This document shows, in pieces, positions 1 to 31,520 of a stretch of DNA of 31,520 nt. How positions within the stretch are numbered: position 1 is the first letter of the stretch; each line of letters begins with the position of its first letter. Where the stretch lies: the IMG/VR virus record IMGVR_UViG_2917870735_000002. One strand, 5' to 3'. The position numbers were made by a program, and so were the translations under genes. The notes below the pieces were generated by a model, which saw nothing but the letters and a program-made list of their open reading frames with translations, ran no database searches and was not told where the DNA came from. The stretch comes from a virus. Taxonomy: Duplodnaviria > Heunggongvirae > Uroviricota > Caudoviricetes.

Positions 1-129
1 CTATTTATCGGAAGGTTTATCTTGCTGCGGTTTGTTGTTGACCATATCGCACAACATCGAGAGCAGCATTAACCGTACTTTAAAGGGAGAGTGACTAAAC
101 ACGCGCATACACCTCTTGAACTCATTCAT
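1..129 (-). CDS. small hypothetical protein (42 aa)
   Basis: Not in ORF track (<60 aa). ATG at 129-127 on minus strand with AGGAGG about 5 nt upstream; stop TAG at 3-1. Translation MNEFKRCMRVFSHSPFKVRLMLLSMLCDMVNNKPQQDKPSDK. Function unknown. Confidence 0.35.
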   Translation of the reverse strand: MNEFKRCMRVFSHSPFKVRLMLLSMLCDMVNNKPQQDKPSDK

Positions 130-296
130 AAGACCTCCTGACTTGCTAATCCCGTCGATCCATGAGGGATGATTGCATTACATACAGATATAGCACAGGC
201 TATATTATAAAGCATCAACTATCTACGAAAAACAATAACTTACAGTGTTATCAATAAGTTGCGTTAGTTAATATCTGTGAGTATTCGGCAGTATTT

Positions 297-1337
297 CTAA
301 GCTGTCGCGACATTTTTGCGACATTTTAAGGGGTTAAGTCGCACGGCATCTTCAAGGTGGCTTGGGGCGAAATGGGCATAACGCATTGTCATAGTGATGT
401 CAGCGTGGCCGAGAATTTTTTGCAGAACCAGAATGTTTCCGCCGTTCATCATAAAGTGGCTGGCAAATGTATGGCGCAGTACATGGGTAAGCTGGCCGGA
501 GGGGAGTTCAATGCCTGCACGTTCCAGAGCAGAGCGGAAAGCGTTGTAGCAGGGCTTGGGGAACAGAGCGCCTTTTGTTTCAGGTAATTCGGACAGAAGT
601 TCATCATCAAGGGGAATTGTTCTGTTGCGCTTCCCTTTGGTTTTGACGAACGTGACTTTACCCCCGGCGATCTGGGAGCTTTTCAGCGTTGCCGCCTCAT
701 TCCACCTTGCGCCGGTAGCAAGGCAGATTTTGACAACTAATTCTAGGTACTTAACTTTACTTCGTTTGCATTCCAGTAAAAGCCGATCAATTTCTTCGGT
801 AGTGAGGAAAGCCATTTCGGTTTCATCAGTACGATACTGTCTGACGTTTTCTAGTGGGTTGGGTGCTGACCATTCACCAATCCGTTTCAGCTCGTTGAAC
901 ATAGCCAGGAAGTAAGCATGTTCAAGGTTCATAGTTTTCGGGGAAACCTTAGATACTCTGTTGGTACGGGCATAATGCCCATCCAGCCTTTTAGCGCGGT
1001 AGGCTGTGAACAACTGGGCATTAAATTCTGTGGCCAGCGGGAATCCCATGCATTCCGCCGCCCAGGTCATAGCATTTTTACGCTTTTCGCCATTGCTCAA
1101 AGCTACGCCGTGGCGTTCATACCACATGTTGATTAGGTCGCTTAGAGTACGGAGGTCTTTACCCTCGCCAAGCCAGGGGGAGTTCTCCACTTGCTGAAGC
1201 GTATAGTTCTCGTAGGCCAGGGCTTCGCCTTTTGTAGCGAATTTTTTACGAATACGCTTACCGGCTTTACCATTGCTTCGATCCACCGTGTAGAAATCGG
1301 CAATCCACTGGCCATTTGTTAATTTTCTTACAGACAT
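297..1337 (-). CDS. int: tyrosine integrase, P2 Int family
   Basis: 346 aa. N-terminal GKxGKRIRKKF arm-binding motif; catalytic region LATGARWNEA ... HVLRHTFASHF ... LGHADITMTMRYAHF (R, H-x-x-R, Y) as in P2 Int from memory. 3' end faces the left flank, as in P2 where int reads towards attP. Confidence 0.93.
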   Translation of the reverse strand: MSVRKLTNGQWIADFYTVDRSNGKAGKRIRKKFATKGEALAYENYTLQQVENSPWLGEGKDLRTLSDLINMWYERHGVALSNGEKRKNAMTWAAECMGFPLATEFNAQLFTAYRAKRLDGHYARTNRVSKVSPKTMNLEHAYFLAMFNELKRIGEWSAPNPLENVRQYRTDETEMAFLTTEEIDRLLLECKRSKVKYLELVVKICLATGARWNEAATLKSSQIAGGKVTFVKTKGKRNRTIPLDDELLSELPETKGALFPKPCYNAFRSALERAGIELPSGQLTHVLRHTFASHFMMNGGNILVLQKILGHADITMTMRYAHFAPSHLEDAVRLNPLKCRKNVATA

Positions 1338-1340
1338 AGC

Positions 1341-1910
1341 TTAGCTGTTTAAAATGCGTTGTTTTTGCTGCTGAAATTCTTCTTCAGTAAGAATGCCTTC
1401 TGCTTTCATTTCAGCCAAACGTTCAATTTTATCCATGACATCATCAAATGAAGATTTTTCGTTGGAGCTTGTAGGAGCGGTGATAACTTGTGGCTTGTCC
1501 AGACTATTCCTTGTCTCATTAACAAGGTTGGTAAAAGGAATTACGGAGGATTTTATAACGTTTTTTATGGTGTAATTCTGTCCGCTTGTTGAAATCATTA
1601 TCTCACCAAATATCAGTCCAGTCTTTCCGCCAACGCTTACAATGTTACGAAGGCTAATATCGACCTGCTTAACACCAAATATCATCCCTTTATCGAGGAA
1701 GATAACGCGTTGGTTAGTTAAAGTTATTAACCAGGTGTTGCCATCCATCATACCGCTTACTATGCCAAGCGGTTCCTCGCCGGTGTTTAAAACTTCGGGA
1801 AGATGAAAAAATTCTTTTTTTGTACCAAATGGCGTATCTGAAACAGCGGCGGACAATCGTTTCATTTCTACTTTTAATTGGTCTTTAGATGCAGTCTTGT
1901 AATCTATCAT
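1341..1910 (-). CDS. cargo protein with PH-like beta-rich core and SHOCT-like C-terminus; function unknown
   Basis: ORF 1341..1979 trimmed to ATG at 1910 (MIDYKTASK...) with AAGGA about 8 nt upstream. C-terminal IERLAEMKAEGILTEEEFQQQKQRIL resembles SHOCT; central LITLTNQRVIFLDKG...GLIFGEIMISTSG resembles bacterial PH-like domains. Visibly AT-rich versus neighbours. Lies 14 bp after cI stop and 3 bp before int start, so co-transcribed with the repressor. Confidence 0.7.
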   Translation of the reverse strand: MIDYKTASKDQLKVEMKRLSAAVSDTPFGTKKEFFHLPEVLNTGEEPLGIVSGMMDGNTWLITLTNQRVIFLDKGMIFGVKQVDISLRNIVSVGGKTGLIFGEIMISTSGQNYTIKNVIKSSVIPFTNLVNETRNSLDKPQVITAPTSSNEKSSFDDVMDKIERLAEMKAEGILTEEEFQQQKQRILNS

Positions 1911-1924
1911 TATAATTTTCCTTA

Positions 1925-2503
1925 TTATTTTATAGTTAAGATAATACGACCTAAAATTTTTATATCTTCGATAGCGCAATCAAATGCCATCCCAACGCCA
2001 CTCACTCGAACTTTGCCTACGGGGATGCGCGTAAGGGTTCTCACACTTGTTTTTCCTTCAATTTCAACTAACCAATCATCGTCGTAAACTTCGGGAAAGT
2101 GTTGATCAACAATGTACTGCATTGCGTTGTCAATCACACAGATTGGATTCTGTGGTAAAGGCTTACCAGGTAAAAAAGTAACCTTATCGAGCATTAGCAA
2201 ACCGGAATCATAGAGTTTTCCGTCCACAATCTTCTTACGCGGCAGTTTCATGATGTCTAATTCGTCATCGTTAAACTTTCTTCCTTGCCCAGTCGCAAGC
2301 CATTCCAGAGTTGCTCCCGTTTCAGCCATGCATCTAACAACGATATCTGCTGGAAAAAAATCCCTCTTGTAGCGATTAGCCAGGCTGCTACTTGCTATAT
2401 CAAGATGTTCGGCCAGGGCTAATTTTGTGTTGAAACCATACGCCTGGATGACTCTGTCCAAGACTTCTGATCCGCCATGAGAAAATTCAATTTGTAGCTT
2501 CAC
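1925..2503 (-). CDS. cI: immunity repressor, phage 186 CI-like (192 aa)
   Basis: GTG start at 2503. N-terminal helix-turn-helix-like segment (GFNTKLALAEHLDIASSSLANR). Length matches the 192-aa 186 CI as I recall. Position between int and a divergent Cox/Apl-like gene. Confidence 0.8.
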   Translation of the reverse strand: MKLQIEFSHGGSEVLDRVIQAYGFNTKLALAEHLDIASSSLANRYKRDFFPADIVVRCMAETGATLEWLATGQGRKFNDDELDIMKLPRKKIVDGKLYDSGLLMLDKVTFLPGKPLPQNPICVIDNAMQYIVDQHFPEVYDDDWLVEIEGKTSVRTLTRIPVGKVRVSGVGMAFDCAIEDIKILGRIILTIK

Positions 2504-2534
2504 GAAAATTTTTCCTTGAAATCTTTCTCAAAGC

Positions 2535-2546
2535 GAGTTTAAACTC
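2535..2546. promoter_or_regulatory. 12-bp perfect palindrome GAGTTTAAACTC in the immunity switch region (candidate operator)
   Basis: Verified base by base; 32-43 bp upstream of the cI start, between divergent cI and apl-like genes. Confidence 0.4.
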
Positions 2547-2583
2547 TGCTTTGTAGGTTTAAGTGAATATTGACAGTTACAGC

Positions 2584-2601
2584 CCTGTATTACCGTACAG
2601 G
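2584..2601. promoter_or_regulatory. dyad CCTGTA-N6-TACAGG (candidate operator) beside a TTGACA -35-like hexamer
   Basis: 6-bp perfect inverted arms with 6-bp spacer; TTGACA at 2570-2575 just upstream; about 20-40 bp before the apl-like start. Confidence 0.35.
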
Positions 2602-2622
2602 TTGACTAATGGAGTTTGCCTT

Positions 2623-2844
2623 ATGCGTCCGAGCATTACAATCATCATACCGGAACCTTACCTGCCTTTAGACGAATATTGCCGTCGTACTGGTACAAAC
2701 AAAGAAACTGCCAGAAATCTGATCGAATACGGGAAATTGCCCATTAAACCTAAGGGTAAGCAGAAGAAAGGCCTGGTTGAGGTCAACATGGCCGCGCTAA
2801 CCATTCAGGCTTTAAGTGAATGTGATATTTCACTTAACGCGTAA
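2623..2844 (+). CDS. Apl/Cox-like excisionase and transcriptional regulator (73 aa)
   Basis: ATG at 2623 with GGAG 8 nt upstream (the track ORF from 2563 begins at GTG). Small basic protein (KPKGKQKK), first gene of the rightward operon divergent from cI, as for 186 apl and P2 cox. Assigned by position and size. Confidence 0.55.
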   Translation: MRPSITIIIPEPYLPLDEYCRRTGTNKETARNLIEYGKLPIKPKGKQKKGLVEVNMAALTIQALSECDISLNA

Positions 2845-2874
2845 TTCATCCTACGGATTAGCGAGAGGCAAACA

Positions 2875-3378
2875 ATGTTTGATTACCAGATCTCTAAACA
2901 TGCGCGATTTGATGCGGCTTGCCGAGCATTTGCAATTGAGCACAATCTTGAAGATGTGGCTGTTGCCGTTGGTATAAGGCCGCAGATCCTGCGCAACAAA
3001 CTAAATCCAGCGCAACCGCACCGTTTAACATGCGATGAGCTTATATCCATTACGGATTACACCGAAGATGCACGTTTACTGGATGGGATGTTAAGCCAAA
3101 TTAACTGCCTGCCATCCGTGCCTGTGAATAATGCCACTGAAGGCAACATGCAACTGTGTGCTCTTAGCGCCACTGCGTGCGTGGGGGCGATTGCTGGGGA
3201 AGCCGTATCAACTTGCCATATGACTGCCGCTCGTCGTACTCAAATTCTGGATCGCGCCCGCGATGCAATTCGTAGCTTATCCGTGCTGGCTTATACCGTG
3301 GAAAGTCGTTTTCACTCTACGCCCGTCCTGGCCGCTGCGGTAGCGCTGGTCACAATCAATGCCACCGGCCTGATATGA
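2875..3378 (+). CDS. CII-like lysogeny-establishment regulator (167 aa)
   Basis: ATG 2875 with GAGAGG 6 nt upstream. Size and position (directly after apl-like gene) match 186 CII (about 169 aa as I recall). HTH-like segment LEDVAVAVGIRPQILRNKLN. Confidence 0.55.
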   Translation: MFDYQISKHARFDAACRAFAIEHNLEDVAVAVGIRPQILRNKLNPAQPHRLTCDELISITDYTEDARLLDGMLSQINCLPSVPVNNATEGNMQLCALSATACVGAIAGEAVSTCHMTAARRTQILDRARDAIRSLSVLAYTVESRFHSTPVLAAAVALVTINATGLI

Positions 3379-3387
3379 GGGAGCACT

Positions 3388-3561
3388 ATGAAAGCGTTTG
3401 CCACCTACCTGAAAAATGAATCACCAGCAATGCAGTTGCCAAGTGGATCAACGGGTTGGATAGAACTGCCCAACGGGCAGCGTTGGAACCCCGGTCACAT
3501 GTACAAATTCAATGGCCAGCAACAGCGCCGCCCGTGGTGGTGGCGTTTGATGGGGTTATAA
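3388..3561 (+). CDS. hypothetical early protein (57 aa, Trp-rich)
   Basis: Not in track (<60 aa). ATG 3388 with GAGGGAG 4 nt upstream; MKAFATYLKNESPAMQLPSGSTGWIELPNGQRWNPGHMYKFNGQQQRRPWWWRLMGL. Occupies the slot of 186 fil; no similarity claimed. Confidence 0.4.
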   Translation: MKAFATYLKNESPAMQLPSGSTGWIELPNGQRWNPGHMYKFNGQQQRRPWWWRLMGL

Positions 3562-3578
3562 ATCTAAAGGGGAATAAT

Positions 3579-3761
3579 ATGCGCAAGCCTAAAAAAACCA
3601 GCGGCACGATAGTGTATTTCACCATAAAGCGCCATCCAGAAAGTAGCCGCCAGGGAGATGAACGCGGGCGCGTGTGGTTTCACAATCACTCTTGTTTGGA
3701 CGTTCCGTTTTGTCGCGCGCCACGTCTTGTCCGTCGTCTGTCTTTCAACTTTGATCGTTAA
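3579..3761 (+). CDS. hypothetical early protein (60 aa, basic)
   Basis: Track ORF 3456..3761 starts at TTG; internal ATG 3579 has AAAGGGG upstream. MRKPKKTSGTIVYF... Confidence 0.4.
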   Translation: MRKPKKTSGTIVYFTIKRHPESSRQGDERGRVWFHNHSCLDVPFCRAPRLVRRLSFNFDR

Positions 3762-3790
3762 CTATCACAGCACGGTGGGAAGAGGGCGCT

Positions 3791-4207
3791 ATGGCGATTA
3801 GTCAGGAACAGCAAAAGCGTGGACTTGAGCAATTAAAACAGATCCGCCGTAAATATTTCAGCGAAAGCAGTAAGGCCGCTGAATGGTGGGACGACTTAAC
3901 ACCAGAATGGCGCGGTGTGGTTCTTCATGCTGCTGCGATTACTTCAGGTTCCAGAGTATTTAAAGCTCATTTATGCAAATGCTGCTGGCGGGAGATTTAT
4001 GAACGCCTGGGCTATCGGTACATGATTCAACTGCGTCAGGGGATATCACGGGCGCGATTAACATTTGACGGTTTTGGCAGTTTACGTGACAGCGATTTTT
4101 CGAAACGTACCGCGAATCGGCCAATAAAAAAAGCACATCCAATTTGTAGTAATAGTGGGGTGCAGATGGTGATCGCGCCTCATATCGTCCATAAGTTCCA
4201 GCAATAG
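3791..4207 (+). CDS. hypothetical early protein (138 aa)
   Basis: ATG 3791 with GGGAAGAGGG upstream; rightward early operon between CII-like gene and A. Confidence 0.5.
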   Translation: MAISQEQQKRGLEQLKQIRRKYFSESSKAAEWWDDLTPEWRGVVLHAAAITSGSRVFKAHLCKCCWREIYERLGYRYMIQLRQGISRARLTFDGFGSLRDSDFSKRTANRPIKKAHPICSNSGVQMVIAPHIVHKFQQ

Positions 4208-4218
4208 AGGAATCACTA

Positions 4219-4620
4219 ATGACCATTATTTCCGTTGAGGGTAAATCGTTGCGGGAAGAACTCGCTGTATGGGGCGTCCCTCATATCTATGTTGTATCGT
4301 TTGCAGCGAAAAACACCAGTGAAAATGGTCGCATCGCTTTGCATCCTTTCTTTTTCAATGACGCCGAACACATGATGAATCTGCGCCACTGGTTAGCTAT
4401 TAATGCCGCTTTCTGGTGCTGCGTGTACCGCGAAGCACAGAGCAAAGATGCGCAGATCGAAGCGCTGGCAGGGATTCGCGCGATTTTCTATACAGCCGGG
4501 GCGCTGGGTGTTGGCGAGATAAAATCAATAATCCAGGAGTGGTGGCAGACAACCTATGAGCTGCATCTGATTCCGGCACCGAACTATTCAGCCGCCACAG
4601 TACTAACCCATTTTCACTAA
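4219..4620 (+). CDS. hypothetical early protein (133 aa)
   Basis: ATG 4219 with AGAGGA upstream; 11 bp after previous stop. Confidence 0.5.
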   Translation: MTIISVEGKSLREELAVWGVPHIYVVSFAAKNTSENGRIALHPFFFNDAEHMMNLRHWLAINAAFWCCVYREAQSKDAQIEALAGIRAIFYTAGALGVGEIKSIIQEWWQTTYELHLIPAPNYSAATVLTHFH

Positions 4621-4687
4621 TTAACTGTCTGAATTTTTGGTCACAGTTCAAGTGGCCGGGGATTCTTTTGCCTTAAGGGAACCCAAA

Positions 4688-4921
4688 ATGTATATGACAC
4701 ATCAGGATTTACCCGCAACAAAGCTTGGTACTGATCTACTGGACATGCTTGCTAAAGCCACGCAGGAAGGTAAAGCCGCAGTTGCTGACCTGTGTTCCAT
4801 CCGCCTGGATAAGCTGGCCACTCATGCAGCAAATGAAGGTTTAAGCGCAGCGGAAATCGTTGAGTTGATCCGAGAAGAGGCCGAGGCTATTTGCAGCAAA
4901 GGCGGTGCGGCATGGCAATAA
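4688..4921 (+). CDS. hypothetical early protein (77 aa)
   Basis: Track ORF 4637..4921 starts at TTG; ATG 4688 has AAGGGAA upstream. Acidic, helical-looking. Confidence 0.45.
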   Translation: MYMTHQDLPATKLGTDLLDMLAKATQEGKAAVADLCSIRLDKLATHAANEGLSAAEIVELIREEAEAICSKGGAAWQ

Positions 4922-4967
4922 AAACACCACTAAAATGTCTTTCGCCATCGCTTCTTGAGGCCAGCAT

Positions 4968-6989
4968 ATGATGTTGGCCATAAAGGAACACTTCTATGTT
5001 GTCGATACGTGGCGGCGTGAAACTTTCGCATCTTGCATACCGGCAGACGCGACAATCACAGAACGCCGTTTGTGGGCTGTAAATCCGCAGGATTATGAAT
5101 GGAGAGTCCGGTACCTGCATGAGATACCCGACTGGTTAGCCGGGTATTTTGGCCGTCGTTACGAAAAGCTGTTTGCTGGTCGTGACGGGCGTTGTCGTGC
5201 CAATACATTCCTGCGCCAGACTATCGGCGGGAGTGTATTGCCACGTCTGCGCAAAGTGGCTGCGCGTTACTCGCTGGCCGCTGACGCTGCCGATCTTCCT
5301 TTTGGTAAGTCGCTGGCGCGCTTGCCGTCACTAGACCGTCCTGATCTTAAAAAACTGGCTGGCCAGGTATCTGGCTGGATTTCCCAGTCACTTTATGACT
5401 TCACCGAACAGTTTGACTCCAGCACTGACGACGCCAGAGAGCTGCATCGCCGCACCTTGGAATCATACCGCCATCTTTGCGCGGGTTGCCTGATGCTGAA
5501 TAACCAGCCGCCGTACTGGGCTGAACATGAGGCCAATGAAGGTCAACTGGAAATGCGTAAGGCGGAATCCGGGATACTGCGCATGATGGCGCCGGAATGG
5601 TGGTACCTACGTCTTAAACGTGCGCGTGATATGCAGCGCGAACATATGGCCATCGCGGTGGGACAGGTACAAAAAGCGGCCAGCGCTTATGTATCCCGCA
5701 AAACACTGGACGAATGGATAGACCAGAAAAAGCGGAATCTGGAGTTCTTTAAAAAGTTTGATCTGCTGAATGATGAGGGGCTGCGCATTGCACTGGACAG
5801 CATGGTGCACCGCAGCGTTGCAAATCCGGCGATCCGTCGATGTGAACTAATGGTAAGAATGCGAGGGTTTGAAGATATGGCCAATGAAGAAGGGCTGGCC
5901 GGTGAGTTTTACACCATCACCGCGCCATCACGTTTCCACGCAGTGCACAGCAAAGGTGGCTTTGTATCGCAATGGGATGGATGTACACCGCAGGATACCC
6001 AGCGCTATTTATGCGGCGTATGGGCAAAAGCACGCGCAGCGATCTCGCGTGCGGGTATTCATGTATTTGGGTTTCGGGTTGTTGAGCCACACCATGACGG
6101 GACACCGCACTGGCATATGTTGCTTTTTATGCGTCTGCAGGACGTGGACACGGTACGCGATATTCTTTGCTATCACGCCAGAATTACCGATTCTGAGGAA
6201 CTGCAATCTGAAAAGGCGCTTAAGGCACGTTTTCACGTTGAAGCTATCGATCCCGACAAAGGTTCAGCCACGGGCTACATCGCGAAATACATTTCAAAAA
6301 ATATTGATGGTTTTGCGTTGGATGGTGAGCAGGACGAAGAAACCGGCGAAAACCTGCGTGATATGGCTAAGTCCGTTTCTGCATGGGCTTCACGCTGGCG
6401 CATTCGTCAGTTTCAGCAGATTGGTGGTGCGCCGGTAACCGTCTGGCGTGAGCTGCGTCGGTTGCGGGATCTGGTGCTGACAGATCGCAGAATGGATGCG
6501 GTTCTGGCCGCTGCTGATGTTGGCGATTGGGCTGCATACACCCAAGCACAGGGTGGCGCACTGATTGCCCGCCGTGATCTGGTTGTTCGTCTGGCCTATG
6601 AAATTACGGAACAGGGCAACGAGTACGCAGAGGACGTGCAGCGCGTACAGGGGGTTTATTCTCCTTTGGTTCCTGATTCGGAAGTTTGCACCCGTCTGGT
6701 TAAGTGGCAAAAGGTTGCGAAGTTGGCCGAAGCGCCAGCGGAGGCGGGGTTTTCTGGCGGCAACGCCGCCCCTTGGAGTTCTGTCAATAACTGTACGGAG
6801 GGGGGAATCCTCAGACGGTTAAAACTGGAATTATGCAGTCGGGGTTTTAACGGTTCTAATGAAGAAATAGCCATTCTCCTACGGGGTAGTGGTTTGATGT
6901 TTGGCCAAGGGGGACTGGTTTACCGTAATGGGTGGCTTAAAGAGATTCAAAACGAGCCATTAAACGAGTTATGGCCGGGGTGGGTCTAG
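4968..6989 (+). CDS. A: replication initiation protein A (rolling-circle nicking endonuclease, P2 gpA family)
   Basis: 673 aa; ATG 4968 with GAGG upstream. His-hydrophobic-His motif (HHDGTPHWHMLLF) and tyrosine/lysine motif (TGYIAKYISKN) typical of rolling-circle initiators. Size comparable to 186 A and P2 A from memory. Confidence 0.85.
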   Translation: MMLAIKEHFYVVDTWRRETFASCIPADATITERRLWAVNPQDYEWRVRYLHEIPDWLAGYFGRRYEKLFAGRDGRCRANTFLRQTIGGSVLPRLRKVAARYSLAADAADLPFGKSLARLPSLDRPDLKKLAGQVSGWISQSLYDFTEQFDSSTDDARELHRRTLESYRHLCAGCLMLNNQPPYWAEHEANEGQLEMRKAESGILRMMAPEWWYLRLKRARDMQREHMAIAVGQVQKAASAYVSRKTLDEWIDQKKRNLEFFKKFDLLNDEGLRIALDSMVHRSVANPAIRRCELMVRMRGFEDMANEEGLAGEFYTITAPSRFHAVHSKGGFVSQWDGCTPQDTQRYLCGVWAKARAAISRAGIHVFGFRVVEPHHDGTPHWHMLLFMRLQDVDTVRDILCYHARITDSEELQSEKALKARFHVEAIDPDKGSATGYIAKYISKNIDGFALDGEQDEETGENLRDMAKSVSAWASRWRIRQFQQIGGAPVTVWRELRRLRDLVLTDRRMDAVLAAADVGDWAAYTQAQGGALIARRDLVVRLAYEITEQGNEYAEDVQRVQGVYSPLVPDSEVCTRLVKWQKVAKLAEAPAEAGFSGGNAAPWSSVNNCTEGGILRRLKLELCSRGFNGSNEEIAILLRGSGLMFGQGGLVYRNGWLKEIQNEPLNELWPGWV

Positions 6990-7003
6990 CAGGGTAAATA
7001 TGT

Positions 7004-7019
7004 GAAATGCATGCATTTC
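7004..7019. repeat. 16-bp perfect palindrome GAAATGCATGCATTTC just downstream of A
   Basis: Verified base by base; 15-30 bp after the A stop codon. Confidence 0.6.
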
Positions 7020-7074
7020 TCAGTAGATGGAAGGAAATTAAATTTCACTATTCGTGCTTTACGGTGTACGGTAT

Positions 7075-7092
7075 ACTGGATACTTATCCAGT
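7075..7092. repeat. 18-bp dyad ACTGGATA-ct-TATCCAGT
   Basis: 8-bp perfect inverted arms, 2-bp centre; preceded by TACGGT-g-TACGGT direct repeat. Confidence 0.6.
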
Positions 7093-7114
7093 CACTATTG
7101 CTTGTGGGGGCTAA

Positions 7115-7321
7115 ATGGATCTTTTGGAGGCGTCGGCACAGCTGGAACGCATTGAGTTATTAGCTAAAATTGCCCATGATTACGAAAGTAACCAGAGAGA
7201 AAAAACAATCGCTTTGGCCTGGATTGGAGAACTTGCGGAAGAGGTTCACAAAATGGTTAGAAAGGAAGGGAAAAGCCCTCATTCTGGGGGCTTTTTAGGC
7301 AGCGGGAGTCACTTTCAGTAA
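7115..7321 (+). CDS. hypothetical ORF (68 aa), doubtful
   Basis: ATG 7115 with weak GTGGGGG upstream; 3' end overlaps the convergent ogr-like gene by 27 nt. May be non-coding. Confidence 0.25.
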   Translation: MDLLEASAQLERIELLAKIAHDYESNQREKTIALAWIGELAEEVHKMVRKEGKSPHSGGFLGSGSHFQ

Positions 7322-7564
7322 ATCTAATGCTACCTGGCGCTGAGCGGGAGAAAGTGCACTCAGTATTTTTTGCACCACCGCATCACCCGTTTTAGCGCTG
7401 GGGCTGAGAGTGTGGGAAAATGTCAGATTCATAACAAATGTGTGGCCACATTCAACATCTGAACAGGCGCAGTAAATATCTGCAATTTGCCGATGCTTCC
7501 TGTTCGTTTTACGAATAACAGCCTTTGAGCCGCATTCCGGGCATTCGATTTTCAGAACTCGCAT
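7295..7564 (-). CDS. ogr: late gene transcriptional activator, Ogr/Delta zinc-finger family (89 aa)
   Basis: In-frame ATG at 7564 (MRVLKIECPECG...), GGAG about 11 nt upstream. Cys pattern CPEC ... CACSDVEC matches the C4 arrangement of P2 Ogr/186 B as I recall. About 17 aa longer at the C-terminus than the 72-aa P2/186 proteins. Confidence 0.8.
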   Translation of the reverse strand: MRVLKIECPECGSKAVIRKTNRKHRQIADIYCACSDVECGHTFVMNLTFSHTLSPSAKTGDAVVQKILSALSPAQRQVALDLLKVTPAA

Positions 7565-7614
7565 ATTCCATGCTCCAGCTGTTAAATGAAGCATGGATTT
7601 TAGCCAGTTTCGCA

Positions 7615-8676
7615 TCATGCCGCACCTTTATCTATTGATTCTATGTAACTTAAATCAAAGTTTAGGTGCAACCTTTCCGGTATTTCGGGATCGTTGTTTA
7701 CGGCCAGCATGAAACGGCGCTGGATGGGGGCAATTTCGCTTTTCTTATAAATGCGTTCAGCCTTTTCAACATCCCCCAGTCCGGCAGTGTTCTGCGGGAC
7801 AATACCGGCGAGGCCGGCAGGGAAACGGTGCGCGTTCAGAATATCCTGGGCGCTGATGTTCTTGATGTTGGCAAATTCATCCTTAGCAGAAATATCACCC
7901 ATTTCAATGAATTTGATGGCGTCGCCGTCTCCACCGGGAATGTTTACAAGGATGGTGGAGAAGTTCCCGATCCCTTTGCTGTCACGCAGCTGCTGTTCAA
8001 TTTCTTCCTCCATTTCGTCCGTCATGCTGGGATCGCGGGTATAAAGAATTCCGCCTGTGTGTGCACCGTTGTGGTAGTAGCGGCGTCGGAAAATGACCGC
8101 TTCACTGTTAAGTAACGCGGAATGCACACCGCCGATGTAGTCCGGCAGTCCGTAGATATGCTGTTGAGGGTCATACATTTTGATAAAGATAATATCTTCT
8201 TCTGGCCATATCTGCGGTTCCCCTTCCTGTAACACTACGTAGTCACCGGGCTTATCCAGGGCGTTATCTCTGACTTTGCGGCGGCGTATATACAGACCGG
8301 GTAAGGGTTCAAGTGCGATCACGTCTCCCCAGCCGTTACGAATTTTGGCAATCGCAATATCCCCAAAGGTTATATAGTCATACGCTGCCGCTTCCAGCTG
8401 GTCGTGAATAAGTCCGCCACCCAAGTAATCTGAAACAATCATGTTTTTGCGGGCGTGAATGATGCCGCCGTGCTGACCGTTAAGATTAATCAGCTGTGCG
8501 AGTGCCAGCCGGTCAATCGGCTGGGTGAAGTGATCGGCGGCATTGTCGTACCAGATATCACGGTAATCTGTGCCGGTAGTCAGAACCGGTTCAGGTTTGC
8601 CGAATGTGATAATGCTCATCTTTTTTGATTTGTCGCCGCGCTGGTCGCGCTTAACAAAGCGTTTCTTTTTACTCAT
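7615..8676 (-). CDS. Q: portal protein (P2 gpQ family)
   Basis: 353 aa; conserved blocks (GLPDYIG...LNSEAVIFRRRYYHNGAHTGGILY; DILNAHRFPAGLAG...GDVEKAE) match P2 Q from memory. Start ATG overlaps terminase stop (ATGA). Confidence 0.92.
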   Translation of the reverse strand: MSKKKRFVKRDQRGDKSKKMSIITFGKPEPVLTTGTDYRDIWYDNAADHFTQPIDRLALAQLINLNGQHGGIIHARKNMIVSDYLGGGLIHDQLEAAAYDYITFGDIAIAKIRNGWGDVIALEPLPGLYIRRRKVRDNALDKPGDYVVLQEGEPQIWPEEDIIFIKMYDPQQHIYGLPDYIGGVHSALLNSEAVIFRRRYYHNGAHTGGILYTRDPSMTDEMEEEIEQQLRDSKGIGNFSTILVNIPGGDGDAIKFIEMGDISAKDEFANIKNISAQDILNAHRFPAGLAGIVPQNTAGLGDVEKAERIYKKSEIAPIQRRFMLAVNNDPEIPERLHLNFDLSYIESIDKGAA

Positions 8677-10448
8677 GCAGCCTCTTTCCTTACACCCCAG
8701 CGGGATTTAGGTTTGTTTTCATAGTTAAGGGGTTCGTTATGCAGACCGTGGGTAATCGCCCAGAACGCCTCCGCGTGGCCAGTATCCTGGCTGCGGTCAG
8801 CGACAAACGTCATGGCGTTGCCGCTTTGTGTGGTGGTTCGGCGCACAGACATAAAGCTGGCAGCGATCTCTTTCAGGTTTTTATCCCACTCAATACGTTG
8901 GCTTTCCACCACGTCCACCGCTTTCAGCACCAGTTGATTTTTGGTGTTCAGGTCGTAACGAATAGGGACGGCCACGCGCATGGCAAAATGCTGAATGTTG
9001 TCAAAAACACCTTGGCCAATGCCGGTAACGTCCACACCCAGATAAGTGAAGTTGTATTTTTTAACCAATTGCTCGATCTGTTTTGCCTGGTACCGGAAGT
9101 TCATGCCTTTCCAGTAAATCACCTTCAGAACGCGGAATTTCTCCACGGCGAGTATCGGCGGTGCGATGATGACAAAACAGGACAAATCACCGCTGCGAGC
9201 CGGGTCAAAGCCACCCCATACCGGCCTGTCACCAAATGGCCGCGCTGCATCAGGGTTGTGATCCTGCCAGGTGTCGATTTCAACACCGCAGGCTTCCAGA
9301 TCGGAAAAGCTGAAAACGGAATCTTTGCTGTCAACGAACACGCACATATAGAGCATGTTAAAAGTGGCGTCGTTGTAGCGGTTGCGAAGTTTCTCGATGT
9401 TCGCCAGGTTGAAACCGCCCGCAATGGCATCTCCCATCGTAATGACGTAGCGCCATTGCCCATCCGGGCAGAGTCGCCCGCCGTCACGCATTTCGTTAAA
9501 GGACGGAAACTTAATGGCCGCACGTTTTTTACTGCCTTGTTTCCACTCATCGCCCGTCCAGAACGGGTAAGCCTGGTGCGTTTTTGCCGATGGCGTTGAA
9601 AAATAGGTGATGCGCCACTTGTCATGTGTGGCCATTGCGCTGGCCACTTCGTTAAGTTTTGCAAAGTTTGGCACCCAGAAATATTCGTCACAGTACAGGT
9701 GGCCACTGTAGGACTGGGCGGTGTTTTTGTTGGTGGAGAGAAAACGCAGTTCTGCGCCGTTGCTTAAGCGGATCGGGTTGCCGGTTAGCGTAATACCGAA
9801 ATACTGCTCTGCAATATTCACGATGTAAGACCGGAACACTTCAGCCTGTGCTTTTGACGCTGACAGAAAGATTTGCGGATCGCCGGTCATCACCGCATTT
9901 TCAAACGCTTCAAACGCAAAATACCAGGTCGCACCGATCTGGCGGCTTTTCAGGATGTTCCTGACAAGCTGGCCAATGTTATTGCGCAGGTGTTTCTGAT
10001 ATTCAAAAAGATGTTCCTCAGCCCATGCGTCAAAGTCCTCCTGCGTCAGCGACGTAATATCGTTTTTCTTGTATTTCCGTTTGCTGCGTGGTTCGTCGTC
10101 ATTGTTGCCCCGCGCAGCTGCTTGCCCGGAACTCTGACCGCTGGCCATTTTCTCTTTGTGTTTATTACTCTGCGCACGCAGTTTCGTGGCATGAGCAATG
10201 AGCATGTCCATTTCTTTCAGGTCGAGATCGGTTTTGTTATCGCGGCTGGCCAGCAGCTGGTAACGGCGTTCAATTGCTTCCTCTGTGCTTTCAAAACTGA
10301 GCAAATCCGCCCAGCTGTATTTCTCCGCCCAGTAGTAAATGATCCGCGCATTCGGCAGATTTAATTCAGATGCGATTTCCTTTGGCGTATAGCGGCGCAG
10401 ATAAAGTGCGCGAACAACGCCTTTTAATTCTTCAGAGTATTTAGCCAT
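8673..10448 (-). CDS. P: terminase large (ATPase) subunit, P2 gpP family
   Basis: 591 aa, same length class as P2 gpP; divergent from O/N/M/L exactly as in P2; coupled to Q. Confidence 0.88.
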   Translation of the reverse strand: MAKYSEELKGVVRALYLRRYTPKEIASELNLPNARIIYYWAEKYSWADLLSFESTEEAIERRYQLLASRDNKTDLDLKEMDMLIAHATKLRAQSNKHKEKMASGQSSGQAAARGNNDDEPRSKRKYKKNDITSLTQEDFDAWAEEHLFEYQKHLRNNIGQLVRNILKSRQIGATWYFAFEAFENAVMTGDPQIFLSASKAQAEVFRSYIVNIAEQYFGITLTGNPIRLSNGAELRFLSTNKNTAQSYSGHLYCDEYFWVPNFAKLNEVASAMATHDKWRITYFSTPSAKTHQAYPFWTGDEWKQGSKKRAAIKFPSFNEMRDGGRLCPDGQWRYVITMGDAIAGGFNLANIEKLRNRYNDATFNMLYMCVFVDSKDSVFSFSDLEACGVEIDTWQDHNPDAARPFGDRPVWGGFDPARSGDLSCFVIIAPPILAVEKFRVLKVIYWKGMNFRYQAKQIEQLVKKYNFTYLGVDVTGIGQGVFDNIQHFAMRVAVPIRYDLNTKNQLVLKAVDVVESQRIEWDKNLKEIAASFMSVRRTTTQSGNAMTFVADRSQDTGHAEAFWAITHGLHNEPLNYENKPKSRWGVRKEAA

Positions 10449-10502
10449 GCGGATAATTATGCCGTGGCTGTGATGAAAAAACGGTGGTGTTAATTCGTGT
10501 CT

Positions 10503-10527
10503 GTTCGGTAAAGCGTTATAACCGAAC
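10503..10527. promoter_or_regulatory. dyad GTTCGGT-N11-ACCGAAC in divergent P/O late promoter region
   Basis: 7-bp perfect inverted arms, 11-bp spacer, in the 161-bp gap between P and O starts. Not the TGT-N12-ACA Ogr-site pattern I recall for P2. Confidence 0.35.
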
Positions 10528-10609
10528 TGTTCAGAATAAAGCGTAATGCGGTGGCGGTTTTATTTGGCAATAATTGATTTGCAGCGTCAGGGAGTGGAAC
10601 AGGGGGGAT

Positions 10610-11413
10610 ATGTCACATTTAAAAACTGACTGGCTGTGTGTTGCTACTGAAGGGGATACCGTTGATGGCAGGGTAATTAAACGGCAGTGGATCATTGATA
10701 TGGGGGAAACCTATGACTATAGCCACTATGTCGCTTTAATCTGGCCAGAACATGAGGATGATTGCGGGAATTTTGGTGAAGTGCTGGAAGCCACCTGGAA
10801 TGATGGTGAAGATGGACAGGCACGGTTATATGTCAGCCTTTGCCCGAATATGCGTCTGATTTTCGCAAATCATGAAGATCAGCTTTTGTTCTTCTCCATT
10901 GAGCCGGAAGATAACTGGCGCGGTAGCGGGCGTACTTACCTGAAAGGGCTGGCGGTAACAGATACACCTGCCAGCGTTGGCACCACACGGCTGCGCTTTA
11001 GTAGTCGGCGCAATAAATTAACAAAGCAGGGATATTACAGCTGTGTAATTTCCCGCGACGGAAAAATTAAACAGGAAGCAAGAATGAAGAACTGGCAGAA
11101 ACTGTTTGGTATTAAGCCAAAGTTTGAAGATGAAACGACGCAGGATAATCTTGCTCCGGATGAAGATAAATTACAGGCGCTTGCCAATGTGGTGAACGAT
11201 CTGGAAGCGCGAGTGGCGAAAATTGAAACTCAACTGAATGACGTTCAGGGTGATGTTGACACAATTGCTGAAGTGGTGGATACGCAGGAATTTGCGGCAA
11301 TTCGCGATAATGCAAAAGAAATCGTAACCCGCTTTAACGAACTGGGTAATAAAAACACCCGTACACCGGGGCGTACTATAAAAGATAAAGCCGGGAAATT
11401 TAATTTCCTGTAA
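10610..11413 (+). CDS. O: capsid scaffolding protein (P2 gpO family)
   Basis: Track ORF from 10574; ATG 10610 gives MSHLKTDWLCVATEGDTVDGRVIKRQ, matching P2 O N-terminus (VEGDTCDGRVI) as I recall, plus GLAVTDTPAS block. Long purine-rich G-run upstream. Confidence 0.82.
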   Translation: MSHLKTDWLCVATEGDTVDGRVIKRQWIIDMGETYDYSHYVALIWPEHEDDCGNFGEVLEATWNDGEDGQARLYVSLCPNMRLIFANHEDQLLFFSIEPEDNWRGSGRTYLKGLAVTDTPASVGTTRLRFSSRRNKLTKQGYYSCVISRDGKIKQEARMKNWQKLFGIKPKFEDETTQDNLAPDEDKLQALANVVNDLEARVAKIETQLNDVQGDVDTIAEVVDTQEFAAIRDNAKEIVTRFNELGNKNTRTPGRTIKDKAGKFNFL

Positions 11414-11475
11414 TTCGCTTTATTGCTAATTAGCCCAGAATATATTTTTAAATCGCTTAATTGCGAGGGAGTTTT

Positions 11476-12498
11476 ATGCACCTTAATAATCGTGCGCGGG
11501 ATTTACTGGATAAATATTCGGCGGGGATGGCGCAGCAGTTTGGTGCGCGTGATACCAGTCGATATTTTTCCCTGAATGACCCACAGGAAAATGCGCTGCG
11601 TCTTGCGTTGCTGGAGTCCGTCGAGTTCCTGAACATGATCACCTGTCTGGATGTTGACCAGCTGAGTGGCCAGGTGATCTCTGTCGGTTCCTCTGTGCTG
11701 CATACCGGCCGCAGCGAAAATGGCCGTTTCATTCGTCAGGTAGGCGTTGACGGTAATGACTATTCCCTGGTTGAAACAGACAGCTGTGCCGCGTTGCGCT
11801 GGGATCTGCTTTCTGTCTGGGCAAACGCCGGTAAGGACGAAAACGAGTTTTACAACCTGGTACAGGCATTCACCACGCAGGCTTTTGCGCTGGATATGTT
11901 GCGCATTGGTTTTAACGGTAAAAGTCGCGCGAAAACCACTGATCCGGAAACTAACCCGAACGGCGAGGATGTGAACGTTGGCTGGCATGAGCGTATGAAA
12001 ACGCTGCTGGGCGGCAATCAGATTATGACGGATGCCGTGGTGCTTGATGAGGCCGGGGATTACAAATCACTGGATGCAATGGCGTCCGATCTGATTAACG
12101 CCAAAATCCCGGCACAGTTCCGCAATGACCCGCGTCTGGTTGTTCTGGTTGGTGCCGATCTGGTCGCAGCTGAACAATACCGACTGTATCAGGCAGCAGA
12201 CCGTCCGACTGAAAAAATCGCGGCGCAGATGCTGGGAAGCACCATTGCTGGCCGTCCGGCTATTATCCCGCCGTTTATGCCGGGTAAACGCATGGTGGTT
12301 ACGCCGCTTTCTAACCTGCACATCTACACCCAGCGCAATACCCGTATGCGTAAGGCGGAGTTTGTTGAAGATCGTAAGCAGTTCGAAAACAAATACCTGC
12401 GCAATGAAGGTTACGCGGTGGAAGTGCCGGAGCTGTATGCGGCTATTGATGAATCCGCTGTGACAATCGGCAAAGTCTCCGAACCGGTGGAGGGTTGA
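11476..12498 (+). CDS. N: major capsid protein (P2 gpN family)
   Basis: Track ORF starts at TTG 11461; ATG 11476 with GAGGGAG upstream. Blocks IGFNGKSRAKTTDPETNP, VGWHERMK, GDYKSLDAM, DPRLVVLVG parallel P2 N from memory. Confidence 0.9.
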   Translation: MHLNNRARDLLDKYSAGMAQQFGARDTSRYFSLNDPQENALRLALLESVEFLNMITCLDVDQLSGQVISVGSSVLHTGRSENGRFIRQVGVDGNDYSLVETDSCAALRWDLLSVWANAGKDENEFYNLVQAFTTQAFALDMLRIGFNGKSRAKTTDPETNPNGEDVNVGWHERMKTLLGGNQIMTDAVVLDEAGDYKSLDAMASDLINAKIPAQFRNDPRLVVLVGADLVAAEQYRLYQAADRPTEKIAAQMLGSTIAGRPAIIPPFMPGKRMVVTPLSNLHIYTQRNTRMRKAEFVEDRKQFENKYLRNEGYAVEVPELYAAIDESAVTIGKVSEPVEG

Positions 12499-12501
12499 TA
12501 A

Positions 12502-13203
12502 ATGGCACTTTCCCCCGCGCAGCGTCACAGCCAGCGTATTGCGATGGAACAAAAGCTGAAGCGCAGCCAGGCACTGGAAACCACGGAAAGTATGCACCTG
12601 CTGGTCAGGGCGCTGGAAACTGATGTGGAATATATTCGAAGTCTGCCTACCATCGCCGAGCGCGTCGAGGACAAACGCAATGTGCTGTTGCCGCGCTGGG
12701 TTCCCACTGTGGAAGCCTATCTGGAGAGTGGCCAGGAGTATGCAAATCCGGTTTTCGCCTGGTGTGTTATCTGGCTGTTTGACGTGGGCGATCTGGATAA
12801 GGCGCTGGACTGGGCTGACATTGCTATCAGCCAGCAGCAGGCAACCCCGGATCGGTTACGCAGCAATTTTCCCACTTTCGTGGCGGATACGATGCTGGCA
12901 TGGGCGCAGGAAACCGCAGGGCGCGGGGAAAGTGTGGAGCCTTATTTCACCCGCACGTTTGAGCGGGTGGCAAACACCTGGCGACTGCATGAGCAGGTGA
13001 CGGCCAAATGGTTCAAGTTTGCCGGTCAGGAGTTGCTACGCAATGACGATGGCCAGAAAACGGCGGCGGGTGTGGATGATATTGAAACGCTGGAAAAAGC
13101 CGATCAGCTGCTGGCTATTGCAGAAAAACACTACTCAAAAATTGGCGTCAAAACGGCGCGGCAGACAATTGCCGCCCGTATCCGAAAACTGACTCAAGGG
13201 TAA
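12502..13203 (+). CDS. M: terminase small/endonuclease subunit (P2 gpM family)
   Basis: 233 aa; N-terminus MALSPAQRHSQRIA resembles P2 M (MTSPAQRH...); 3 bp after N stop. Confidence 0.8.
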   Translation: MALSPAQRHSQRIAMEQKLKRSQALETTESMHLLVRALETDVEYIRSLPTIAERVEDKRNVLLPRWVPTVEAYLESGQEYANPVFAWCVIWLFDVGDLDKALDWADIAISQQQATPDRLRSNFPTFVADTMLAWAQETAGRGESVEPYFTRTFERVANTWRLHEQVTAKWFKFAGQELLRNDDGQKTAAGVDDIETLEKADQLLAIAEKHYSKIGVKTARQTIAARIRKLTQG

Positions 13204-13248
13204 AGACTACCGCAAGCCAGGCGGACGCGGTGGAGGGCAGAACACCTT

Positions 13249-13752
13249 GTGTGTAACTGCGCCGTGGAAACCGGCCAGTCCGCCTTTTTCGGGGGATTTA
13301 TGTTTAGCGGAAAGCCGCTGGATTATCAGGATGAACCGCTGTCCAATAACGGATTCTGGCCAGATCTGAATCTGAAGGATTTTCAAGCGCAGCGGTCACT
13401 ACCGCCAGATATTGACGCTGACACCATCAGCCAGGCGTTGCTTGCAGCGGTGGCGGAGGTGAATGCGGAGCTGGAAAACGTGGAGTCCAGTTGGATAGCG
13501 AAAGGCTACACGCTGGCGGCAGAGGTACCAGGTGTAAAAATGGGCGGACTGAACAGCCTGTGCGCCCAGTATATGAAGGCCGTTTTTGCCAGGGCAAAAG
13601 CGGATCTGCTGGGGGAGTTCGCCACTATCGGGCGGCGCGATACTCATCCGGGACAGGAAAGTATGGAAACCCGAGCGGGGTTACTGGCTGAAGCATCGGT
13701 GGTGATCCGCCGTATGAAAGGGCTGAAACGGGCAACGGTGAAAAAAGTATGA
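13249..13752 (+). CDS. L: head completion/stabilisation protein (P2 gpL family)
   Basis: 167 aa from GTG 13249 (GGAGGG upstream); alternative ATG at 13300 with GGGGG upstream. GFWPDLNLKDF resembles the P2 L FFFPDIDPK block; length matches the 169-aa P2 L from the GTG start. Confidence 0.7.
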   Translation: MCNCAVETGQSAFFGGFMFSGKPLDYQDEPLSNNGFWPDLNLKDFQAQRSLPPDIDADTISQALLAAVAEVNAELENVESSWIAKGYTLAAEVPGVKMGGLNSLCAQYMKAVFARAKADLLGEFATIGRRDTHPGQESMETRAGLLAEASVVIRRMKGLKRATVKKV

Positions 13753-14255
13753 GCCAGACGCAGATCCAAAGCCTGACCACATTTTTTAAAGATAACGTCC
13801 CGCCCCGTGCGATGCAGTCATTTGACAGTGTGCTGGATGAGATGAAGTTCATCCCTGCGGCGAAGGATTACGGGCTGGGACAATATCGCCAGGCGGTTAT
13901 CCGATATGACGCGGTTCTGAGCTGGGAGCGTTTCCCGTATCGCCTTTGCCCGCCGCAGTTGCTTATGTCCTTACTGGCTGCGTGGCTGGATGATGCTGAC
14001 AGGGAACTAGTGGATGAAGTGGGGCTGAGTGAAGCTGAACCTGACTGGGATGTGTCGGTGGAGGATGAGGAAGTGGCCACTGTGGTGCTGACTGTTCCGA
14101 TGGTAGAAGAACTGGTGATCAGGCAGGACGAAAACGGGGCTATTCCGTGGCGGGGTGAGCGCTGGTCACTGGTTGAGCCTGAAATCTGGACGGCACTGAC
14201 CGCCAGTATTTACAGCGTGGATGAGGCCGGTGCGCCGGTGGGGGATAGCGAATGA
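13749..14255 (+). CDS. putative head-tail joining / tail completion protein (168 aa, acidic)
   Basis: ATG overlaps L stop (ATGA); located between head completion and virion morphogenesis genes. Function by position only. Confidence 0.45.
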   Translation: MSQTQIQSLTTFFKDNVPPRAMQSFDSVLDEMKFIPAAKDYGLGQYRQAVIRYDAVLSWERFPYRLCPPQLLMSLLAAWLDDADRELVDEVGLSEAEPDWDVSVEDEEVATVVLTVPMVEELVIRQDENGAIPWRGERWSLVEPEIWTALTASIYSVDEAGAPVGDSE

Positions 14256-14956
14256 TTGCTGGTGGCGAGCTGAATAAAAAACAGCTGGCCGAATTGCGCA
14301 AGGCACTGGCCAGCATGGAGCTGCCGCCGAGAAAACGGCAGCGTCTGATCTGGCGTCTGGCCAAATATGGCGTGATTGCTGCGGCAAAACGGCATGTGCG
14401 CAATCAGGAATCCCCGGATGGCAAGTGGCCGGGACGTAAGACAAAACGCAAAGGGAAGATGCTGCGCAACCTGCCAAAGCTGCTGCATATCCGTGAAATG
14501 CCAGAAATTCAGGCTGTGCGGATCTATTTACAGGGTGGTGGATACCGGAACGGGGAAGCGCCGGTACCAGCCGGAACGGTGGGGTACGCGCAACAAAACG
14601 GAATGCGCGTAAAGGTCAGCCGCAGTAATCAGCCACGGAAGGCAGAGGCCGGGAAAATGGCGACGCCTGCCCAGGCCAAAAAATTACGGGCGCTGGGGTA
14701 CCGGGTGAAAACCGGTAAGAGATGGAAAAAGCCCACACTGGGCGAAATCACCAAAACGATGCCATACAGCCAGTCGGGGCTGCTGATTCGAAAACTCAGT
14801 AGTAAAGCCGTGAAAACCAGCTGGACAGTGGATCTTCCTGCTCGTGTGTTTCTGGGCATGAATGATGATGAATTTGACAAGGCGCTGGCGCGTCAGCTTC
14901 AGGCCATCGGCTTTGGCTGGGACGTTAAGGCGCAGGATATTAAGGGGAAAGCATGA
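14252..14956 (+). CDS. phage virion morphogenesis protein (P2 gpS / Mu G-like family)
   Basis: 234 aa, basic; RKRQRLIWRLAKYGVIAAAKRHVRNQESPDGKWPGRK resembles the virion-morphogenesis family signature as I recall. ATGA coupling to upstream gene. Confidence 0.55.
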   Translation: MIAGGELNKKQLAELRKALASMELPPRKRQRLIWRLAKYGVIAAAKRHVRNQESPDGKWPGRKTKRKGKMLRNLPKLLHIREMPEIQAVRIYLQGGGYRNGEAPVPAGTVGYAQQNGMRVKVSRSNQPRKAEAGKMATPAQAKKLRALGYRVKTGKRWKKPTLGEITKTMPYSQSGLLIRKLSSKAVKTSWTVDLPARVFLGMNDDEFDKALARQLQAIGFGWDVKAQDIKGKA

Positions 14957-16080
14957 CCTGGCCAATTGTGACCGTAAACCAGGTAAATCAGCTGATGGGT
15001 GAAACCAATGAGGTGGAACGCACACTGCTGTTTATCGGCACGGGTACCAAAAATGTGGGGAAAACGCTGGCGGTGAATGCCCAGAGTGATTTTGATTCAC
15101 TGCTGGGCGAGGAAGCCAGCCCGCTGAAAAATGATGTTCTGGCTGCGCTGGCGAACGCTGGCCAGAACTGGTGGGGGTTCATTCACGTCCTGCCAGCTGA
15201 CGCGGAGGCGGACGCCTGGGTGAAAGCGGTTTTAGCCGCGCAGGTGGTGTGCTCTGTGGAAGGCGTGGTGCTGTCTGACGATGTCACTGCTAAAGCGCAA
15301 GTAAATCAGGCAGTGACGTTACGAACCACCCTGATTTCAAAGTATGGCCGCTGGGTGTGGTTCATTCTGGCCGCACAGGGAGTGCAGGACGAAGAAGCCC
15401 AGGCTGATTACTTGGTTCGCTTGGCCACTCTTCAGGATGGGGTTGCAGAAAAGTCGGTTCAGTTGGTTCCCCGGCTGTGGGGAAATGAACCGGGTGTGCT
15501 GGCTGGTCGTCTGTGTAGCTGTATGGTGACTATTGCAGATAGTCCGGCGAGGGTTAAAACCGGTGCGCTGATGAATTTGGGCAGTGACGAAATGCCGGTT
15601 GATGGTACCGGAGAAGTTCTTGAGTTGGCCACACTTCAGGCGCTGGAAGCACAGCGTTTCAGTGTGCCAATGTGGTACCCGGATTATGACGGTTTTTACT
15701 GGTCAGATGGCCGCACGTTGGACGTTGAGGGCGGCGATTATCAGTCGATTGAAACTTTGCGCGTCGCGGATAAAGCTGCCCGCCGTGTTCGTTTGCTGGC
15801 TATCAGTAAAATCGCTGATCGTTCGCTGAATAGCACGCCAGGAAGTATCGCCGCACATCAGACACTGTTCGCCAGTCCACTGCGCGAAATGTCTACTGCG
15901 GCCAGCATTAATGGGGTGTCATTTCCCGGAGAAGTGAAGCCGCCGCAGGATGGTGATGTATCCATTGTCTGGAAGAACAAAAAGGCAGTTGATATTTACA
16001 TTGTGGTACGTACCTGGGAAGTGCCACTGCAAATCACCATCAGCCTGTTACTGGATGCCAGTCTGGAGGCTATAGCATGA
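14953..16080 (+). CDS. putative contractile tail sheath protein
   Basis: 375 aa, immediately followed by a coupled 151-aa gene and upstream of chaperone and tape measure; size close to P2 FI. Assignment positional; sequence does not obviously match P2 FI. Confidence 0.5.
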   Translation: MTWPIVTVNQVNQLMGETNEVERTLLFIGTGTKNVGKTLAVNAQSDFDSLLGEEASPLKNDVLAALANAGQNWWGFIHVLPADAEADAWVKAVLAAQVVCSVEGVVLSDDVTAKAQVNQAVTLRTTLISKYGRWVWFILAAQGVQDEEAQADYLVRLATLQDGVAEKSVQLVPRLWGNEPGVLAGRLCSCMVTIADSPARVKTGALMNLGSDEMPVDGTGEVLELATLQALEAQRFSVPMWYPDYDGFYWSDGRTLDVEGGDYQSIETLRVADKAARRVRLLAISKIADRSLNSTPGSIAAHQTLFASPLREMSTAASINGVSFPGEVKPPQDGDVSIVWKNKKAVDIYIVVRTWEVPLQITISLLLDASLEAIA

Positions 16081-16532
16081 CCAAACGTATTTCAGGTATG
16101 TCGTTTGACACTTATATGGATGGCGAACTGATCCATATCGAGAAAATTACGCTCGATATTACGGATAACAGCGTTGCCGCCCAGACGCGTGGCGTCCCTG
16201 ATGGGTATGTAGATGGCGATGTTGCCGCCGAAGGGGAGATTGAAGTCAGTTCAAAAACTCTTCAGGTGCTGACAACCAAAGCCCGCGCAGCGGGTTCATG
16301 GCGCGGACTTCCACCACTTGATTTTCTTTTCTATGCCAAAGCCAGTAGCGAAGAAATGAAGGTGGAGACGTTCGGCAATAAATTGCAGGTCAGCAACCTG
16401 CTGGATATTGATCCGAAGGGGGGCGGCGTGACCACGCACAAAATCAAATATTTCGTGACCAGTCCTAAATTCGTCAACATTAACGGTGTGCCGTATCTGG
16501 AAGCGGAAGCTACAGAAAACCTGATCGGATAA
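16077..16532 (+). CDS. putative tail tube protein
   Basis: 151 aa, ATGA-coupled to the sheath-like gene; size in tail-tube range. Positional assignment. Confidence 0.5.
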   Translation: MTKRISGMSFDTYMDGELIHIEKITLDITDNSVAAQTRGVPDGYVDGDVAAEGEIEVSSKTLQVLTTKARAAGSWRGLPPLDFLFYAKASSEEMKVETFGNKLQVSNLLDIDPKGGGVTTHKIKYFVTSPKFVNINGVPYLEAEATENLIG

Positions 16533-16542
16533 GGACATCGCA

Positions 16543-16845
16543 ATGCAAGAACATGAAAAGAGTCTGTATTCACTGCTAGTTATTGGGGGATTGATTGCTG
16601 TCGGCAATGTGCTGAACAGCAATGACCCGATTACGCCCCGCCTGTTTGCTGGCCGTGTGATCCTGGGCAGTCTGGTTTCTGTGGTAGCAGGGACGGCGTT
16701 GATTCAGATCCCGGATGCCAGTCCGCTGGCCATTCAGGGGCTGGGGGCTGCGTTAGGGATCGCTGGGTATCAAGCGGTGGAAGTGTGGCTGCGCAGGCGT
16801 GCTGTGGGAAAGCAGGATGGGAGCAAAAATAATGACTCTCAGTGA
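16543..16845 (+). CDS. holin
   Basis: 100 aa; ATG 16543 with AAGGA upstream; three hydrophobic segments then charged tail RRRAVGKQDG; directly upstream of endolysin. Confidence 0.65.
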   Translation: MQEHEKSLYSLLVIGGLIAVGNVLNSNDPITPRLFAGRVILGSLVSVVAGTALIQIPDASPLAIQGLGAALGIAGYQAVEVWLRRRAVGKQDGSKNNDSQ

Positions 16846-17236
16846 AAAACAGCAATTGTTTACTGTCATGGTGGCCAATCTGATCCTCTGGGCAGAAGAA
16901 CATGGCTACCGACTGACATTCGGTGAGGCTTACCGTACACCAGAACAGGCTGCGCTGAACGAGAAGAAAGGCAGTGGTATTCCTAACAGTCTGCACACCC
17001 AGCGGTTGGCGGTGGATTTCAATCTGTTCGTGAACGGTCAGTACAAAACCCGTACAGAAGATTATCAGCACTGGGGGAATACTGGGAATCACTGGGTGGT
17101 TCCTGGGGCGGACGCTTCAAATCCAGACCTGATGGTAATCATTTCAGTCTGGAACATAACGGGGTGCGCTGATGAGCAGCGGGCAGTGGTTGGTTGTGGT
17201 GGCGCTGGCGTTTGTCTGGGGCTGGCTAACCGCTGA
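16832..17236 (+). CDS. endolysin, peptidase M15-like (134 aa)
   Basis: ATG 16832 with GGGAG 8 nt upstream (track ORF from GTG 16799). H-x6-D motif (SLHTQRLAVD) and downstream His (GNHW) consistent with M15 zinc peptidases. Confidence 0.68.
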   Translation: MTLSEKQQLFTVMVANLILWAEEHGYRLTFGEAYRTPEQAALNEKKGSGIPNSLHTQRLAVDFNLFVNGQYKTRTEDYQHWGNTGNHWVVPGADASNPDLMVIISVWNITGCADEQRAVVGCGGAGVCLGLANR

Positions 17237-17510
17237 CTGGCGGCGTGATAGCTTAGAGCTGGCAATCAATACAGCGGCGCAGGTGGCCGGTAATGAATCG
17301 CGAAAAGCAATGCAGGGTATTGCCAGTGATTCGGCCAGAGCGCTGGAAGATAAACTGGAGGCGTTAAAAAATGTGGCACCGCGAGAGATACGCACTGAAG
17401 TGCTTAAGCCTGTTTTTACCAGTCGTTGCCTGTCTGATGAGTTTGTCAGCATGTACAACCGTGCCGCAACCGGTACCGAACGTGCGTTATCAGGAAAATC
17501 TGAAAACTAA
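17172..17510 (+). CDS. i-spanin (Rz-like)
   Basis: 112 aa; N-terminal TM (WLVVVALAFVWGWLTA) followed by charged helical periplasmic region; overlaps endolysin 3' end and contains the o-spanin start. Confidence 0.65.
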   Translation: MSSGQWLVVVALAFVWGWLTADWRRDSLELAINTAAQVAGNESRKAMQGIASDSARALEDKLEALKNVAPREIRTEVLKPVFTSRCLSDEFVSMYNRAATGTERALSGKSEN

Positions 17511-17670
17511 ATGTGCCACGCAGTTGCCGCGCCTGAATGGTGCGACAGGAAAAGACTCAGCGGAATTACTGACGATTTATCTTGAGTTATATGGTCAGTG
17601 TGCTGCACGTCATAATCAGTTAGTGGATGAAATTATTTTAAGAGAGAGAGTTATTGATGGAACAAATTAA
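17371..17670 (+). CDS. o-spanin (Rz1-like lipoprotein), partly embedded in the i-spanin gene
   Basis: 99 aa in a different frame from the i-spanin; signal peptide with lipobox LSAC (Cys at residue 28); ATG 17371 with GGAG 10 nt upstream. Overlapped architecture like P2 lysB/lysC. Confidence 0.6.
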   Translation: MWHRERYALKCLSLFLPVVACLMSLSACTTVPQPVPNVRYQENLKTKCATQLPRLNGATGKDSAELLTIYLELYGQCAARHNQLVDEIILRERVIDGTN

Positions 17671-17914
17671 ACTGTGTGTTTGTGGTGTTGAAATTATTTT
17701 TGAACCAAACCAGACTGCCTACAATAAATTTATTAATGAAATGGCAATGGACAATAAGGTTGCTCCTGCGCATAACTATCTGACACGAATTGTTGCGATT
17801 GAAAGTAAAGCCTCACTTTGTGAAGTATTAAATCGTCCGGGTGCTGCACTTCAACTGGTTGGCAAAGTAAATGATATTTATGCGCCTGAACTAGAAATTG
17901 AAGTAAAAAACTGA
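17657..17914 (+). CDS. tail assembly chaperone (P2 gpE-like), short form
   Basis: 85 aa from ATG 17657 (GAGAGAG upstream); immediately upstream of tape measure; LNRPGAALQLVG resembles the RPG block of gpE as I recall. Ends in slippery heptamer A AAA AAC (17905-17911). Confidence 0.55.
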   Translation: MEQIKLCVCGVEIIFEPNQTAYNKFINEMAMDNKVAPAHNYLTRIVAIESKASLCEVLNRPGAALQLVGKVNDIYAPELEIEVKN

Positions 17915-18105
17915 CAAAGCGAGTCCATGAAATTGAAATGAATGGACTCGAACAATATTTAATTCTACGCCGTCATTATTTACCACATGGTCAGGATTCC
18001 GTTGATGATATCGCCGCCGCTATCTGGCTGGACAATCGTCACTGGGAATATACGGGAATAGCTGTGGCCAATGGTGTGGCAAAAGCATTTAAAGGCAGTG
18101 AATGA
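17657..18105 (+). CDS. tail assembly chaperone, predicted -1 programmed frameshift fusion product (E+E'-like)
   Basis: The -1 frame is open from 17902 to stop 18103-18105 and overlaps the short form only across A AAA AAC. Extension reads KKLTKRVHEIEMNGLEQYLILRRHYLPHGQDSVDDIAAAIWLDNRHWEYTGIAVANGVAKAFKGSE; its TGA overlaps the tape measure ATG (ATGA). Confidence 0.4.
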
Positions 18106-19292
18106 AACAATTAGATTTTACATTAAGCCTGATTGATAAATTATCCCGCCCGTTAAAACAGGTGCAAGGTAACGTCACCGGCTTTGCGGAAAAATCAAAA
18201 GCAGCCTTTATGCAGATCGGTGGTGGCGTTCTGGCGCTGGCAGGTATCGGGATGGAGATCAAAAGTGCTTTATCACCGGCAATTGAAATGTATGACGCGC
18301 TGAATGATGCCGCCGCAAAAGGTATTGATGATTCGGCACTTAAGACAGTTCAGCGTGATGCCCTGCGCTTCAGTACAACCTATGGTGCCAGTGCGGTGGA
18401 GTTTGTTAAATCCACGGAAAATATTAACGCTTCCATTGCCGGACTGACGGGTAATGAACTGCCGAAGGTGACGAAAGTCGCCAATACCCTGGCTTTTGCG
18501 CTCAAGTCCACAGCGGCGGACACGGCGGAATTTATGGGGCAGATGTTCGGTAACTTTTCCGCCGATGCCACCAGACTGGGCAAGGTTGAATTTGCCGAGC
18601 AGCTGGCAGGCAAGATGGTTTATATGCGCAAAACCTTTGGCACAGAAATGGCCACTATCAAGGATTTGATGGAAGGTGCGCGCGGCGTCGGGACTAACTA
18701 CGGCGTGGGACTGGATGAACAACTGGCCGTGCTGGGGCAACTTCAGCGGACGCTGGGAACAGAAGCCAGCAGCGCCTATGAAGGGTTTATGACCGGCGCG
18801 GTTGATGGCGCTAAAAAGCTGGGGCTGTCCTTTACTGACTCCACCGGCAAAATGTTGTCCATGCCTGAAATGCTGATCAAGTTGCAAGGCAAATATGGCA
18901 AAAGCCTTGAAGGGAATCTGAAAGCCCAGGCGGAACTGGATGCAGCCTTTGGTAACAGTTCTGCAGTGGTTAAACATCTTTACGGCAATGTCGCGTTACT
19001 TCAGCGGAACATCACCGAACTGGGCAGTACGGACGGCCTGAAGCGTACCCAGGAAATGGCACAAAAAATGGTTAAGCCGTGGGATCGCTTTGTACAAATC
19101 CTGAAAGCCATTCAGACCGTGATCGGACTGACGCTGATCCCGGTGCTGTATCCGGTTCTGAATCGCCTGGCTGATATGGGGCAGACCTTTGCTCGTTGGA
19201 TGCAGTTATTTCCTAACATTGCCCGTGTGATTGGTTATGCGTCGGTGGCACTACTGAGCTTTGCCGCCGTGGGTGCGGTTGCAATATCGTGA
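18102..19292 (+). CDS. tail tape measure protein, N-terminal ORF
   Basis: 396 aa, Ala/Gly-rich helical with hydrophobic C-terminal segment; directly follows chaperone. Confidence 0.7.
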   Translation: MKQLDFTLSLIDKLSRPLKQVQGNVTGFAEKSKAAFMQIGGGVLALAGIGMEIKSALSPAIEMYDALNDAAAKGIDDSALKTVQRDALRFSTTYGASAVEFVKSTENINASIAGLTGNELPKVTKVANTLAFALKSTAADTAEFMGQMFGNFSADATRLGKVEFAEQLAGKMVYMRKTFGTEMATIKDLMEGARGVGTNYGVGLDEQLAVLGQLQRTLGTEASSAYEGFMTGAVDGAKKLGLSFTDSTGKMLSMPEMLIKLQGKYGKSLEGNLKAQAELDAAFGNSSAVVKHLYGNVALLQRNITELGSTDGLKRTQEMAQKMVKPWDRFVQILKAIQTVIGLTLIPVLYPVLNRLADMGQTFARWMQLFPNIARVIGYASVALLSFAAVGAVAIS

Positions 19293-20068
19293 TGGGGGTA
19301 TCCAGATTCATCATGATGGGATTACGTGGGATCTGGGGGGCGTTAACGGCGGTTACGAAAATCTACACGGCGACTGTCTGGCTGGCGCAAATGGCGGTAA
19401 TCGCCTGGAATACCACGCTGAAGTTTTTACGCGGCGCGTTACTGGCGGTACGCATGGCCGCAATGATGACCGGAATTGGTATCAATCTGATGAGCTGGCC
19501 AATCCTGCTTGTGATTGGTGCCATTGCGCTGCTTGTTGCTGGTTGTTATCTGCTGGTTAAGCACTGGAACACGATAAAAGCATCGGTGATGAATACCGAA
19601 GCCTTCCAGGCATGTGCTGCCGTAGTGAAATGGCTAGCGGGGATCTTTGTTTTAGCCTGGCAATATGTCAGTGATGGATGGAACAGTTTTATTTCTATGC
19701 TGACAGGATTTTCACCATCTGAGGCATTAAATGGAATGGCCACCGGTATTATGTCACTGTTTGATATTGTCTGGAACTCAATCAAAGAGGGATTTCTTAA
19801 GTCGTGGAACTGGATTGTTCAGAAACTGAATGAAATTCCCGGCGTGGATATTTCTCTGGCGAGTGAAACCTTACAGCCGTTAACTGGTAATACGCTGTCT
19901 ACGGGGGGCGATTTAAAAGGTGTGGATAATGGCGGTATCAGTAAAACAATCAGCAGCAACACAACATCCGTAATCGATAACAGCCGGAAAATTGGTGAAG
20001 TGCATTTCCATACCAAAGAAGCATTATCTCCACTCCAGCTTATGGAATGGCAGGAGCTTGGTGCATGA
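19292..20068 (+). CDS. tape measure protein C-terminal portion, or separate hydrophobic tail protein
   Basis: 258 aa from ATG 19292 (track gives GTG 19289); -1 frame relative to preceding ORF, joined at TGATG; multiple hydrophobic segments typical of tape-measure central regions. Confidence 0.55.
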   Translation: MGVSRFIMMGLRGIWGALTAVTKIYTATVWLAQMAVIAWNTTLKFLRGALLAVRMAAMMTGIGINLMSWPILLVIGAIALLVAGCYLLVKHWNTIKASVMNTEAFQACAAVVKWLAGIFVLAWQYVSDGWNSFISMLTGFSPSEALNGMATGIMSLFDIVWNSIKEGFLKSWNWIVQKLNEIPGVDISLASETLQPLTGNTLSTGGDLKGVDNGGISKTISSNTTSVIDNSRKIGEVHFHTKEALSPLQLMEWQELGA

Positions 20069-20394
20069 GTAATATTCTTTATATTGATTTGCTGATTCAG
20101 GGCGGTGATTTTGTTCTGAATACCGGTAATGAACCTGAATTATGTAATAACCGAAAAAGTATCGGACAGGACATTATTCATTCCATTATTGAAAGTGGTT
20201 TGGCTACGGAATTAATAGCCGAACGTAGCCCGACAATGAGAGCGGATATTTTTACCCGTATGGAATTACTGATTGAATATGATGAACGCATTGTGCCAGG
20301 TACGGTGGAAATCAGTGAAGAAAGTCAGAAGCGGCTGTGGGTAACCGCGAGTACATACGATTTTGGTGGGATCTCTGCGCAGGTGGATTTATGA
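20065..20394 (+). CDS. putative baseplate assembly protein (gpW position, 109 aa)
   Basis: ATG 20065 overlapping upstream stop (ATGA), GGAG 9 nt upstream; immediately precedes baseplate J-like gene. Confidence 0.45.
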   Translation: MSNILYIDLLIQGGDFVLNTGNEPELCNNRKSIGQDIIHSIIESGLATELIAERSPTMRADIFTRMELLIEYDERIVPGTVEISEESQKRLWVTASTYDFGGISAQVDL

Positions 20395-21575
20395 CGGAAA
20401 AACCGCAGGTCGATTTTGAAGAAGTGGTGAAGGACAGCGGTATGCCGGTAACGGAATCCGAAGTGTGGGAACACTTCAATGCGATTGCAGCGGATGAGGG
20501 AATTATCACCAATACATCCCGAATGTCACCGTTCTGGCGATTAATCACCGCCATTGTGACCGCTCCTGTGATGTGGCTGAAAGACGTTCTGGTATTGACC
20601 GTGCTGGCTAATATGTTTGTGGCAACGGCCAGCGGGAGCATGTTGCGTCTGCTGGCCTGGGCTGTGAACGTCACGGCAAAACCGGCGAGCGCTGCACAGG
20701 GGGTGATCCGCTTCTTCAAAGAAGATGCAAAGGCCGTTGTGACGGTGAAAGCCGGGACGGTTATCCAGACAGAACGCATTAACGGGCGAGTTTATGAGCT
20801 GGCCACCACTGAAGATGTGGTGATCGCTTCCAGTGCAGCCAGCGCATTACTGCCGGTGCAAGCCACTGGTACCGGGGGCGCTTATAACCTTGCGCCTGGA
20901 TACTACCGCATTCTGCCGGTGGCGGTCAGTGGTATCAGCCATGTGGCCAGTGAGGAAAACTGGCTGACCGTGCCGGGAGCTGACGAGGAGAGCGATGATG
21001 AACTGCGCGAGCGTTGTCGCAATCAGTTCAATCTGGTGGGGAATTACCACACTGATGCGGTTTATCGCTCAATGATCGCCAGCGTTGCTGGGTTGAGTAT
21101 CGATAGGATTTTCTTTGAGCATGAAGCACCGAGGGGACCTGGAACAGCAAACGCATTTCTATTGCTGGATAGTGGGGTGACCTCGGCACCGTTCTTGGAT
21201 GCAGTGAATGACTATATCAACACCCAGGGGCATCACGGACATGGTGATGATATGCAGTGTTATCCCATTCCGGAAACGTTTCACGATCTGGCCGTTACGG
21301 TTTATGTCGAGAATCTGAATAATTTCAGCGATGAGGAAAGGAAAAGCCTGAAGGATGGCGTTGAAAACATTATCCGCTGCGCTTTTCGTGAAAATGCTGA
21401 TTTTGACGTCAGAAAGACGTGGCCATATTCACGGTTTTCATTTTCGCAACTGGGGCGGGAAATTCATAAAACCTTTGCACAGACGGAATCACTGACATTT
21501 TCGCTCGGAGACATTACTAGTGAACTGGGCGTGCCGCGTCTGAAATCACTGACGGTGAATATTGATAATGAATGA
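20391..21575 (+). CDS. baseplate assembly protein J-like
   Basis: 394 aa from ATG 20391 (overlaps upstream stop); position W-J-I-fibre as in P2; size in range for baseplate J family. Confidence 0.6.
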   Translation: MTEKPQVDFEEVVKDSGMPVTESEVWEHFNAIAADEGIITNTSRMSPFWRLITAIVTAPVMWLKDVLVLTVLANMFVATASGSMLRLLAWAVNVTAKPASAAQGVIRFFKEDAKAVVTVKAGTVIQTERINGRVYELATTEDVVIASSAASALLPVQATGTGGAYNLAPGYYRILPVAVSGISHVASEENWLTVPGADEESDDELRERCRNQFNLVGNYHTDAVYRSMIASVAGLSIDRIFFEHEAPRGPGTANAFLLLDSGVTSAPFLDAVNDYINTQGHHGHGDDMQCYPIPETFHDLAVTVYVENLNNFSDEERKSLKDGVENIIRCAFRENADFDVRKTWPYSRFSFSQLGREIHKTFAQTESLTFSLGDITSELGVPRLKSLTVNIDNE

Positions 21576-22155
21576 GTTTATGGAAAAGCTGGCCGGGATG
21601 GTCTTGCCTTCCTGGATGAATAAAGGCGAACCGGGGAAATTGCTGAAAACGGCGCAGCGTTTTTGGGCTGAGGTTTACAACTGGGTTACCTGGCCAATAA
21701 ATCAGTTTGATCCGCTGACGTGTACACCGGCATTACTGAACCTGCTGGCTTATGACCGGGATATTACCCGCTTTGATGGTGAACCGTTGAGCCTGTTTCG
21801 CAAACGCGTGGCTTTTGCCTTCGTTAATGCGCGGGATGCTGGTTCAGTAGAGGGATTTATTAATATCTTTGATCGGTTGGGCATCGGTTATGTGGAACTG
21901 TTAGAACGGCAACCGGATATCGACTGGGATGTGATTCTGGTTCGGGTTACAGACAGCCAGATTGCAGACAACACGCAGCTGCTGATCCAGATAATCCGCC
22001 AGTATGGGCGAACATGCCGCCGTTATCAGTTTGAGGTGATCACGTCTGAAAGCCTGGTAATCCAGGCTGGGTGGGATCATGGGGAATATGTGGTTTTCCC
22101 GGCGACGTTAGCAGGGACGGAAGCCCGCAGCGCAACATTCAGCGCGAGTTTGTAA
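21568..22155 (+). CDS. tail protein I-like (baseplate, tail-fibre proximal)
   Basis: 195 aa from ATG 21568 (ATGAATGA overlap with J stop); located between J-like gene and tail fibre, as P2 gpI. Confidence 0.55.
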
Positions 22156-22165
22156 GGAGATTTTT

Positions 22166-23740
22166 ATGTCACAGACAGCCATCACACTGGCGTTTGAAAA
22201 CTGGAAAGCACAGCAGGGCGCAACAGGTGAACCGGTACTACTGGACGAATTTGTTTTTGCCAGTGTGCCGGATTTAAACGCGGATATCCCTGTTGATCGC
22301 AATGAAGGGTTGCCCCCGACAGCACAGATTGTTCACCGGCAAGCTGTTACCCGTACCGGTGTGGTGGATGAAAACAGGGTGGTCTATTCCGTAGTGCTGG
22401 GCGCAGATGTGGGGGATTTCAGTTTTAACTGGATTGGTCTGCTCAATAAGGCCAGCGGTACGCTGGCAATGATTGTTCATGCACCAGCACAGCAGAAACT
22501 GAAAACAAAAGAAGGGCAACAGGGGAACGTGCTGACCCGCTCGTTTCTGATGGAGTACAACGGTGCACAAACAGAAACTGGGATTAATACGCCCGCTGAA
22601 ACCTGGCAGATTGATTTTACTGCACGTTTGGCCGGAATTGATGAGCGCCAGCGTCTGGAAAATACAGATATTTATGGCGCGGCGGCGTTTTTTGGTAACG
22701 GGTATCTGGTAGCCAAAACCGGCAATCAGTTTTATGTCACGAAAGGCACGGGGTATGTGGCTGGACTGCGTGTGTCACTGGATGCGAATCAGGATATTAC
22801 AGTGACGACAAAGTCGGTAAAAGTCTGGCTGGATGTGTGCTGGACAGGGATTCTGAGCAGTGTCTGGAGTGTACAGAGTAAAGTCACGGTTGTAGAAAAT
22901 CTGACTGATTATGTTCAGAACGGTATTCAGCATTTTGTATTTGCGGTGGCCAGCATTGATGTGGATGGCAACATCACGGATTTAAGGCCAAAAGGCAGTC
23001 TGAGCGATCAACAGGCCAGCAGCGATTTTTTGCGTAAGGATGCAAACCTTGCCGATATCAATGACAAGGCGGAAGCCAGAAAAAATCTTGGGCTGGGTGA
23101 GCTGGCGGTCTTAAGCATTAGCGATGTTGTGCCGGTTGGAGTACCACTTCCTTGGCCGACTGATATTCCACCAGCGGGTCACGCAATCATGCAGGGGCAG
23201 GTGTTTGATCCAGTGGCTTACCAGCGACTGGCTATTGCATACCCATCGGGTGTTCTTCCTGATATGCGCCGCCAGACGATCAAAGGAAAACCTGATGGCC
23301 GTGCAGTTTTGTCCTATGAAGATGATGGCAATAAATCCCATGCCCACACCGCTAGTGCATTCAGTACCGATCTGGGGACGAAGTCAACATCATCCTTTGA
23401 CTACGGCACTAGAGCTGTGAGCACATTTGATTACGGAACCAAAACAACCGATACAACTGGTGCACATACTCATACATATGTTAAGGGGCAGGCCACTCAA
23501 AACGGAGATATCAATAGAGGTCAGGGCGGCGATAACGTAACAACTGGTAATACGGATTTGGCTGGCAACCATGCTCATATTGTAGGAATTGGCGCACATA
23601 GCCATTCTGTAGGAATTGGAGCTCACTCTCATACCGTAGCAATAGGCGCACACAGTCACACCATTACTGTCGCCGCGTCGGGCAATGAAGAAACGACCGT
23701 TAAAAACATCGTATTTAACTACATAGTGAGACTCGCATAA
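22166..23740 (+). CDS. tail fibre protein with C-terminal His-box repeat receptor-binding region
   Basis: 524 aa; ATG 22166 with AAGGAGA upstream; C-terminal G-A-H-S-H repeats (VGIGAHSHS / VGIGAHSHT / VAIGAHSHT) and FDYGT-x repeats typical of T4 gp37 / Mu S / P2 H-type fibres. Confidence 0.85.
23582..23662 (+). repeat. three tandem 27-nt repeats encoding V(G/A)IGAHSH(S/T) inside tail fibre gene
   Basis: gtaggaattggcgcacatagccattct / gtaggaattggagctcactctcatacc / gtagcaataggcgcacacagtcacacc read directly from sequence. Confidence 0.85.
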
Positions 23741-24327
23741 TGACTTTTAAAATGAGTGAAACGGATCAAACAGTTACCGTTTATAACCTGCGTTCTGACA
23801 CGAATGAATTTATTGGGTTGGGTGACGCTTTTATACCTGCGCATACTGGACTGCCAGCCAACTGCACCACAATAAAACCACCGGTAATAAAAGCGGGGTT
23901 TGTGGCAATTTTTGATTCAGAGAAGCAAAAATGGGTTTCTCGTGAGGATCATCGTGGTGAGGTGTTGTTTGATACAGAAAACGGTAATGAGCTGGTGATC
24001 ACCGAACCAGGCGCTTATCCGGAAAGGACAACCACGTTAGCACCAGCTAATGCCTGGCAAAAATGGAATGGTAAGGCGTGGGTGGATGATGCGGAGGCCA
24101 TGCGAATTGCATTAGTCAGCGAGGCAGATGCCGAAAAGAAAAGACTGTTTAAACAGGCCAGTGACGCCATTGCCACACTGCAGGATGCCATTGATTTAGA
24201 TATGGCGACTGAAGAAGAAGAGTTGTCTCTTACTGCATGGAAAAAATACCGTGTTTTACTGAACCGTATTCAACCGGAAGATGTGCCAGAAATTGTGTGG
24301 CCGGAGATACCTGGAAATGTGGCGTGA
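23740..24327 (+). CDS. tail fibre assembly protein (Tfa, P2 gpG-like chaperone)
   Basis: 195 aa; ATG overlaps fibre stop (TAATG); N-terminus [26 protein letters not shown] and overall composition typical of enterobacterial Tfa proteins. Confidence 0.8.
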   Translation: MTFKMSETDQTVTVYNLRSDTNEFIGLGDAFIPAHTGLPANCTTIKPPVIKAGFVAIFDSEKQKWVSREDHRGEVLFDTENGNELVITEPGAYPERTTTLAPANAWQKWNGKAWVDDAEAMRIALVSEADAEKKRLFKQASDAIATLQDAIDLDMATEEEELSLTAWKKYRVLLNRIQPEDVPEIVWPEIPGNVA

Positions 24328-25042
24328 AGCACGTCTGGCCTTCACGGATTCTGTTGCTGCGCTGAACTGTTCGATAGTCCCTGCGCATCCGTGGATTTAT
24401 GGGCTGGGACAGCAGACAGCGAACGGGGCATATCTCAGCCCGGTTAATGCCGTTCGCTATCTTGCTGAACGCCTGGCCGGAACTGGGGGGAATGCGGACG
24501 TGGTGATTATGATGGTCACTGGACAGACGCAGGAAAACTTTATGACCAGCCTGAATAACCTGGCCGGGATTTTCCCTGCCCCGGCATTCACGCAGGTCAA
24601 ACGGCTGGTGCAATCCGCCGCAGCGCTGGCTATTGAAAAGATGCAGATCCCGGCGAAAGCTGCCGCAGCGTTACCTGCGTCCATTCCACTGTCTGTACCA
24701 ACCACCAGGGCAGCTTTATCTGCTGCGGCAATCAGCCAGGCACAAAAGGCGGCGGGTGCCGGGTTTGATATCGAAGGGCTGAAAAAACAGCTGGGCGAGT
24801 TCACGCAGCTGCGTGACCAGCTTATCAGTGATGTGGCCAGCGGCCTGAATGATTTACAAGGTAAAAGTGCCAGAGTATGGGTTTTTACTGCCAGCGGAGA
24901 CACCGGCACCTCGTTACTGGAATTGGTGAAGGACATTCCGCAGCAGTCTGCCGTTTACACCGCAGCCATGATGCTGGTTGGCGATAATCTTGATGGAATA
25001 AAGGGAATGATTCATGACTTCGATCCCGACACTGGCGCTTAA
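24317..25042 (+). CDS. hypothetical tail-associated protein (241 aa, Ala-rich)
   Basis: ATG 24317 with GGAGA 9 nt upstream (alternative ATG 24281); overlaps Tfa 3' end; phage-like GC composition. Confidence 0.45.
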   Translation: MWREARLAFTDSVAALNCSIVPAHPWIYGLGQQTANGAYLSPVNAVRYLAERLAGTGGNADVVIMMVTGQTQENFMTSLNNLAGIFPAPAFTQVKRLVQSAAALAIEKMQIPAKAAAALPASIPLSVPTTRAALSAAAISQAQKAAGAGFDIEGLKKQLGEFTQLRDQLISDVASGLNDLQGKSARVWVFTASGDTGTSLLELVKDIPQQSAVYTAAMMLVGDNLDGIKGMIHDFDPDTGA

Positions 25043-25559
25043 TGGCGAGGCCATCCAGCTGAAAAACATGCGGGTGACTGTTTCACAGCAATTTCAGGAT
25101 AAAGATCAGTCCGGCCAGACCAGTGCCACAACAAAATCAGAGCAGGGAGCAAAGGGAAAGGAACTGCGGATCAGCGGTGAAATACCTTTTAAACAGCCTG
25201 AAGTACTAAAGCGTATTTTTGAGCTGGCCAGTACTACCGATGCCAGTGGTAATCGTCAGAAATATCGCGTGGTGCATGAAGTTGCCCGTGCTGTTAACTT
25301 TCGTGAAGCAACGTTCAGCGGAACGGTGGATGCACCCCAGCAGGACGGGAAGATGTCCTGGTTGGTGACATTCACACTGGCGGAACATATCAGCGTGCAG
25401 GAAAAGCAAGAGGCCAGGGCAACAGGTAAGACGACCGCAAAAAAACAGACTGCCGGTAGTGCGGGACAGTCCGGTGGCCAGTCTGCCGGAGAAGATGAAG
25501 AAAAACTGACGTGGTTTGAACGCAAGGTACTGAAGCCCGTCAATGATGCTTTGGGTTAA
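25014..25559 (+). CDS. putative tail protein (gpU position, 181 aa)
   Basis: ATG 25014 with AAGGGA upstream; precedes large distal tail gene; positional assignment only. Confidence 0.4.
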   Translation: MTSIPTLALNGEAIQLKNMRVTVSQQFQDKDQSGQTSATTKSEQGAKGKELRISGEIPFKQPEVLKRIFELASTTDASGNRQKYRVVHEVARAVNFREATFSGTVDAPQQDGKMSWLVTFTLAEHISVQEKQEARATGKTTAKKQTAGSAGQSGGQSAGEDEEKLTWFERKVLKPVNDALG

Positions 25560-27262
25560 TGATGAAACCAGTAAAACGCCTATACCTTTCAACGGATGAA
25601 GTTCACCTGGTGGATGCCAGCCTGGTACTGGAGCTGAACAGCTGCGGCCGGGGCTTCATCACCGCAGAGACAACAACCGATTACACCGGAAAACTGGTGA
25701 GGCTGGATGTGGGGTATACCGAACTGCTTTTGCGCTGGTTTACGGGGTATGTGGAGCGATCGCAGCCCGCTGAAAACGGTTTTCAGCGTCTGTTCATTCG
25801 TGAGTTGGCAGGTGTGTTTGAAAGGATGTGGCCATGTTCGTTTCAACACCCGACTTTGCGTGAAATTGCGGTCTGGTTGGAAGAAAATAGCGGGATCACG
25901 GTCAGTGTGCCTGACGCACAGTACAGCGATACCCCTATCCCACATTTTACCCATAACGGTACTGGTTATCAGTTGCTGAACAATCTGGGAAGGGCGTTCA
26001 GTATCCAGGATTACATCTGGTACCAGTTTCCTGATGGTTCGCTTTACGTCGGTGGCGCAGAAAAGTCATTGTTTGCCGGTCGTCCCGTAGAAATCCCATC
26101 AGAATTCAGCCAGGGGGCTGCTGGCGGTAACTCTGTGACATTACCAGTGATCCAGACTATGCGGCCAGGGGTGGAGATGAACGGTGAACGCGTGACTAAG
26201 GTTCATCTGACGAATGACACGATGGCGATCACATGGATGCCGAGAAACCGCGTAACGGGTAAACCTTTGCAGAAAACACCGGCACAAAGGCAGATTGAAA
26301 GCCATTACCCTGAACTGGCATCTGGGCTTCATTTGCCAAAGATGGCCAGAGTCGTGGCGTATTCAGAGCCGGTAAAAAGCGGTAACTTTGCCGATCCCTT
26401 CCGACCACGTTACGCCGTGGACGTGCAGCTTCTTGACGCAGACGGAAACCCGGACAATCAGACACCTGTTTATTCAGCGGTGCCGTTGCCAGTACCGATG
26501 GCTGGGAATGATTCAGGTATGTTTCAGTTTCCGCCAGAAGGGACGCTGGTTGAGGTTGCATTCACGGGAGGCAGACCTGATAAACCCTTTATCAGGCAGA
26601 CGCTGCCGGATGGTACCAGCCTGCCGGACGTTAAACCCGGTGAGCAATTGCAGCAGCAGCGGGAAGAAGTATCCCAGAGGGTGACTCAGGCTGGAGACTG
26701 GGTAAGGCAGACCGATCAGACCATCAGTGAAACATCGATGGTGCGAACGGTAAAAGCCGATACGGAACAGCGCGAACTGGTCAGCCGTGAAACCGCGGTG
26801 AAAGCTACGGATAAAACTACGGTACTGGGAACCGCCATATTGCTGGCTGGAGCCATCCAGCAGGTCAGCGCCGGTGATTATAGCCAGGCGGTGAAAGGTA
26901 ACAGGCTGTCCAGTATTGAAGGAAACGAAGAAACGGACATAACAGGACTGCAGTCCACTAAAGTGGGGGGGGCTGTAGTCGTGGAGGTTGGCGAAAGCCT
27001 GACAGAGAAGATTGCAGCACTGCGTAAATCAGTAGCCACTGGAGGTCAGCAGGTCATGGGGGCAACTGTCCATATTGGCAGTGAGAGTATCAACGCCCTG
27101 ACCATGATGCTGGACACCATTGATTTACTGGAAGAGCTGGCGCAGCTATGTGCGAGCCATTCTCATCCCTCCGTTGGGATGCCAACCAATGCCGCCGCGT
27201 TCACCCAGACAGGGACGAAAGCCGGGCAGACCCGGGAAAAATACCAGGGGATTATTGCCTAA
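25559..27262 (+). CDS. putative baseplate hub / late control D-like tail protein (567 aa)
   Basis: TAATG-coupled to upstream gene; last gene of late operon as gpD is in P2; no firm motif recognised. Confidence 0.4.
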   Translation: MMKPVKRLYLSTDEVHLVDASLVLELNSCGRGFITAETTTDYTGKLVRLDVGYTELLLRWFTGYVERSQPAENGFQRLFIRELAGVFERMWPCSFQHPTLREIAVWLEENSGITVSVPDAQYSDTPIPHFTHNGTGYQLLNNLGRAFSIQDYIWYQFPDGSLYVGGAEKSLFAGRPVEIPSEFSQGAAGGNSVTLPVIQTMRPGVEMNGERVTKVHLTNDTMAITWMPRNRVTGKPLQKTPAQRQIESHYPELASGLHLPKMARVVAYSEPVKSGNFADPFRPRYAVDVQLLDADGNPDNQTPVYSAVPLPVPMAGNDSGMFQFPPEGTLVEVAFTGGRPDKPFIRQTLPDGTSLPDVKPGEQLQQQREEVSQRVTQAGDWVRQTDQTISETSMVRTVKADTEQRELVSRETAVKATDKTTVLGTAILLAGAIQQVSAGDYSQAVKGNRLSSIEGNEETDITGLQSTKVGGAVVVEVGESLTEKIAALRKSVATGGQQVMGATVHIGSESINALTMMLDTIDLLEELAQLCASHSHPSVGMPTNAAAFTQTGTKAGQTREKYQGIIA

Positions 27263-27316
27263 TGCTGACACTCACATGATAAGTTGAAACGTTCTGGACT
27301 TGCTGATAGCAGTATT

Positions 27317-27913
27317 TCAGTTGTTGTGTAGTTCAAGATAGTTAGAGGTGGAGTGCGTATCAAGCGGTAGTAGTTGTGCGGCTCTGCGGGTTATAAAGAC
27401 ACTATTGGCAGGAATGTTTCGGTTAACGAATGACATAGCACCAATTGTCACATTATCACCAATGGTCAGATCATCACCGATGATGCATGAATTTGCGCCA
27501 ATCTCGACATTGTCTCCGATCCTGATGGCTTTGATTCCTTCAACTGTTTTTAATCCAATCGTTGTGTTTTGTCGGATACGAACATTTTTTCCAATCACAG
27601 CCTGGGGACAAATGACTATTCCAACGAAGTGATAAATTTTGAATTTTTCCCCGATCTGTGCCCCCAATCCAATATCAGTATTGTATTTTGAAACAAGTCT
27701 CCGGTGGATTCTTCGTGCCCACTTAATACTTGATTTCCCTCCCTGACAGTAAAGGCAATTCGCTATCCTCCACCAACACATGAATCTGTGTCCGGGTTGT
27801 CTCCAGCAACGTAGTATGATTCTCCTCCAGGAGAAATTTTTACTGCTGTGCAGTATGTCCGCGCACAACAACTTCTTCATATCCTCATAATGCGACTTTT
27901 TGTTGTTGCTCAT
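27317..27913 (-). CDS. hexapeptide-repeat acetyltransferase, serine acetyltransferase (CysE)/WcaB-like
   Basis: 198 aa; ATG 27913 with AGGGAGA upstream. Helical N-terminus (HRFMCWWRIANCLY) then left-handed beta-helix repeats (DIGLGAQIGEKFKIYHFVGIVICPQAVIGKNVRIRQNTTIG ... IGDNVEIGANSCIIGDDLTIGDNVTIGAMSFV) paralleling the CysE core pattern. AT-rich; convergent with the last tail gene. Confidence 0.75.
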   Translation of the reverse strand: MSNNKKSHYEDMKKLLCADILHSSKNFSWRRIILRCWRQPGHRFMCWWRIANCLYCQGGKSSIKWARRIHRRLVSKYNTDIGLGAQIGEKFKIYHFVGIVICPQAVIGKNVRIRQNTTIGLKTVEGIKAIRIGDNVEIGANSCIIGDDLTIGDNVTIGAMSFVNRNIPANSVFITRRAAQLLPLDTHSTSNYLELHNN

Positions 27914-27928
27914 AAATTATTCTCCCTA

Positions 27929-27945
27929 ATAATCCTGAGGATTAT
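27929..27945. promoter_or_regulatory. 17-bp perfect palindrome ATAATCCTGAGGATTAT adjoining the acetyltransferase RBS
   Basis: 8-bp arms around a central G, verified base by base; 16-32 bp upstream of the start codon at 27913. Confidence 0.45.
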
Positions 27946-28466
27946 CGTACATGAGAATGATCTGATTTTCTGCTAACAACATTAAGTTATGTGGTCGGAA
28001 CTGATAATTGGCTACTTAATCCCAAATAATTAGTTGAATTACTAACAAAACATCTTTCTTATCTTGTCATAGATGTCGGCAGAGGGATTATTAACCCTTT
28101 AATAACAAACCTAACTTGGTCACTAAGTATAAAAGAACAGAATTGTAGCGTTGCGCTGGTATGGTGATATGGCGACAAAATAAATCCTTTGCAGACAAAA
28201 ACGGCGCTACACCGCACCCGCCTGCGGTTTCTGGATCTGGAAAATTTTTCAGTTTTATTTTTTTACAAACAGCACCGCCAGACCGCGCCACGGTTGGCTG
28301 CTTGCCAAAGAACAGGAACTGAAAAGATTGAAAAGAATTTCAGCATTTTTCAGTTTAGAGGATCTGTAAAGGATCTAAGTGGAAAGGCAAGCAATTGAAA
28401 TATAATAATAAATTTTATATTTGTGGAGTGGAGAAGATCAAATGTCGAAGGCAATGTGTAGGAGGA

Positions 28467-28499
28467 AAAACCCGCAATGCCAGTTGTGGTGCGGGTTTT
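28467..28499 (-). terminator. rho-independent terminator-like hairpin (10-bp stem AAAACCCGCA/TGCGGGTTTT, 13-nt loop)
   Basis: Perfect stem verified; on the minus strand the stem ends in UUUU followed by UCCUCC; about 70 bp downstream of the minus-strand 122-aa gene. Confidence 0.55.
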
Positions 28500-28566
28500 A
28501 GGGGGATTAGATTAAATTCAGAAAGTGAAATTAGCATACCTATACTTTAAGTGCGCCAATAGGTAA

Positions 28567-28935
28567 TCAATTTTCATCAATATGACTTTCGTTTTCATCT
28601 TTGTACCATGTGGGCAAATTATCTGTAATTTGTTCATTAATTACATTTTGAGTGTCAGCAGGTAGCAGTTTAAAAATCTCAAAAATAAAGTTTGATATTT
28701 CAACTTTTACATCAGCAGTAGGGCCATAAAAATCATCTTTAACATAATCCCATTTATGCTTTATTAAAGTTGATTCTGGATATTGTATTTTGACTAAGCC
28801 AATTTGTTTGTAAATCCAATTTATGGCGCTATCTGCTCCAGAGAAGGCCTCATTACCGCTATTAATAAATGGCCCAACATCATAGACACGTTTAGTGTTA
28901 TTATCTAAAACTCTTACATAACAATTGGTTGCCAT
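28567..28935 (-). CDS. hypothetical small acidic protein (122 aa)
   Basis: ATG 28935 with AAGGTGG upstream; 15 bp after the 104-aa gene on the same strand; AT-rich; acidic C-terminus. Confidence 0.6.
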   Translation of the reverse strand: MATNCYVRVLDNNTKRVYDVGPFINSGNEAFSGADSAINWIYKQIGLVKIQYPESTLIKHKWDYVKDDFYGPTADVKVEISNFIFEIFKLLPADTQNVINEQITDNLPTWYKDENESHIDEN

Positions 28936-28950
28936 ACCCCACCTTTTTTA

Positions 28951-29265
28951 TTAGCCAATGTACCGTACACGATTGCCGTTATATAATGGCCATTCGTTTA
29001 GCAAATCTCTAAGTAGTCTTTCCATGTGAGTTGCATCTTCTGCTGCATTTTTTCCAACATAGTCATTTCCACGTTGGAAAGTTTCATAACGCATTGCCAT
29101 TGATGGGGTGTTTTCTTCAAAGCCAATTGGAGACAAATCATTTATTTGTGTAACTGCTACATCGCCAGATTTAGATACCCAGAGAATATGATGACCTGCG
29201 TTATCGTCGCAAGCAGAGATTAGTTGTGAGAGTTGGCTTACTGTAGGGTTATTGTTTAAGTTCAT
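28951..29265 (-). CDS. hypothetical small protein (104 aa)
   Basis: ATG 29265 with AAGAGG 8 nt upstream; first gene of a two-gene cassette. Confidence 0.6.
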   Translation of the reverse strand: MNLNNNPTVSQLSQLISACDDNAGHHILWVSKSGDVAVTQINDLSPIGFEENTPSMAMRYETFQRGNDYVGKNAAEDATHMERLLRDLLNEWPLYNGNRVRYIG

Positions 29266-29474
29266 TTAAATACCTCTTTTAATAAGATTTAGTTATAACG
29301 TAAAACAAGCCACAAATTGATTATCTATCCTCATAGGCTGCATATCAACTTTAGATTTTAGGCGGTGTGGATCGTGGTAAGCCAGAGATTATAGAGATAA
29401 GCCCGCTTGTAAGAACTGGCGCGGGCTGCACGTAAATTTATGAAATCTTCACAACTGAAATTTGTTCAGCGAAA

Positions 29475-30101
29475 TTACAGCACTGTTTCTGCGGAACGGG
29501 ACGCTTCTTTTGTCGCATTGCCAGTGATAAAAGGCTGCTTTTCCTGATATTCCGACTGCGGTAGTTTGGATGTATACACTGGCGTGATCTTGTTTTTATA
29601 AACGGTGTCACTGGGGATGTTCTGAAGCACCAGTGAATGCGCACCAATGGTGACATTGTTTCCGATTGTAATCTTGCCGCCCAGAATGGACGAGTTACAG
29701 CCAATATCAACATGATCACCAATGATTATCATTGCGTCGACACTGTCGGTGCGTAACCCTATGGTGATGCCTTGCTTCAGGTCGGCGAAATCACCAATCA
29801 CGCAATTGTCAGTAATGACAATACCGTTCAAATGAGCAATGTTTAACCCCTTGCCGATTTTGCACGACAGAGAAATATCAACGCTGTGCCGGTACTTGAG
29901 GCGGTTTTCAATTCTGCGGGCAATGCGCTTTTTGAACTTACTATTCTGGCCATAGAGCCATGAAGCAATACGCCACCAGAACAGGAAGTGCTTCTTCTGG
30001 TTGCGTCGGGTACGAAGTAACGCTTTACGCCATGAAAAGGCTTTGTCATGGCCAATGACTTCAAGGCGGATACATTCTTTACGATGGTCGTAGGAAGTCA
30101 T
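29475..30101 (-). CDS. hexapeptide-repeat acetyltransferase, CysE/WcaB-like (divergent paralog of 27317..27913)
   Basis: 208 aa; shares N-terminal motif (FSWR..., WWRIASWLY) and beta-helix repeats (IGDFADLKQGITIGL ... IGDHVDIGCNSSILGGKITIGNNVTIGAHSLV) with the other acetyltransferase. Confidence 0.75.
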   Translation of the reverse strand: MTSYDHRKECIRLEVIGHDKAFSWRKALLRTRRNQKKHFLFWWRIASWLYGQNSKFKKRIARRIENRLKYRHSVDISLSCKIGKGLNIAHLNGIVITDNCVIGDFADLKQGITIGLRTDSVDAMIIIGDHVDIGCNSSILGGKITIGNNVTIGAHSLVLQNIPSDTVYKNKITPVYTSKLPQSEYQEKQPFITGNATKEASRSAETVL

Positions 30102-30210
30102 GATTAGTCATCCTGACAGAATATTATAGGTACTTGAAATTATGCTTCCATTTGATTGCTAATGGAAGAGAATGGCCATATTTTGAATTTTATAAAAAAT
30201 ATGAGGGAGT

Positions 30211-30245
30211 ATCACCCTTACCACTCATGGAGTGGTAAGGGTGAT
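30211..30245. repeat. 35-bp inverted repeat ATCACCCTTACCACTC-atg-GAGTGGTAAGGGTGAT (16-bp perfect arms)
   Basis: All 16 pairs verified; between the 411-aa gene stop (30285) and acetyltransferase 2 start (30101). On the minus strand a T6 run lies about 10 nt after the stem. Confidence 0.8.
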
Positions 30246-30284
30246 TGAACTAAGTAAATATTGTAGAATAATCGAGCTAAAGTT

Positions 30285-31520
30285 TTAGAGGTGAAACCAA
30301 GAATAAGTAGCTTCATCTTTTTCAAAAATATACTGTATATGTAATTCAACTAACCAGAGACTAACTATTTTAAGCGTAAGTTTATTACATAAATGAATAT
30401 ACCTTGTATAACTTATTTCTCTTTCAGCTCCTGTACCCCCACTTTTGTATCGAACAGATTCTCCATCATGCCATATTGATGCGTGATGCGAGCCATTCCT
30501 AATTGTAGATTCTAAATCATCTTCACAAAAGGCGGTAAATAATTCATTGTCTTTAAATGGATTTATCTTTCCTTCTTTATTAACATCTTTTATATATTTG
30601 TTTAGTGTCATTGTTTTGAATTGATCAAAACTCCTTCCATTAATAATGTTATTAATGCAGGCTAATATTGTCATGTTAGATGTTAAAGTTTCATAAGCAT
30701 CACCATAGTAATTACGGATTTTATCAAAGTTTTTTGAACTGATGATTTTGGTGTCAATTTCATCGTTGTTTATTCTTGCGTAATATATTAGTTGGCCAAA
30801 ATGATCTCGACGAGACATGAAGTCTGATATGATGTTTATATATCTTTGTTGATTTTCAACCTGTAGGTTTTGTTTATAAAATTTATAGAAATCGTCCAGT
30901 AATCCATTTTTTTTAAGCTCGTCAATTTCTAGCTTTATAGGTTCGGCAATGTCATGAACACGAGGGTAGAAAAGCCAATCTAAAAACTCATAACTAATTG
31001 AAGTGAAAGAGTACATTGAATCCTTTTTGTAAAGAGGTAATTCTTCATTTCGTGACTGCATGTATAATTTTGCTGTACGCTGTGCTTTTTCTATTTCCCC
31101 ATTGTTAATAAGTTTTGCAATGGATTTTAAATAAGCCCATTTTGACGGAGCGTTAGGAATATCAAATTGGTGTGAAATGCTGATAATTCTTTGTCCAGGT
31201 GGCATCCTCATATGCTTATGGAGCATGCTCGTTAACTCAAGGGATGGGAAAGTTGTTGGTGAATGAATTTCATCTTTGTCGAAAGCACAAGCTGGGTGAA
31301 AATTAACTACTTTATGTTCTAAGCTATATTCAACAATAATACAATTTTCTTCAACTTGAATGTAAGCGCTGGGGGGAATAGCTTTTACAGCAAAAACAAT
31401 TGGCATATTACATTCAAAACAATCCATGAAATGCTTTTGATATTTATCAATTCCGACCCCAACCCTTACACGATAAATAGCGTTACATGACTGACATTGG
31501 ATGCTATTACCGATTACCAT
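30285..31520 (-). CDS. hypothetical Cys-rich protein (at least 411 aa); zinc-ribbon-like N-terminus; 5' end at window edge
   Basis: ORF runs to the last base; first ATG is at 31520-31518 so the true start may lie outside. N-terminus has CQSC-x22-CFEC spacing; very AT-rich; no recognisable catalytic motif. Confidence 0.6.
   Translation of the reverse strand: MVIGNSIQCQSCNAIYRVRVGVGIDKYQKHFMDCFECNMPIVFAVKAIPPSAYIQVEENCIIVEYSLEHKVVNFHPACAFDKDEIHSPTTFPSLELTSMLHKHMRMPPGQRIISISHQFDIPNAPSKWAYLKSIAKLINNGEIEKAQRTAKLYMQSRNEELPLYKKDSMYSFTSISYEFLDWLFYPRVHDIAEPIKLEIDELKKNGLLDDFYKFYKQNLQVENQQRYINIISDFMSRRDHFGQLIYYARINNDEIDTKIISSKNFDKIRNYYGDAYETLTSNMTILACINNIINGRSFDQFKTMTLNKYIKDVNKEGKINPFKDNELFTAFCEDDLESTIRNGSHHASIWHDGESVRYKSGGTGAEREISYTRYIHLCNKLTLKIVSLWLVELHIQYIFEKDEATYSWFHL

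Follow-up and report, generated by a model that had tools for sequence, protein, structure and literature searches.

The window, by which we mean the whole 31,520-nucleotide stretch of DNA analysed here, comprises mntS and a Quadragintavirus (Peduoviridae) prophage of the P2 family from E. coli, and this prophage carries two divergent members of one hexapeptide acetyltransferase family, phrog_2154. This family is common in phages. Both genes, here called SAT1 and SAT2, are separately transcribed cargo genes (morons) that sit in separate cassettes and were acquired independently of each other. Their products keep the catalytic pair of the serine acetyltransferase CysE and lack its serine-binding residues. 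On balance, we lean towards SAT1 and SAT2 being autonomous cytoplasmic O-acetyltransferases that would modify an envelope glycan precursor and so bring about receptor masking or seroconversion, by analogy with NeuO.

Two acetyltransferase genes in the cargo of a P2-family prophage

Both reading frames were recovered exactly where the original prediction had put them, on the minus strand and about 1.6 kb apart (the gap measures 1,561 bp). They lie in the prophage, with mntS on one side and mntR on the other; as prophage cargo, they are not pieces broken off a capsule or O-antigen cluster of the host. The features of this region are:

25559..27262, plus strand: tail spike/baseplate gene (567 aa), convergent with SAT1, where the late structural operon ends
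27317..27913, minus strand: SAT1, 198 aa, phrog_2154-family hexapeptide (left-handed beta-helix, LbH) acetyltransferase, flanked by the tail spike/baseplate gene and the cos-like element
28173..28385, no strand: conserved non-coding element that divides the two cargo slots, probable cos
28567..29265, minus strand: two-gene cassette, 104 aa (28951-29265) and 122 aa (28567-28935)
29475..30101, minus strand: SAT2, 208 aa, phrog_2154-family hexapeptide (LbH) acetyltransferase, beyond the cos-like element on its att side
30285..31520, minus strand: 411-aa gene, G+C 32%, final prophage gene before mntR

The 567-aa spike/baseplate protein matched the baseplate protein profile phrog_2258 (E 4e-272), with weak matches to Phage_base_V and Gp5_C. 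Both SAT genes are low in G+C and lie on the strand opposite to the late operon, and hairpin terminators, read from the sequence and then folded, were found between the cargo units. A scan for consensus promoters and terminators was uninformative (20 promoter-like sites against 14.7 expected). No tRNA was found by a tRNA scan. With Rfam, the whole window (searched at the gathering threshold) and the 650-bp spacer (searched at an E-value threshold) yielded only a chance Leu_leader match of 21 bits. When the left end was compared with the cargo region for attL/attR direct repeats, only 10-12-mers emerged, likely by chance; attR lies outside the window.

SAT1 and SAT2 aligned without gaps over 167 aa at 43% identity (BLASTP, E 3e-44; range 39-43%), and with such an E-value their similarity is far beyond chance. 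Each protein also matched the phrog_2154 profile over its full length, SAT1 with E 5.9e-58 (residues 5-182) and SAT2 with E 8.6e-54 (residues 5-175), in agreement with the earlier view of them as divergent paralogues of the CysE/WcaB-like hexapeptide type. The Pfam Hexapep family scored 46.8 bits in SAT1 and 24.7 bits in SAT2, the latter slightly under the cut-off of 27. The two shared motifs that had been read as FSWRR and WWRIA are indeed common to both proteins, FSW being found at residue 22 or 27 and WWRIA at residue 42 or 47, depending on the protein, and they match the invariant columns W24, W42, W43, R44 and A46 of the family alignment. The C-termini end in ...AETVL and ...ELHNN.

Fold and active site

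In an AlphaFold2 monomer model of SAT2 (mean pLDDT 90.4), four N-terminal helices are followed by a beta-helix, while the C-terminal tail from about residue 170 has low model confidence. All of the top 50 Foldseek matches in the PDB were serine acetyltransferases (probability 1.0, TM about 0.6), and the best PDB matches by sequence were also CysE. Judging by its alignment to the modelled SAT2, SAT1 would have the same fold. The serine-acetyltransferase-type helical N-terminus and left-handed beta-helix expected from the original prediction are thus borne out by the model for SAT2 and by alignment for SAT1.

Alignment with E. coli CysE and WcaB revealed that the equivalents of the catalytic Asp143-His158 pair of CysE are kept as D75/H90 in SAT2 and D80/H95 in SAT1; the catalytic histidine, singled out beforehand as a check on the two proteins, is therefore present in both. 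The serine-binding residues D92, D157, R192 and H193 of CysE are absent from SAT1 and SAT2, and so is P93: at CysE positions 92, 93, 143, 157, 158, 192 and 193, SAT2 reads --DAHAM and SAT1 --DYHKA, compared with DPDDHRH in CysE itself. This pattern is that of WcaB. Short archaeal homologues adjoining cysK and cysS, in contrast, retain all CysE residues compared. The beta-helix Gly/Ala positions aligning with the CysE coils are conserved in both proteins, and the last-coil residues G147, G153 and A154 are, at the level of sequence, consistent with a trimer that has its active site at the interface together with a CoA groove; SAT1 and SAT2 are probably trimeric.

Across 161 homologues, the catalytic-pair positions are occupied by D/E plus H in 119 and by T plus Y in 38. 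The two positions thus co-vary, which is what one would expect of a functional pair. The T/Y clade (38 loci) adjoins tail-fibre-assembly genes in P2-like and P1-like phages, is conserved and widespread, and has a representative cluster of 783 member sequences. It is the largest phage clade, and with both its catalytic residues replaced, at least some family members must work without Asp-His chemistry.

Independent origin of the two copies

When the family is grouped at 50% identity, SAT1 and SAT2 end up in different clades. The relatives nearest to them show 87-94% identity in other phages and 51-84% in other genera, so that each is nearer to outside copies than to its neighbour in the prophage. 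The closest relatives of SAT1 are gp41 of ev040 (89% aa) and, at about 87-90% aa according to two measures, the IMG/VR loci L136 and L140, and the DNA of SAT2 is 97.6% identical to ev015. Of these related phages, ev040 carries the SAT1 type only, and ev015 and ev129 carry the SAT2 type only; because such relatives have one type or the other, we conclude that the two genes are independent acquisitions. Besides, the conserved cos-like element keeps their slots apart. SAT-type genes are optional cargo that is missing from several sister prophages.

The original prediction had allowed for either an old duplication or two acquisitions, and the data favour the latter. A local tandem duplication in this prophage, followed by long divergence, would account for two genes of one family on the same strand and no more than 1.6 kb apart, yet we consider it very improbable in view of the separate clades, the one-type sister phages and the distinct slots flanking the cos-like element. 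In addition, 5,426 complete E. coli genomes contained no match that spans at least 80% of this region.

Spread and gene neighbourhoods of the family

Cytoplasmic hexapeptide enzymes had been regarded as unusual phage cargo, and this expectation did not hold. The family has its own PHROG and occurs in 195 IMG/VR stretches, and tblastn detected it in 53 deposited phage records, with P1-like, P2-like and Streptococcus thermophilus phages among them; NeuO of prophage CUS-3, in the equivalent genome position, provides a further, characterised precedent. The homologues found by tblastn include sat of phiNP, a gene of Hafnia phage yong2, sacF of JL22 and genes of the S. thermophilus 987-group phages.

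In 62 of 78 viral loci from IMG/VR, the gene is directly beside a tail-fibre-assembly, tail-fibre or spike gene, always convergent and on the opposite strand. This linkage spans P2-like, P1-like and HP1-like backbones as well as several sequence clades. Likewise, the map of the P1-like phage JL22 places the gene in the tail-fibre region, and the same paper states that the reason for its presence is not known (PMC9603915). The maps of the S. thermophilus 987 group draw it as a gene of its own, beside the module for tail and receptor binding and the lysis module (PMC6213268, figure legend). The linkage could reflect a shared recombination hotspot instead of a functional link.

Outside of phages, a Leminorella homologue with an FWWR motif is located inside a waa LPS-core cluster (GT4, GT8, WaaY, an unassigned gene, SAT, WaaL), and homologues from Vibrio, Winogradskyella and Paludibacteraceae have genes for glycosyltransferases, Wzy or epimerases around them; many chromosomal relatives are found outside glycan clusters. 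The closest relatives of SAT2 in other genera are lone single-gene insertions, e.g. in the copA/cueR interval or upstream of an MFS transporter gene. These insertions indicate that no partner gene is required and that the substrate is conserved across those hosts.

Proposed function in envelope-glycan O-acetylation

Among the conceivable roles, acetylation of a surface-polysaccharide precursor is the one best supported by gene context. Each SAT would be a soluble O-acetyltransferase that depends on acetyl-CoA, belongs to the CysE/WcaB branch within the left-handed beta-helix superfamily and uses the Asp/Glu-His pair as general base. Most likely, the two enzymes would acetylate the hydroxyl group of a sugar in an envelope-glycan intermediate assembled at the cytoplasmic face of the inner membrane. 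Candidate acceptors are the lipid A-borne LPS core, a unit of O-antigen, ECA or colanic acid linked to undecaprenyl-PP, or a nucleotide sugar. Such an acetyl mark could alter a surface receptor or the serotype of the lysogen, and an altered receptor might in turn lead to superinfection exclusion of phages whose fibres read that glycan. With its two divergent copies, the prophage might then add two kinds of acetyl mark or cover two substrate specificities. The glycan substrate and the receptor-masking effect are what we infer here, starting from the observed fold, catalytic pair, loss of serine-binding residues, cargo position, origin and tail-fibre linkage. The 987-group phages are described as virulent; if they are, a role confined to lysogens would be at odds with these members of the family.

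Placement by alignment and profiles, as suggested at the outset, assigned both proteins to the CysE/WcaB-like subfamily, with no Vat/CatB-type families among their NCBIfam matches and a motif that differs from the DGHP of NeuO. Of the named systems, WcaB, the colanic acid O-acetyltransferase of E. coli, resembles them in being a short, soluble, CysE-like LbH protein of similar size that has an acidic residue and a His but neither the Arg-His serine-binding pair nor the Asp preceding the His. WcaB and WcaF act on the undecaprenyl-PP-linked colanic-acid unit, and the names given to the products of adjacent K-12 genes indicate undecaprenyl-PP-linked sugar intermediates as the substrate of WcaB. 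SAT1 and SAT2 differ from WcaB in profile score (64-68 bits against 194.65), in their location in prophage cargo outside a wca cluster, and in a longer N-terminal helical region with FSW...FWWRIA.

NeuO of prophage CUS-3 is, as proposed for the SATs, a phage-encoded soluble hexapeptide O-acetyltransferase, in its case modifying polysialic acid, and the gene positions are alike: neuO lies between the tailspike gene and int/att, and the SAT genes between the spike gene and att. However, NeuO represents a different LbH branch, as its ORF fragment has the DGHP motif, presumably typical of the Maa/LacA/NodL type. It is also phase-variable via heptanucleotide repeats, whereas a tandem-repeat scan for such variation at SAT1 and SAT2 found only the repeats that encode the hexapeptide repeats. 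The acyltransferase-3 enzymes Oac of Sf6, OafA and GtrC exemplify the role proposed for the SATs, i.e. phage-borne LPS O-acetylation that changes serotype and phage receptors, and their genes have a similar position near att and a tailspike gene. Yet they are integral membrane proteins acting at the membrane or in the periplasm, whereas Pfam found no AT3 domain in SAT1 or SAT2 and the SAT2 model is that of a soluble helix-plus-LbH protein. Compared with phrog_2154 at large, SAT1 and SAT2 are clear members with no difference in kind. Searches of the defence, O-antigen and P2-hotspot literature for phage acetyltransferases of the hexapeptide or serine type that had been characterised returned descriptive mentions only.

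A bolder extension to the whole family is conceivable, if doubtful. The phrog_2154 genes might be widespread host-range accessory genes that travel with cassettes for tail fibres and their assembly in P1-like, P2-like, HP1-like and possibly Gram-positive phages and O-acetylate a conserved glycan assembled in the cytoplasm, such as the LPS core read by P1, P2 and Mu fibres. They would then constitute a soluble receptor-masking route distinct from the membrane-bound Gtr/Oac systems, with two specificities stacked in the present prophage and a second, non-enzymatic role for the clade that has no catalytic pair. The tail-fibre linkage also raises the hypothesis that fibre and acetyltransferase are exchanged as a matched pair. 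Should the glycan reading be true, many genes are mis-annotated as serine acetyltransferases, and temperate phages possess a single-gene way to rewrite a receptor or serotype in Enterobacterales, which bears on the host range in phage therapy, on serotyping and on superinfection immunity. Should it be wrong, the family is still an abundant phage gene without an assigned function.

Alternative functions

RefSeq/PGAP labels the homologues as serine (O-)acetyltransferase, and the PHROGs entry for phrog_2154 states unknown function. Taken literally, the RefSeq label would make SAT1 and SAT2 auxiliary metabolic genes whose O-acetylserine boosts or deregulates cysteine synthesis in the lysogen. They do resemble CysE in their LbH, in the last of the N-terminal helices and in the Asp-His pair, and CysE is their best PDB match by both sequence and structure. 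Their best NCBIfam matches, however, were EPS-associated EpsC, CysE and WcaB, in this order and all far under the cut-offs: the two proteins scored 70.3 and 81.1 bits with TIGR01172 (CysE; cut-off 210.65), 46 and 62 bits with PRK11132 (CysE; 397), and 67.8 and 64 bits with TIGR04016 (WcaB; 194.65). Because the four serine-binding residues, retained in the homologues by cysK/cysS, are absent and the scores are this far under the family cut-offs, the label is doubtful and the annotation of SAT1 and SAT2 is probably wrong. Most of the N-terminal domain of CysE is missing as well (the four helices of SAT2 are shorter than that domain, and Pfam detected no SATase_N, PF06426, in either protein), the C-termini ...TVL and ...HNN are not the Ile-terminated tail that binds CysK, and no cys genes are close by. 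We thus give a genuine serine acetyltransferase very little credence. The same applies to the idea, prompted by the conserved T/Y clade and its large representative cluster, that one or both proteins are non-catalytic and that their trimeric beta-helix serves as a scaffold or binding protein in tail-fibre assembly or ligand sequestration: SAT1 and SAT2 keep the Asp-His pair along with the Gly/Ala positions of the beta-helix, and a virion-assembly role is not suggested, as the genes run opposite to the late structural operon.

On the other hand, SAT1 and SAT2 might serve in defence or counter-defence by acetylating a non-glycan target, such as a small-molecule signal, a compound resembling an antibiotic, a protein of the host or of a phage, or a substrate linked to nucleic acid, and take the place of other hotspot defence cargo. 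This is plausible inasmuch as the same cargo slots in sister prophages hold defence-type genes, namely for an Abi_C protein, an SMC/AAA_15/AAA_21-type (SMC/ABC-like) ATPase or the 411-aa HEPN-like protein; the optional nature of the SAT genes and their acting alone would also fit. Still, we rate it as unlikely. With PADLOC-DB 2.0, SAT1 gave only a chance-level match to Cas56g (E 0.012) and SAT2 none, and nothing usable came from the PADLOC scan of all five cargo proteins. A literature search did not find a defence system based on a hexapeptide acetyltransferase, the Vat/CatB-type families are missing from the NCBIfam matches, and the tight convergent linkage to tail-fibre genes together with the relatives in glycan clusters favours surface chemistry.

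The cos-like element and neighbouring cargo

The non-coding element at 28173..28385 is common to all related prophages, whichever cargo they carry, and its junction reads ...GGCGCTACACC^GCACCCGCCTGCGG... The ev015 record both starts and ends at this element, and Nextera adapter sequence is present at exactly the junction point in the records of ev015, ev040 and ev129. The element is probably the virion DNA terminus (cos).

As partners of SAT2, we considered the 104-aa/122-aa pair and the 411-aa gene, and rejected them since each is found elsewhere without a SAT gene; the pair, for instance, also occurs in Salmonella prophages by mug. Searches of Pfam, NCBIfam, PHROGs and PADLOC gave no match for the 104-aa and 122-aa proteins. 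A terminator hairpin 3' of the 122-aa gene folds at -15.7 kcal/mol (z -4.2). The 411-aa HEPN-like protein combines an N-terminal CxxC...CxxC zinc ribbon with a helical domain that has an invariant R341-x-G-x-H345-H346, and its gene is a candidate stand-alone defence gene that is not part of the SAT pair.

Two acetyltransferase-like genes at the cargo end of the prophage

The window opens with the host gene mntS, followed by an integrase gene and then the full set of P2-family structural genes. Between ~2.8 kb and 27.26 kb it aligns with Escherichia phage ESSI2_ev015 (ev015; Peduoviridae, genus Quadragintavirus) in blocks of ~88-94% nucleotide identity, the structural genes being 93% identical. 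Related prophages in E. coli genomes are inserted between mntS and mntR, and a near-identical copy of the window's last gene (411 aa) directly adjoins mntR on a separate contig. This makes the stretch past the spike/baseplate gene, where G+C content drops from ~52% to 32-45%, the prophage's cargo end. The tape-measure gene (18102-20068, plus strand) is split by a frameshift into ORFs 18102-19292 and 19289-20068, and its ev015 counterpart is a single gene of 655 aa; the split may reflect a defective prophage or a sequencing error.

Features of the window discussed here
1-129, minus strand: mntS, host gene at the window start (translation MNEFKRCMRVF...DK)
25559-27262, plus strand: spike/baseplate gene
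27317-27913, minus strand: SAT1, 198 aa
28173-28385: conserved non-coding element of ~200 bp, common to all related prophages whatever their cargo
28567-29265, minus strand: 104-aa and 122-aa genes, without family assignment
29475-30101, minus strand: SAT2, 208 aa

All cargo genes are minus-strand genes that converge with the late operon; in plus-strand direction from the spike gene the order is SAT1, the non-coding element, the 122-aa gene, the 104-aa gene, SAT2 and the 411-aa gene. Folding predicts one hairpin after the 411-aa gene (-28.1 kcal/mol, z -8.4), another after the 122-aa gene (-15.7 kcal/mol, z -4.2) and a weaker one after SAT2, so that the cargo units look independently transcribed.

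The original prediction of two divergent CysE/WcaB-like hexapeptide acetyltransferases was borne out at the level of ORFs, motifs and fold. SAT1 and SAT2, 1,561 bp apart, are 43% identical over 167 ungapped residues (E 3e-44), and both match the Pfam hexapeptide repeat and, over their full length, the PHROG family phrog_2154 (E 6e-58 and 9e-54, respectively), labelled "unknown function". The FSW and WWRIA motifs said to be shared are present in both proteins, at positions that do not vary in the family alignment. The AlphaFold2 model built for SAT2 (mean pLDDT 90.4) displays the anticipated helical N-terminus, with four helices, ahead of a beta-helix; all of its best 50 PDB structure matches are serine acetyltransferases, in agreement with the PDB sequence search.

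Tail-fibre genes and glycan clusters near members of the family

Such enzymes had been considered unusual as phage cargo, a view contradicted by the phrog_2154 family, which turns up in 53 records of phages and in 195 stretches of IMG/VR. SAT1 and SAT2 add two members to an abundant phage family already noted, though not characterised, in the literature. In 160 fetched loci that encode relatives, we predicted ORFs and grouped the neighbours by clustering. Among the 78 IMG/VR family genes, from loci that are redundant with each other, 62 lie directly beside a tail-fibre-assembly (Caudo_TAP), tail-fibre or spike gene, on the opposite strand in every case. This linkage recurs in several sequence clades and on different backbones: P2-like ones (flanked by tube, tape measure and gpU genes at one end and by gpG, H, I and J genes at the other), P1-like contigs of 80-95 kb, and HP1/Quadragintavirus-like contigs. 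In JL22, a P1-like phage-plasmid, the gene and tfa take the place of part of the tail-fibre operon, "reason unknown" (PMC9603915); a figure on Streptococcus thermophilus 987-group phages, going by its legend, depicts it as a separate gene beside the tail/receptor-binding and lysis modules (PMC6213268), and in Citrobacter rodentium phiNP the gene is simply listed as fitness cargo (PMC6456863).

Some chromosomal copies reside in glycan loci. A Leminorella copy with an FWWR motif lies inside a waa LPS-core cluster (GT4, GT8, WaaY, unassigned gene, SAT, WaaL), and Vibrio, Winogradskyella and Paludibacteraceae copies have genes for glycosyltransferases, Wzy or a UDP-GlcNAc epimerase around them. 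Pseudomonas relatives adjoin integrase or LysR/LysE genes, and further relatives stand alone, inserted between housekeeping genes such as copA and cueR. Given these lone insertions and varied chromosomal settings, the gene appears to work alone, on something common to many hosts. Close SAT1/SAT2 relatives in Intestinirhabdus, Pseudocitrobacter, Pluralibacter and Kluyvera (loci L003, L004, L005 and L019) are single-gene insertions of this kind, and no recognisable phage genes were called in their fetched flanks; the arrangements include copA-SAT-cueR and nagZ-SAT-ycfP, and the SAT gene of Intestinirhabdus and Pluralibacter immediately precedes a gene for an MFS transporter.

A CysE fold without the serine site

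Alignment with E. coli CysE places its catalytic pair D143/H158 at D80/H95 in SAT1 and D75/H90 in SAT2, and the expected catalytic histidine is hence kept in both. CysE holds L-serine through D92, D157, R192 and H193, as established by its structures. None of these four has an equivalent in SAT1 or SAT2. The contrast is meaningful, since short archaeal homologues encoded between PALP cysteine synthase and CysRS genes keep all four. Besides, the CysE model scores SAT1 and SAT2 at 70-81 bits, far under its cut-off of 210.65, the N-terminal domain of CysE is longer than theirs, and their C-termini lack the terminal Ile by which CysE binds CysK. A true serine acetyltransferase, as the RefSeq name serine (O-)acetyltransferase and the fold would have it, is thus very improbable; SAT1 and SAT2 share the CysE fold yet are not CysE, and the name is probably a mis-annotation of the family. 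WcaB model scores (64-68 bits) are likewise below the cut-off (194.65), yet WcaB has the same active-site pattern, an acidic residue plus His with the rest of the serine site gone.

Across 161 homologues the two catalytic positions co-vary (D/E with H in 119, T with Y in 38), which supports their acting as a pair where present. The T/Y combination marks the largest phage clade, comprising 38 fetched loci (IMG/VR loci such as L084-L122, e.g. L095:7965-8528) on P2-like and P1-like backbones; its protein cluster P0030 has 783 member sequences, and a tail-fibre-assembly, tail-fibre or spike gene lies at most three genes away in 37 of the 38 loci. The replaced residues suggest a non-catalytic or altered function for this clade only, not for SAT1 and SAT2.

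A possible role in surface-glycan acetylation

Each protein may be a soluble acetyl-CoA-dependent O-acetyltransferase acting on a glycan intermediate built on the cytoplasmic side of the inner membrane. The substrate could be the LPS core on lipid A, a unit of O-antigen, ECA or colanic acid linked to undecaprenyl-PP, or else a nucleotide sugar. Acetylation of a surface receptor in the lysogen could then bring about seroconversion or superinfection exclusion, and two divergent copies would set two different marks. We lean, with reservations, towards this reading as a whole, from enzyme through substrate to receptor outcome. Fold, catalytic pair, lost serine site, genome position and tail-fibre linkage are observations; substrate and phenotype are what we infer. 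By analogy, SAT1 and SAT2 would resemble phage-borne surface-glycan O-acetylation systems. WcaB and WcaF, from the colanic acid pathway, work on Und-PP-linked intermediates, going by K-12 neighbour-gene product names, and NeuO of prophage CUS-3 is a characterised soluble hexapeptide O-acetyltransferase whose gene lies between tailspike and int/att. NeuO belongs to another branch of left-handed beta-helix proteins, and, unlike phase-variable NeuO, SAT1 and SAT2 revealed no phase-variation repeats when these were looked for.

A defence or counter-defence acetyltransferase with a non-glycan target would fit the Abi, ATPase and HEPN-like genes that occupy the same slots in sister prophages; with no PADLOC match and no published precedent found in a literature search, we deem it unlikely. 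Points of value are the probable mis-naming, the convergent, family-wide linkage with tail-fibre cassettes, and the large clade devoid of the catalytic pair.

Two cargo slots flanking a probable cos site

The ev015 record both begins and finishes within the conserved non-coding element, and the records of ev015 and the related phages ev040 and ev129 contain Illumina Nextera adapter sequence with i5 index at exactly the same point, GGCGCTACACC^GCACCCGCC (NC_049395, locus L001, positions 1-48 and record end; NC_049393, L165, about 3648; NC_049394, L166, about 4880). The adapters are contamination of GenBank and RefSeq records; together with the ev015 ends they indicate that the element is probably the virion DNA end, cos. 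SAT1 and SAT2, which lie to either side of it, are thus in separate slots.

The original prediction allowed for an old duplication or two independent acquisitions, and it is the latter that gains from the slot structure and from clustering of the 161 homologues, which separates SAT1 and SAT2 at the 50% identity level. The proteins nearest to SAT1 come from ev040-like phages (87-90% identical), then from Kluyvera and Rahnella (51-54%); for SAT2 they come from ev015-like phages (93-94%), then from Intestinirhabdus, Pseudocitrobacter and Pluralibacter (73-84%), and lastly from P2-like contigs (59%). The data thus support two independent acquisitions of members of one mobile family, and local duplication is disfavoured.

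Cargo varies among relatives: ev040 has the SAT1 type (89% amino acid identity) plus an Abi_C protein, and ev015 and ev129 the SAT2 type only. In E. coli MFDS1019527 an SMC/AAA-type ATPase accompanies the SAT2 type. No SAT gene is present in E. coli EC42405, whose slot beside mntR holds a hypothetical gene of the same length as the 411-aa gene, and Salmonella relatives have only the 104-aa/122-aa pair. No match covering at least 80% of the cargo region occurred among 5,426 complete E. coli genomes. The mntR-side slot, whose content depends on the strain (an Abi_C protein, an SMC/AAA ATPase, DUF6338 plus hypothetical proteins, a SAT gene or a 411-aa gene), behaves like a defence hotspot. The 104-aa and 122-aa genes, always neighbours in the loci examined, may form a two-gene cargo module; in Salmonella prophages the pair sits beside mug without any SAT gene, and distant 104-aa homologues occur in a Chlorobium mobile region.

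What the first reader, a model, noticed from the sequence alone, without database searches (positions are those of the whole stretch)
28567..29265. Tightly coupled 104-aa/122-aa gene pair with dedicated terminator between the two acetyltransferases
Two small AT-rich genes 15 bp apart, each with a good Shine-Dalgarno sequence, followed 70 bp downstream by a clean intrinsic terminator (28467-28499). The architecture is that of a toxin-antitoxin or toxin-immunity module or a small two-component effector. Neither sequence is recognisable to me.
Basis: inference. Interest (0 to 1): 0.5.

Follow-up and report, generated by a model that had tools for sequence, protein, structure and literature searches.

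The report
Two-gene phage cargo cassette, function unknown
The two small genes are a real, conserved, self-contained cargo cassette in the swap-prone end of a P2-like prophage; they encode two protein families nobody has described, they are very unlikely to be a toxin-antitoxin pair, and what they do is still unknown.

Summary
Two minus-strand genes, A (28951-29265, 104 aa) and B (28567-28935, 122 aa), lie 15 nt apart. Each has a Shine-Dalgarno sequence. A sigma-70-like promoter lies upstream (29320-29348) and a hairpin terminator downstream (28467-28499).

Both genes are under strong purifying selection (dN/dS 0.06-0.25). The promoter, the 12-15 nt spacing and the terminator are kept across Escherichia, Salmonella, Pantoea and metagenomic viral (IMG/VR) loci.

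The cassette sits in the variable cargo slot at the right end of a Quadragintavirus-like (P2-like) prophage of Escherichia sp. E5028. Related prophages carry other cargo there, and the closest one lacks the pair.

The toxin-antitoxin reading is not supported.
- Neither protein matches any Pfam, NCBIfam, PADLOC, PHROG or PDB family.
- A has no DNA-binding fold.
- Each gene also occurs without the other.

A founds an undescribed domain family of 641 clusters at 50% identity. It is usually a lone gene in mobile or defence-rich regions. Occasionally it is fused to HEPN, to a PD-T4-6-like kinase, or to glyoxalase domains. B is confined to 28 clusters.

My best reading is a lysogen-expressed accessory cassette (a phage "moron") involved in phage-host conflict, acting by binding rather than by toxicity. 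That function is inferred, not shown.

The parts
29320..29348 (-). Sigma-70-like promoter of the cassette (-35 TTGATA, 17-nt spacer, -10 GATAAT)
   Evidence: Consensus scan gives 10 of 12 matches. The -35 and -10 hexamers are kept at the same distance from A's start in L018, L019, L024 and L029, although synonymous sites are saturated. Not shown to be active.
29273..29278 (-). Shine-Dalgarno sequence of gene A (AAGAGG, 7 nt before the ATG)
   Evidence: Read directly from the sequence.
28951..29265 (-). Gene A, 104 aa. Acidic (pI 4.95), with no signal peptide or membrane segment apparent from the sequence. Founding member of an undescribed small alpha/beta domain family.
   Evidence: ORF. Family size is 34 clusters at 90% identity and 641 at 50% identity. 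dN/dS is 0.06-0.24. The AF2 model has pLDDT 93.8. There is no family or fold match.
28937..28945 (-). Shine-Dalgarno sequence of gene B (AAGGTGGGG), inside the 15-nt intergenic gap
   Evidence: Read from the sequence. A purine-rich gap of 12-15 nt is kept in seven diverged loci.
28567..28935 (-). Gene B, 122 aa. Acidic (pI 4.57), with a beta-rich core and a low-confidence acidic C-terminal tail (residues 92-122). Narrow family.
   Evidence: ORF. The family has 28 clusters. dN/dS is 0.11-0.25. The AF2 model has pLDDT 68. There is no family or fold match.
28467..28499 (-). Intrinsic terminator of the cassette
   Evidence: RNAfold gives dG -15.7 kcal/mol with a U-run. The equivalent hairpin AACCCGC..GCGGGTTTTT is kept in L018, L019, L024 and L029.
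28175..28380 (+). Conserved non-coding-looking element that forms the inner edge of the cargo slot (a flank, not part of the cassette)
   Evidence: 72-84% nucleotide identity in E. coli, Salmonella, Serratia and Pantoea prophages that carry different cargo. Present in 51 of 5426 complete E. coli genomes.

Best explanation
The feature is an autonomous accessory cassette, a phage 'moron': promoter, gene A, gene B, terminator. It sits in the variable cargo slot at the right end of a Quadragintavirus-like (P2-like) prophage of Escherichia sp. E5028.

**How I think it works.** In the lysogen its own sigma-70-type promoter makes one bicistronic mRNA, independent of the phage late operon, which runs on the opposite strand. 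The mRNA yields two small acidic proteins that look cytoplasmic.
- A is a compact alpha/beta domain. It belongs to a widespread, undescribed family that is normally a lone gene in mobile or defence-rich DNA. In some bacteria it is fused to defence-type effector domains (HEPN RNase, PD-T4-6-like Ser/Thr kinase). I read A as a binding or recognition module.
- B is a partner specific to Enterobacterales. It probably works with A as a complex.

**What it most likely does.** The pair most likely modulates phage-host or phage-phage conflict, such as protecting the lysogen against other phages, by binding a target rather than by poisoning the cell. It is not a toxin-antitoxin pair.

**How sure each step is.**
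- Real coding cassette with moron architecture: shown.
- Sits in a cargo-swapping slot: shown.
- Not an obligate TA pair: well supported (about 0.9).
- Role in conflict: inferred (about 0.5).
- Protective for the lysogen rather than counter-defence: weakly preferred (about 0.35 against 0.25).
- A and B form a complex: inferred only from linkage.
For: **Real genes under selection.** dN/dS is 0.06-0.25 with dS saturated.

**Cassette behaviour.** Promoter, 12-15 nt spacing and terminator are conserved across diverged loci. GC is 31-39% against 50% for the phage.

**Presence and absence in related prophages.**
- The pair is absent from the closest E. coli prophage.
- It is absent from all 5426 complete E. 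coli genomes.
- It is 97.6% identical in phage ESSI2_ev015.
- It is alone after the baseplate gene in Salmonella.
- It lies between terS and terL in an unrelated Yersinia prophage.

**The slot holds other cargo elsewhere.** Examples are a lone acetyltransferase, DUF6338 genes, an AAA ATPase and the 411-aa gene.

**The A family.**
- 641 clusters at 50% identity, mostly free-standing proteins of 100-110 aa.
- Neighbourhoods include AbiTii/AbiH and Imm-NTF2-2, integrases, and IS21/M78 peptidase/nSTAND3.
- Fusions: A+HEPN_RiboL-PSP on 4 contigs next to a CAP12/Pycsar TIR gene, a kinase+A protein whose kinase matches PADLOC PD-T4-6 models at 1e-22, and glyoxalase fusions.
- No recurrent neighbour family among 130 neighbours from 51 loci.

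**Physical properties.** Both proteins are acidic, and I saw no signal peptide or membrane segment in either sequence.

**Coupled divergence.** Divergence of A and B across pairs is correlated (r = 0.87). This is expected from shared history as well as from interaction.
Against: - There is no functional data of any kind. The promoter is only a consensus match.
- No PADLOC or PHROG family matches either protein.
- B has no recognisable effector domain, and its model is only moderately confident (pLDDT 68).
- The fusions are few (one to four contigs each) among 641 clusters.
- Many lone A genes lie next to ordinary housekeeping genes such as tuf, so a role outside conflict is possible.
- The r = 0.87 correlation does not separate interaction from co-inheritance.
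- That A and B each occur alone also weakens the idea that they must act as a complex.
Confidence: 0.55

Rival explanations
1. Counter-defence cargo. A and/or B are small acidic phage proteins that inhibit a host immune system. For example, A could act as a free decoy copy of a domain that host defence proteins (HEPN, kinase) use for sensing, or as a sponge for a signalling molecule.
For: - Both proteins are small and acidic, with no enzymatic domain.
- They are carried on temperate phages and on IMG/VR viral contigs.
- The A domain also occurs inside defence-type proteins.
- A has conserved polar residues (D21, H26, R59, T62, N67, Y69) that could form a binding site.
- Lone genes with no fixed partner are typical of inhibitors.
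Against: - The cassette has its own constitutive-type promoter and sits in the slot next to the prophage end, alongside acetyltransferase genes. That fits expression in the lysogen better than early expression during infection.
- Many homologues are in chromosomes with no obvious phage context.
- No anti-defence family matches either protein. This covers only the libraries searched here, none of which is a dedicated anti-defence collection.
Confidence: 0.22
2. Type II toxin-antitoxin or toxin-immunity pair. One protein poisons the cell and the other neutralises it.
For: - Two small genes 15 nt apart in one operon on a mobile element.
- The linkage is old.
- B has a low-confidence, probably flexible tail, which loosely recalls antitoxins.
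Against: - No match to any toxin, antitoxin or immunity family by sequence or fold.
- No HTH, RHH or AbrB-type DNA-binding fold in the confident A model.
- A is a lone gene in most of its loci outside Enterobacterales.
- B occurs without A in Methylophilus, and inside a hemA-prfA-prmC gene cluster.
- In the Yersinia-type IMG/VR locus L020, B is frameshifted while A stays intact.
Confidence: 0.06
3. Lysogenic-conversion helpers tied to the flanking acetyltransferases, for example accessory subunits or regulators of a surface-polysaccharide acetylation module.
For: The pair lies between two hexapeptide acyltransferases of phrog_2154. The same SAT2-A-B order is kept in ESSI2_ev015 and in L046.
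Against: The pair occurs with no acetyltransferase in Salmonella, Serratia, Pantoea and Yersinia loci. The acetyltransferases occur without the pair in E. coli prophages. Separate promoter and terminator signals divide SAT2 from A.
Confidence: 0.07

Closest known systems
Phage morons (autonomous accessory transcription units, as defined for lambdoid phages by Hendrix and colleagues; cited from my own knowledge)
   Same: Own promoter and terminator. Inserted between elements that are adjacent in related phages. Base composition differs from the phage. Transcribed opposite to the late operon.
   Different: Classic morons are usually single genes with known lysogenic-conversion roles, such as lom and bor. 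This one has two genes from undescribed families, and its transcription is not shown.
[quoted passage not shown] 2022, PMC9122126; 2026 follow-up, PMC13586616)
   Same: A small locus with high gene turnover between conserved flanks in a P2-like prophage. AT-rich. It holds genes of unknown function, and such genes in P4 hotspots often proved to be defences when tested (6 of 8 in PMC13586616).
   Different: The hotspot described in P2 lies between gpA and gpQ. This slot lies between the end of the tail/baseplate operon and the prophage end. None of its cargo matches a known defence system.
Type II toxin-antitoxin modules
   Same: Two small co-transcribed genes on a mobile element.
   Different: No family match, no DNA-binding antitoxin domain, and each gene occurs without the other.
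PD-T4-6-type Ser/Thr kinase and HEPN single-protein defences
   Same: The A domain occupies the non-catalytic end of a PD-T4-6-like kinase (P0110) and of a HEPN_RiboL-PSP protein (P0082).
   Different: The window protein is the bare domain with no effector. B is not a kinase or a HEPN protein.

Membership tests
Type II toxin-antitoxin system | At least one component is homologous to a known toxin or antitoxin family | tested here: not met
Type II toxin-antitoxin system | The two genes depend on each other, so they co-occur strictly | tested here: not met
   A occurs without B in most loci outside Enterobacterales. B occurs without A in L040-L043.
Type II toxin-antitoxin system | The antitoxin carries a DNA-binding domain (HTH, RHH, AbrB or similar) and autoregulates the operon | tested here: not met
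   Predicted folds are a1-b1-b2-a2-b3-a3-a4-b4 for A and b-b-a-b-b-b for B, with no DNA-binding neighbours. The B model is only moderately confident. Autoregulation cannot be tested here.
Type II toxin-antitoxin system | One product is toxic and the other neutralises it | not testable with these tools
   Needs inducible expression of each gene alone and of both together.
Type II toxin-antitoxin system | Compact bicistronic operon | tested here: met
   15-nt gap in the window, 12-15 nt in seven loci.
Phage moron | Own promoter and own terminator bracket the inserted gene or genes | tested here: met
   Promoter match of 10 of 12. Terminator dG -15.7 kcal/mol. Both signals are conserved in diverged loci. 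Their activity is not shown.
Phage moron | Present in some and absent from other closely related phages at the same position | tested here: met
   Absent in E. coli MFDS1019527 and EH09-18-41 prophages, which share both flanks. Present in ESSI2_ev015, L046 and Salmonella.
Phage moron | Base composition differs from the surrounding phage genome | tested here: met
   GC 0.39 (A) and 0.31 (B) against 0.50 for positions 1-27262.
Prophage cargo/defence hotspot (sense of Rousset et al. 2022) | Small locus with high turnover between conserved flanks | tested here: met
   The conserved element at 28175-28380 plus the host flank bracket different cargo in different genomes.
Prophage cargo/defence hotspot (sense of Rousset et al. 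2022) | The cargo gives protection against phages | not testable with these tools
   No known defence model matches. Plaque assays are needed.
Polymorphic toxin-immunity pair | A toxin domain with a secretion or trafficking N-terminal region, followed by a cognate immunity gene | tested here: not met
   No toxin or Imm family hit. Both proteins are 104-122 aa with no signal or trafficking region evident. One lone A gene lies near an Imm-NTF2-2 gene, which is only circumstantial.

The most novel reading that the evidence does not exclude
A defines a new, widespread recognition domain used in bacterial immunity. It occurs free-standing, fused to HEPN, and fused to a PD-T4-6-like kinase. The prophage A-B cassette would then be a previously unknown two-gene system in which A senses an invading-phage component (or soaks up a defence signal) and B carries out or tunes the response. 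That would make it a new anti-phage defence or counter-defence system with no relative among known ones.
Probability: 0.3. Interest if true: 0.65.

Novelty: new variant of a known kind. Interest (0 to 1): 0.4.

Why it matters
The architecture is ordinary: a moron in a prophage cargo slot. The contents are not. Both proteins belong to families with no Pfam, PHROG, PADLOC or PDB relative.

Family A is large (641 clusters at 50% identity, from Proteobacteria to Firmicutes, Bacteroidota, Planctomycetes and a cyanophage). It turns up repeatedly in mobile and defence-rich DNA, and it is sometimes fused to defence effector domains. If it is a recognition module, it would add a new sensor domain to the catalogue of bacterial immunity. 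It would also flag a second cargo slot in P2-like prophages, between the tail end and the prophage end, as a place to look for new systems.

If the cassette shows no phenotype, it joins the large pool of unexplained phage accessory genes.

Tried and rejected
**Family searches that found nothing**
- Pfam, NCBIfam, PADLOC and PHROG scans of A and B gave nothing usable.
- Pfam on distant A homologues gave nothing.
- Pfam, PHROG and PADLOC scans on 94 diverse A members gave no recurrent family. Only scattered hits at E around 0.01 to PDC-S05 and LigT appeared, and I treat them as noise.
- PDB sequence profiles found nothing.

**Fold searches**
- Foldseek against BFVD found nothing below E 0.2.
- The afdb50 library was unavailable.

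**Other checks**
- An A-versus-B profile comparison shows they are not related to each other.
- Rfam on 27000-31520 found nothing significant.
- I looked for a conserved partner of A. Among 130 neighbours from 51 loci, none recurs apart from a 145-157-aa protein in three loci.
- I searched for att repeats to fix the prophage end and found none convincing. ESSI2_ev015 uses a different, tRNA-type att.
- A viral scan with the broad A alignment failed because it had no conserved stretch to search with.
- Literature searches on Quadragintavirus and P2 hotspots found no mention of these proteins.

**Ideas rejected**
- A as a 2H phosphoesterase: it lacks the HxT/S motifs.
- The pair as accessory to the acetyltransferases: the pair and the acetyltransferases each occur without the other.

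Full report
**1. The observation**

A is at 28951-29265 (104 aa) and B is at 28567-28935 (122 aa), with 15 nt between them. Each start codon follows a good Shine-Dalgarno sequence: AAGAGG for A and AAGGTGGGG for B.

RNAfold puts a hairpin at 28499-28467, AAAACCCGCA...TGCGGGUUUU followed by U, with dG -15.7 kcal/mol. It starts 67 nt after B's stop codon. The generic terminator scan missed it, probably because its rule is a short simple stem with a 3-8 nt loop and this hairpin is longer and interrupted. That scan did find the best promoter-like site of the region just upstream of A: TTGATA, 17 nt, GATAAT at 29348-29320, 10 of 12 matches. A second hairpin between SAT2's stop codon and this promoter separates the pair from the upstream acetyltransferase.

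Both flanking genes are hexapeptide-repeat acyltransferases. They belong to one phage family, phrog_2154, and are 43% identical to each other.

**2. These are real genes, and the cassette is a unit**

I compared seven diverged A-B loci: the window, IMG/VR loci L018 and L019, Salmonella L024, Pantoea L029, Serratia L031 and Yersinia L044.
- dN/dS is 0.06-0.24 for A and 0.11-0.25 for B, with synonymous sites saturated.
- The intergenic gap stays at 12-15 nt.
- In the window, L018, L019, L024 and L029 the -35 and -10 hexamers and the terminator hairpin (AACCCGC...GCGGGTTTTT) are kept in place.
- GC is 39% for A and 31% for B, against 50% for the rest of the phage.

Promoter, A, B and terminator therefore travel and persist together. 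That is the definition of a phage moron.

**3. Where it sits**

The window is a P2-like prophage with a capsid, tail and baseplate module. The 567-aa baseplate gene matches phrog_2258. The closest isolated phage is Escherichia phage ESSI2_ev015 (Peduoviridae, Quadragintavirus), which carries the pair at 97.6% nucleotide identity as gp41 and gp42, both annotated hypothetical.

The exact proteins are WP_135381050.1 and WP_135381047.1 of Escherichia sp. E5028. In that genome the order is mntR, 411-aa gene, SAT2, A, B, conserved element, SAT1, baseplate gene (locus L045).

The stretch between the end of the baseplate operon and the host flank is a swap-prone cargo slot.

| Genome or locus | Cargo in the slot |
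|---|---|
| E. coli MFDS1019527 | SAT2-like gene plus an AAA ATPase, no A-B |
| E. coli EH09-18-41 | One acetyltransferase |
| E. coli Combat13F7 and GF131 | DUF6338 and other small genes |
| E. coli EC42405 | Only a 79%-identical copy of the 411-aa gene |
| Salmonella | A-B alone |
| L046 and ESSI2_ev015 | SAT2 plus A-B |

A roughly 200-nt element (28175-28380) is conserved in all of these and marks the inner edge of the slot.

The pair itself is rare.
- It is in none of 5426 complete E. coli genomes, even with sensitive blastn.
- It is in one of 50,697 phage records.
- In a Yersinia rochesterensis prophage of a different type it lies between the small and large terminase genes. In the matching IMG/VR contig, B is frameshifted.

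**4. What the proteins are**

Neither protein matches any model in Pfam, NCBIfam, PADLOC or PHROGs or any PDB sequence.

Both proteins are acidic, with pI 4.95 and 4.57. I saw no signal peptide or membrane segment in either sequence. A and B are not related to each other.

**5. Distribution**

An exhaustive profile search finds 641 clusters at 50% identity for A at E<=1e-3, and 282 at E<=1e-10. Almost all are free-standing proteins of 100-110 aa. Members occur in Enterobacterales, Pseudomonas-like bacteria, Marinobacter, Chlorobium, Burkholderiales, Planctomycetes, Lachnospiraceae, Muribaculum, Bacillales and a Dolichospermum phage. Residues N2, D21, H26, W29, G34, V36, G71, A74 and W92 are nearly invariant in 94 diverse members.

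B has only 28 clusters, in Enterobacterales plus a betaproteobacterial group.

In every enterobacterial locus I examined, A is followed by B. Outside that group the two separate.
- A is alone in about 40 examined loci.
- B is alone in Methylophilus next to an integrase remnant, and between prfA and prmC in metagenomic contigs.
- Among 130 neighbours of A from 51 loci, no family recurs. The one repeat partner is an unrelated 145-157-aa protein in three loci (L009, L010, L066).

**6. Hints to function**

The surroundings of lone A genes often look mobile or defence-related.
- AbiTii, AbiH, Imm-NTF2-2 and DUF7660 in Ectopseudomonas.
- Integrases in Marinobacter.
- IS21, M78 peptidases and nSTAND3 in Chlorobium.
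- Tn3 and IS21 transposition genes, phage capsid, RadC and DNA methylase among metagenomic neighbours.

A few proteins carry A as one domain.
- P0082 is A + HEPN_RiboL-PSP. It occurs on four contigs, each time beside a CAP12/Pycsar-type TIR gene.
- P0110 is a Ser/Thr kinase + A. The kinase matches PADLOC PD-T4-6 models at 1e-22, and the contig is seen in six samples.
- P0170, P0204 and P0175 join A to glyoxalase-superfamily segments.
- P0063 is a tandem A-A.

[quoted passage not shown] That this kinase is the system named PD-T4-6 is from my own knowledge. These fusions place A at the non-catalytic end of defence-type effectors, the position usually taken by sensing or regulatory domains. This is suggestive and rests on few cases.

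**7. Interpretation**

The TA or toxin-immunity reading fails three testable criteria: family membership, strict co-occurrence and a DNA-binding antitoxin. A gene that sits in a hemA-prfA-prmC gene cluster (B), or that stands alone in hundreds of lineages (A), is unlikely to be a toxin. It is equally unlikely to be an antitoxin needed only against its partner.

The best-supported description is a two-gene moron in a prophage cargo slot. Its orientation, promoter type, position near the prophage end and acetyltransferase neighbours fit expression in the lysogen. I commit to a conflict-related binding function, with A as the recognition module and B as its enterobacterial partner. I place lysogen protection slightly ahead of counter-defence. 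Both remain inferences. The toxicity, plaque-assay, co-purification and transcript-mapping experiments listed under next steps would decide.

**8. Novelty and score**

The kind of element, a moron or hotspot cargo, is well known (PMC9122126, PMC13586616). The two protein families and this particular slot are not described in anything I could search. I rate it a new variant of a known kind, with interest 0.4. It is a reasonable candidate for experimental screening and is not in itself surprising.

Noticed in passing
window 28175-28380: A roughly 200-nt element is conserved at 72-84% nucleotide identity right after the baseplate gene in related prophages of E. coli, Salmonella, Serratia and Pantoea, whatever cargo follows it. 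It has an invariant core CGCTACACCGCACCCGCCTGC plus a T-run that looks like a two-way terminator. After that come repeated TTTCAGTT/AACTGAAA motifs and two GATC sites about 8 nt apart. RNAalifold shows no covariation, so it looks more like a DNA site or terminator than a structured RNA.
   Followed up: partly
window 27317-27913 and 29475-30101: Two paralogous hexapeptide acyltransferases (43% identical, both phrog_2154 of unknown function, with EpsC/CysE/WcaB as the closest named families) flank the pair. Each is present or absent independently in related prophages.
   Followed up: partly
window 30285-31520: A 411-aa ORF with GC 33% and a Cys-rich N-terminus (CxxC...CxxC) matches no family. 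It lies between SAT2 and host mntR. A 79%-identical copy is the only cargo in the same slot of E. coli EC42405, so it is another cargo gene of this slot rather than a host gene.
   Followed up: partly
L050 1787-2779 (also L051, L052): A 330-aa protein fuses the A domain to a HEPN_RiboL-PSP domain. On four metagenomic contigs it lies directly after a CAP12/Pycsar-type TIR gene, which may be an unrecognised defence pair.
   Followed up: partly
L041 6001-6342, L042 1253-1594, L043 866-1207: A homologue of B (49% identity) sits alone between prfA (release factor 1) and prmC in metagenomic contigs. That is inside a housekeeping gene cluster, with no A nearby.
   Followed up: partly
L009 6364-6801, L010 6279-6752, L066 327-767: In three distant loci (Alcaligenaceae, Planctomycetia and a metagenome) A is followed by an unrelated conserved 145-157-aa protein starting MPIIVTFDI..., which has no Pfam match. 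It may be an alternative partner for A.
   Followed up: no
A protein residues 1-3 (window 29257-29265): The N-terminus MNL is invariant in 32 close members, and N2 is kept in at least 90% of 94 diverse members. Conservation this strong at a protein's first residues is unusual, and I have no explanation.
   Followed up: no
L001 1890-2226 versus window 30102-30285: ESSI2_ev015 carries the same SAT2-A-B cargo at 97.6% identity. Its sequence diverges about 50 nt past SAT2 and contains what I read by eye as a tRNA 3'-end-like attP segment next to a different integrase. The window prophage sits beside mntR instead. The cargo appears to be shared across different integration modules.
   Followed up: partly
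window 6990-7615: The hotspot described for P2-like phages, between the gpA-like gene (4968-6989) and the portal gene (7615-8676), holds only one 107-aa ORF here (7295-7618). I did not examine it.
   Followed up: no

Follow-up and report, generated by a model that had tools for sequence, protein, structure and literature searches.

What a perfect 35-bp inverted repeat is doing between a cysteine-rich (Cys-rich) cargo gene and an O-acetyltransferase gene, close to the right-hand end of a P2-like prophage, is the question raised by this locus. The initial annotation had offered three readings of it: a terminator of the upstream gene, an operator at which a dimeric regulator would control the acetyltransferase cassette, and a recombination site. 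The analysis presented here points to a form of the first, in that the palindrome is probably the protective or insulating 3'-end stem-loop of the transcript of the moron-like Cys-rich cargo gene. The coordinates of the features discussed are shown in Table 1.

Table 1 Features around the palindrome at the right-hand end of the prophage, in window coordinates
Feature	Position	Strand	Remarks
Cys-rich cargo gene	30285..31520	-	411 aa; N-terminal CxxC...CxxC beta domain, C-terminal helical domain
Perfect hairpin	30211..30245	-	16-bp stem and 3-nt loop, in the 3' UTR of the Cys-rich cargo gene
Segment from the hairpin to the acetyltransferase start	30102..30210	-	Small hairpin, weak promoter-like match, TATAAT hexamer
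T6 (U6) run	30194..30199	-	11-nt spacer ACTCCCTCATA from the stem base
Hexapeptide-repeat O-acetyltransferase 2	29475..30101	-	Gene downstream of the hairpin
Canonical terminator-like hairpin with adjacent T-run	28201..28215	-	Consensus scan; 3' of the unit of acetyltransferase 2, 104-aa ORF and 122-aa ORF

The prophage, its cargo block and the Cys-rich gene

The window, that is the whole stretch of 31,520 nucleotides that was analysed, contains Escherichia coli mntS (positions 1-129, minus strand) and a P2-like prophage of the Quadragintavirus type of approximately 31.6 kb, inserted between mntS and mntR. The match of prophage-free E. coli genomes to the window, at 98 % identity, covers positions 1-213 and ends there, and the host-prophage junction lies at about position 213. 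From position 297 on, the window carries P2-like genes (integrase, repressor, Cox-like, replication, portal, terminase, capsid, tail and baseplate), and the closest named relatives are the phages ESSI2_ev015, ev040 and ev129 of the Peduoviridae genus Quadragintavirus. The sequence beyond the right end was read from locus L004 (GCA_004745215.1, PDHW01000016.1), where 394 bp (9607-10000) separate the Cys-rich gene from mntR. An att-like core, GCTATATTATA, lies at 199-209 of the window, within the att core at 199-213, and again about 280 bp past its right end, so that the prophage ends, beside attR, with the palindrome and the Cys-rich gene as its last features. GC content is about 0.5 in the phage core and falls to 0.33-0.45 over the final 4 kb of the window, where all genes lie on the minus strand. 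A 17-bp direct repeat, CGCGACATTTTTGCGAC, was also observed at window positions 306-322 (the last codons of int) and at 9785-9801 of L004, about 200 bp past the right end, and GCGACA motifs akin to it occur near attR in L003; the repeat and the motifs may be arm-type sites of the integrase. The palindrome was itself considered as an att site and rejected, as no repeat of at least 9 bp links its region with the left end of the window and as the junction and the matching core are both placed elsewhere.

DNA homology with the Quadragintavirus-type phages and prophages that share acetyltransferase 2 ends at about 30121-30130, 20-30 bp upstream of the start codon, from which it follows that the hairpin is part of the inserted cargo block and not of the acetyltransferase cassette, and that it moves together with the cargo gene, as expected of a moron terminator. 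The 155 bp from this breakpoint to the stop codon of the cargo gene, palindrome included, were found solely with this Cys-rich allele. Phages ESSI2_ev015 and ev129 have the acetyltransferase followed by attP and int without a cargo gene, E. coli strain 160-11H1 has the acetyltransferase followed by a reverse-transcriptase gene, and a Cys-rich gene of 79 % identity is found with different neighbours in other E. coli prophages integrated between mntS and mntR. The Cys-rich gene thus has the features of a prophage moron, being missing from the same site in related phages and having a GC content of 0.33 against about 0.5 in the core. A promoter-like sequence, TTTAAA-18-TAGAAT, is located 36 nt upstream of its ATG in L004; such matches occur at chance frequency. 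As a separate observation, the whole region from the 567-aa spike gene to attR (window 27300-31520) is a variable cargo hotspot, which in relatives holds a retron-like reverse-transcriptase gene (L003 7000-8600), different small ORFs (L007 5237-6200), one or two hexapeptide O-acetyltransferases, or nothing. Cargo hotspots of this kind have been documented for P2-like prophages (PMC13586616; PMC9122126). The hotspot also includes about 200 bp without an annotated feature (28173-28385), 81-87 % conserved in many E. coli prophages, in which gene callers give short overlapping ORFs only and which contain the canonical terminator-like hairpin at 28201-28215 on the minus strand.

The product of the cargo gene was modelled with AlphaFold2 (pLDDT 90, pTM 0.91) as a four-cysteine beta domain joined to a helical C-terminal part. 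The C-terminal domain contains an invariant R341-N-G-S-H-H346 motif, and R341 and H345/H346 of this RNGSHH (Rx4H) motif are unchanging across 57 homologues, of which about 195 are detectable in total for the protein. The helical HEPN fold and the conserved Rx4-6H motif were both found, and searches in Pfam, PADLOC, NCBIfam, PDB sequences and Foldseek returned nothing useful for the protein. Its C-terminus, WFHL, aligns with those of the orthologues, which indicates that the stop codon is authentic. In Enterobacter, where the Cys-rich gene lies at the end of P2-like prophages, its neighbour is an Abi_C-domain gene, and in L020-L024 such a gene was observed directly upstream of it. It is plausibly an uncharacterised HEPN-type defence or abortive-infection candidate. 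As a widespread single-gene family (zinc-ribbon and HEPN-like) at an att-proximal hotspot of P2-like prophages, it is a candidate anti-phage gene, and this gene context is of more interest than the palindrome itself. Enterobacter-type lineages (L012 5279-6052; L020 4289-5062; L026) have the Cys-rich gene followed by a conserved 257-aa gene without a Pfam match, a partner that suggests a two-gene variant of the system.

Geometry, stability and rarity of the palindrome

On the plus strand the palindrome is arranged as ATCACCCTTACCACTC-ATG-GAGTGGTAAGGGTGAT, with arms at 30211-30226 and 30230-30245 that are complementary at 16 of 16 positions (100 %) around the 3-nt centre. In minus-strand RNA the 5' arm would run from 30245 to 30230, the loop, CAU, from 30229 to 30227 and the 3' arm from 30226 to 30211. 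Eight of the 16 pairs are G-C, and the element has a GC content of 50 % compared with about 0.33 locally. It starts 39 nt past the stop codon of the Cys-rich gene, on the same strand, and is separated from the start codon of acetyltransferase 2 by 109 nt. The initial annotation had described a 35-bp element of 16 perfect pairs with a 3-nt centre, situated in an AT-rich intergenic region between these two genes, and this description is borne out in each respect. Its judgement that the repeat is far beyond chance also held: no other perfect inverted repeat with a loop of at most 10 nt in the 31.5-kb window is as long, the runner-up having arms of 10 bp, and the longest perfect arm in 100 dinucleotide-preserving shuffles of the window was 7-13 bp, 16 bp never being attained. 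The predicted RNA fold of the palindrome has a free energy of -28.1 kcal/mol (z = -7.8), and the same sequence folded as DNA has -17.7 kcal/mol (z = -8.0). Two small ORFs over the palindrome (15 aa on the plus strand, and 43 aa with a TTG start on the minus strand) were discarded, having neither a sensibly spaced ribosome-binding site nor conservation.

The element is single within the window, where no second copy of an arm was found with up to 3 mismatches and no second 12-mer core of the arm with two mismatches allowed. A blastn search with positions 30102-30300 against 5,426 complete E. coli genomes gave no copy of the palindrome, the exact 35-mer and a relaxed 25-nt core gave none in 185,579 GTDB species-representative genomes, the relaxed core gave none in IMG/VR, and blastn against phage and plasmid collections gave AT-rich noise only. 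A REP/BIME-type repeat, against which the initial annotation had proposed that the same palindrome be sought elsewhere, was rejected on the strength of these searches. In JGI metagenomes the sole match to the relaxed core was on an AT-rich contig of mitochondrial type, L025, with ORFs that are group-II-intron-like and LAGLIDADG-like. Its palindrome (289-323, TTATCCCTTACCACTC-AAT-GAGTGGTAAGGGATAA) lies beside tRNA-like sequence and agrees with that of the window in the inner 12 bp of each arm; it was judged a coincidence and not a relative, hairpins being very abundant in that metagenome collection. No Rfam match was significant (the best had E = 0.11 and fell far short of the gathering score), and a match to mir-5681, which scored 23.8 bits where the gathering score is 88, was dismissed as sub-threshold noise. 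No tRNA or tmRNA relation of the palindrome region was found. Near-identical copies of the element number three in total, the window's included, the other two being in L005 and L019; among the three samples, one is identical over 7.5 kb and another comes from a different host background. The copies differ by 0 substitutions in the 183-nt intergenic region versus 8 in the 1,236-nt Cys-rich gene, and with only three copies of so little divergence no covariation test is possible and the conservation carries no weight.

The palindrome as a probable RNA 3'-end stem-loop

The 3' flanks of Cys-rich orthologues were compared in 13 distinct lineages, in 11 of which (79 % to 36 % protein identity) the gene closes its transcription unit. 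A stable hairpin was present in the 90 nt that follow the stop codon in 10 of these 11 (z from -1.6 down to -4.7 or -7.1), the hairpins being mutually unrelated in sequence and mostly of 6-13 bp, and the 90 nt preceding these genes had no excess structure (z -0.8 to +1.4). No hairpin (z about 0) was found in the two tested lineages in which the co-directional 257-aa gene follows about 45-55 nt downstream; a third locus with this partner, L026, repeats the intergenic sequence of L012. The hairpin thus recurs where the gene ends its unit and is missing before a co-directional partner, a pattern that points to a function at the RNA 3' end. Textbook intrinsic terminators occupy the equivalent position in L016, L033 and L031, and hairpins without an adjacent U-tract, as in the window, are found in L021, L027, L028 and L029. 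Judged from these sequences, the palindrome would therefore be this lineage's unusually long version of the family's 3' stem-loop. Hairpins are common after gene ends, and the comparison supports the kind of element and not a particular mechanism.

Among Rho-dependent E. coli transcripts, stable stem-loops that lack a U-tract are found at steady-state 3' ends, with rut sites just downstream (PMC6061677). The palindrome, like the hairpins of L021, L027, L028 and L029, has the corresponding form, a stable stem-loop that is not directly followed by U-rich sequence. The 78 nt past the hairpin are C-rich and G-poor, and their C/G ratio of 2.29 exceeds the regional median (1.0) but not the local 95th percentile (2.5); this segment is rut-like without being exceptional, and is compatible with the Rho picture without being compelling. 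A second, small perfect hairpin with an 8-bp stem was noted at 30145-30168 on the minus strand (CTTCCATT-AGCAATCA-AATGGAAG), where it falls in the 5' leader of the acetyltransferase or over a weak -35 region.

We infer that the palindrome is transcribed, and it is on this footing that the following effects on RNA are proposed. Transcription of the minus strand would form the 16-bp hairpin in the RNA soon after the stop codon, and the hairpin would block 3'-to-5' exonucleases and so fix and stabilise the end of the mRNA. It would also mark the point at which transcription of the cargo unit uncouples from the downstream acetyltransferase cassette. Since stem and U-run are not adjacent, release of RNA polymerase would more probably be Rho-dependent or inefficiently intrinsic than efficiently intrinsic. 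Against a 3'-end reading stands the length of the perfect 16-bp stem, which exceeds functional need. The palindrome is a real and statistically exceptional element, yet of an ordinary kind, one more transcript-end stem-loop. As a plausible boundary of the cargo transcription unit it is of help in annotation and construct design and matters little alone; if the hairpin governs the stability of the mRNA of a toxic nuclease, it would be part of keeping the gene safe in lysogens.

Alternative explanations and known systems

Two alternatives likewise place the function of the palindrome in RNA. A canonical Rho-independent terminator acting efficiently at the end of the Cys-rich gene, in which the hairpin and the nearby T-run release the polymerase, would account for a stable stem with G-C pairs, a loop within the usual 3-8 nt and a location 3' of the end of a co-directional gene (the 411-aa ORF); the T6 run on the same strand, which the initial annotation had put at about 10 nt from the repeat, is there, and three orthologues have canonical terminators at this place. 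Canonical geometry, however, requires the U-tract to begin 0-2 nt after the stem, and here the U6 follows an 11-nt spacer, ACUCCCUCAUA. The first 8 nt past the stem, ACUCCCUC, would make a stable GC-rich RNA:DNA hybrid, and the consensus scan that called the canonical site listed in Table 1 did not call the palindrome. An attenuator, in which the 3' arm would pair with downstream CUCCCUCAU to give a U-adjacent terminator, was rejected: this best U-adjacent alternative fold has only -6.4 kcal/mol and would compete with a main stem of -28 kcal/mol. Efficient canonical termination is for these reasons markedly unlikely, and of the initial annotation's terminator the strand, the distance and the orthologue hairpins at the same place speak for an element ending the upstream gene, and the distant U-run and negative scan speak against a canonical intrinsic one. 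An RNase III site with retroregulation of the lambda sib type, at which cleavage of the stem would strip the Cys-rich mRNA of its protective end, make it less stable and detach it from the acetyltransferase message, finds some encouragement in the length and perfect pairing of this double-stranded RNA stem, which lies in a phage 3' UTR, and the smallest substrates of E. coli RNase III are hairpins of comparable size. The hairpins of the orthologues are mostly too short for such cleavage, which would make it a peculiarity of one lineage, and this reading is considered very unlikely.

Other alternatives act at the level of DNA. An operator, where a dimeric regulator on the palindrome would control a promoter of the acetyltransferase cassette, would explain the perfect dyad symmetry and the overlap of the 3' arm, at the edge of the stem, with the -35-like hexamer of a promoter-like sequence on the minus strand (GTGATA-17-TAAAAT, 30215-30187, a 9/12 match), and a TATAAT hexamer lies at 30128-30123. 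Promoter-like matches are nevertheless at chance level in this AT-rich region (20 found against 15.6 +/- 4.4 expected), no further half-site occurs in the prophage even with 2-3 mismatches, 35 bp is about twice the length of a typical dimer operator, and relatives with the same acetyltransferase are wholly without the element. The P2 Ogr/Delta-type late-promoter dyad TGT-N12-ACA, read by eye, is absent from 30102-30300, and the cassette ORFs on either side gave no match to a DNA-binding domain, so that control through an operator here is distinctly improbable. A by-product or site of cargo exchange, whether a template-switch palindrome at an insertion junction or a hairpin or cruciform used by a recombinase, with no role in expression, is unlikely. 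It would suit the position of the palindrome about 80-90 bp from the homology breakpoint, inside a hotspot of a documented kind (see above) that varies between relatives from the reverse-transcriptase gene of L003 and the small ORFs of L007 to nothing in ESSI2_ev015, and perfect 16-bp pairing suggests a young or self-correcting structure. The breakpoint is, on the other hand, not at the palindrome, which has no flanking direct repeats and no second copy, other cargo variants at the hotspot lack it, and it is unlike attP, the att cores lying at the two prophage ends described above; the strand, the distance from the stop codon and the positional analogues in orthologues all fit the RNA model. 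It is highly improbable that the hairpin is a partner RNA bound or cleaved by the HEPN-like protein (in self-regulation, as a decoy or in RNA-antitoxin-like control of a putative abortive-infection toxin), or a DNA hairpin promoting the exchange of defence cargo at the att-proximal hotspot.

The palindrome may finally be set beside known systems. Like REP/BIME elements it spans about 35 nt, occupies an intercistronic or 3' site and could stabilise the mRNA upstream of it, and it differs from them in being single-copy, unrelated in sequence and without a significant Rfam match. Operators of dimeric phage regulators, such as the CI sites of phage 186, have similar dyad symmetry with promoter-like sequence nearby, but the palindrome is twice as long as is usual for them, has neither further sites nor a cognate regulator, and is located outside the switch region. 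The lambda sib hairpin, an RNase III site downstream of int, is likewise a phage 3'-UTR hairpin that could set mRNA stability, but the palindrome is not beside int or attP, being about 1.6 kb from the att core. With canonical intrinsic and prophage-moron terminators it has in common a stem of 50 % G-C pairs, a short loop, a place past the stop codon on the coding strand and the bounding of low-GC cargo, and is set apart by a U-tract that is offset by an 11-nt GC-rich spacer. Compared with the Rho-dependent 3'-end stem-loops (Dar and Sorek 2018, PMC6061677), the palindrome has an unusually long and perfect stem with a U6 11 nt away, and like them it is stable, lies soon after a stop codon and has no direct U-tract; the sequence that follows it is C-rich and G-poor, though not exceptionally so.

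Follow-up and report, generated by a model that had tools for sequence, protein, structure and literature searches.

The gene at the end of the window (the whole 31,520-nucleotide stretch of prophage DNA analyzed here) encodes a complete protein of 411 aa which most likely acts as a single-gene anti-phage effector, as suggested by its relatives on mobile elements and beside defense systems. More specifically, and at a probability that we place a little short of even, the protein may be a stand-alone, prophage-borne abortive-infection RNase that joins a zinc ribbon to a HEPN domain, belonging to a new family analogous to RAZR rather than to RAZR itself. That the protein adopts the HEPN fold, cleaves RNA and defends against phages, and how it would be triggered and activated, is what we infer.

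A complete gene next to attR of a P2-like prophage

The coding sequence occupies positions 30285..31520 on the minus strand, with its stop codon at 30285-30287 and its ATG at 31518-31520, the final three bases of the window. An earlier note on this DNA had delimited the same 411-aa open reading frame, which the ORF list and the translation bear out, but had taken it to be truncated, with at least 411 residues and an unseen 5′ end. In the source contig (PDHW01000016.1 of GCA_004745215.1), an in-frame TAA lies five codons 5′ of the ATG, and an AAGGA Shine-Dalgarno sequence precedes the ATG by about 7 nt. The nearest homologues are 411 aa long at 100% coverage, and full-length homologues across the family measure 395-420 aa. 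The upstream stop, the ribosome-binding site and the closest homologues thus show that the protein is exactly 411 aa and complete, which rules out a truncated ORF. Extension of the contig, a check that the earlier note had proposed, revealed no partner gene; where the note had envisaged upstream partners, the prophage ends at attR after a mere 280 bp of further phage DNA, and mntR of the host follows.

The gene has a GC content of 32.6% (26% at third codon positions) versus 50% for the prophage backbone, which places it 17 points under the backbone and agrees with its earlier description as AT-rich. A perfect hairpin with a 16-bp stem (30211..30245, minus strand) starts about 40 nt past the stop codon and is followed by a U-run 10 nt downstream. 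Its predicted RNA fold has an energy of -28.1 kcal/mol (z = -6.2), equalled by 0 of 200 shuffles; it was not picked up by a simple scan for terminators. The hairpin is probably a terminator which makes the gene monocistronic. An Rfam search of the whole window gave no match.

The host element is an approximately 31.6-kb Peduoviridae prophage (ESSI2-like, P2-like) inserted between mntS and mntR. In an alignment with the empty site of K-12, window positions 1-213 connect to the sequence from extended coordinate 31799 on, with 15 bp shared between the two, and this overlap (199-213 and 31799-31813) is the true att core. The attL copy, GCTATATTATAaAGC, is located at 199..213 (no strand assigned), and the attR core lies about 280 bp past the window end, so the 411-aa gene comes last within the element, in a low-GC cargo region. 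A 17-bp direct repeat (306-322 and, in extended coordinates, 31720-31736) was considered as the att core and rejected, as the K-12 alignment gives the 15-bp overlap instead.

The related phage ESSI2_ev015 lacks the gene. Related prophages carry alleles of the gene, with 79% and 63% identity, in this att-proximal slot, and the gene is still intact in a prophage remnant that carries a 26-kb deletion. The slot, which stretches from the last tail gene to attP, also houses acetyltransferases and small orphan ORFs. Cargo at an island edge, as the gene had been described, is an apt term for a foreign, AT-rich gene at the very edge of the prophage. Against the E. coli allele with 79% identity, pN is 0.13 and pS is 0.80; the gene is genuine and evolves under purifying selection. 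It has diverged beyond the phage backbone, with 74.6% versus 90% nucleotide identity.

Zinc ribbon, variable helical region and conserved C-terminal core

The AlphaFold2 (AF2) model of the protein is confident (pLDDT 89.2, pTM 0.90). Structure prediction, which the earlier note had suggested as a check, was in this respect successful, but a Foldseek search with the model gave no match in the PDB or BFVD.

Residues 1-80 (31281..31520, minus strand) form a beta-rich zinc-ribbon domain, as indicated by invariant cysteines, the AF2 model and weak Pfam matches. The ligands of the Cys4 site are C9, C12, C34 and C37 (codons within 31410-31496, minus strand), arranged as C9-x2-C12 and C34-x2-C37 with 22 positions from C12 to C34. 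All four are invariant among 105 homologues, in line with the zinc-ribbon-like CxxC pair that had been noticed at the N-terminus. Seven beta-strands are modeled across residues 2-74 with a pLDDT of about 90, and sub-threshold Pfam matches to Cys_rich_CPXG (39/105 members) and Zn_ribbon_Elf1 (27/105) were found. Conservation in the domain averages 1.84 bits per column. A second metal center made up of H30, D33, N73, H75 and H345 was also considered and was dropped because these residues, invariant in the close set only, vary in the wider family.

The region between the ribbon and the core, residues 81-255 (30756..31280, minus strand), is helical in the AF2 model (helices within 93-249) and shows the lowest conservation in the family, with 1.0-1.2 bits per column versus about 2.1 for the C-terminal core. 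It is a candidate specificity or sensor region.

The conserved C-terminal core, residues 256-400 (30321..30755, minus strand), is a putative HEPN-like catalytic domain. The earlier note had seen no recognizable enzymatic motif in the protein, yet the core contains R341-N342-G-S-H-H346, an R-N-x3-H (Rx4H) motif that can be read directly at 30483..30500 on the minus strand (codons AGG AAT GGC TCG CAT CAC). R341, N342 and H346 are invariant across the 105 sequences, down to 20% identity. Only ten columns of this alignment are invariant (mean column identity 26%): the four zinc ligands and a remainder which includes these three motif residues. E277, N291 and Y374 are also invariant in the core, and Y272, R296, Y309, K315 and Y371 are near-invariant.

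HEPN motifs follow the rule Rx4-6H with a polar residue (N, D or H) right after the arginine (PMC3710099), and R341-N342-x3-H346 conforms to it. In the AF2 model, a beta-hairpin (345-359) comes straight after the motif, followed by a third strand (366-369) and a long terminal helix (371-400); a beta-hairpin after the HEPN motif is likewise known from Csx1 (PMC3710099). The motif itself is placed in a loop and strand and not at the N-terminus of a helix. HEPN families have an upstream acidic residue, typically as Ex3[KR] (PMC3710099); the upstream E277 is invariant here, but with no conserved K or R at +4 the Ex3[KR] form is absent. Small HEPN domains align with the AF2 model nearly end to end, for example over 118 of 130 residues. 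Solved HEPN domains have an all-alpha core of up-and-down helices, with the motif starting the last core helix or, in Csx1, preceding a hairpin, and with a composite active site assembled in the dimer.

Sequence searches of the PDB with the family profile, the N-domain alone and the C-domain alone gave no match. The RAZR structures 9Y9C and 9Y6U were not found in the searched PDB set, as probed with the T7 portal sequence, and their absence from the PDB match lists is thus uninformative. No HEPN model from Pfam, NCBIfam or PADLOC was among the matches listed for 42 or 105 members at E values up to 1-5, where the Pfam scan of the 105 members covers the best 25 of 109 families. At the level of protein families there is no significant Pfam, NCBIfam or PADLOC match, and the zinc ribbon is matched below threshold only. 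The remote homology search that had been proposed thus returned a large family but no profile link to a characterized one, and it showed no confident homology to a characterized non-defense protein.

Distribution, gene neighborhoods and relation to known systems

The protein had been called an orphan, but its family is sizeable and phylogenetically wide, comprising 536 clusters at 50% identity which are spread patchily over Proteobacteria, Cyanobacteria and Bacteroidota, with many cyanobacterial members. The gene is present in 2 of 5426 complete E. coli genomes. No INPHARED phage record was hit by tblastn, and 4 of 2.9 million IMG/VR contigs carry a family member. PADLOC-DB v2.0.0 gave 0 matches for the window protein and, for the 105 members, scattered chance-level matches only (best E 0.002, 1-3 members each). 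One PHROGs family, phrog_13366, functionally unannotated, has a sub-threshold collinear match (residues 246-347 against 244-347 of the 413-position profile, E 1.8e-4); it is the only library family with such a match, which is weak and partial, and probably represents a remote branch of the present family carried by phages. A literature search gave no mention of the family accession numbers, though earlier experimental validation under another name is possible, and neither the motif nor the accessions were found in the DefensePredictor supplements.

Homologues are located in prophages, as cargo of integrative and conjugative elements (ICEs), in integrase-flanked islands and beside tra genes. 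Homologues also lie directly 3′ of the Gabija genes GajA/GajB and close to Abi_alpha and SMEK_N. Among 149 neighboring ORFs from 19 genome loci, we found restriction-modification (RM) genes, Lamassu LmuA/B, PD-T4-6, PtuB and PDC candidates. The link of the family to defense systems is anecdotal. No partner gene recurred among these ORFs (at most 3 of the 19 loci per family), consistent with the single-gene character that the earlier note had proposed. Toxin-antitoxin genes (ParE, PIN) occur in some neighborhoods. No MNT or other small antitoxin partner adjoins the gene, and neighbors differ at every examined locus. CARF and Cas were likewise absent, the protein giving no such match and the Pfam-annotated neighborhoods containing no Cas gene. 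One Aeromonas locus (L025) has no mobile or defense context.

RAZR, also known as PD-T7-4 (E. coli UMB1727, RRL46918.1), is a single protein with an N-terminal Cys4 zinc ribbon and a divergent HEPN-type RNase domain whose catalytic Arg and His are needed (PMC13017515, PMC9519451). It is harmless until triggered by a phage protein, responds to the ring-forming portal and Erf-like Gp77 proteins, and causes abortive infection via RNA cleavage; its zinc finger is its most variable region and sets specificity (PMC13017515, PMC9519451). With an N-terminal Cys4 ribbon in both proteins, invariant here at C9, C12, C34 and C37, RAZR is the nearest analogue in architecture and probably also in mechanism. 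The two differ in several respects. RAZR is 219 aa long and has its R146 and H154 within a DUF4145 domain, whereas the window protein has 411 aa with Rx4H at 341-346 and an approximately 170-residue helical insert between ribbon and core that RAZR lacks. The variable part of RAZR is its zinc finger, whereas in the present family the ribbon is conserved and residues 81-255 vary. Among the matches listed, no family member matches the PADLOC PD-T7-4 model or Pfam DUF4145 (PF13643).

Csm6 and Csx1 resemble the window protein in their layout of sensor domain, helical domain and HEPN domain, but they have a CARF domain and a type III CRISPR link, both lacking here, and the PDB sequence search detected no similarity to them. 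HepS of Gifsy-1 and Tha of S. aureus prophages are stand-alone HEPN nucleases carried as prophage cargo, which are switched on by the structural proteins of an infecting phage and cleave tRNA or RNA. They have no zinc ribbon, unlike the window protein, and no sequence relationship to them was detectable with PADLOC and Pfam. A fusion of a Swt1-like HEPN domain to a zinc ribbon has been noted computationally in a cyanobacterium (Npun_R5629; Anantharaman et al. 2013, PMC3710099). Its likeness to the present family, many members of which are cyanobacterial, is by description only, as a Zn-ribbon/HEPN fusion; Pfam HEPN_Swt1 was neither among the matches of the 42 members, which were listed in full, nor among those listed for the 105 members (best 25 of 109 families).

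Proposed mechanism, competing explanations and implications

If the protein is an abortive-infection RNase, its Cys4 zinc-ribbon beta-domain would be followed by the variable helical domain and a HEPN-like C-terminal domain in which R341-N342-x3-H346, together with E277, N291 and Y374, would form a metal-independent RNase site. In the lysogen, a promoter of its own would drive the gene as a monocistronic unit beside attR, with the product kept inactive. Upon infection, a phage-made trigger would be sensed by the variable helical region, the zinc ribbon or both, and recognition would let HEPN domains assemble into a composite site that is active. Cleavage of cellular and phage RNA (tRNA, mRNA or rRNA) would then stop translation and abort the infection. 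This reading is favored by the invariant motif with E277, the confident AF2 model with its post-motif hairpin, the cargo context, the rare and patchy occurrence, and an established precedent, namely the single-protein HEPN abortive-infection systems of prophages or similar elements which phage structural proteins trigger (RAZR, HepS and Tha). Against it weigh the lack of a HEPN profile among the matches listed, the Foldseek search without a match in the PDB or BFVD, the loop-and-strand placement of the motif, the absent Ex3[KR] form, the anecdotal link to defense with the Aeromonas locus as a counterexample, and the near absence of the family from phage databases. Somewhat less probable is that the family constitutes a new, structurally distinct branch of HEPN-like RNases and a new single-gene system. 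The conserved zinc-ribbon beta-domain and the post-motif hairpin would here have been added onto the catalytic bundle, and the fast-evolving helical domain of about 170 residues would sense the phage trigger, the reverse of the arrangement in RAZR.

It is unlikely, but worth weighing, that the protein serves mobile-element conflict or defense without being a HEPN RNase, the helical-bundle likeness being fortuitous and the conserved R/N/H/E/Y/K residues and Gly-rich SGGxG loop making up some other active or binding site, such as that of an enzyme which targets DNA or nucleotides, or of a sensor of nucleotides. The mobile and defense context fits this equally, no HEPN profile matches, the model does not put the motif at the beginning of a helix, and the conserved Y272, R296, Y309, K315, Y371, Y374 and G361-G364 are not needed for HEPN chemistry. 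The invariant R-N-x3-H spacing with N after R argues against it, as does the modeled post-motif hairpin with its precedent in Csx1. A rather improbable alternative is that the protein, as an RNase or toxin, works for the mobile element and not against phages, through addiction or stabilization, as a weapon against competing plasmids or satellites, or by regulating host or phage RNA during lysogeny or induction. Terminal positions in prophages, ICEs and integrative islands, retention in a decayed prophage remnant and ParE or PIN genes near some members would suit such a role, which is countered by the lack of a conserved adjacent antitoxin-like gene or MNT partner and by a probably monocistronic gene with a hairpin terminator of its own.

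We regard as very improbable a hitch-hiking accessory protein with no part in conflict, such as a zinc-ribbon nucleic-acid regulator or an RNA-processing factor. At least one chromosomal locus without obvious mobile or defense context, a ribbon conserved more than a diversifying sensor would be and the size and breadth of the family would accord with a housekeeping-like accessory role, but the extremely patchy occurrence in E. coli, the low GC relative to the backbone, the repeated att-proximal cargo slots, the Gabija, RM and Lamassu neighbors and the absence of a conserved operon in any locus speak against it. That the window has cut off the 5′ part of a larger gene or a host gene, or that the ORF is a decaying pseudogene, has a negligible probability: nothing favors it except that the ORF touches the final window base, and it conflicts with the upstream in-frame stop and ribosome-binding site before an ATG at the window end, with fully covered homologues of the same length, with strong purifying selection and with K-12, which lacks the whole element at this site.

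If the zinc-ribbon/HEPN reading is true, the gene would represent a defense family missed by Pfam, NCBIfam and PADLOC v2, and matched in PHROGs only weakly and without a name, which reaches across several phyla of bacteria, in about 540 clusters at 50% identity, on prophages, ICEs and plasmids. The practical value is modest but real, as the gene offers defense-finder databases a cheap and well-defined one-gene candidate with a putative promoter and terminator of its own. It would also be a second, independently built zinc-ribbon/HEPN architecture besides RAZR, and comparison of the two could reveal how stand-alone HEPN RNases stay silent and then switch on. A distinct branch would imply a new mode of coupling sensor to effector and perhaps a phage trigger of a new class. 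With three alleles of the gene, the slot from the last tail gene to attP in ESSI2-like P2-family phages would hold swap-prone cargo and, if the branch is indeed distinct, would make this att-proximal site of ESSI2-like Peduoviridae prophages a defense hotspot.

A complete gene at the attR end of the prophage

The gene for the 411-aa zinc-ribbon protein occupies a single minus-strand ORF of 411 codons plus stop (30285-31520), its product beginning MVIGNSIQCQSCNAIY... and carrying two CxxC pairs (C9/C12 and C34/C37). Its GC content is 32.6% (GC3 26%) versus 50% across the window's first 27 kb. The earlier note described the ORF, its cysteine pattern and its AT-richness correctly. That note had taken the gene to be truncated by the window, which proved wrong: the last three bases, reverse-complemented, are ATG, the source contig (GCA_004745215.1, PDHW01000016.1) has a TAA in frame five codons 5' of it, and an AAGGA ribosome-binding site precedes it by ~7 nt. 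The closest homologues are 411 aa and align across 100% of the query, with lengths of 395-420 aa in the wider family. A truncated gene or pseudogene is thereby refuted. A perfect 16-bp hairpin 3' of the stop codon (30211-30245; -28 kcal/mol, z = -6.2 by RNA folding) suggests that the gene is a monocistronic unit.

The window is essentially a single prophage, an ESSI2-like member of Peduoviridae (Quadragintavirus). Alignment of E. coli K-12 with the window and its extension into the source contig gave two blocks, window 1-213 and extended position 31799 onward, whose 15-bp overlap is the palindromic att core GCTATATTATATAGC (attL 199-213; attR 31799-31813 in extended numbering). The ~31.6-kb prophage is inserted in the intergenic region between mntS and mntR, with the core ~70-85 bp 5' of the start codon of mntS, and may cut mntS off from some of its regulatory sequence under MntR control. 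The integrase gene (297-1337) lies at one end and the zinc-ribbon gene is last at the other, ~280 bp from attR. Since nothing but attR and the host's mntR lies upstream of it, the partner genes once suspected beyond the window do not exist. A 17-bp exact direct repeat, CGCGACATTTTTGCGAC, occurs at 306-322, where it overlaps the integrase gene's final codons, and 200-216 bp past the window end (9785-9801 of the source-contig locus), where a terminator scan scored it as a weak hairpin; the copies lie ~100 bp inside attL and ~65-80 bp inside attR and may bind the integrase, as arm-type sites, or an accessory factor.

In the relative ESSI2_ev015, the gene order is integrase, ~340 bp containing attP, and acetyltransferase, and window homology to this phage ends just upstream of the acetyltransferase, so the zinc-ribbon gene is extra cargo inserted beside attP. 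GC content drops from ~50% to 33-45% in the final 4 kb, which also carries two hexapeptide-repeat (LbH) acetyltransferase genes (27317-27913 and 29475-30101, both minus strand) and two orphan ORFs. The acetyltransferases are most similar in NCBIfam, under the cut-offs, to EpsC, CysE and WcaB-type O-acetyltransferases, occur in differing versions in related ESSI2 phages, and may acetylate surface polysaccharide (O-antigen or capsule) as seroconversion genes. The adjoining minus-strand orphan ORFs of 122 aa (28567-28935) and 104 aa (28951-29265) had no match in Pfam, NCBIfam, PADLOC or PHROGs and are kept in ESSI2_ev015 (gp42 and gp41) at 97.6% nucleotide identity. The border between conserved backbone (~90% identical among relatives) and variable cargo is the last tail gene (25559-27262, plus strand), whose 567-aa product has only sub-threshold matches to a gp5/VgrG-type OB domain and Gp5_C repeats and resembles a central spike or baseplate hub.

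Zinc ribbon, conserved motif and predicted fold

The 411-aa protein had no significant match in Pfam, NCBIfam or PADLOC, and in PHROGs only a weak collinear match to the unannotated phrog_13366. When 42 and 105 aligned family members were scanned singly, the matches listed were sub-threshold and confined to zinc ribbons (Cys_rich_CPXG, Zn_ribbon_Elf1 and others), leaving the other ~330 residues uncovered. A wide alignment of 105 sequences with 20-50% identity to the query has just ten invariant columns (C9, C12, C34, C37, E277, N291, R341, N342, H346 and Y374), while R19, G23, N59, F265, Y272, R296, Y309, K315 and Y371 are near-invariant. Among the invariant residues, R341-N342-x3-H346 (30483-30500, minus strand; AGG AAT GGC TCG CAT CAC) reads as a canonical HEPN RNase signature. 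In the HEPN motif Rx4-6H, the arginine is followed by a polar residue, mostly N, D or H, and there is also a conserved acidic residue upstream (Anantharaman et al. 2013, PMC3710099).

An AlphaFold2 model built from the family alignment was confident (pLDDT 89.2, pTM 0.90) and predicts a beta-rich zinc-ribbon domain (residues 1-74), a helical region (93-332), a beta-hairpin with a third strand (345-369) and, at the end, a long helix (371-400). Csx1 likewise has a beta-hairpin directly after the motif (PMC3710099). HEPN superfamily members made up 17 of the 60 best structure matches, although generic helical bundles score equally. They include the Csm6/Csx1 group (Csm6 6tug at rank 1, 5yjc, 8jbc; Csx1-Crn2), Las1, LAS1L, the HEPN toxins 8xdj, 7ae2 and 5yep, the sacsin HEPN domain, HI0074, AF0298, YutE, TTHA0636 and 4nqf, and the NT-associated 2pbe and 3l0i; the small HEPN domains aligned along nearly their full length. 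A Foldseek search with the model returned no match in PDB or BFVD. The C-terminal part is probably a divergent HEPN-like domain, at somewhat better than even odds.

A rare family carried by mobile elements

A word-indexed search yielded 195 relatives. When 1.84 billion representatives were searched exhaustively with a profile, 536 clusters at 50% identity matched at E <= 1e-3, 312 of them at E <= 1e-10, and nearly all were ~400 aa with the same architecture from end to end. Members occur in Enterobacteriaceae, Vibrio, Shewanella, Aeromonas, Pasteurellaceae, Acinetobacter and Betaproteobacteria, on rhizobial and sphingomonad plasmids, in many Cyanobacteria and in Bacteroidota, annotated in every source as "hypothetical protein". 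The family is rare: copies were found in just 2 of 5426 complete E. coli genomes (74.6% nucleotide identity), in 4 PLSDB plasmids and in 4 of 2.9 million IMG/VR contigs, and none in INPHARED phages. Against a 79%-identical E. coli allele (P0002), pN is 0.13 with synonymous sites saturated, and the flanking phage backbone is 90% identical; the gene is therefore under purifying selection and has diverged beyond its vehicle.

P0002 occupies the identical att-proximal slot in ESSI2-like prophages at mntR, with different neighbouring cargo. In E. coli GCA_017730315.1 (locus L007, 7723-11209), an internal deletion of ~26 kb, from within the 567-aa tail gene to within ~370 bp of the attL end, has left ~3.3 kb between mntR and mntS, in which an intact 411-aa gene and an 84-aa ORF are kept. 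In a related phage integrated at another host site, the same slot holds a 63% allele (L049), which adjoins an Asp-Al_Ex permease gene. Members in Citrobacter/E. coli ICEs (L010-L013) adjoin RelA_SpoT, ArdC and anti-restriction genes; there (6575-8001), ~1.4 kb without a called gene precedes the gene for a 419-aa homologue, and the gene for a 341-aa RelA_SpoT-domain protein is convergent downstream. Other homologues lie in a small CI-repressor/integrase element by mug, beside tra genes, next to an integrase (Oscillatoria), and in an integrase island with DUF6119, SMEK_N and Abi_alpha. On a Shewanella contig (L021, 4074-9188), a homologue of 47% identity follows a co-oriented Gabija pair by 69 bp (GajA-like AAA_15/OLD-TOPRIM, 698 aa; GajB-like UvrD helicase, 586 aa), with an integrase directly after it and a P2 gpA-type replication gene in the same element. 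Among 149 ORFs called within 5 kb in 19 further genomes, PADLOC identified type II RM, Lamassu LmuA/LmuB, PD-T4-6, PtuB and several PDC candidates, and Pfam identified TA toxins, transposases, XisH/XisI and TraI; no neighbour family was present in more than three loci. These contexts and the lack of a recurring neighbour suggest that the protein acts alone and travels on mobile elements near defence genes, an association that is qualitative.

Comparison with RAZR and possible function

The closest characterised analogue appears to be RAZR (PD-T7-4), a ring-activated zinc-finger RNase labelled "Zn finger-HEPN" in the original screen. It has 219 aa with a Cys4 zinc finger and a DUF4145 HEPN domain, is non-toxic alone, gathers around rings formed by portal or Erf-like proteins of infecting phages and, once assembled, cleaves single-stranded RNA non-specifically (PMC13017515, PMC9519451). 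HepS and Tha are other prophage-borne single-gene HEPN precedents. Membership in the RAZR family was rejected, since no PD-T7-4 or DUF4145 profile was among the matches listed, the protein is twice as long, and its conservation pattern is the opposite. RAZR varies most in its zinc finger, the part that determines specificity (PMC13017515, PMC9519451), whereas the present family has a conserved ribbon (1.84 bits) and varies most in residues 81-255 (1.0-1.2 bits). A diversifying sensor surface, if any, is more likely to lie in the middle helical domain, and the ribbon may have a different role, in binding RNA or in oligomerisation.

The best-supported explanation, held tentatively at somewhat under even chances, is a stand-alone abortive-infection RNase in which a zinc ribbon and a variable helical domain precede a HEPN-like catalytic domain. 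The protein would be silent in the lysogen until a phage-derived trigger switched it on, whereupon it would cut RNA and translation would stop. A defence or conflict protein with chemistry other than HEPN would fit the same neighbourhoods, its helical-bundle resemblance then being fortuitous; the invariant R-N-x3-H motif speaks against it, and it seems unlikely. TA genes do occur near some homologues, but no conserved antitoxin-like gene adjoins the family in the loci examined, and a toxin or regulator serving the mobile element, not an anti-phage system, is a still slimmer prospect. One Aeromonas homologue locus showed no mobile or defence context; a non-conflict accessory protein is nevertheless improbable. 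The gene is a solid and cheap-to-test defence candidate, not a surprise, and the family may already have been validated under another name.
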